Source: Planctopirus limnophila DSM 3776
GTDB taxonomy: Bacteria; Planctomycetota; Planctomycetia; Planctomycetales; Planctomycetaceae
Direction of reading: 5' to 3'
Length of the DNA stretch: 32,000 nt
Assembly: GCF_000092105.1 (NCBI RefSeq)
Contig: NC_014148.1
Coordinates: forward strand, 120,001-152,000
The notes under the pieces were generated by a model. That model did not search any database. It saw nothing but the letters and a program-made list of their open reading frames with translations, and was not told the origin of the DNA. Of this stretch, positions 1 to 32,000 are shown one piece after another. The position numbers were made by a program, and so were the translations under genes. How positions within the stretch are numbered: the stretch's first letter is position 1; each line of letters begins with the position of its first letter.

Positions 1-705
1 GGTGTTCATGGCCTGCATGTGAAATGAAGTCGGAAACTGGCCGGGAATGATCGTGGCCAGCAGGCTGTAGAGGTAAGCCGTACCGACACCCAAGGCAATG
101 AGCGTGAACATATTCGGGTTGCGACTGAGGATCGACTTCCAGGCGCGCTCAAAGAAGGGCCAGCCGCAATAGAAGACGATCGGCGTGGTCAGAAGCAACT
201 GGATCCAGTTCAGCCATGACATATTGGCATGCAGCCACTGCATGGTGGCACTCGAAGGGAGCATGCCCAACATGGCAATGACAAAGACAGGGAGACCCAG
301 AACAACGGCCCAGCGCAAGCGGGATGAAAGCAGCATCCATTCGGGATCGGGCCCTGCTTGAAATGTGGGTTGTGACGGTTCCAGAGCCATGCCGCAAATG
401 GGGCAGCTACCTGGTGCGGATTGGACAACTTCGGGATCCATGGGGCAGATGTATGTTTGACCCGGGGCAGCGGGTGTGGACTGTGCACAATCGTGACGAA
501 TCGCATCGGGGGATAAATAGACTTCCGGATTTGCACGGAACCTGATCAGGCAGGAGCGCGCGCAGAAGTAATAGGTGGTGCCGGCATGTACCAGGGAACC
601 TGAAGCATGGGCTGGATCGACAGACATCCCACACACCGGATCTGTTTCTCGATGCGGTTCTAGAATGGTCAGCAGAGAGGATGGTCTGGAAGGTGGCACA
701 GGCAT
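1..705 (-). CDS. Heavy-metal (probably Cu+) translocating P1B-type ATPase, N-terminal 235 codons only; the gene continues beyond window position 1
   Basis: This ORF is absent from the supplied track because it has no stop inside the window. My own minus-strand translation from the ATG at 705 reads MPVPPSRPSSLLTILEPHRETDPVCGMSVDPAHASGSLVHAGTTYYFCARSCLIRFRANPEVYLSP..GQTYICPMDPEVVQSAPGSCPICGMALEP..LRWAVVLGLPVFVIAMLGML..WIQLLLTTPIVFYCGWPFFERAWKSILSRNPNMFTLIALGVGTAYLYSLLATI. DPVCGM...YYFC..SC is a YHS/TRASH-type metal-binding domain. Y-x-CPM...CPICGM is the short heavy-metal-binding domain seen on Cu pumps. The first TM helices of CopA-like pumps follow. There is an in-frame stop at 787-789, so an upstream GTG or TTG start is also possible. 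Confidence 0.8.
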   Translation of the reverse strand, partial: MPVPPSRPSSLLTILEPHRETDPVCGMSVDPAHASGSLVHAGTTYYFCARSCLIRFRANPEVYLSPDAIRHDCAQSTPAAPGQTYICPMDPEVVQSAPGSCPICGMALEPSQPTFQAGPDPEWMLLSSRLRWAVVLGLPVFVIAMLGMLPSSATMQWLHANMSWLNWIQLLLTTPIVFYCGWPFFERAWKSILSRNPNMFTLIALGVGTAYLYSLLATIIPGQFPTSFHMQAMNT

Positions 706-1307
706 GATGCAGGTCTTCAGCAAAGGATCAGAGGGCCTGAGAGCAGAGAGCGTGCGTGTCAAGACATTGAGCACCCATCCATCGTATCAATCGTACCGAT
801 GATCTCTGGAAGTGATAAAGGTTTCGCTCAGGCAGCTTACGAGTGGTGATCCCCAATCGCCCGTTGTTGTGGCAAAAAGTTCTCGCAAAGCTTGTGGACT
901 TCACCACTGTCGCCGGCAGATCTTCGATTGTCGATGCCAGCAGGTTTCGCCATCTTCCCTACGATGAATTCATATTTTTGCAGTCGGGGCACTTGAGTCG
1001 AATTTTTCGTCGCTCCGAAAAACTTCAAAAAAAATAGAAAACTGCTCTTTGCAGCGGCGGAATCTTCCGATACACCCCGCCTCAGCAATGAAAATGTTCC
1101 CCGCATTGGCATTGCCGGGTTTTGTCTCGATTCGCTGCAGTCACGAATGTGAGTGAGCCGTCCTGCCAGAATTCTTCAAGAAAAGACACTTCGCGTGGTC
1201 ACTGTCCGGCGGCCACCAGACAATTGAAAACCCCTCTCAAGCCCGAGCGTTTTGCTCATCGGCTAACCGATTTCCCCCCTCTCTCCCGTTCCTGAAGGAA
1301 TCTGTTC

Positions 1308-1610
1308 ATGTTCACTCGTATGGCCTTGGCACTGGCTGGTCTCGCGATTGCAATTTCGGCTTCTGGCTGCTGCTGCTCTGCCAATCGCTGCAATCCTTGT
1401 GGCCCTTGTGGTGCTGCAGCTCCATCACCTTGCTCGACAGGTAACTGCTCGCCCAGCTTCTATCCTCCTGCCGGTGGCGGCGGTGGGCAATTCTTTCAGG
1501 GTGCAGATGCTTCTGGCATGAACCTGGGAACCTCCACAGTGGCGACATCTCAGCCATTCGGTGGATATCCAGCCACAGCCATGGCTCCTGCACAGCTGCT
1601 GCCAAACTAG
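1308..1610 (+). CDS. Small secreted Cys-rich protein, probable lipoprotein (possible metal-binding protein)
   Basis: The signal peptide is MFTRMALALAGLAIAISASG|C with a lipobox-like ASGC. There are then 8 Cys in residues 21-47 (CCCSANRCNPCGPCGAAAPSPCSTGNC), followed by a Gly/Pro-rich tail. AAGGA lies 8 nt upstream of the ATG. The gene is divergent from the Cu-ATPase gene. Confidence 0.6.
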   Translation: MFTRMALALAGLAIAISASGCCCSANRCNPCGPCGAAAPSPCSTGNCSPSFYPPAGGGGGQFFQGADASGMNLGTSTVATSQPFGGYPATAMAPAQLLPN

Positions 1611-1618
1611 TGGGTATT

Positions 1619-1650
1619 CCACGTGAGTGCTCTCCACGTGAATGCTCTCC
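1619..1650. repeat. Tandem 15-bp duplication, each copy containing the palindrome CACGTG
   Basis: CCACGTGAGTGCTCT (1619-1633) and CCACGTGAATGCTCT (1634-1648) differ at 1 position and are followed by CC. The repeat lies between the Cys-rich ORF stop and the NIPSNAP ORF. Confidence 0.7.
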
Positions 1651-1715
1651 TGGAACAGATGGCTTTCGCGGGCCCGTTTGACTCCTGAAAATGCACGTCG
1701 ATCAAGAATTCACTT

Positions 1716-2363
1716 GTGCGGCTGATCGCTGAAGTTTGGTATCATTATGCAAAGCATCACACAGATAAGATGCTTTCAAGTGACCCGAATGGAACTGGAG
1801 CCACATCAATGAGTCGACTCATCTCTCACGCGCCGACACCTAACGCTTCCAAGTCCGATAGCAATCATGCATCGGCTCAGGATGACCGTACGATTCAGGC
1901 CTCGCAGTCATCACATACGAGCCCTTCCACTTTCGGGAAGACCCTGTTGCTGTGGGCCTTGGCCTCACTGATCGGTGGCGGGCTGGGATATGGTTACACA
2001 TTAAAAATTTCGCAGGCCGAAGCGAACCGGGCAGAGACGAAAAAGCTCTATGAACTGCGGACTTACACGGCACTACCCGGGCGGTTGGATGCGCTGAACA
2101 AGCGCTTTCGCGATCACACCACTCAGCTTTTCGCTAAGCATGGGATGACGAATGTGATCTATCTCACACCGGCCAATGGTGACAATAAACTCATTTATCT
2201 GATTGCCCATGAGAACGAAGCGGCTGCGGCAGCCTCATGGAAGGCCTTTCGCGAAGATCCTGCGTGGAAAGCGGCACGCGAAGCCTCTGAGGCAGACGGC
2301 AAGATTGTCGAGAAGGTGGAATCGGTTTATCTGAATGCCACCGATTATTCTCCCATGAAATAG
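1716..2363 (+). CDS. NIPSNAP family protein with an N-terminal membrane anchor
   Basis: The C-terminal ~105 aa, LYELRTYTALPGRLDALNKRFRDHTTQLFAKHGMTNVIYL...LIAHENEAAAAASWKAFREDPAWKAAREASE...VESVYLNATDYSPM, match the NIPSNAP domain pattern (YELRxY..PG...F....). A TM segment LLLWALASLIGGGLGYGYTL precedes it. The start is ambiguous: GTG at 1716, or the internal ATGs giving MLSSDP.. or MSRLIS.. Confidence 0.8.
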   Translation: MRLIAEVWYHYAKHHTDKMLSSDPNGTGATSMSRLISHAPTPNASKSDSNHASAQDDRTIQASQSSHTSPSTFGKTLLLWALASLIGGGLGYGYTLKISQAEANRAETKKLYELRTYTALPGRLDALNKRFRDHTTQLFAKHGMTNVIYLTPANGDNKLIYLIAHENEAAAAASWKAFREDPAWKAAREASEADGKIVEKVESVYLNATDYSPMK

Positions 2364-2510
2364 CCGTCAATCAGCGATCTCACTTCGTGATGTCACTCAT
2401 GATGAAATCTCCGTCCGTCCAGAGAATTTCGATCTGCACGGACTGTTCCAGATGGGAATCGCATTCTCGCCAAGAACCGCAAGTTCGGCACAGATTGAGA
2501 TCGCTCGCTG

Positions 2511-4775
2511 CTATTTGAATGCGGGATCGAATTCTGGATTGGATTCGTTCTCGTTGGCCCCTGGGGCCGGTGGGATGAACGCAGGCAAGTTCCCTGCCGG
2601 CTGAGGCGGAGATGAGAGAACTTTGTCAAAGAGCTGTGTGGCTTCTGGTGAACCGGGGGCATCAATGGCCTGGTCATCATAGAGGACAGAGCCTCCCTCA
2701 ACCGGTGGATAGGTCATCCCCTGCGGTTCATTCAGAGCCGGTGCCAGAGTCTGAATCATCGGGCCTTCGCTGACCTGTGGCGCCAACTGTTTAGGATGAT
2801 CGAACCGGCTGGCCGGGTGAGTACGCAGTTGCCGCTCGAGAGCATCGCAATAAGCTTGTTCTGGCCATGGCCCTTCTTCGAGCGAGATTTCGTTGTAATC
2901 GAACAAGGTTCCTTTTTCGAGCTGGACGTTCTTGATCGACAGCGAGTATTCGATGACGGCCCGGAAGTAGGAAATGTCGGCATCAGCCATCCGACGCTGA
3001 GCTTCGAGCAGCAGGTCAACCGTCGCGTTGTCGGCGTCAAAGGCCGCTTGAACCGCTTCAACCTGCTCTCGTGCAGCCATGCGGCGGTTCAGTGCAGTTT
3101 CGACGATCTGGTAGGAACGATCCACGTCGGCAATGGCGTTGCTCAAGTCGTGGATGACTGATCGTTCCTGCTCGAAAAGTAACGCACGATCTCGGGCCAG
3201 TTGCAATTCCGCATTACGAACGGCGGTATAAGCTTGACGAAATCCTAAAGGCATGGAGAACTCGAGGCCTAACTGCCACTCCTGGAAGTTCCCCGAAGTC
3301 AGGTTTGAATAGGCATCACCAAACTCACCACCTGTTCCGTCTGGCAACAGATCTTTGCCGAATCCACGGAAGCGGTAGCGGGCCATGGCATCGAGTTGTG
3401 GTTTGAGAAAGTTCTTGTTGGCCTGAAGTTCGAGTTCACGTTTGCGAACCTGCCACTTCTGGCGGCGGAGTTCAACTCGTCGTGAAAGAGCTTCACCGAG
3501 AGTTGATTCCCACGAGTAAGAAAGCTTGGCAGCCGACGGTTCGTCGGCAGTTCGAATGAGTCGACCATCGTTAATGGGCATACCAATCAGCAGACGCAGT
3601 CGGCGTTCGCAGACAAAAACCCCGCCTGTCCCGCGGAAGGTCCCCCCGGTACTGCCGTTGTTGGTCCGTGTGCCATCGAGCAAGCGGCCATGCAGTGCGT
3701 TCTGGGCTTCCTCCTGAAAGCGGAAGTACTGCTCACGGGCCTGAGCTTCCTTTTCGGCTTCGCCACCTCGTCGACCTTGCTCGTATAAAGCCCGAATGCG
3801 ACGCCAGGTTTCGAGAGCCGCATCACGGGCGGCGATCTTCGATTCCAGATCACGCCAGGCAAATGACAGATCCCAGTAGCAGTTCTCAACATCACTCACA
3901 TAGTTACGGACACCAACTTCAAAATCAGCCAGTGAGATATCCGAATTGATCCGGGCAATCACCACACCATTGATCAGGCCAGGCTGGGCATTCGGCCCGG
4001 CAATACGATTGAAATCGACCCCGGCGCCTTGCAGCAATGGCTGACGAACTTCACCTTCGTACCAGGTTGTCCACGCGCTGGGGAAGAAGTTCCCGGGTGC
4101 ATTGTTGGCATCGTATTGGGTGTAGTTACGAATGGCAAAATTCGAACCCGTCGCGGCTGTTTTCGAGATCTGAGCCTGATAGACGTTGAAATCCTGAGTA
4201 AGCAGCCGCGTCCCACCACCAAAGAACTGGTTGTTCAATGCGCGGTCGTTCTTCTCCCACATGGCACTGGCTGCCACCTGCGCATCAAATGCACTGAGTG
4301 CGGCTTCGATGCCGAACCTGGGATCCGTCTGTGCAATGGCAGGATCATTCTTGGTACGCACAATTTCGGGAGATCTTAGCACCAATCCGCCCAGATCGCG
4401 GAAAGCCTTGGATTGTGCCAGACCCAGTCGCATAACTTCTTCAAGAGAAAGATCAAGGTACTCTGTCGGTGTTTCGCTGCTGAGCGAGATCGGTGCACTG
4501 GTCGCTTCGAGAATCTGTTCGTCCGAAACCTTTTCGATTTTCGGATACTCGATCTTGCGGCCCATCGCCTCGTAATGCGAGGTATCAATACCAATGTTCG
4601 CAGCGGGAGTGGGCTGGTAGCGGGCGCAGCCTGGGCCAGGCAAAGTGATGATGGCCACCACTACGCTCAACCATCGCCAGCGGAGAATCCGCTCACGCGA
4701 CCACATCCTTGCCGGTCTCCATGAAGTCTTCAATGACTCTTGTTCGTTTGCTTGTCGCGATCTGTGATCAGGCAT
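2511..4775 (-). CDS. TolC-family outer membrane efflux protein (OEP), possibly lipidated, with a Pro-rich C-terminal tail
   Basis: The 754-aa ORF contains LSLEEVMRLGLAQSKAFRDLG near the N-terminus and long coiled-coil-like segments (ARDAALETWRRIRALYEQGR.., AVRNAELQLARDRALLFEQERSVIHDLSNAIADVDRSY, REQVEAVQAAFDADNATVDLLLEAQRRMADADISYFRAVIEYSLSIKNV), typical of the duplicated OEP repeat. The more likely start is the internal MWSRERILRWRWLSVVVAIITLPGPGC at about 4706. Confidence 0.85.
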   Translation of the reverse strand: MPDHRSRQANEQESLKTSWRPARMWSRERILRWRWLSVVVAIITLPGPGCARYQPTPAANIGIDTSHYEAMGRKIEYPKIEKVSDEQILEATSAPISLSSETPTEYLDLSLEEVMRLGLAQSKAFRDLGGLVLRSPEIVRTKNDPAIAQTDPRFGIEAALSAFDAQVAASAMWEKNDRALNNQFFGGGTRLLTQDFNVYQAQISKTAATGSNFAIRNYTQYDANNAPGNFFPSAWTTWYEGEVRQPLLQGAGVDFNRIAGPNAQPGLINGVVIARINSDISLADFEVGVRNYVSDVENCYWDLSFAWRDLESKIAARDAALETWRRIRALYEQGRRGGEAEKEAQAREQYFRFQEEAQNALHGRLLDGTRTNNGSTGGTFRGTGGVFVCERRLRLLIGMPINDGRLIRTADEPSAAKLSYSWESTLGEALSRRVELRRQKWQVRKRELELQANKNFLKPQLDAMARYRFRGFGKDLLPDGTGGEFGDAYSNLTSGNFQEWQLGLEFSMPLGFRQAYTAVRNAELQLARDRALLFEQERSVIHDLSNAIADVDRSYQIVETALNRRMAAREQVEAVQAAFDADNATVDLLLEAQRRMADADISYFRAVIEYSLSIKNVQLEKGTLFDYNEISLEEGPWPEQAYCDALERQLRTHPASRFDHPKQLAPQVSEGPMIQTLAPALNEPQGMTYPPVEGGSVLYDDQAIDAPGSPEATQLFDKVLSSPPQPAGNLPAFIPPAPGANENESNPEFDPAFK

Positions 4776-5291
4776 TCTCTGCGCAGAAAATGACCGCGTG
4801 ATGTTCCGTCATCGTGAGTGATCGGCACGCCGGACGGCAGGCTTTGGGTAACTTTTCAGAACGACAGGCAATCGGCAGTACCTGCCGTCCCCAGGATTGC
4901 GATATCGCGAGATGTCACCACGAACTGTTGGAATCGGAAAAATCGTTCAAGCCGGTAAACTCACTACAACCAGAGAAGTTGTTCATATCCGGAAGAACAG
5001 CTCGAACTTGTGATTCGGCAGGCAGGCGTTGTTTGATGCCGAACCAGTTGTCCTCATCTTCAGTGAGCTAACCAAGCTGACGTTTGCTCTTTCAGCAAAG
5101 TTCGATTCAAAACTTCTGCGCGACTTTCAAACCCGTGCTAAGTTAGCAGCATTGGTTATTCGGAATTCCTTTTTCCGGTGAAGCTCTCAAGAGAAGCCTG
5201 TGGCTGACGCTGCCTTCGCGCATCGTATCAATGCCATCAGGAAAATTTTCTCTGGTGATTTGCTGGTGGCCAATGAGGGGCATTTCCATTC

Positions 5292-7025
5292 ATGCACGGC
5301 CTGGTATCGATTCTTGCACAACTTGAAGGAGTCCTTTCCGGGACTGCCGGCCTGTTGGCTTTAGCAACTGTCTGCCTGTTCCAGCATGGAATTCATGTGC
5401 TGCAGCGACAACGATCTGACCGGAATTCCGCTCGAATTCTTGGTGAAGTCAAGAGCCTTGAACGCGAGGTCATGCACCTGACTCGTGACAAGATGATCAC
5501 CCGGCTGGAGAACGTGGTTCTCCGCGAAATTCTCACACAGAACGATCCCGAGCGAGGGTACGCCGTTCTTCTCAAGCGATTCATTCCCGATACAGATTCT
5601 GGTTTTGCAGCCATCATTCGTCTGGATCGCAGCAGCGGAACAGTCTTTGAGGCCCGTGGTCTGAGTGACGAATCGCTCGAAGCATTTCATATCGATACAC
5701 ATCATCTGGCGACACTGGCCAGTGGTTCGCCTTTGGTCCTGGAAGACCAGCCTCTGCGGAAAAGCCAGATCTATGCGTCGTTGACACCTTCCGACAAACG
5801 CAAGGCCAGTCGGATTTTCCTGATTCCCGTAGGCGTCGGACAAGAACTCTGCGCTGTTCTGGCAACGACACAGCTATTACCCACAGCAGCTCCACAAGCC
5901 GAGCAGTTGGATCTGAGTACTCGCCTCATGTCCTGTGTGGCAGGTTCACTCAAGCAGCTCTTTACGCTCGAACATCATACCCATCAGTTGCGATCCACCC
6001 GCGAGATGCTCGAATTGCGGTCGATCGCAGACAGCCAGAGCGAGCAGCCACTGCGCATGATTGAACGGTTCATGGTTCGACTGGCGCAGATTACAGGCTC
6101 GGAGCGAGCCAGTCTGTACGTGCTGCCCAAAGAGGGTGCTGCCACCTGCAAAGCATTGATTCGTTGTGGCGTACAATTACCGCCAGGCGTCGAAACACGC
6201 TGGTTTCAGCACGAAGATACACTATCGAGTATGGGTCAGTTGTATGGCCAGGTCACGGTCTTCGATCAACTCCATCTCAAGCGAGTCGGTGTCGATACGC
6301 TCATGCAATCGGCTGTGACAGCGCCGATTCGTCACAAACATCGCTACGCGGGATTGCTTTGCCTCACGCGCCGACAGTCAGCAGCACCACTCCCAGTCGA
6401 TCTGGAATTGATTACCTGGGCGGCAGATGTGCTTTCCGAAACGATCCAGAAGTCGATCAATTTCCTGCAGATGGAACGTCAGGCCAGGCAGGATGGACTG
6501 ACCGATCTGGCCAACCGCCGGACATTCGATCTGCAACTGGCTCGTGAGATTGACAGTGTGCAACAGGGACTGGGGCTCGAATGCTCTCTGCTGTTATGCG
6601 ATCTCGACCGCTTCAAATCAATCAATGATCAGTATGGGCATCAGGCGGGTGATCTCGTTCTCCGTGAAACGGCACAAATTCTGCGCGAGCAAATGGGCAA
6701 GATTCGCTCGGGAGACCGGGCTCTCCTGGCGCGATATGGCGGCGAAGAAATGGCTATTCTGCTTCCCGGCGTGGGAATCACGGGAGCATTACGCATAGCC
6801 GAAGGGATTCGCGCAGCCATCGACTCTCACCCCTTTGCCGTCGAATCGGCATTACTCACGGTCACGATCAGCGTGGGTGTCGCCACCTGTCCGCTCCATG
6901 CCTCTTCACCAGAAGCCTTGATCTCGGCGGCCGACGCTGCCTTGTATGAGGCCAAGTCGGCTGGCCGAAATCGAGTCTGCTGTGCTCAGGAACCAACGGC
7001 CATCTCCGCGACCGGAGTGTCGTGA
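5292..7025 (+). CDS. Diguanylate cyclase (GGDEF domain) with an N-terminal TM segment and GAF-like sensor region
   Basis: The C-terminus reads GLTDLANRRTFDLQLAREI..CSLLLCDLDRFKSINDQYGHQAGDLVLRETAQILREQ..ARYGGEEMAILLPG..TISVGVATCP..LISAADAALYEAKSAGRNRV, which is a canonical GGDEF fold with the active-site variant GGEEM. Confidence 0.9.
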   Translation: MHGLVSILAQLEGVLSGTAGLLALATVCLFQHGIHVLQRQRSDRNSARILGEVKSLEREVMHLTRDKMITRLENVVLREILTQNDPERGYAVLLKRFIPDTDSGFAAIIRLDRSSGTVFEARGLSDESLEAFHIDTHHLATLASGSPLVLEDQPLRKSQIYASLTPSDKRKASRIFLIPVGVGQELCAVLATTQLLPTAAPQAEQLDLSTRLMSCVAGSLKQLFTLEHHTHQLRSTREMLELRSIADSQSEQPLRMIERFMVRLAQITGSERASLYVLPKEGAATCKALIRCGVQLPPGVETRWFQHEDTLSSMGQLYGQVTVFDQLHLKRVGVDTLMQSAVTAPIRHKHRYAGLLCLTRRQSAAPLPVDLELITWAADVLSETIQKSINFLQMERQARQDGLTDLANRRTFDLQLAREIDSVQQGLGLECSLLLCDLDRFKSINDQYGHQAGDLVLRETAQILREQMGKIRSGDRALLARYGGEEMAILLPGVGITGALRIAEGIRAAIDSHPFAVESALLTVTISVGVATCPLHASSPEALISAADAALYEAKSAGRNRVCCAQEPTAISATGVS

Positions 7026-7028
7026 GAC

Positions 7029-7131
7029 TTGGTGTTTGGAGTTTGGTATTGGGTTTTCGGCGTTTGGCATTTGACGTCAACGGTATGACTTCTCGAATAT
7101 CAAATACCAAATACCCAACACCAAACATCAA
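7029..7131. repeat. Imperfect inverted repeat (TG-rich arm 7029-7073, AC-rich arm 7101-7131) between convergent genes; probable bidirectional terminator or 3' stabiliser hairpin
   Basis: The left arm is TTGGTGTTTGGAGTTTGGTATTGGGTTTTCGGCGTTTGGCATTTG. The reverse complement of the right arm is TTGATGTTTGGTGTTGGGTATTTGGTATTTG. The arms start 3 nt after the GGDEF stop (7023-7025) and end 6 nt before the leuA stop (7138-7140). Confidence 0.6.
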
Positions 7132-7137
7132 CTCCTC

Positions 7138-8709
7138 TCAAACCCCAGGCTCTCTTTGCTCGCTCGGCTGGCCAATCGCCGCTTTGTTCAGAGCCTTCAA
7201 ATACGCCTGAGCGCTGGCTTCGAGAATATCGGTGCTGACCGCTTTACCATGGTACTTACGGCCGCCGGTAATGAGCTCGATCATCACTTCACCCTGGGCA
7301 TCTTTCCCTTCGGAGACACTGCGCACCTGATAATTGTCAAGTGTTCCCGAGACTCCCATAATGCGTTCAATCGCTTTGCAGACGGCATCCACCGGGCCAT
7401 CGCCAATAGCCGCATCGCAATGCACCTGATGCTGGTCATCATGCAGCTCGACTGTCGCTGTCGGGATTGTGCCCGTCCCGGCAGCAATATGAAACCTCTG
7501 CAATTTCCAGCGATCCGAGGCATTTCGATCCTGATGCTCGATAATCGCAATGATGTCCGCGTCGTAGACCGATTTCTTTTTGTCGGCGAGAATGATGAAT
7601 TCATCAAAGACACGCTGGAACGTTTCATCGTCGAGAGTGTAGCCCAACTCGGCCACTCGACTGCGAAAAGCATGTCGGCCTGAGTGTTTGCCCAACACCA
7701 GATTCTGGCCCACGAAGCCTACGTCTTCAGGACGCATGATTTCGTAAGTCTCACGGTTCTGCAGCATGCCATGCTGATGGATACCCGATTCGTGAGCGAA
7801 GGCGTTCTGGCCGACAATCGCTTTATTGCGCTGGACGATCATGCCCGTCACGTTGCTCACCAGTCGGCTCGCCTGGCAGAGCTTTTGAGTGTTGATCTTC
7901 GTACCGACTTTGTAGTAATCCTGCCGCGTGCGGAGAGCCATAACGATCTCTTCGAGAGCCGCATTTCCGGCCCGCTCACCGAGCCCATTGATCGTACATT
8001 CGACCTGTCGCGCACCGGCTTCAATGGCCGAGAGACTGTTAGCCACTGCCAGTCCAAGATCGTTGTGGCAATGTGCACTGATGACAGCCTGCTGGATATT
8101 GGGCACGTTTTTCTTGAGATAGCTGATCACGTTGAAGTAGTGCGATGGCGTGGCGTAGCCCACGGTATCGGGAATATTGACCGTGGTCGCGCCGTGACGA
8201 ATAGCCGTCTCGACCACCTGTGCGAGAAATTCGAGTTCCGTTCGCGAAGCATCTTCGGGCGAGAACTCAATATCTTCGCAGCGCTCTTTGGCGCGACTGA
8301 CCATCTCGGCGGTACGCTTGAGGATCTCTTCCGTTGCCATTTTGAGTTTGAATTCTCGATGAATGGCACTGGTGGCGAGGAAGAGATGAATCCGCTTGCG
8401 GCGGGCCGCTGAGACCGCATCCGCAGCTCGATCAATATCTTCATTCCGGCAACGAGCGAGGCCGCAGATCGTGGCCTGCTCGCCGAATCTTTCGGCGACC
8501 TTACGTACGGCTTCGAAATCACCCGGACTGGCAATCGGGAAGCCCGCTTCAATGACATCGACGCCGAGATCGACCAGAGCTTTCGCCACTTCGAGCTTTT
8601 CATCGGTGTTCATACTGCAGCCAGGCGACTGCTCACCATCGCGAAGTGTCGTATCAAAGATAATGATCTGGTCAGCAGGTGAAGTCTTTGTGGCAGAAGT
8701 CATTTTCAT
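7138..8709 (-). CDS. leuA: 2-isopropylmalate synthase
   Basis: The 523-aa ORF contains [68 protein letters not shown] and a C-terminal LeuA regulatory domain. The start may be the second ATG (MTSATK, 8703), which has better spacing from GAGGA. Confidence 0.95.
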
Positions 8710-8837
8710 AATCCTCGATTTAGTATTCCAAACTCAGGGATGAAGCTGAGAGAGCTGGAGTCGATCCAGCGTTCCACAGGCATTCACCATTCATCGAACA
8801 GTTGAAGACAGGTTGCGGGAAACCAGAACTGGTATCA

Positions 8838-8849
8838 CCTGCTGGCACC
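8838..8849 (-). promoter_or_regulatory. 12-nt segment in the leuA 5' UTR that is perfectly complementary to the loop and 3' arm of the upstream terminator
   Basis: Plus-strand CCTGCTGGCACC (8838-8849) is the exact reverse complement of GGTGCCAGCAGG (8893-8904). Confidence 0.5.
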
Positions 8850-8881
8850 TGTACCTCACTGCGAGGAAAGAGTCCGGGTAT

Positions 8882-8912
8882 AAAAAAACCCCGGTGCCAG
8901 CAGGCAACGGGG
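8882..8912 (-). terminator. Intrinsic terminator/attenuator hairpin plus U7 tract, 172 nt upstream of the leuA ATG
   Basis: The minus-strand RNA reads CCCCGUUGCC-UGCU-GGCACCGGGG, giving 9 bp with 1 mismatch and a 4-nt loop. It is followed directly by UUUUUUUA. Confidence 0.6.
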
Positions 8913-8935
8913 TCAAAATTCTGGTCATCAATCGA

Positions 8936-9007
8936 CTACAGATTCTCCCCCGTCCTGCGTAGTAGCAGGCTGGAAAATCGTAGTAGATTGAAGTTTTCTG
9001 GATGCAT
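8936..9007 (-). CDS. Candidate leucine leader peptide (23 codons) of a leuA attenuator
   Basis: The ORF is atg cat cca gaa aac ttc aat cta cta cga ttt tcc agc ctg cta cta cgc agg acg ggg gag aat ctg tag, encoding MHPENFNLLRFSSLLLRRTGENL. It has 6 Leu in 23 codons, 4 of them CUA. AAGGA lies 9 nt upstream of the ATG. The stop is 23 nt before the terminator hairpin. Confidence 0.4.
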   Translation of the reverse strand: MHPENFNLLRFSSLLLRRTGENL

Positions 9008-9029
9008 AGGGCTTTGTCCTTATGCCATA

Positions 9030-9058
9030 ACGCTAGAGACTCACCGGACGGAAGTCAA
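9030..9058 (-). promoter_or_regulatory. Putative sigma70-type promoter for the leuA leader (TTGACT - 17 nt - TAGCGT)
   Basis: On the minus strand TTGACT occupies 9058->9053 and TAGCGT occupies 9035->9030, with exactly 17 nt between them. This predicts a TSS about 16 nt upstream of the leader ATG. The call rests on pattern match only, and planctomycete promoter consensus is poorly defined. Confidence 0.3.
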
Positions 9059-9136
9059 GGGTTGGGTGTTGGGTGTTGGGTGTTGGGTGTTGGGTGTTGG
9101 GTGTTGGGTGTTGGGTGTTGGGTGTTGGGTGTTGGG
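9059..9136. repeat. Perfect tandem heptamer array (GGGTGTT)x10 flanked by GGGTT and GGG, giving 12 G3 tracts
   Basis: I counted copies directly: 9064-9133 holds ten exact GGGTGTT units, 9059-9063 is GGGTT and 9134-9136 is GGG. This array explains the artefactual GWVLGVGCWVLGVGC ORF at 8802..9185. Confidence 0.95.
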
Positions 9137-9249
9137 ATGGACACGGGAGGTTGAGTCTGGGTTCGGGGAACTGACATTCCATTGACCGCAGCTCAACCAA
9201 TGACAGTCCCATCTTGAAAACTGTTGGGCGACTGCCCGTTGGTCTGATT

Positions 9250-9282
9250 CAAATACCGAACATCAAATACCCAACACCCACC
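9250..9282. repeat. AC-rich arm complementary to the heptamer array, directly after the stop of the 832-aa gene
   Basis: The arm is CAAATACCGAACATCAAATACCCAACACCCACC. Its reverse complement GGTGGGTGTTGGGTATTTGATGTTCGGTATTTG can pair with the (GGGTGTT)n complement. It contains the 15-mer CAAATACCCAACACC (9264-9278), identical to 7108-7122. Confidence 0.65.
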
Positions 9283-9286
9283 TCTC

Positions 9287-11785
9287 TCATTCCCCATACA
9301 CCAGCCAGGTGGTGAACTTGCCATTTTGTGTCGCACGGGCGCGAATCCAGTAACCCACTGTGTCATCCGGGATCTGCTCCTCGACGGCTTTGCCCGCAGG
9401 AACAGCGATGGTCTTCCACTCGGTCCAGAGACCTGTTCCCGTCACATCGATTTCAATTGTCACATTCACAGCCTCCGCCTGATCATGCGAGAGCTCAACA
9501 CGCCGGTGGCGATAGCCCGTCAGCAGATAGGGATCACTGGGAACGTTCGCCGTCACCTGGCTGTTTTTCCATGGGCCGCCACTTCCTTTCGGTTGCCCCA
9601 AAGACCAGAGATCATCAACAGCACCCACCCACAGAGCACAAGCTCCATCCGTCGAGCGAACGACATGTGGACCGGCCGCTGCGTCATCTGCGACACCCGA
9701 AAGCACCAGCAAACCTCGATGACTTGCGTAGTCATCAATACTGTAAGGGTGCGTGGTCACGGGCCGAATCTTCGCCATTCCACTCGCGTTTTCAGCCGGC
9801 AGTTCAAAGAACGTCTGCCCGGCATGGAACAAGTCACGCTCCGTACAGACTTCCCGGCACACGCGCTGCGGGCCATAGCTACCCGAAGCCAGAGGTGCCT
9901 GCCAATCTCCCACAGGCAATCGCCAGCGGCCCGATGCATCCTCATACACAATCGATGCTTCATCCCGGCTGATGACATTCTGCGGAATGGCGACGTTTTT
10001 TGATGTCCAGGCCATACCGTCGGCATCATCGACTTTGGCCAGTGTGAGTGCACCAGTCTTTAGATCTGTTGTCAGATCGTAGCAGCCCGTCTGGCCGTTC
10101 GAGGTCCTGGCCACATACCGCAAAGAGCGAAAGTTCCCGCCGCGTGAATGAATCACACCACCCGACCGCTTCTCTGAACCAGCCAGCGATAACCCTTGAG
10201 CAAGATCACTCACGTTTTTTCGAGACTCTGCGGGAGGGTTCGATGAGCCAAAAGTTGCTGTCACATTTTCGATGGGCTGATCGGAAACCAGTCGGATCCA
10301 AACTCCCTGGAGATCGCGCGGCAGGCTCTCCCAGATCGTCGAGCGACCATTGGACGTCAAGGTTTTGTAAGTCGTCCATTCACCAGTTCCCGCTTTGTCG
10401 ACTTCCAGTCGAATGCTCGCCTGCAGAGGCTGCGGGCTGTGAATGACCAGTTGCCGATGGGTATAACCATCGATCAGATAGGGGTCGCTGGGTTGATTGG
10501 CCACGACGCTTTCATTGAGCCAGACCGAGCCTCGACCAATAACGGGCCCCAATTGATCAAGCTGCTCTCGATCAAGAAACCACAGGTTGGAGTGCGACTG
10601 ACCGGGTCCGGCAATTTCTCCCTTGGCCTTGCGCTTATTGAGAAACTCACTCTTTGCCGTGTCGTCGCATCCCAGAACGATCTTGTCGTTCCATGGGCAG
10701 AAGTCGCCCACGACCTTGAGATAATTGCTGCGCGGAGCAATGCCAGCCGAGTTACCCGGCGAGAATGTTCTGGGGAACTTCCAGAAATTTCCATGCATCG
10801 TGGCGAGCAGACTCTCTTCACCAATATCGCGAATACGCGGCCACTCGGTATTCCAGCCATGGGCTCCATCATAGCTGTGCGAAGCTTTAGGCAAGCGATA
10901 GGTGTGCCACTGACCTTTCTCACAGACCATGAGCAGAAGTGACTTAGCATCCCAGCCAAGACTCCAGATGGGTTGTGTCGAATTCGGATCATTGGAAACG
11001 ACCCCCGAGGGGCCGGTAACTTCGGTGAATTGATTACGCCGAATCAACTGCCAGTCAGTACCGGCCACACCATCAAAATACCCCAATGCTCCACTGGGAA
11101 CCGTGGGATCTTTGACGACGCGCGGATCGTGATCGCCGTTGTTGGCGTAAACGACAATCCCCTGCGAAGTGAATAAACCTTTGCCGTGATATCCAGGCAG
11201 TTTGGATGAGATGGCTTTCGAGAGATCAATGTCCAACTGCTCGGGCTTGAAGTTGTTGCCATCCCGGATCAGGCAGTTAATGTCGAGCGTCTTCAGATCG
11301 ACTTCGTAGAGCCCTTCTTCCATCGTCGCGAAATAGACTTTGGTTTGTGGACTCGACAGGTGCGTCGCATTCCCGGTCAGGCGGCCCGGCATCTTGTTGC
11401 GGGGGATCGTCCGTACTTTTCCATCAGCGTCGATCACATGGCTGCCAATGACGAGTTGATTGGTGGCTGCATGGATCATCCGATTGGCATTGGTGCCACC
11501 CACGCTTTCGGGCCGAACGATCTGCTGCAGTTCAGGCGTGACTTCATACAGTTTGTCGGATGATCTTAATGGCAGATGCGGGCCATAGGTAATGACCCAG
11601 AGCTTGCCACCAAACGGCACGACGGCTCCAGTACCACATTCTCCTTCGTCGTTGAACATCGCCAGGTGCGGATAGATCCCCGAGATCGGGGGTGCGACCT
11701 GCGGTCCTTGAGCCTTCGCATCACTTGTCAGAGCCCATAGCGAGAGCAGGCAAGCGGCGAACGTCCAGCGAGTACTGTCGATCAT
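9287..11785 (-). CDS. Secreted hypothetical protein (832 aa) with an internally duplicated ~95-aa domain
   Basis: The signal peptide is MIDSTRWTFAACLLSLWALTSDAKAQ. The long ORF is uninterrupted. Two related modules are present, GSVWLNESVVANQPSDPYLIDGYTHRQL...GTGEWTTYKTL...GVWIRL and GGPWKNSQVTANVPSDPYLLTGYRHRRV...GTGLWTEWKTI...GYWIRA. I do not recognise a named family. Confidence 0.85.
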   Translation of the reverse strand: MIDSTRWTFAACLLSLWALTSDAKAQGPQVAPPISGIYPHLAMFNDEGECGTGAVVPFGGKLWVITYGPHLPLRSSDKLYEVTPELQQIVRPESVGGTNANRMIHAATNQLVIGSHVIDADGKVRTIPRNKMPGRLTGNATHLSSPQTKVYFATMEEGLYEVDLKTLDINCLIRDGNNFKPEQLDIDLSKAISSKLPGYHGKGLFTSQGIVVYANNGDHDPRVVKDPTVPSGALGYFDGVAGTDWQLIRRNQFTEVTGPSGVVSNDPNSTQPIWSLGWDAKSLLLMVCEKGQWHTYRLPKASHSYDGAHGWNTEWPRIRDIGEESLLATMHGNFWKFPRTFSPGNSAGIAPRSNYLKVVGDFCPWNDKIVLGCDDTAKSEFLNKRKAKGEIAGPGQSHSNLWFLDREQLDQLGPVIGRGSVWLNESVVANQPSDPYLIDGYTHRQLVIHSPQPLQASIRLEVDKAGTGEWTTYKTLTSNGRSTIWESLPRDLQGVWIRLVSDQPIENVTATFGSSNPPAESRKNVSDLAQGLSLAGSEKRSGGVIHSRGGNFRSLRYVARTSNGQTGCYDLTTDLKTGALTLAKVDDADGMAWTSKNVAIPQNVISRDEASIVYEDASGRWRLPVGDWQAPLASGSYGPQRVCREVCTERDLFHAGQTFFELPAENASGMAKIRPVTTHPYSIDDYASHRGLLVLSGVADDAAAGPHVVRSTDGACALWVGAVDDLWSLGQPKGSGGPWKNSQVTANVPSDPYLLTGYRHRRVELSHDQAEAVNVTIEIDVTGTGLWTEWKTIAVPAGKAVEEQIPDDTVGYWIRARATQNGKFTTWLVYGE

Positions 11786-11847
11786 GGTGTTTTCTCGGAG
11801 TCGAATCTTGGAGGATTTCTTGTCACTTGCTGAAGGCAGAGATCCTG

Positions 11848-12150
11848 CTAACCGGCTGCCCAGAGGATGACCTGAATGACCACCAGCAATGAACAGATTT
11901 TGGGGACATTCGACCTGAGCTTTGAAGGTGGCAAGAGCAGAGTGAGTAGCGAGGTAATGACACAGGTACCCACAACCACAGGCGCTAGTAGTTGTAGAAG
12001 AGCCAGATAACGGGGATCGATCTGGTTACCGAGCATGGCCGTGATCGTAAAGACCACCTGAGCGAATACAGCGACCAGCAGAATGATGATGAGCCCGTAG
12101 ACGACGAAGTTCATCACACCTTTACCAGGAGCATCAGTTGGTGTTGTCAC
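11848..12150 (-). CDS. Small integral membrane protein (about 3 TM), hypothetical
   Basis: The hydrophobic segments are FVVYGLIIILLVAVFAQVVFTITAML, LALLQLLAPVVVGTCVITSLLTLLL and ICSLLVVIQVILWAA. The start is GTG with AAGGA 11 nt upstream. The gene is co-directional with its neighbours. Confidence 0.55.
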   Translation of the reverse strand: MTTPTDAPGKGVMNFVVYGLIIILLVAVFAQVVFTITAMLGNQIDPRYLALLQLLAPVVVGTCVITSLLTLLLPPSKLRSNVPKICSLLVVIQVILWAAG

Positions 12151-12216
12151 TGGTTGTCGTTCCTTAAATCAGGGGCATGAAAAGTTTGATTCGTGCAAGA
12201 TTCACCTGCGCGTTCG

Positions 12217-12702
12217 TCAGGTCAAAAGTGAGAAGACACCATCCAGCATGACCTGACTGCTCACATCGACTGCCAGTGACGCCCCGGGTCGAAACAGACT
12301 CTCAGGTGGCGAGGTCAGTTCAATCAGGTGGCCGTCGGGGTCATGTAGAAAGGTCTGCAAGGCACCATCGGGTCTGAGCTTGCAAGGGACGACAATTGGC
12401 ACCCCCTCTTGCTGCAGGAACTTTTCCGCGATGCGAACATCTGGCACTGCGAAAGCGATATGGTGCCCACGGGAAGATCTCCCACCACTCTGACCAGCCG
12501 GGCCAGAGCCCTCAAACTCGAGGATGGTATGAATCAGTGTGGAGCCTGCCTGAAACCACTGGCCTTGAAAAGAAAAGGCCGGGCGAGAGACTTCGGCCAT
12601 CCCAAGCATCTCGTGATAGAACCAGCGGCTACGCACCAGATCCTTCACCACGATGGTCACGTGGTCAATCTGTTTCACGTGGAATGGTCGGGGAGTGGAC
12701 AT
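12217..12702 (-). CDS. VOC family protein (glyoxalase/bleomycin resistance/dioxygenase fold)
   Basis: IDHVTIVVKDLVRSRWFYHEMLGM...GHHIAFAVPDVRIAEKFLQQEGVPIV...LQTFLHDPDGHLIEL shows the typical paired beta-alpha-beta-beta-beta VOC motifs. Confidence 0.85.
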   Translation of the reverse strand: MSTPRPFHVKQIDHVTIVVKDLVRSRWFYHEMLGMAEVSRPAFSFQGQWFQAGSTLIHTILEFEGSGPAGQSGGRSSRGHHIAFAVPDVRIAEKFLQQEGVPIVVPCKLRPDGALQTFLHDPDGHLIELTSPPESLFRPGASLAVDVSSQVMLDGVFSLLT

Positions 12703-12712
12703 GAGGAATTCA

Positions 12713-12848
12713 GTGTTTGGTGTTTGGAATTGGGTATTTGAGAAAGAGTTCTCTCCCTAGACCATCACCCTAACAATACACAATTTGAGTTCCAAACACC
12801 TTTCCCAACATCCAATACCAAACGCCAAATACCAACTCTCAAACACCA
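12713..12848. repeat. Third copy of the TG-rich/AC-rich inverted-arm element (TG arm 12713-12740, AC arm 12791-12848)
   Basis: The TG arm GTGTTTGGTGTTTGGAATTGGGTATTTG shares TTGGTGTTTGGA (12717-12728) exactly with 7029-7040. The AC arm is TCCAAACACCTTTCCCAACATCCAATACCAAACGCCAAATACCAACTCTCAAACACCAA and overlaps the last codons and stop of the MqnE-like gene. Confidence 0.6.
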
Positions 12849-13999
12849 ATCGTCTTCCCGTCACTTTCGATGGACCACTTCGCCCCCTCTCGAACGACCC
12901 GGCGGTAGAGCGTATCGCGTTCCACTGGCACTCGCCCGGCTTCCTGGATCAAGCGGTGCAGTTTGCTGACGGTCAAACCTTCGGGCGTTTTCGCACCTGC
13001 ATCGTGATAGATCAACTCGTGTACCACCGTCCCGTCGAGATCGTCGGCTCCAAAGCTTTGAGCGACCTGGGCCGTCTCTTCCCCCAGCATGATCCAGTAC
13101 GCTTTGATGTGGTCGAAGTTGTCGAGCATGAGTCGGGCCAGAGAGACCATGCGGAGATCCATCCGGGCCGTCGGCTTGGGAATGTGTGCCAGCTTGGTGT
13201 TGTCGGGATGAAAGGCGAGTGGGATGAAGGTCTGGAAACCACCGGTTTCATCCTGCAATGACCTGAGCCTCATGAGATGATCAAGCCGGTGCTCAGCCCG
13301 TTCGACATGCCCGTAGAGCATGGTGGCATTCGAACGGAGCCCGAGTTGATGGGCGGCTCTGTGAATGCGAATCCAGTTCTCGCCATCAGCCTTGTGCTCG
13401 CAGATTTGTGGGCGAACTTCGTCGTGGAAGATCTCGGCACCACCTCCGGGGAGACTCCCCAGGCCAGCGGCCTTCATCTCGGAAAGGACCCAGTCCACGG
13501 GCTTCTTGGTCAGGAATGAGAACCACGCGATTTCCACCGCAGTCCATGCCTTGATATGGATCTCGGGACAAGTCTCGTGCAGGACACGGATCAGGTTCAC
13601 ATACCAGTCAAACTTCTTCTGGTGATGCAACCCACCGACCACATGAATCTCTGTGGCTCCTCGGGACTGTGCTTCCAGAATGCGCTCGCGGGCCTGGTCG
13701 TCAGTAAAGGCGTAGGCTTTCTCATCGCGAAGGTCAGCCCGGAAGGCACAGAATCGACAGCGATAAACACAGACGTTGGTGGGATTGAGATGGATGTTGG
13801 TGTTGTAGAAAGTGATGTTGCCGTGACGCTTTTCACGCACTTCATTGGCCAGGCGACCCATCGCCATGAGGTCGGCCTCACGATCCAGAAAGAGACCATC
13901 TTCCAGAGTCAGTCGCTCACCTTGACGGACTCTGCGAGCGATCTCCAGAAATCGTGGATCATCCGGACGGGCTATCGCCTGCTGTTGCTGACTGACCAT
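12839..13999 (-). CDS. mqnE: Radical SAM menaquinone (futalosine pathway) enzyme, most like aminodeoxyfutalosine synthase MqnE (MqnE/MqnC/CofH family)
   Basis: The radical SAM cluster motif NPTNVCVYRCRFCAF is present, along with EIHVVGGLH, GSLPGGGAEIF, WIRIHRAAHQLGLRSNATMLYGHVE, LRSLQDETGGFQTFIPLAFHPDNT and DGTVVHELIYHDAGA...PVERDTLY. The MqnE versus MqnC assignment rests on my recollection of Streptomyces sequences and is not certain. Confidence 0.8.
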   Translation of the reverse strand: MVSQQQQAIARPDDPRFLEIARRVRQGERLTLEDGLFLDREADLMAMGRLANEVREKRHGNITFYNTNIHLNPTNVCVYRCRFCAFRADLRDEKAYAFTDDQARERILEAQSRGATEIHVVGGLHHQKKFDWYVNLIRVLHETCPEIHIKAWTAVEIAWFSFLTKKPVDWVLSEMKAAGLGSLPGGGAEIFHDEVRPQICEHKADGENWIRIHRAAHQLGLRSNATMLYGHVERAEHRLDHLMRLRSLQDETGGFQTFIPLAFHPDNTKLAHIPKPTARMDLRMVSLARLMLDNFDHIKAYWIMLGEETAQVAQSFGADDLDGTVVHELIYHDAGAKTPEGLTVSKLHRLIQEAGRVPVERDTLYRRVVREGAKWSIESDGKTIGV

Positions 14000-14294
14000 G
14001 ACGTGTTCCCTTACCTGTTTTGAATCGTTTCAGGATTCTAGGCAGGCGGCACACGTCCCGTCATCTGTCGTGAGGATTTCCTGTCGATGTGGCGGAATCT
14101 CGGTGGAGCTAAGGATGGGCGAATGGACTGATGATGGTCGAGGTGTTGTGATCTTGGGAGTTGGGTGGGACTCAAAACATGATGCTGAACGCTGCGAAGA
14201 CCACGCCCTTTCGCAAAGCCTCCAGGGACGTGCCACACGGAATTAGATGTCGGGGGGATCGCGAAGAACGCTGTGTTCCACGTGAAACTGCGAG

Positions 14295-14879
14295 TCAGAT
14301 TCCAGAGAAGGCCTGTCCGACTTCCATTTGAAACTCTTGGAGCGATGGCGATGTGAGTGTCTCACCCATGCGGAAGCGGATGGGATCGCGATCGAGCCGG
14401 TGCGATTCGATGAACCGGTCGGCAGGGGCCAAAGTGGGTTCGACCAGCCAGACTTCTTCGACGCCAATCTTCAGGTACTCAACCGCCTTCTCCAACAGGT
14501 CAGTCCAGCGGTTTGAAGGTGACCTGACCTCGATGCATAGCTCGGGAGCCGGGAGCAACGGACCTTCGGGAAGCACGTTCCCTTTGAGGCGTGCAAACGA
14601 AATGTAGAAGCCGTCAACGCCGCGAACGGTGTCTGGCTCAGACTTGGTTTGTAGAGCCGTCTCGTGCCCACCAGCCAGGCCGCTGTTATGAGTCCGAGCC
14701 CAGGTCGTCAAGAGATAGTTCAAATTGGAAATTACAATGGCATGACGCGGGGATGGCGGATTCATCTCGACAATGACTCCCTTGACCAGTTCACACGGTT
14801 GCTCGTCCGGAAGTGCCAGGAACTCAGCGGCCGTCATGCGCCTTGTCACTGGGCTCAGGGGAAGTTCGGCAATCGACAT
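14295..14879 (-). CDS. Uma2 family endonuclease (DUF820, PD-(D/E)xK fold)
   Basis: MTAAEFLALPDEQPCELVKGVIVEMNPPSPRHAIVISNLNYLL, VRGVDGFYISFARL and PELCIEVRSPSNRWTDLLEKAVEYLKIGVEEVWLVEP form the typical Uma2 pattern, including E-V-x-SPS. Confidence 0.85.
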   Translation of the reverse strand: MSIAELPLSPVTRRMTAAEFLALPDEQPCELVKGVIVEMNPPSPRHAIVISNLNYLLTTWARTHNSGLAGGHETALQTKSEPDTVRGVDGFYISFARLKGNVLPEGPLLPAPELCIEVRSPSNRWTDLLEKAVEYLKIGVEEVWLVEPTLAPADRFIESHRLDRDPIRFRMGETLTSPSLQEFQMEVGQAFSGI

Positions 14880-14993
14880 CGTTATGCCTCCTCGATTGAA
14901 GATTCACTCGCTCTCAGCCTACCACCTGGCGTGAGGTGTCGAAACCCCTTCAGTGCGGAGATGAAGTCGTGGGCCGGTGCACCGAATCCCGAT

Positions 14994-17900
14994 TCAGGCT
15001 CTCACGAGGAGAGGAAGGCGTACAGCCAGTCGCACGGCAGCCAGGGCCGAAAGCATTCCGACCACGAAGACCAGCAGGAGCCAGACGCCACCTGTGACCC
15101 ATGGGACATCTGCCCCGGCGGAGAGCAGTTGAGGCAGCATCGAGACCAGAGCCGCGACCGTTCCAAAGCACAACCCCCAGATCAGCAGCAGAGCATTCTC
15201 GCACAGAATCATGCGGGTGATCAGGCCGTTGCCAAAACCAATTGCTCTCATCAGCGAAAGCTCGGCTTGCCGCTCCCAGACATTTCTCAGCATGACGGTC
15301 GCCAGCCCGATGGTTCCCAGCAGCAGTCCTAAGCCACCCAGAGCCTGGAAGGCGGCCAGATAAGTATTCTGCACAGCCAGAAACCGGGCGATCCGCACAC
15401 CCACCGGTTCGAGGTCGAGACCGTATTCTACCAGACGGGATTCCAGCAGATCGATCGCGGGTTGTTCGTCGGCTGGTGGTAGTTCGATGAGAAAGTACCC
15501 AAATCCCTTCTGCTCGGGATAGAGCCTCAGGAAGTTCTCCTCGGACATCAGTAGCACACCTTGCAGCACAGATCCATCGAGCATCCCGGCGATCTTCAAA
15601 GGGGGCGCACCAGAAGGTGCTTCTGGTGCAGGAAGCGTGGCTCCGGGGCCTTTCTTGAGGCTATAGAGCAAAGTGTTGATATCGCCAATCACAGGGATCG
15701 TTTCGGTACTGGTGCCCAGCAGTAGCTCCCACGGATTCGCTTCTCTCGCACCGACAAACTTAAAACCCCCGCGTTCGATGAATGATCGCGGCACACCCAG
15801 AATCGTGGGGGCTGTCGCCTGGAACAGGTTGATGCAACTGGCATCTTCTCCCGGCTTCACGCGGAACTGATAAGCCCGCATCGCATCGAGCAGGCTGGCT
15901 TCTTTCGATCCTGCGGGGAACTTGAGCTGGAGCGATTGCCTCCCTGCGGGTGTATTCAAGTCGTACAGGATCGGACTGGCCGATTCTCCCACGAGAGCGA
16001 AGCCGCCATTCCCACTCGACTTCATCGGTCGGTCGGCAGCAGGGTTTCTCTGCCCCGCAGCCACCGTCACAATCACAAAGGTCGCCGCGGAGATCATGCC
16101 GACAGTGAGCAGACTGCGCTGCCTCGCTCGAGTGACATTTCGCTCTGCCAGTCTGGTGACCCCCGCCAAGCCACTCCCTTGGAGGACACTGATCACAGGC
16201 CGATCCAGCCACGCACTGAGCGTCCAGAGAGAGGTCGCCAGTAGTAACATCCCGGAAACGAAGAATCCCACGATCTGCCACGATAATCCGCCAAAGGCTT
16301 CACTGGCGGGAACCACCCCGGCAACCAGCATGACGATCATCACAGCCGAGATTCCACCACTGGTCAGGGCCTTCCAGCGTGCCTGAGAATACCTCGATGG
16401 TTGATCTTCGAAGAGGTTGCTCTGTCCGGCAAGGAGGTCCCGGATCTCGATCCGGGAGAGATCGCGCAGTGCCCACCAGACGCTGAACATCGCACCGGCG
16501 ATGGCAATCGCGGCTCCCATGACGAGACTGCCGGGGAGGACATACAGGTCAATGGCACTGGTGCGAATCGCCCCCTTCCACCAGTTGGTGAGACCGTAAA
16601 TCATGAGCCGGGCATACGCGGTTCCCAGCACAAGGCCCATGAGTGAACCCAGGCATGCCAGCCAGAAGCCTTCGCACAACAGCAGCCAGCGGATCGATGT
16701 GGGTGTGAATCCCGTGGCTGCCAGCAGACCCAGTTCGCGGGTGCGCTGCTCGACACCGAGGCGGAAGAGCAGGCTGATGAGTATCAAGGCGGCCACAATC
16801 AGGAAGAAGCTGAAGCCAATAAACAGTCCGGTAAAATCTGTGGCTCCTGCTGCCGTTTTCAGACCGTAGGCTTTGAGTGGCTGGAGCGATAAGCCCGCCG
16901 CCGACATATCGAGCTGCTCAACCATTTGTGAAACAAGTTCTGTTTCGATCGCTTCGCGGGAAGTGCCTGTTGGCAAGGCCAGACGAATCGATGTCAGCGT
17001 CCCGTACCGGCTGGGCCAGAGTTCCTGGGCGGTCTGGAGCGACAGGAAGAGTTTCGGCAGGGCCTTGTACTGATCCCAGTACTCATCATCACGGGTCGTC
17101 ACCAGATCGAGCTTCATCGGAAAAGGCTGATCCCAATCCGACAGCGAATCGACATCGGTAATCCCCTTGACCTCAGGAGTCAGATGACGGTCAGCGGCTG
17201 GCCCCTCGATCTTTGTGATGGCTTCGACCGTGAACAGTCCCGATTCTTCGGGAAGCTCGCCATGTGCCCCAACCTGATGCCATTTCAGTTCTAGCTCGTC
17301 GCCGACTTTTGCGCCCAGGTCTTCTGCAAGATAAGTGTTGATCATCACCCCACGCCCGGAGAGCTTGAGCGCTGTCACGGGTTGACCACCGACGACTGCC
17401 ATAGGCTCGACAAGAGGGAATGGGCCAAAAGGTGGTTCCAGCGCTTTCGCATTGATCCCGGCGACAGTCGAGTACATGGAGTACTGCCGGGGTTCCCCAC
17501 CCACTTTTCGAATCGAGTTCGCCAGGTAAACCATGACTGGCGAACTGGCCAGCTTCAGCTTGTCGGCTGCTGACTGAATGGCCTGGGCCAGCGGGTCTTC
17601 GAGCAGCATCCGCTCGCTGTCAACACTCAGCCCCCCAATCGCAGAATCATCGATGACCCGAAGTTGCAGATCGCTGAAGGAAATGACACTTCGCAAAGCC
17701 TCTTCAACGGCGGCTCGGTCTTCTTGTGAGGCCAAGGCACTCTCTGGAGAAGTCGCTTTGGAGTCATGAAAAAAGATCGCATTGACTCGGGCCGGCGAGC
17801 CTTGAGGATCCCGGCGGCTGGGCCGAACTTCACCCAACCCCAGATCCGCTTGTAATGTCTTGAGATTCATGAACAGGTTGACGGGATCGAGCTGGCTGGG

Positions 17901-18662
17901 TGCCAGTCCAAAGTGAGCTGGGGTCACCTCCTGAGGAAGAATCTCGCGAACGGTGAGCGTGACCTCCTGCGAATCGTTGTCTTTCTGTCCCAGCAGAGTA
18001 TCGCGGGGAACCGCCGACGGAAGTTCAACCCAGAGTGTGATTGTGTCTCCCGCCCTCGCCTGAAGTGCTTCAGCCAGTGCCGTGGTGATGAGAGCTTCTC
18101 GCCCAGCAGGAGGTGCCACTCGCGAAGCTGCTGACGAAATGCTGGTGCCGGGTGCAGATCGATCCAGCCAGGGCCAGAGCCGTTCATCGACGCCATAAGC
18201 CATCACCTGCCCTGCCCGGCGAACGAGCGAGTCAGTTCCGGATTTCGACGATTGTTGATGTTCAACACCTCCGCGCAGGATCAGTCCTGGGGCGATCTCG
18301 ATGCCCTGATCTTTGAGTTTCGCCTGCAATCGGGAGGCGAGATCTTCTCGAACAAACCGGGGCCCAGTGATGACAGCATCGACTTCACCCAGCCGGCGCA
18401 ACGTCATGGCCCGCAGACTGCCACGCATCGAGTCACCCACCAGCAGTGCACCCGTCACGACGGCTGTCGCCGCAATGACGCCCAGCCAGACGGCCAACGA
18501 GGTTCGCCAGTAGTAACGGAGACTGGCCTTGATCAACAGTGAATGGCGAAGCGAGGCTGCTCCAGAACGTGACATTGTCAGCTCAGTTTGGAATGGTGGT
18601 GCGTCGAAGGCTCGTGTTCGAATCGATCTGCCGATAGCGAGGTCAATCCGGCAACGGCTCAT
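14994..18662 (-). CDS. ABC transporter permease, FtsX/MacB-like, with two FtsX domains and large extracytoplasmic domains
   Basis: There are two FtsX-type modules, FIGFSFFLIVAALILISLLFRLGVEQRTRELGLLAATGFTPTSIRWLLLCEGFWLACLGSLMG and LGLLLGTIGLATVMLRNVWERQAELSLMRAIGFGNGLITRMILCENALLLIWGLCFG. The N-terminal TM-plus-MacB-like pattern is LRYYWRTSLAVWLGVIAATAVVTGALLVGDSMRGSL. The more likely start is the internal MSRSGAAS at 18575. Confidence 0.85.
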   Translation of the reverse strand: MSRCRIDLAIGRSIRTRAFDAPPFQTELTMSRSGAASLRHSLLIKASLRYYWRTSLAVWLGVIAATAVVTGALLVGDSMRGSLRAMTLRRLGEVDAVITGPRFVREDLASRLQAKLKDQGIEIAPGLILRGGVEHQQSSKSGTDSLVRRAGQVMAYGVDERLWPWLDRSAPGTSISSAASRVAPPAGREALITTALAEALQARAGDTITLWVELPSAVPRDTLLGQKDNDSQEVTLTVREILPQEVTPAHFGLAPSQLDPVNLFMNLKTLQADLGLGEVRPSRRDPQGSPARVNAIFFHDSKATSPESALASQEDRAAVEEALRSVISFSDLQLRVIDDSAIGGLSVDSERMLLEDPLAQAIQSAADKLKLASSPVMVYLANSIRKVGGEPRQYSMYSTVAGINAKALEPPFGPFPLVEPMAVVGGQPVTALKLSGRGVMINTYLAEDLGAKVGDELELKWHQVGAHGELPEESGLFTVEAITKIEGPAADRHLTPEVKGITDVDSLSDWDQPFPMKLDLVTTRDDEYWDQYKALPKLFLSLQTAQELWPSRYGTLTSIRLALPTGTSREAIETELVSQMVEQLDMSAAGLSLQPLKAYGLKTAAGATDFTGLFIGFSFFLIVAALILISLLFRLGVEQRTRELGLLAATGFTPTSIRWLLLCEGFWLACLGSLMGLVLGTAYARLMIYGLTNWWKGAIRTSAIDLYVLPGSLVMGAAIAIAGAMFSVWWALRDLSRIEIRDLLAGQSNLFEDQPSRYSQARWKALTSGGISAVMIVMLVAGVVPASEAFGGLSWQIVGFFVSGMLLLATSLWTLSAWLDRPVISVLQGSGLAGVTRLAERNVTRARQRSLLTVGMISAATFVIVTVAAGQRNPAADRPMKSSGNGGFALVGESASPILYDLNTPAGRQSLQLKFPAGSKEASLLDAMRAYQFRVKPGEDASCINLFQATAPTILGVPRSFIERGGFKFVGAREANPWELLLGTSTETIPVIGDINTLLYSLKKGPGATLPAPEAPSGAPPLKIAGMLDGSVLQGVLLMSEENFLRLYPEQKGFGYFLIELPPADEQPAIDLLESRLVEYGLDLEPVGVRIARFLAVQNTYLAAFQALGGLGLLLGTIGLATVMLRNVWERQAELSLMRAIGFGNGLITRMILCENALLLIWGLCFGTVAALVSMLPQLLSAGADVPWVTGGVWLLLVFVVGMLSALAAVRLAVRLPLLVRA

Positions 18663-18793
18663 CCTACGAAAATCAGTGACCAGTTGCGCCGCATCCTGAA
18701 AGATCCCACCGGTTCAAAATGTGTTGCGAGTCCACGATTCTGTGAACTTTCCAAGAAATGATGGGGCGGTCAATAAAACTGCGCGTTTCGTCA

Positions 18794-18840
18794 ATGATCA
18801 ATCTTCATGACCAAATTAGCATAATTGACCGATTGATCAT
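18794..18840. promoter_or_regulatory. Perfect 10-bp inverted repeat (ATGATCAATC / GATTGATCAT) with a 27-nt spacer in a divergent promoter region
   Basis: 18794-18803 and 18831-18840 are exact reverse complements, and each half contains TGATCA. The downstream half ends 48 nt upstream of the 18889 start. Confidence 0.35.
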
Positions 18841-18888
18841 GCCCGCCTGTATGAGCTACTCTCAGAGCCTCGTAATCTGGACGAATCC

Positions 18889-20169
18889 GTGACTCTTGAT
18901 CTGACCACGACCATGCCATCTGCCGACCACACCGACTTCAGCCCGAAGTCAGCCGACACCTCCGGGCCCACCTTTGATGACATTGTCGTCGGGGCTGGTG
19001 TGATTGGTCTGGCACATGCCTACGCTCTGGCACGTCGCGGCCGCAAGGTGCTGGTCATCGAGCGGCATGCCCGGGCCTTGGGCGCCTCAGTTCGCAACTT
19101 TGGAATGATCTGGCCGATTGGCCAGACCTTAGGCACGAACATGAACCTGGCCCTCGACAGTCGCCAGATCTGGGCCGGAGTGCTGGAACGATCGGGGATC
19201 TGGCATCACCAGGGGGGCTCGCTGCATGTGGCTCATCACGATGATGAAGCTCAGGTATTGCGCGAGTTTTACGAACTAGCGACGCAGGCTGGCTATGAAC
19301 TAGAACTGCTGGATGCGCGGGCGACGACCGCCTGCTCACGGGCCGTCAATCCAGAGGGACTCAAACTTTCGCTTTACAGCCGGCATGAGATTGCTGTCGA
19401 TCCGCGCGAGGTCATTGCGAAACTGCCAGGCTATCTGCGAGCCCACTACGGCGTGCGATTTGAGTATGGCCAGATGGTGCGTTCCATTGATGGACAGAAG
19501 GTCAAGACGTCTGCAGGCCAATGGTCGGCCCGGCGCGTCTGGCTCTGCACGGGTGATGAAACACAGATTCTGTACCCTGAGATTTTGACCCGGCAAGGGA
19601 TGTTCCCCTGCAAACTGCAGATGCTCCGCACCGCGGCTCAAACGGGCGATTGGAAAATCGGGCCACACCTGGCTGGTGGACTGACACTCCGGCACTACAC
19701 ATCGTTTGCAGCCTGCCCGACACTCGCCGAACTCAAAGCGCGAGTGGCCCGAGAAATGCCTCTGATGGATCACTTTGGAATTCATGTGATGGCTTCGCAG
19801 AATGGGCGTGGCGAACTCACGATTGGTGATTCGCACGAATACAACCCGCCCGAAGAACCCTTCGGCACCGTCTCGCCATTCAATACCCGGCAGATCGACG
19901 ACCTGATCATGAGCTATCTGAAAACCATCATGGTCGCACCCGATCTGGAGATTGCCGAGCGCTGGTTCGGAGTTTATCTGAAGCACCCCGGCAAGCTGTG
20001 GTTTGAAGCCGCGGCCGAACCACACGTCGAAATCCTGACCGGCATCGGTGGGAATGGCATGACTCTCTCGATGGGTGTGAGCGAACAACATGTGGCCCGT
20101 GTGCTCGGAGAAGCAATCACTCAGGATGCGACTCCAGCCGATGCCAGTACGAAACCAGCACTGGTGTAG
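18889..20169 (+). CDS. FAD-dependent oxidoreductase (DAO family; resembles the TIGR03364 group)
   Basis: The Rossmann motif DIVVGAGVIGLAHAYALARRGRKVLVIERHARALGASVRNFGMIWPIGQ is present, and GIGGNGMTLSMG lies near the C-terminus. The start is GTG at 18889 or the internal MPSADH. Confidence 0.8.
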   Translation: MTLDLTTTMPSADHTDFSPKSADTSGPTFDDIVVGAGVIGLAHAYALARRGRKVLVIERHARALGASVRNFGMIWPIGQTLGTNMNLALDSRQIWAGVLERSGIWHHQGGSLHVAHHDDEAQVLREFYELATQAGYELELLDARATTACSRAVNPEGLKLSLYSRHEIAVDPREVIAKLPGYLRAHYGVRFEYGQMVRSIDGQKVKTSAGQWSARRVWLCTGDETQILYPEILTRQGMFPCKLQMLRTAAQTGDWKIGPHLAGGLTLRHYTSFAACPTLAELKARVAREMPLMDHFGIHVMASQNGRGELTIGDSHEYNPPEEPFGTVSPFNTRQIDDLIMSYLKTIMVAPDLEIAERWFGVYLKHPGKLWFEAAAEPHVEILTGIGGNGMTLSMGVSEQHVARVLGEAITQDATPADASTKPALV

Positions 20170-20178
20170 CTGCGAGAC

Positions 20179-20233
20179 CCTCGCCCACGTCTGCGTGTGA
20201 GAGGGTGGTACGGAGTGCCGGGTGAGGTTTTTT
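20179..20233 (+). terminator. Possible intrinsic terminator of the FAD oxidoreductase gene
   Basis: CCTCGCCC (20179-20186) can pair with GGGTGAGG (20220-20227), giving 8 bp with one G-U, followed by TTTTTT (20228-20233). The 33-nt loop is long, so the call is weak. Confidence 0.35.
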
Positions 20234-20545
20234 CCTGGCGACGTGGAGCAGCCACTTACACTTCCGCTTGGTGCCACTGCTGGCTTGCCAGCAGTGCTCA
20301 TCCCACGATGCTTTCGGGGAAGAACTTATTAATGACGACTCGGGGTCAAAGTACCTCGTTGATAGAATATCCAATACGTTCGGGCTCACCCTCATCCCGG
20401 CCTTTTCCCGTCGGAACTGGAGAAGGGGAAACTGATGCCATGATGCAGTCGCGATCACGACTGACGACTTCAGCCCATCAAACTCTTGGTGACCATTAAT
20501 ATGGAGAGTGGCATCCATCGCACAATGGCGTCAGTCTCCAACGGC

Positions 20546-21229
20546 TCACCGCGAGTTCGACCACAGTTCCCGATTTTCGGCTGCCAGAAACGCGGTCAGA
20601 ATCATGTGAGCAGCGAGCTTATCCACCGGGCTGACGGGAGTTTTTTTCTTCGCACGATTCTGAGGTGAGGAGTGACCAGCACCTGGGGATTTTTTAGAGG
20701 TTCGCCCACTGGCTGGCTTGTTGCCAGAGCGTGGAAAAACTCCGTCCTGCCACATCAGCAATTCTGCCGAGACCGAGGTGTATCGCTCATCCCAGAATCG
20801 AAGTGGCAAGTTCGTGCAGCGAGCCAGCCATTCACCGAATTGTCGGACTTCCCGCGAGAGCTCACTTTCTTCACCACTCGTGTGAAGTGGCAGACCCACA
20901 ACTAAACCTGCGACGCGGTAGTCGAGGCAAGTCGCCTTAAACCATTCCCGATCGACCGACTCAGACTTCCTCTGATAGATCTCCATGGGCATCGCCAAAG
21001 TCTGCTCGAATGTCGAGATCGCCAGACCCACCCGCTTCTGGCCATAATCAACTCCCAGGAGACACCCTTCGCGAGGAAATGCCTGCTCACTCGCCGACTG
21101 GCCTTCTTCCGGCTGCTCACCAGAGATTGGGGGATCCTGTGGCATCAAGTGATCCAGGCAAAATAGGGGGTTGATTTTCAGGGGTGATCCAGCGGAGAAA
21201 AACCTCTGTCGAGCTGGCGTAACATGCAT
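20546..21229 (-). CDS. ruvX: Holliday junction resolvase-like protein RuvX (YqgF family), with a basic insertion
   Basis: The family signature is LLGVDYGQKRVGLAISTFEQTLAMPMEIY...YRVAGLVVGLPLHTSGEESELSREVRQFGEWLARCTNLPLRFWDERYTSVSAE...VDKLAAHMILTAFL. The more likely start is MPQDPP at 21145. Confidence 0.85.
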   Translation of the reverse strand: MHVTPARQRFFSAGSPLKINPLFCLDHLMPQDPPISGEQPEEGQSASEQAFPREGCLLGVDYGQKRVGLAISTFEQTLAMPMEIYQRKSESVDREWFKATCLDYRVAGLVVGLPLHTSGEESELSREVRQFGEWLARCTNLPLRFWDERYTSVSAELLMWQDGVFPRSGNKPASGRTSKKSPGAGHSSPQNRAKKKTPVSPVDKLAAHMILTAFLAAENRELWSNSR

Positions 21230-21484
21230 TTCGACATCAGTTTACGCAGGTTTAGGACTCTTCGTGAAGTCGCTTGTCTGGTTCTGGAAGCCAGATTGAC
21301 CCATTTTCCGGCCCAGACATATACTCCCGGACGTTGGAATACTGCACAATCTGCGGGCTGACAACCTGAAGATGGCCGCAGTCTTCCAACAAGTTGCCAG
21401 GGAAGGTCATCGTTTGGCAGTTCTTGCCAATTTTCGCCGGGGTCTTTCGGTGACACATCCAAGGACGGATGTGACAAGACAGGA

Positions 21485-24400
21485 GTGCCCGTGAAGGGCT
21501 ATCTCAGACTATCGATCTGGGTCTTCATTGGACTCGTGGGATTGCTGCTGGCAATCACGGGGATCGGTGGCGGTGCGCACCTCTGGGCACGCACAACAGC
21601 TCCTCAAGAATCCATCAGTCTCTCGGCGGACTGGCTCCAGGAATGGGAACAGGGACGCGAGCATATTGGGCTGTTCCGTGGTCACTGCCAGATCACTCAA
21701 GGGGCGACCACGTGGCAGGCCGACAAAATGGTCGTCTGGGTCGAAAGTGCCGATGTCGATAGCACGGTCGTCGAAGATCGACTGGTGATCTGGCTGGAAG
21801 GGAACGTCCAGGAAATCTCGGCCACTGGTCATCGAAGCGATTCTTCCAGGCTGCTGAAGCTGAGGACGATTGCGGGGGTTGACCTCTCGGTTCGAGGTCG
21901 AGTCAGTGATCAGCCCGCGATTGATGACGCACTATATATAAGGGCGCTCAAGCAGCGGTTCGCCGGGACTCCTGAAGCGGCCCTGGCACGCAGTGAACTC
22001 CTGCAGACACAACTGACGGTCGATCCTCCGGCCCTCACGATACCGCCGGGGTCGGGGAATTCCGGGTTTGCCAACCCGGGGGTCATGACACCACAGCTTG
22101 GTCAGCCTGCTCCCTCGATGAACAATTCGCCCGCTCCAGCCGCCATGCGGCGAGTGAGGATCTTCCCACGCAGTGCCGTTCCTTTCGATGTTCGCAGCTT
22201 CCGCAATGAGAACACATTGCCGCCCGAGCAGGTTGTGCAGTTGACCGGTGGTGTCACGATCATCGTCGATGGGATTGAACGGGTGGGGGTGATCGACCTT
22301 TCCGCGGATAACGCAGTCATCTGGACAACTGCCCTCGGCAAAGAAGAGTTCTCGACAGAATCTCTCCAGACAGGCGATACGCCTTATCAGGTCTATCTCG
22401 AAGGGAACATTGTCATCCGGCAAGGTGAGAATATTGTTCGCGCCACGCGAGCCTTCTACGATGCCCGCGAAGACCGCGCTCTCATTCTCGATGCCGAACT
22501 GAAGAGCATCATTCCTGATCAGCAGGGGCTGACGGTACGAGTCCGGGCCGAATCCATTCGCCAGCTTTCACGCGATACGTTCCAGGCTCGCAATGCTTAT
22601 GTCACGACGAGTCAGTTGGGGGAACCGGTTTACCGGATTCAATCGAGCGATATTTTCATCGATCAACGGACATGGTCTCCCTGGTCACAGCCCACGGTCG
22701 ATCCAGAGACAGGTTTACTGAAGCCAAATACGATCCCGTGGGTCACAGCTCAGAACAATGCCTTTGTTTTTGGAAGTGTGCCGCTGCTCTATGCTCCGGT
22801 GATCTCAGGGCCGGCTGAAGATCCGAACATCCCGATTCAAGGCTTCACCTTCGGCCAGGACAATATTTTCGGCTCGCAGATTCGCACCCGATGGGATGCG
22901 TTCCAGATCTTTGGCCTGCAAAAACCAGCCGATACTCGCTGGACTTTGGAAGCAGATTACCTGTCGGATCGCGGCCCATTCCTGGCCACCGATGGCAAAT
23001 ACCGTGGACTTGATAATTACGGCAACAGCTTCTTTGGCCAGGGCCTGGCGGCTTATGTGAATGATGGCGGTGTCGATAACCTGGGTCTTAACCGGCGCGA
23101 TCTCGCCTTCCCGAATGCCAACCGCGGGATTGTTGATGCCCAGCATCGGCATCAGTTTCTCAACGGGATCGAACTCCAGGCGGAAGCCGGCTATGCCAGC
23201 GACCGTAACTTCCGCGAACAGTATTACGAGCAGCAGTTCGACACGGGCAAAGATCTCGAAATGTATCTGGGGATGACTCAAAGATACGATCAGCTCGCAT
23301 GGTCAATCTGGGGTCGGCCGAGTGTGAATGATTTCGAATACACCACCCAGTGGTTACCTCGAGGCGATCTGTTCGTGCTGGGGACTCCCCTGCTCTCCAA
23401 CATCCTGAGCTACAGTTCGCACAGTTCCGTCGGTTATGCGCAGCTCGATAATGCGGCACCACCACCAGACCCCAACGATCTCTTCACACCACTTCCTTAT
23501 TATACCGATGCCAATGGTCTGGTGGCTATGACCAGGCATGCGATTGAAGCACCATTCCAGCTGGGAGAGCTGATGCTCGCCCCTTATGCCATGGGCGAAG
23601 CGGCTTTCTGGAGTGATGGCTTTACGAATGATTCGGTTGACCGGTTCTATGGCCGGGCGGGCTTAAGGGCTAATCTGCAGATGTGGCGGGTCTACCCCTA
23701 TGTGCAGAGCGATCTCTACAACCTGAATGGCCTGGCTCACCGCATGAACTTCGGAGCCGACTATGGTTATGCGGCCAGCAGTACAAGTCTCAGTGAGATC
23801 CCCCAGTGGAATGAATTTGACGACAACTCTCAGGAGCGATTCCGCGAACGTTTGGTCGTGAATACTTTCGGTGGCATCCTTCCAAATGTCTTCGAGCCGC
23901 GAAATTATGCTGTTCGATCGGGTGCAGCCACAGGTGTCGCTGACCCTTACCACGAGCTGGTGGATGATCAGCAGGTGCTGGCACTCGCGTGGACACATCG
24001 ACTGCAGACGAAGGTCGGCCCTCCGGAACGATTGCGAATTAAGGACTGGATGACACTCGATCTGGGGGTCAACTACTATCCCGATGCAAGTCGGGATAAC
24101 TTTGGCGAATCGTTCGGCCTCTTCAATGCCCGCTATGCCTGGTATGTGGGTGACCGTACCAGCATTCATGCCAGTACATTGCTCGACTTCTTTGATGATG
24201 GCCAGAAGATCTTCAACGTCGGAGTGCTGACTCAGCGCAGCGTTCGCGGCAGTGCTTACGTGGGCTTCCGACAGGTCGATGGCGGCGCGCTGCTCAGCCA
24301 GATTCTGACGGCCAGCTACAGCTACCAGATGAGTCCCAAGTGGATCTCCACGGCGGGAACAGCTTATGACGTGGGTGAAGGTCAGAATCGCGGCCAGTCG

Positions 24401-24562
24401 CTCACAATTACTCGTGTGGGCGAATCGTTCCTGGTTCATCTGGGAGCCAGCTACGACGCCAGTAAAAACAACCCCGGGATTGCCATTTCGATTGAACCCA
24501 AGCTGGGCAATCGCAAGACATCCCCGACCATGATCAGCCCTTTGATGGGGGCAGGCTTCTAA
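21485..24562 (+). CDS. LptD/OstA-like outer membrane protein (LPS-assembly protein candidate)
   Basis: After an N-terminal TM/signal segment there are OstA-like segments (ITQGATTWQADKMVVW...LEGNVQE; DNAVIWT...YQVYLEGNIVIRQGENIVRATRAFYDAREDRALILDAEL). A long Tyr/Gly/Asp/Asn-rich beta-barrel-like region follows and ends in a C-terminal Phe (..LMGAGF), as in OMP beta-signals. The start is probably the second GTG at 21491 (AGGAG-5 nt-GTG). Confidence 0.65.
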   Translation: MPVKGYLRLSIWVFIGLVGLLLAITGIGGGAHLWARTTAPQESISLSADWLQEWEQGREHIGLFRGHCQITQGATTWQADKMVVWVESADVDSTVVEDRLVIWLEGNVQEISATGHRSDSSRLLKLRTIAGVDLSVRGRVSDQPAIDDALYIRALKQRFAGTPEAALARSELLQTQLTVDPPALTIPPGSGNSGFANPGVMTPQLGQPAPSMNNSPAPAAMRRVRIFPRSAVPFDVRSFRNENTLPPEQVVQLTGGVTIIVDGIERVGVIDLSADNAVIWTTALGKEEFSTESLQTGDTPYQVYLEGNIVIRQGENIVRATRAFYDAREDRALILDAELKSIIPDQQGLTVRVRAESIRQLSRDTFQARNAYVTTSQLGEPVYRIQSSDIFIDQRTWSPWSQPTVDPETGLLKPNTIPWVTAQNNAFVFGSVPLLYAPVISGPAEDPNIPIQGFTFGQDNIFGSQIRTRWDAFQIFGLQKPADTRWTLEADYLSDRGPFLATDGKYRGLDNYGNSFFGQGLAAYVNDGGVDNLGLNRRDLAFPNANRGIVDAQHRHQFLNGIELQAEAGYASDRNFREQYYEQQFDTGKDLEMYLGMTQRYDQLAWSIWGRPSVNDFEYTTQWLPRGDLFVLGTPLLSNILSYSSHSSVGYAQLDNAAPPPDPNDLFTPLPYYTDANGLVAMTRHAIEAPFQLGELMLAPYAMGEAAFWSDGFTNDSVDRFYGRAGLRANLQMWRVYPYVQSDLYNLNGLAHRMNFGADYGYAASSTSLSEIPQWNEFDDNSQERFRERLVVNTFGGILPNVFEPRNYAVRSGAATGVADPYHELVDDQQVLALAWTHRLQTKVGPPERLRIKDWMTLDLGVNYYPDASRDNFGESFGLFNARYAWYVGDRTSIHASTLLDFFDDGQKIFNVGVLTQRSVRGSAYVGFRQVDGGALLSQILTASYSYQMSPKWISTAGTAYDVGEGQNRGQSLTITRVGESFLVHLGASYDASKNNPGIAISIEPKLGNRKTSPTMISPLMGAGF

Positions 24563-24589
24563 CTGAGCGGGCTGCGAGGAACGGAATCC

Positions 24590-25213
24590 ATGAACCCAGC
24601 ATCCTTGAAAGCACTGGCCAATTCGTCTGGCGGCAGGCCGGAAGAAAATCACGCTTTCGCTGTTGATTCTCATCCACGAGAGGACAGCCCGGTGATCGCC
24701 CGGTTGAGCGCATCTCCGATGCCAGGATCGTTACCGAAACTCGCTCCAGGATCGTCTGCAATTCGAGACCAGGCCACAGAGACAGTTCCCATCGATCCTT
24801 TGAAGATTCGGATTCATCAGTCGGCCGTTGATCGTCCCGAATGGCGTCAGCGTCTGGTGGAAATTGAGAAGGGATTAGCCACTGCCCTGCGCACAGACAG
24901 CACGCTGTTCATGCATCTGTTTTTCGATTCGATCATTATGGCCAGCGGGGCTGTGCTCGGTCTGCATTTGTGGCAATGGGTGGCCCTGACGGCCACTCTG
25001 ATGATCGTGTTGACTGTGGAACTCCTCAGCCAGGCAATTCGCCGACTGGCACTGTTGGCTCACCGCCCTCATGAAAAACGCACGCCACTCACCGAAGTGA
25101 CCCATCAGACCGAAGCGCTTTGTTTCGCAGCCAGCTTCGTCACCATTCTGGGCGGGCTGGTCATCACCACGTTGATCTTTGCTCAACGCATTTACGAAAC
25201 GATTCCTGAGTAG
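24590..25213 (+). CDS. DgkA (prokaryotic diacylglycerol/undecaprenol kinase) family membrane protein, divergent, with a ~90-aa N-terminal extension
   Basis: KGLATALRTDSTLFMHLFFDSIIMASGAVLGLHLWQWVALTATLMIVLTVELLSQAIRRLALL matches the DAGK_prokar architecture (G-L..A.R.E.NFR.H ... E-L-L-N-x-A-I-E-x-x-x-D), but the final E and D are replaced. GAGGA lies 9 nt upstream of the ATG, and the gene starts 27 nt after the LptD-like stop. Confidence 0.55.
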   Translation: MNPASLKALANSSGGRPEENHAFAVDSHPREDSPVIARLSASPMPGSLPKLAPGSSAIRDQATETVPIDPLKIRIHQSAVDRPEWRQRLVEIEKGLATALRTDSTLFMHLFFDSIIMASGAVLGLHLWQWVALTATLMIVLTVELLSQAIRRLALLAHRPHEKRTPLTEVTHQTEALCFAASFVTILGGLVITTLIFAQRIYETIPE

Positions 25214-25239
25214 GCTCAGCCGTTCAGTGATGATTGTGC

Positions 25240-25330
25240 TGTAGGGTGCAAGGAGTTCCGACGGATTGCACCAGTGAAGACGTCACATGTGCATATCGTT
25301 CCCGATTGGTGCATTGGCATGCACCCTACA
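25240..25330. repeat. Nested palindromic element built from four GGTGCA/TGCACC units between convergent genes
   Basis: The outer 11-bp inverted repeat is TGTAGGGTGCA (25240-25250) / TGCACCCTACA (25320-25330). The inner hairpins are GGTGCAA (25245-25251) / TTGCACC (25266-25272) and GGTGCAT (25308-25314) / ATGCACC (25319-25325). Confidence 0.7.
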
Positions 25331-25483
25331 AATGCGGTGTATAGAGACCACGCCAATCGCATGATCTGCCACAAACTTTCCCGCGTATTTGGGTGGGAAA
25401 CTCTTGTAATCGATCGCTTCCCATCATCGTGAGGGAGGGTTTTACGACTAGTTGCAGAACCATCGACGACTCAGCATCACTGC

Positions 25484-27391
25484 TCACACATCCAGATCAT
25501 CCACCTGATTCGCCTGTTCCATGATCAGTTTGTAGCGCTCGGCAGGTTCCTTCCCCAGCAATTTTTCAAACGTCTGGTCGGCTTCGAGCTGATTGTCGAT
25601 ATCGATACGGAGCAGGATGCGCGTCTTCGGGTCGAGTGTCGTCTCTTTCAACTGGGAAGGAGTCATCTCACCCAGACCTTTAAATCGCAGCACATCCGGG
25701 TTTCGATTTGCTGGAAGTGAATCGAGAAACTCTTCTTTATGCAGATCGTCGCGGGCATAGAAGATTTGGTTGCCTGACTGGATGCGATACAACGGGGGCT
25801 GTGCCAGAAACAACTTGCCCTGTGTAATCAACACGGGCATGTGCCCAAAGAAGAAGGTCAGCAACAGCGTACTGATGTGATACCCGTCCGAATCGGCATC
25901 CATCATCAGAATGATCTTGCCGTAGCGCAAGCGATGCAGATCAAAGTTTGGCCCGATCCCTGTCCCTAATGTCTCCACCAGATCCTTGATTTCCTGATTA
26001 TCGAGGATCTTTGCCGTCGTCATGTTCTGGGTGTTGAGCACCTTGCCTCGAAGTGGCAGGACGGCCTGAGTCCGGCTGTCGCGTCCCATACCGGCAGTTC
26101 CACCAGCCGAAAGACCTTCGACGATGAACAGCTCGGATTCATCCGCATTGGTGGATCGACAATCGAGGAGTTTACCAGGCAGACTCAACCTGCGGGCCGC
26201 GGGCGATTTCCGGCGGACTTCACTGGCCGCCTCACGACTGGCAGCCCGAGCTCTCGCGGCCAGCACGATCCGCCCGACGATCGCATCGGCCGTTGTCTTA
26301 TTACTCGACAACCAGTTCTCGAGCGCAGGCCGGATCTGCCCTTCGACGACACTCGACATCTCAGGGTTATTGAGTTTTTCTTTGGTCTGGCCCTGGAACA
26401 TGGGCTCTGCCAGAAAGACCGAAAGCAGCCCCACAATTCCTTCGCGAATGTCATCGTTCTGGATCGTGAGACCTTTGACCTTGATATCGTGCACTTCCAT
26501 GTAATTGCGAACGGCTTTGCCGATGGCACTTTTAAGTCCGCTTTCGTGAGTGCCGCCAGCGTGGGTGCGGATGCCGTTCACATAACTTCGCAGGTGCTCA
26601 TCCGTCGATTCTGACCAGCGAAAGACCGCTTCGACTTTATAACTGCCATCATCTTTCGAGAACTGAAACAGATTTTCATGGACAGGTTTACGCTGCCCTT
26701 CGGTCATCAGGCGGGCGAGGTAAGTCTGCAGTCCATCGGGATGATGCAGGACGACAGTTTCTTTCTTGGCTTCATCGATCAATGTAATCTTGAGCCCGGC
26801 ATGAATGTACGAAATGTCTTCCAGATGAGCCTTGATCGTCTCGATGCTGAAGACAGTTCGTGCGAAGATCTCTTTATCGGGCCGGAAGAAAACATCGGTT
26901 CCGCGACCTCGAAAAGGACGTACCTGCTTGAGAGCAGTCGTGGGTTTACCGCGTTTGAAGCGCTGCTGCCATTCGAAGCCATCGCGATGGATAGTGGCGA
27001 CCATTTCTTCCGAAAGGGCATTCACCACCGATGAGCCCACACCATGCAGACCACCGCTGCGTGCATAGGCATTTTTGCTGAATTTCCCACCCGAGTGGAG
27101 CGTGGTGAGGATCGTTTCGAGCGCCGACTTTTTCGTTTTGGGATGTAGATCGACAGGAATGCCGCGACCGTTATCACTCACGGAACAGGACTCGCCATCT
27201 TTATGCAGAGTGACCGTGATCTCAGTCGCTTCACCCGCCAGGCATTCATCGACACTGTTATCGACGATTTCCCATAAGAGGTGATGCAGCCCGCGGGCAT
27301 CGACACCGCCGATATACATGCTGGGTCGGCGGCGCACGGCCTCCAGACCTTCGATCACTTCAATATCTGATGCGGTATAGGCTGTCGCCAT
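25484..27391 (-). CDS. Type IIA DNA topoisomerase subunit B (GyrB/ParE family; probably the ParE-like partner of the upstream A subunit)
   Basis: The 635-aa ORF contains IEVIEGLEAVRRRPSMYIGG, LLWEIVDNSVDE, SDNGRGIPVD, GGLHGVGSSVVNALS, a Toprim ELFIVEGLSAGG and PLRGKVLNT, and ILMMDADSDGYHI. Confidence 0.9.
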   Translation of the reverse strand: MATAYTASDIEVIEGLEAVRRRPSMYIGGVDARGLHHLLWEIVDNSVDECLAGEATEITVTLHKDGESCSVSDNGRGIPVDLHPKTKKSALETILTTLHSGGKFSKNAYARSGGLHGVGSSVVNALSEEMVATIHRDGFEWQQRFKRGKPTTALKQVRPFRGRGTDVFFRPDKEIFARTVFSIETIKAHLEDISYIHAGLKITLIDEAKKETVVLHHPDGLQTYLARLMTEGQRKPVHENLFQFSKDDGSYKVEAVFRWSESTDEHLRSYVNGIRTHAGGTHESGLKSAIGKAVRNYMEVHDIKVKGLTIQNDDIREGIVGLLSVFLAEPMFQGQTKEKLNNPEMSSVVEGQIRPALENWLSSNKTTADAIVGRIVLAARARAASREAASEVRRKSPAARRLSLPGKLLDCRSTNADESELFIVEGLSAGGTAGMGRDSRTQAVLPLRGKVLNTQNMTTAKILDNQEIKDLVETLGTGIGPNFDLHRLRYGKIILMMDADSDGYHISTLLLTFFFGHMPVLITQGKLFLAQPPLYRIQSGNQIFYARDDLHKEEFLDSLPANRNPDVLRFKGLGEMTPSQLKETTLDPKTRILLRIDIDNQLEADQTFEKLLGKEPAERYKLIMEQANQVDDLDV

Positions 27392-27515
27392 GTCACTTCC
27401 TGATCGACTGAATTTCTCGCCTGAATACTACTGCTTTGTGCCATGATTGCCGCTCTGGGCAAGCATGTCTTCGAGATGATCAACACGGGCTAGTCAGGGT
27501 CTTCCTTCCAATCGA

Positions 27516-29897
27516 TCAACCTTCAATGCTGTTCCAATCCACCAGTGCAATCTCGGGTCGCACAATTTCGCCCACCTGACTGCGATGGCTGACCTTGACC
27601 CCTTTGCCTCCACGTGTCGTCAATGCATATTTCATCTGCCCGCAGGTCAGTTCCTTTTCGTTAGCCAGCTTGAGCCTCAACACATCGCTGGGTCGCGACA
27701 TCAGTGCCGCACCCAGGACGAGATCCTTCTCTTTCTCTTCCAGGCGAATGCCGCGCACACCTTTCCCTGCTCCAGAAAGGACAGGAATCTCTTCGAGTGA
27801 GAAGTGAATGAGCCGCGCTTCGCGAGTGACGAGAAAGACCGATGTCTGATCAACGATCAATTCGACCTTGGCCACCACGTCACCTTCCTGCAGCTTACAG
27901 AACTTGCGGCCCGATCTCGTGCTCGCTGTGCGAAATGGCTGAAGCGGCACACGCATCACCTGCCCCTGGGCTGTGGTGACAAAGAGATGTGGCGGTGCGG
28001 GTTCGGCTCCTTCGGCTGTCTCTTCGGCAACCGCGGTAAAGCGAGGGTCTGTCGTGACGGCGGCAATCACCTGCACACCATCTTTGAACTTGTAATGCTT
28101 GGTGAGTGGTTCGCCGTACCCAGAAGAAACCGGCACCTGAGAAATGGGCATCGTGTAGGCAATTCCGTCGCTGGCAAAGAAGATCACATGATCGACCGTG
28201 CTCCCTGGGAGGACATCGAGCACCTGGTCGCCTTCGCGGACGCGCGTCGATTCCACACTTTGCAGCCGGCCGACACGTTTGATCCACCCATCTTTGCTGA
28301 GCACCACATTCGTATTCTCACGAACGATATAGTGCGATTCATCAAACTCAGTGACTTCGTCGGAAGAGCCCAAAGTCGTTCGCCGCTTATCGCCAAACTG
28401 CTCACTCAGCTCGCGCAGTTCGCCTTCGATGACATTCCAGATGCGATCGTCTTTGGCAAGAATGCGTGTGATCCGGTCGGCCTCTTTCTGTTTGGTATTC
28501 AGTTCCGCGAGGACGGTATCAATTTCCAGCTGGGAAATGCGGTACAACTGCATTTCGAGAATCGCCATGGTCTGCGGTTCATCGAGCGGAAAGGCCGCCA
28601 TCAACTTGTCGCAGGCATCTCGCTTGCCGTTGCTGTTGCGAATGATCTTGATGGCCTTGTCGATCCCGTTAAAGATGATCTCCAGGCCGCGCAGGATATG
28701 AATCCGCGCCTGCAGTTGATCAAGTTGAAACTGGAAGCGTTTCTTGACGACCTTCAAACGGAACTTGAGAAACTCACCCAGCAAACGATGGAGCGGCAAT
28801 CGTGCTGGAGTTAACAGCCCCTGATCATCCGGAATCAAGACCGTGCTGTTGTAGTTGAAGTTCTGCTCCAGTGGCGTCTTTTTATAGAGGAACGCCATCA
28901 CCGATTCCGGGTCACTCCCTTTCTTCAGTTCCAGAACCACACGCAAGCCGTGTTTATCGTCGGTTTCATCAGCCGCGTTAATCAGTTGAGGCAGCTTGCG
29001 GCTTGCGATCACATTGCCAATCTCTGCCAGCAGCGGCCCTGTTTCGACGCCATAAGGTACTGAATAGATCACCACCCGGTCTTCCACTTCCGCCCGCTTC
29101 TCTTTATCCATCCGCCATTCGGCCCGCACCTTGAAAGCCCCACGCCCTTCCTCATAAATGGGGAGCATCGCTTTCCGATCGGTAATCATTCTCCCACCCA
29201 ACGGAAAATCGGGGCCCTTGATGAACTTGAGCAGTTCCTTGGTAGACGCCTCAGGATTTGTAATGAGGTGAATACAGGCTTCGAGCACTTCTTTTAAGTT
29301 ATGGGGCGGCATATTCGTCGCCATCCCCACGGCAATGCCGGCAGTCCCATTGACCAGCAGATTCGGAAACCTGGTGGGCAAGACGACCGGTTCTTTGCGG
29401 GTGCCGTCATAATTGGGCCGCATTTCGACAGTGTCGAACCGCAACTCGTTCATGAGTTGTTCGGCAATGCCCGTCAGCCTGGCTTCGGTGTATCGCTCGG
29501 CGGCAGCGGGCAGGCCCATGATGGAGCCAAAATTTCCCTGCCCGTCGACGAGCGGGTATCTCAAAGTGAAATCTTGAGCGAGGCGAACGAGTGTGTCGTA
29601 GACCGATTGATTGCCGTGAGGGTGATAATTGCCGGTGGTATCGCCGGAGATCTTCGCGCACTTGCGCGTCTTCGCATCGGCCATCAGCCGCAATTCTTCG
29701 TACATGACGTAGAGGATGCGGCGCTGGACGGGTTTGAGACCATCTCGAACATCGGGCAAAGCACGCGACTGAATGACAGACATCGCGTAGTTAAGGTATC
29801 TCCGCCGGGTCTCAGAGGAGATTTCCCGAAACTGAATACGGTCTTCCTGATTTTCTGTCACGGAGGATCCTGGTGTCGAACTGTTTCGTTTTGGCAC
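27516..29897 (-). CDS. Type IIA DNA topoisomerase subunit A (GyrA/ParC family; ParC-like C-terminal domain)
   Basis: The 793-aa ORF contains YAMSVIQSRALPDVRDGLKPVQRRILY, GNYHPHGNQSVYDTLVRLAQDF, LVDGQGNFGS and the catalytic Tyr in AAERYTEARL. The first CTD blade, LSKDGWIKRVGRLQSVESTRVREGD, lacks a GyrA box. The start is GTG with AGGAAGG 8 nt upstream. Confidence 0.9.
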   Translation of the reverse strand: MPKRNSSTPGSSVTENQEDRIQFREISSETRRRYLNYAMSVIQSRALPDVRDGLKPVQRRILYVMYEELRLMADAKTRKCAKISGDTTGNYHPHGNQSVYDTLVRLAQDFTLRYPLVDGQGNFGSIMGLPAAAERYTEARLTGIAEQLMNELRFDTVEMRPNYDGTRKEPVVLPTRFPNLLVNGTAGIAVGMATNMPPHNLKEVLEACIHLITNPEASTKELLKFIKGPDFPLGGRMITDRKAMLPIYEEGRGAFKVRAEWRMDKEKRAEVEDRVVIYSVPYGVETGPLLAEIGNVIASRKLPQLINAADETDDKHGLRVVLELKKGSDPESVMAFLYKKTPLEQNFNYNSTVLIPDDQGLLTPARLPLHRLLGEFLKFRLKVVKKRFQFQLDQLQARIHILRGLEIIFNGIDKAIKIIRNSNGKRDACDKLMAAFPLDEPQTMAILEMQLYRISQLEIDTVLAELNTKQKEADRITRILAKDDRIWNVIEGELRELSEQFGDKRRTTLGSSDEVTEFDESHYIVRENTNVVLSKDGWIKRVGRLQSVESTRVREGDQVLDVLPGSTVDHVIFFASDGIAYTMPISQVPVSSGYGEPLTKHYKFKDGVQVIAAVTTDPRFTAVAEETAEGAEPAPPHLFVTTAQGQVMRVPLQPFRTASTRSGRKFCKLQEGDVVAKVELIVDQTSVFLVTREARLIHFSLEEIPVLSGAGKGVRGIRLEEKEKDLVLGAALMSRPSDVLRLKLANEKELTCGQMKYALTTRGGKGVKVSHRSQVGEIVRPEIALVDWNSIEG

Positions 29898-30270
29898 TCA
29901 ATCAACCTTCCTGGGAGAGCTTGACGCTCTTATCGGCTGGGAAAAGCGGGTTGCTTTTGCCGGGGATCATGACGGATTTCGCTTCTTTGGCAAACTTTTC
30001 CGTTCAGCGGGTTTTTGCCGATAAGCGGGAATACACCACTCTTACGAGATTTGCAACTCGACGTAAGGCATGAATTGCCAACAGCTTGTTGGCTTGGAGA
30101 ACTTGGACGTTCCAGCCCGGGAATCGTTCATTTCTCGACGGGCCAAATTCCGAAAAGAGAAGCGAGTCTGATTTGTAGTCTCCGCGACGACTGGCCACGA
30201 AGGCAAATCCCGTTGCGTATGGGCCTCAATTCAATTGTTGCTGTTGAATCCGTCCCACGGAGGGGATGAA

Positions 30271-30915
30271 ATGCAATTCCTGAAATTGTCTGTCTTGATC
30301 CTGCCTGCAGTCATCTGTCATTCGGCAATTGCCAATGATCCGATTTACCTGCCGGCCGAAGTGGTTGCACCCGCACCTCAGGCAGCATCCTTTGGTAACA
30401 TGCCTGTGGTGACTGCACCAGCCGAACAGGTTCCACCTTCTCCACTGTATGCATACCCCACAGCTGCTGAATCGGAGTTCGCTCCGATTCCCAAAGCCCC
30501 ATCGATCCATACACCGGTCATCTCTCGCCAGGTGACTCCACCTCCTGCTGCGACGACCACGATCCCACAGGGGGCAGTTGTTTCGGAAGCTCCACAAAGC
30601 GGATATGTTCGCCTGGGTGCACCGCTCTATCCATCACCCTCACCACACGTGCCAGTCTGGACGGGTGGAAGCATGATTACCAATCAGGCCTTTGCACCTC
30701 ACGAAATGCTGTATGCCCATAAGTACAAGGCTCTTTATCCACCTTACTATCACAAGGTGAAAGGCCACTGGTTACTAACCCCATTTGGTGTTAAATCGCA
30801 CGAGCGATGGGAACTGCAGGGGACGATGGTCGAAGTGAATTATCACAGCCACTATCCACTGCTCCCGAAGTTTACAAAGCCACATACTTCGCAAAACCAT
30901 GGCCCTTGGCGCTAA
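30271..30915 (+). CDS. Secreted Pro-rich hypothetical protein
   Basis: The ORF track starts at 30235, but the ATG at 30271 has GGAGGGG upstream and yields a clean signal peptide, MQFLKLSVLILPAVICHSAIA. The C-terminal part is Tyr/His/Pro-rich (LYAHKYKALYPPYYHKVKGHW). Confidence 0.65.
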   Translation: MQFLKLSVLILPAVICHSAIANDPIYLPAEVVAPAPQAASFGNMPVVTAPAEQVPPSPLYAYPTAAESEFAPIPKAPSIHTPVISRQVTPPPAATTTIPQGAVVSEAPQSGYVRLGAPLYPSPSPHVPVWTGGSMITNQAFAPHEMLYAHKYKALYPPYYHKVKGHWLLTPFGVKSHERWELQGTMVEVNYHSHYPLLPKFTKPHTSQNHGPWR

Positions 30916-31064
30916 CCAACGACGGCATAAAAAGGTTGGCGGCCTGCCTGCGAACAGGCCACCGTTCGGCCTGAGAATGAATCCTGAATTCTGGCACTTA
31001 TTACAGCTCTCTGAACTTTGATCGCCTGGTTGATGCTCGACCAGTACACAGGAAGTGATTTGTC

Positions 31065-31781
31065 ATGAATGCATTCACACACCCGACAACAAGGTTGGTT
31101 TTCGCACTTGCTTTGTGCGGTGCCTGTGAGTGGCCCATGGCCCAGGCTGCCGAACCTGCACCAATGCCAACCGATACAGCACCGGCTGTAACGGCGCCAG
31201 CGGCAGTATCCAGCCAATCTGCCGGTGTCGTTCGAATTCGCAAAGAGCGAACTCAGGCCTTGCAGTCACAAGCTCCCGTCAGCGGGCCGGTGGCTCCTGT
31301 CGGTTTCCGTGATGCGATCTCGGAAGGGTTTGAATCCTTTCAGACACCAGCCCGCCCTGTGACGATGACACAGGCTTATGCTCAGCCTTACTCCTCTCAG
31401 GGCTATGCGGCACAGCCCGTCGCTATGCATGGTCAGGCTCACAGCTATCCTGTCGAAACAGTCTATACCGATTGCCCGAACGGCGAATGTGATCGTCACG
31501 GGTACTGCAAAGAACGATTTCACGAGTGGCTCAAATACAAGTTTGGCTACTTCATTCCGACCGGCAATGGTGGGACAGGGACTCCACTGTTTGGCAAATA
31601 TCATCGTGTCTACCCACAGGATCCTGGCTACTTTGATCAGCGGGATGGCCAGCTTTATTCCGCTCAAGGCTACGGAGTGCCAGTTTCTGTCCCTCTGGCG
31701 CCAGTTGTGGGTCACCAGTACAACTACGGTTGGGGAATTCCTTCCAGCCGCTTAACACCGATTTCTCATCCTGCGAACTGA
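31065..31781 (+). CDS. Secreted hypothetical protein
   Basis: The signal peptide is MNAFTHPTTRLVFALALCGACEWPMAQA. AGGAAG lies 9 nt upstream. The central part is Ala/Pro/Gln-rich and the C-terminal part is Tyr/Gly-rich (FGYFIPTGNGGTGTPLFGKYHRVYPQDPGYFDQRDG). Confidence 0.65.
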   Translation: MNAFTHPTTRLVFALALCGACEWPMAQAAEPAPMPTDTAPAVTAPAAVSSQSAGVVRIRKERTQALQSQAPVSGPVAPVGFRDAISEGFESFQTPARPVTMTQAYAQPYSSQGYAAQPVAMHGQAHSYPVETVYTDCPNGECDRHGYCKERFHEWLKYKFGYFIPTGNGGTGTPLFGKYHRVYPQDPGYFDQRDGQLYSAQGYGVPVSVPLAPVVGHQYNYGWGIPSSRLTPISHPAN

Positions 31782-31906
31782 TGTGAGAAGGTGGCGGCAC
31801 GGTGACCACAGGATGGTTACCGGGTCGTGTCCGTGAGTCTGTAATAAGTCGATTTTCACAAGGAACAACAGCGCCTTAATCCGGCCTGCGTAAAGAGGAT
31901 TCTCTT

Positions 31907-32000
31907 ATGACTTCCCAGGATACTCGATGGCTGGCACTCGCGGCCGTTTCGGCTGCAACGAGCTTGTGCGGTGGTCTTGTTGAACCCACCATCGCCAGTG
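31907..32000 (+). CDS. 5' end of a secreted or lipoprotein-like ORF, truncated by the window edge
   Basis: The ATG at 31907 is preceded by AAGAGGA. My translation is MTSQDTRWLALAAVSAATSLCGGLVEPTIAS, which is signal-peptide-like with a Cys. Only 31 codons are visible. Confidence 0.35.
   Translation, partial: MTSQDTRWLALAAVSAATSLCGGLVEPTIAS

Follow-up and report, generated by a model that had tools for sequence, protein, structure and literature searches.

A probable leucine-codon leader peptide attenuator upstream of leuA in Planctomycetia

Leader region of leuA

In the window, the 32,000-nucleotide stretch of DNA analyzed here, leuA is preceded by an element that is very probably a classical ribosome-mediated leader-peptide transcription attenuator, by which leuA would respond to charged tRNA-Leu. 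An earlier note had proposed that leuA is controlled by a leader ORF rich in Leu codons together with pairings that exclude one another, and this proposal is supported by conservation, covariation, energetics and the promoter. The switch is shown to be energetically feasible in folding models. We infer that the leader ORF is translated, that transcription terminates at the U-tract and that the outcome depends on leucine.

The putatively regulated gene, leuA (8709->7138, minus strand), encodes 2-isopropylmalate synthase. Its product was assigned using Pfam (HMGL-like, HCS_D2 and LeuA_dimer) and NCBIfam, where it matches the equivalog NF002086 with 781 bits against a cut-off of 532. Since the gene is leuA, the amino acid that would be sensed fits the pathway. 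leuA is monocistronic here because the next gene, a GGDEF gene on the plus strand (5292-7025), is convergent. Upstream of the leader, the ORF map places an 832-aa ORF (9287-11785) on the leuA strand. No other attenuator-like unit for any amino acid was found across the window.

The promoter-like pair, the AAGGA, the 23-codon ORF, four segments and the U7 run that the earlier note had read on the minus strand are all present at their claimed positions. The -35-like hexamer TTGACT (9058->9053) is separated by 17 nt from the -10-like hexamer TAGCGT (9035->9030). The latter is weak: it agrees with the -10 consensus at only 3/6 positions, and for that reason a consensus promoter scan passed over it. 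Transcription would start near 9023, about 16 nt before the leader ORF. A Shine-Dalgarno-like AAGGA (9021->9017) lies 9 nt before the leader AUG. The leader ORF (9007->8936) is read directly from the sequence and recurs in relatives; its predicted translation is MHPENFNLLRFSSLLLRRTGENL, 23 codons followed by UAG. Six of the 23 codons specify leucine: CUA-CUA (codons 8-9, 8981..8986), CUG-CUA-CUA (codons 14-16, 8960..8968) and CUG (codon 23). The first two clusters are the candidate regulatory codons.

Segment 1, CCUGC (8969->8965), is overlapped by the second Leu cluster. Segment 2, GCAGGACGGGG (8958->8948), is the 5' strand of the predicted antiterminator, with a computed core of (G)ACGGGG at 8954->8948. 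Segment 3, CCCCGUUGCCUGC (8912->8900), is both the antiterminator's 3' strand and the terminator's 5' arm. Segment 4 is GGCACCGGGG (8898->8889). A short ORF, clustered Leu codons, terminator, antiterminator and anti-antiterminator are all present, in agreement with the enterobacterial layout to which the element had been likened.

Folding and ribosome-mask models

The 156-nt leader folds at -58.2 kcal/mol compared with -36.5 +/- 3.7 kcal/mol for shuffles (z = -5.8). The MFE and centroid structures contain a long composite hairpin (8991->8928), the predicted anti-antiterminator, in which the helices UCAAUC/GAUUGA, ACUAC/GUAGU and GAUUUUCC/GGAGAAUC surround a CCUGC/GCAGG hairpin. Leu codons 8-9 lie within its 5' arm, and its 3' arm takes in the stop, the closing codons of the ORF and the final two G's of the G-run. 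The 1:2 pairing had been described as a 5-bp hairpin. That hairpin exists (CCUGC/GCAGG, -8.2 kcal/mol), but the functional element is the 64-nt composite, which folds at -29.4 kcal/mol in isolation.

Pairing of segments 3 and 4 forms the intrinsic terminator (8882..8913), as the earlier note held. Its arms, ACCCCG-U-UGCC and GGCA-C-CGGGGU, enclose a UGCU loop and are followed by U7 (8888->8882), which ends 172 nt before leuA. With an energy of -16.4 to -19.9 kcal/mol this is the strongest hairpin plus T-run of the whole window. A simple terminator scan missed it owing to a 1x1 internal loop in the stem.

The antiterminator pairing ACGGGG:CCCCGU, extendable up to GCAGGACGGGG:CCCCGUUGCCUGC, is mutually exclusive with the terminator. 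An energy comparison showed that 2:3 pairing is competitive: the region from segment 2 to segment 3 folded alone gives -27.2 kcal/mol versus -19.9 kcal/mol for the terminator. The full 2:3 helix proposed earlier forms when this region is folded alone, but masked folds pair only the core, joining 8953->8948 or 8954->8948 with 8912->8907 or 8912->8906.

Ribosomes were modelled as masks with an assumed 28-nt footprint (-15 to +12 nt). In the window model P(terminator) is about 0.99 both with free RNA and with a ribosome at the stop codon, in line with the claim that a ribosome reaching the stop would allow termination. P(terminator) is 0.63 with codon 8 in the A site, 0.21 with codon 9, about 0.01 with codons 10-13 and 0.41 with codon 14. 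In a co-transcriptional model of the window, stalls at codons 14 and 15 lead to the antiterminator and a stall at codon 16 leads to the terminator. Codons 15-16, two of the three in the second Leu cluster, lie on the 3' limit of the range over which the model gives antitermination, or past it; where this limit falls depends on the assumed footprint. A stall at Leu codons 8-9 had been expected to free segment 2 by masking segment 1. Segment 2 is indeed freed in the models, but it is the 5' arm of the long hairpin that is masked; given the 28-nt footprint, only stalls at codons 14-15 cover CCUGC.

The equilibrium model works for the window, and in many relatives it keeps the terminator above 0.9 at any ribosome position. 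Because of this behavior in the relatives, the switch would have to be kinetic; kinetic switching is normal for attenuators and is assumed here. Equilibrium P(terminator) was superseded by a co-transcriptional model in which the RNA ends at the terminator loop. Over 59 loci, upstream capture of the terminator 5' arm had a median of 0.87 with the ribosome on Leu codons versus 0.48 at the stop. Free RNA already favours the antiterminator in about one third of the relatives in this 59-locus model, so the anti-antiterminator is not universal; it is absent or weak in about one third of relatives. The stop codon and the antiterminator strand are at most one ribosome footprint apart.

The models suggest the following mechanism. 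When leucine is plentiful, the ribosome would reach UAG and cover the G-rich antiterminator strand; when no ribosome is present, hairpin 8991->8928 would sequester the same strand. In either case the CCCCG..CGGGG hairpin and U7 would form, and RNA polymerase would stop 172 nt before leuA. When charged tRNA-Leu is scarce, the ribosome would stall at the CUA/CUG codons 8-9 and 14-15 and mask the 5' arm of the long hairpin. The freed ACGGGG, extendable to GCAGGACGGGG, could then pair with CCCCGU(UGCCUGC). With its 5' arm lost to the antiterminator the terminator would fail, and polymerase would read through into leuA.

Conservation in relatives

Sequences upstream of leuA were searched for a leader pattern, defined as an ATG-initiated ORF, 8-35 aa long, in which some stretch of 5 residues contains 3 or more Leu, and a hairpin plus T5 run no more than 80 nt from the stop. 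The genome set comprised the closest relatives, the leuA regions of Gemmata, Isosphaera and anammox bacteria lying outside it. The pattern was found in 59/74 genome loci; among the controls, 1/370 dinucleotide shuffles had it and 0/74 reverse complements did. It was present in 44/62 loci and 0/62 reverse complements of an independent metagenome set, and the pooled reverse-complement controls of both sets gave 0/136. Upstream alignment had been proposed as a check on the small ORF, and the relatives do keep the ORF with its Leu codons in these 59/74 and 44/62 loci. Covariance model R1 matches about 77/80 genome loci and more than 50/80 metagenome loci, each with a single full-length hit that lies shortly before leuA on the strand of that gene; in all it recovers the element from more than 130 loci. 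In the window it matches the leader site only. Cultured carriers include Schlesneria sp. T3-172 (117 bits), Thalassoglobus neptunius KOR42, Maioricimonas sp. JC845 and Planctomicrobium sp. SH527.

The genes upstream of the element vary. The upstream neighbors in 64 loci fall into 57 unrelated clusters, and in 33 cases the neighbor lies on the opposite strand. None of the 80 loci has the neighbors found in the window. Since the upstream neighbors are unrelated, the element goes with leuA rather than with an upstream gene.

In 63/73 loci, versus 0/73 reverse complements, a TTGACN-16..18-TANNNT motif lies at most 120 nt before the leader ATG. In the window the promoter precedes the ORF by about 20 nt. 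The -35 element of relatives mostly starts 52-60 nt before the leader ATG; that of the window starts at -51. The promoter-like pair of the earlier note is supported by its positional conservation, including TANNNT, in 63/73 related loci. A recognizable Shine-Dalgarno-like motif was found in only 19/59 leaders. The leader ATG is invariant in a 19-sequence MAFFT alignment (A1).

The relatives' leader ORFs are 12-29 codons long and have only Leu runs in common. Runs of LLL or LLLL are conserved across the 59/74 and 44/62 loci; they are retained through synonymous codon changes, and the rest of the peptide drifts. The metagenome scan also yielded strain L081, whose LeuA is 99% identical to that of the window. 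From the ATG to U7 there are 2 substitutions in 126 nt, one of which adds a Leu codon, and segments 1-4 are identical. Directly 5' of the AUG there are 6 substitutions in about 11 nt, yet AAGGA is retained.

Leucine codon usage

CUA accounts for 4/6 leader Leu codons in the window versus 4/184 in three long window ORFs. The relatives show the same preference: CUA makes up 17.7% of leader Leu codons versus 0.1% in leuA in the genome set, and 15.3% versus 1.1% in the metagenome set. Enrichment of the rarest Leu codon in the leaders is thus roughly 15- to 170-fold. Rare-codon logic is known for leuL of E. coli and Salmonella, and the CUA bias of these leaders matches it.

A sister clade uses UUA in the leader. 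There, a tRNA-Leu(UAA) gene is found directly downstream of leuA with no U-tract terminator between them.

Covariation of the helices

The terminator stem is 98-99% paired in relatives, with changes on both sides at 7/11 pairs in one alignment and 10/11 pairs in A4 (84 sequences), an alignment fitted to the covariance model, which biases counts of compensatory change. The homologue of the anti-antiterminator is a helix that in relatives is built from the Leu codons themselves. It is 78-89% paired, and 9/10 of its pairs are changed on both sides (84 sequences). Terminator and Leu-codon helix together have 19/21 pairs changed on both sides in the 84 sequences, and 0/500 shuffles reach the observed values.

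The antiterminator could not be mapped on A4, where the segment-2 region lies in unaligned insert columns, and A1 and a permutation test were used instead. In A1, where the structure was taken from a single aligned sequence, the core helix is 90% paired and 4/7 pairs are changed on both sides; this is moderate support. The permutation test is alignment-free. Cognate leader/arm duplexes beat non-cognate ones, and 0/5000 permutations reach them.

Discussion

The leader RNA might instead regulate leuA without classical stalling at Leu codons, through protein or factor binding, Rho- or factor-assisted termination, or a trans-acting sRNA or peptide. We consider this unlikely, although there are precedents. 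The actinobacterial LEU element has a Leu-codon uORF, and its case shows that such an ORF is not proof of classical attenuation (PMC1262725). It is a pseudoknot, has no terminator and joins the Leu-codon run to the Shine-Dalgarno sequence of leuA through its base stem (Seliverstov et al. 2005, PMC1262725). Its authors judged classical attenuation unlikely, and mutation of the Leu codons in S. coelicolor is reported to have departed from what such attenuation predicts (PMC1262725). Binding of a protein or another factor has been proposed for it. Attenuator-derived sRNAs and peptides with trans functions also exist; rnTrpL/peTrpL in Sinorhizobium is an example. The equilibrium models, which never lose the terminator in many relatives, point in the same direction. 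The planctomycete element resembles the LEU element in having a uORF with a Leu run before a stand-alone leuA and in phylum-wide conservation. It differs in having a canonical terminator hairpin and U7 far from the leuA Shine-Dalgarno sequence, and does not belong to that class. Retention of the Leu runs by synonymous changes while the peptide drifts, together with the presence of the stop codon and the antiterminator strand within one footprint, also argues for ribosome stalling, and without it an enrichment of about 15- to 170-fold for the rarest codon is hard to account for.

That the product of the small ORF is a hydrophobic micropeptide with a function of its own, the hairpin being merely its terminator and the Leu richness serving the peptide, is highly improbable. 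The ORF is Leu-rich and conserved in position, but the sequences share only Leu runs over lengths of 12-29 aa, and use of the rarest Leu codons is the opposite of what is expected for an expressed product. Moreover the ORF is invariably linked to leuA, and the alternative pairings overlap its codons. There is almost no likelihood that a chance ORF lies beside the ordinary terminator of the upstream gene (9287-11785). That 832-aa ORF shares the strand of the leader and must be terminated at some point, but the pattern precedes leuA in more than 100 loci where the upstream genes are unrelated and about half are on the opposite strand. Controls gave 0/136 reverse complements and 1/370 shuffles, and a conserved promoter separates the upstream gene from the leader. 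The linkage to leuA, the controls and the intervening promoter effectively refute this explanation.

The classical attenuator favored here has no counterpart in Rfam 15. A cmscan of 8500-9400 at E<=10 returned only three sub-threshold, unrelated matches, with no Leu_leader and no T-box, and 15 related loci gave no leader-family or T-box match at the gathering threshold. A close functional analogue is leuL (RF00512, Leu_leader). In both, a leader ORF with clustered Leu codons, including the rare CUA, is directly upstream of leuA, and four segments form anti-antiterminator, antiterminator and terminator such that a stall leads to read-through. The planctomycete element is without detectable homology to RF00512 and is an analogue, not a family member. 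Enterobacterial leuL has 28 codons and one run of four Leu, whereas the planctomycete leader has 23 codons and two Leu clusters. In addition, the gene is a monocistronic leuA rather than leuABCD, and the 64-nt anti-antiterminator includes the stop codon. The T-box leaders that precede ilv-leu and aminoacyl-tRNA synthetase genes in Firmicutes lack a translated ORF and recognize uncharged tRNA by direct binding. They likewise sense tRNA charging through a terminator/antiterminator switch, but the element described here has no T-box model match and instead carries a conserved translated-ORF signature.

For leuA or leu operons, Leu attenuators are already known from several other phyla, and the mechanism is familiar. 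The Streptococcus leuA leader has a Leu-rich uORF and a terminator/antiterminator switch, and was identified by Term-seq and PASIFIC (Millman et al. 2017, PMC5314783). As here, a lineage-specific Leu-rich uORF overlaps the anti-antiterminator upstream of leuA; phylum and sequence differ, and that leader is supported by Term-seq whereas ours is a sequence-based prediction. Attenuator motifs with uORFs for branched-chain amino acids include ilvB-II in Corynebacterium and ilvB-OMG (PMC10272879), and S. aureus ilv-leu has a Leu-rich attenuator peptide (PMC5794164). All share with the planctomycete leader a conserved RNA motif, in-frame start and stop codons, a peptide rich in cognate residues, and a terminator stem with U's. 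They differ in controlling ilvB or ilv-leu genes in other lineages and in using mixed Ile/Leu/Val rather than pure Leu runs. The earlier note's impression that such an attenuator was undescribed for planctomycetes agrees with the absence of an Rfam 15 family and of a paper in the literature searched. No planctomycete attenuator is described in that literature; an earlier in-silico prediction is possible in a 2010 cross-phylum survey (Lopatovskaya et al.).

Gene regulation in the Planctomycetota is almost unexplored, and the element with model R1 offers a concrete cis-regulatory example. Its preference for the rarest Leu codon, CUA here and UUA in the sister clade, would be a clean natural case of isoacceptor-specific sensing. 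Because an attenuator needs the ribosome no more than a few dozen nucleotides behind RNA polymerase, strong conservation of the element is indirect evidence that translation is coupled to transcription in Planctomycetaceae and Pirellulales-like lineages. That transcription and translation are spatially separated had at one time been suggested for Gemmata (summarised in PMC5394234). The element might be put to use as a genetic reporter for such coupling.

A broader reading that joins these points is possible but rather doubtful as a whole. It would make the element an uncatalogued attenuator family across Planctomycetia (Planctomycetaceae and Pirellulales-like), proof that translation closely follows RNA polymerase, and a device tuned to single rare isoacceptors, CUA in the window's clade and UUA in the sister clade. 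Read-through in the sister clade would then co-induce leuA and tRNA-Leu(UAA), so that the tRNA gene would be autoregulated by the charging of its own product.

The annotation upstream of leuA should gain the leader ORF, promoter and attenuator. A 384-nt plus-strand ORF (8802-9185) is best treated as spurious.

Anatomy and folding of the leuA leader

The promoter pair, AAGGA, leader ORF and pairing segments that the earlier note had read upstream of leuA are all present in the minus-strand sequence. TTGACT (9058->9053) is separated by a 17 nt spacer from TAGCGT (9035->9030), and these promoter-like hexamers are followed by AAGGA (9021->9017) and a 23-codon ORF (9007->8936) encoding MHPENFNLLRFSSLLLRRTGENL and a stop. 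Its Leu codons are arranged as CUA-CUA (codons 8-9), CUG-CUA-CUA (codons 14-16) and CUG (codon 23). Segment 1 (CCUGC) lies at 8969->8965, segment 2 (GCAGGACGGGG) at 8958->8948, segment 3 (CCCCGUUGCCUGC) at 8912->8900 and segment 4 (GGCACCGGGG) at 8898->8889, followed by U7 (8888->8882). The 2-isopropylmalate synthase gene leuA (8709->7138, minus strand), assigned with Pfam and NCBIfam, begins 172 nt downstream of the U-tract. Its product contains HMGL-like, HCS_D2 and LeuA allosteric domains and matches NCBIfam equivalog NF002086 with 781 bits (cut-off 532). Because the next gene, encoding a GGDEF protein on the plus strand, is convergent, leuA is monocistronic in the window.

The leader folds with -58.2 kcal/mol, compared with -36.5 +/- 3.7 kcal/mol for shuffles (z = -5.8). 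Segment 2 had been proposed to be held by a 5-bp 1:2 hairpin, CCUGC/GCAGG. This hairpin is present, but not as the sole holder. In the computed minimum-energy and centroid structures a 64-nt composite hairpin (8991->8928) sequesters segment 2, and its helices UCAAUC/GAUUGA, ACUAC/GUAGU and GAUUUUCC/GGAGAAUC surround CCUGC/GCAGG. The composite hairpin has an energy of -29.4 kcal/mol and the inner 5-bp hairpin -8.2 kcal/mol. Folded alone, the region from segment 2 to segment 3 adopts the proposed 2:3 helix at -27.2 kcal/mol versus -19.9 kcal/mol for the terminator, so the antiterminator is competitive, against the note's condition that an uncompetitive 2:3 helix would defeat its claim. In the full transcript without a ribosome, the terminator state (-52.3 kcal/mol) lies about 14 kcal/mol below the forced 2:3 state (-38.6 kcal/mol).

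Conservation and covariation in related loci

The genome set consists of 80 leuA loci, one genome per species, with LeuA identities of 62-77%. Nearly all are labelled Planctomycetota/Planctomycetaceae, and the set takes in Schlesneria, Planctomicrobium, Thalassoglobus, Maioricimonas, Fuerstiella, one Bythopirellula and one Thermoguttaceae. Almost all of its upstream regions possess an ORF of 12-29 codons that includes an LLL/LLLL run, and a T5-9 run occurs about 50-70 nt past the stop of this ORF. The search pattern combined an ATG-started ORF of 8-35 aa having 3 or more Leu among 5 residues with a hairpin whose energy is -8 kcal/mol or lower plus a T5 run no more than 80 nt from the stop. It was found in 59/74 genome upstream regions, 0/74 reverse complements and 1/370 dinucleotide shuffles, and in 44/62 metagenome upstream regions (0/62 reverse complements). 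The small Leu-codon ORF is kept in relatives. R1, a covariance model trained on 19 sequences, matched once and at full length, immediately before leuA and on its strand, in about 77/80 genome loci, recovering the 15 missed by the simpler pattern. It also matched >50/80 metagenome loci with LeuA identities as low as about 60%, and its sole match in the window is 8883-9010 (minus strand). R1 is a ready search model for the element. The proposed promoter is likewise borne out: TTGACN-16..18-TANNNT occurs in the 120 nt that precede the leader AUG in 63/73 loci and 0/73 reverse complements, a position from which transcription would usually start about 20 nt ahead of the AUG.

Paired positions covary. 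With 19 sequences aligned by MAFFT, 99% of cells are paired in the terminator helix (7/11 pairs changed on both sides), 79% in the 1:2 helix (5/10) and 90% in the antiterminator core (4/7). In a model-fitted alignment of 84 sequences, which leans towards the structure, terminator and 1:2 helices together have 90% of cells paired and 19/21 pairs changed on both sides. All values exceed shuffled and slid controls. An alignment-free test of cognate pairing agrees: the 3' part of the leader pairs with its own terminator arm at -13.2 kcal/mol versus -12.0 kcal/mol with arms of other loci, a cognate mean reached by 0/5000 permutations. The four-segment logic appears even plainer in the closest relatives than in the window. 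There, the Leu codons themselves (e.g. CUCCUCGGCCU) pair with AGGUCCGGGGA right after the stop, and GCGAGGUCCGGGG can pair with CCCCAAGGCCUCGC, the terminator 5' arm and loop.

L081, a metagenome contig whose LeuA is 99% identical, differs from the window by 2 substitutions in the 126 nt from AUG to U7, versus 6 in the ~11 nt directly upstream of the AUG. UUU (Phe11) becomes CUU, an extra Leu codon, and a synonymous GAG->GAA change converts a U·G pair of the long hairpin to U·A; segments 1-4 are identical. The comparison illustrates selection at work on the leader.

Codon usage and ribosome position

Leu runs are the only common feature of the leader peptides in genome and metagenome loci. Their Leu codons are strongly skewed to the rarest one, CUA, which makes up 17.7% (69/389) in genome-set leaders versus 0.1% (2/1941) in the adjacent leuA, and 15.3% versus 1.1% in metagenome loci. 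In the window it accounts for 4/6 leader Leu codons versus 4/184 in three long ORFs. Enterobacterial leuL, the leu operon leader, has the same arrangement (CUA CUA CUA CUC), and rare codons were shown to matter there.

To mimic a ribosome, 28 nt were masked from pairing. Free RNA, early codons and codons 16 to stop all give an equilibrium terminator probability of ~0.99 in the window. With the A-site at codon 8 it is 0.63, at codon 9 0.21, at codons 10-13 about 0.01 and at codon 14 0.41. This dip suggests an antitermination window bracketed by the two Leu clusters, with codons 15-16 at a 3' edge set by the assumed footprint. Because the terminator of many relatives is too stable for displacement at equilibrium in the mask model, their switch must, on this modelling, work kinetically, like that of known attenuators. 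When the transcript was ended at the terminator loop in a co-transcriptional model, upstream sequence captured the terminator 5' arm with a median probability of 0.87 for Leu codons in the A-site versus 0.48 for a ribosome on the stop codon, and the drop exceeds 0.3 in 42/59 loci. About 1/3 of relatives (e.g. L020, L021, L022, L041, L043 and L047) lack a strong 1:2 anti-antiterminator because their free RNA already has the antiterminator form. They may be variants with three segments, where masking of segment 2 by the terminating ribosome alone enforces termination. If so, leaders that go untranslated would escape termination, contrary to 'superattenuation' in E. coli.

Mechanism and relation to known leaders

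The element is probably a transcription attenuator through which ribosomes make leuA respond to Leu. The elements, their conservation and covariation, the codon bias and the energetic feasibility of the switch are observed; the leader ORF would be translated, transcription would terminate at U7 and the outcome would depend on leucine. That the hairpin is a mere terminator of an upstream gene is ruled out by the unrelated and often opposite-strand upstream neighbours: across 64 loci, the closest ORFs on the upstream side form 57 unrelated clusters, and 33 of these ORFs are on the opposite strand. Genes flanking leuA in the window adjoin it in 0/80 loci (positive control, leuA, 80/80), and the leader travels with leuA rather than with a neighbouring gene. 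The main residual rival, a conserved leader acting by a non-classical route, is unlikely. It has a precedent in the LEU element, the actinobacterial leuA leader, which carries a Leu-codon uORF and yet, on mutation of its Leu codons in S. coelicolor, departed from what classical attenuation predicts (PMC1262725). However, the LEU element lacks a terminator and base-pairs with the SD (PMC1262725), and the planctomycete element differs in both.

Attenuation itself is no surprise to a specialist. Leu operon attenuation has been described as widespread (PMC13434334). The planctomycete leader is alike in function to enterobacterial leuL, the Streptococcus leuA leader (PMC5314783) and uORF attenuators of BCAA genes (PMC10272879). 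Because Rfam 15 gave no match in the window at E<=10 and none at gathering score in 15 relatives, the element appears not to be homologous to any curated family. No description of such a leader in Planctomycetes was found by full-text searches, which did not take in a 2010 cross-phylum survey (PMID 20198868); together with the Rfam result this upholds the view that it was undescribed there. It would be the first well-supported cis-regulatory RNA of its type for the phylum. An attenuator would also be indirect evidence of tight transcription-translation coupling, in a group where their separation was once proposed (PMC5394234).

UUA leaders and a linked tRNA gene

A more distant Pirellulales-like clade, with LeuA 59-65% identical, is represented by Bythopirellula, Thermoguttaceae and metagenome contigs. 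There, leuA is followed on its own strand by a tRNA-Leu(UAA) gene (L079:4181-4267; L080:4164-4248; L125:2658-2747 and 2786-2871; L130:1573-1657; L143:3107-3192; L148:3112-3197; L149:3060-3145; L150:3766-3852; L156:2127-2213). The gap is 13-117 nt in 8/9 loci and contains no T5 run. These genes represent 11/15 tRNAs among all 160 loci. UUA makes up 14/49 Leu codons in leaders of tRNA-linked loci versus about 1% in leuA, and is present in 8/8 tRNA-linked loci with a leader versus 5/106 others (Fisher p = 2e-9, not phylogenetically corrected). leuA and tRNA-Leu(UAA) may form an attenuator-controlled unit whose leader senses, and possibly co-expresses, that isoacceptor.

Other features near leuA

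The 172-nt spacer between U-tract and leuA (8710-8881, minus strand) contains small hairpins, e.g. CCUCGCAGUGAGG and GCUGGAUCGACUCCAGC. Rfam gave only a sub-threshold YrlA match there (17.8 bits; gathering score 69), and 6 positions differ from L081 without clear compensation. Hairpins, Rfam and the L081 comparison gave no evidence of a second regulatory element in this spacer. For an 832-aa ORF directly upstream of the leader (9287-11785, minus strand), Pfam gave no domain at E<=0.001, and none of the 80 related genome loci has a homologue of it beside leuA.

A perfect heptamer microsatellite (9061-9136; minus-strand unit ACCCAAC/CACCCAA; 10.9 copies, TRF score 152, 100% matches) ends 2 nt upstream of the -35 hexamer. 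L081 has about 3 copies, a 56-nt difference; the repeat is absent from all other leuA loci, and the window holds no further run. This length polymorphism might modulate promoter context, or may be neutral slippage. A plus-strand ORF of 127 aa with a TTG start (8802-9185) runs antisense over the entire leader, promoter and heptamer repeat. Because the minus-strand element is conserved, this ORF is almost certainly spurious, and it could mislead gene callers. The leuA gene of Planctomicrobium sp. SH527 is followed, after ~110 nt and on the same strand, by an RNase P RNA gene (L027:4134-4539; bacterial class A, 297 bits).
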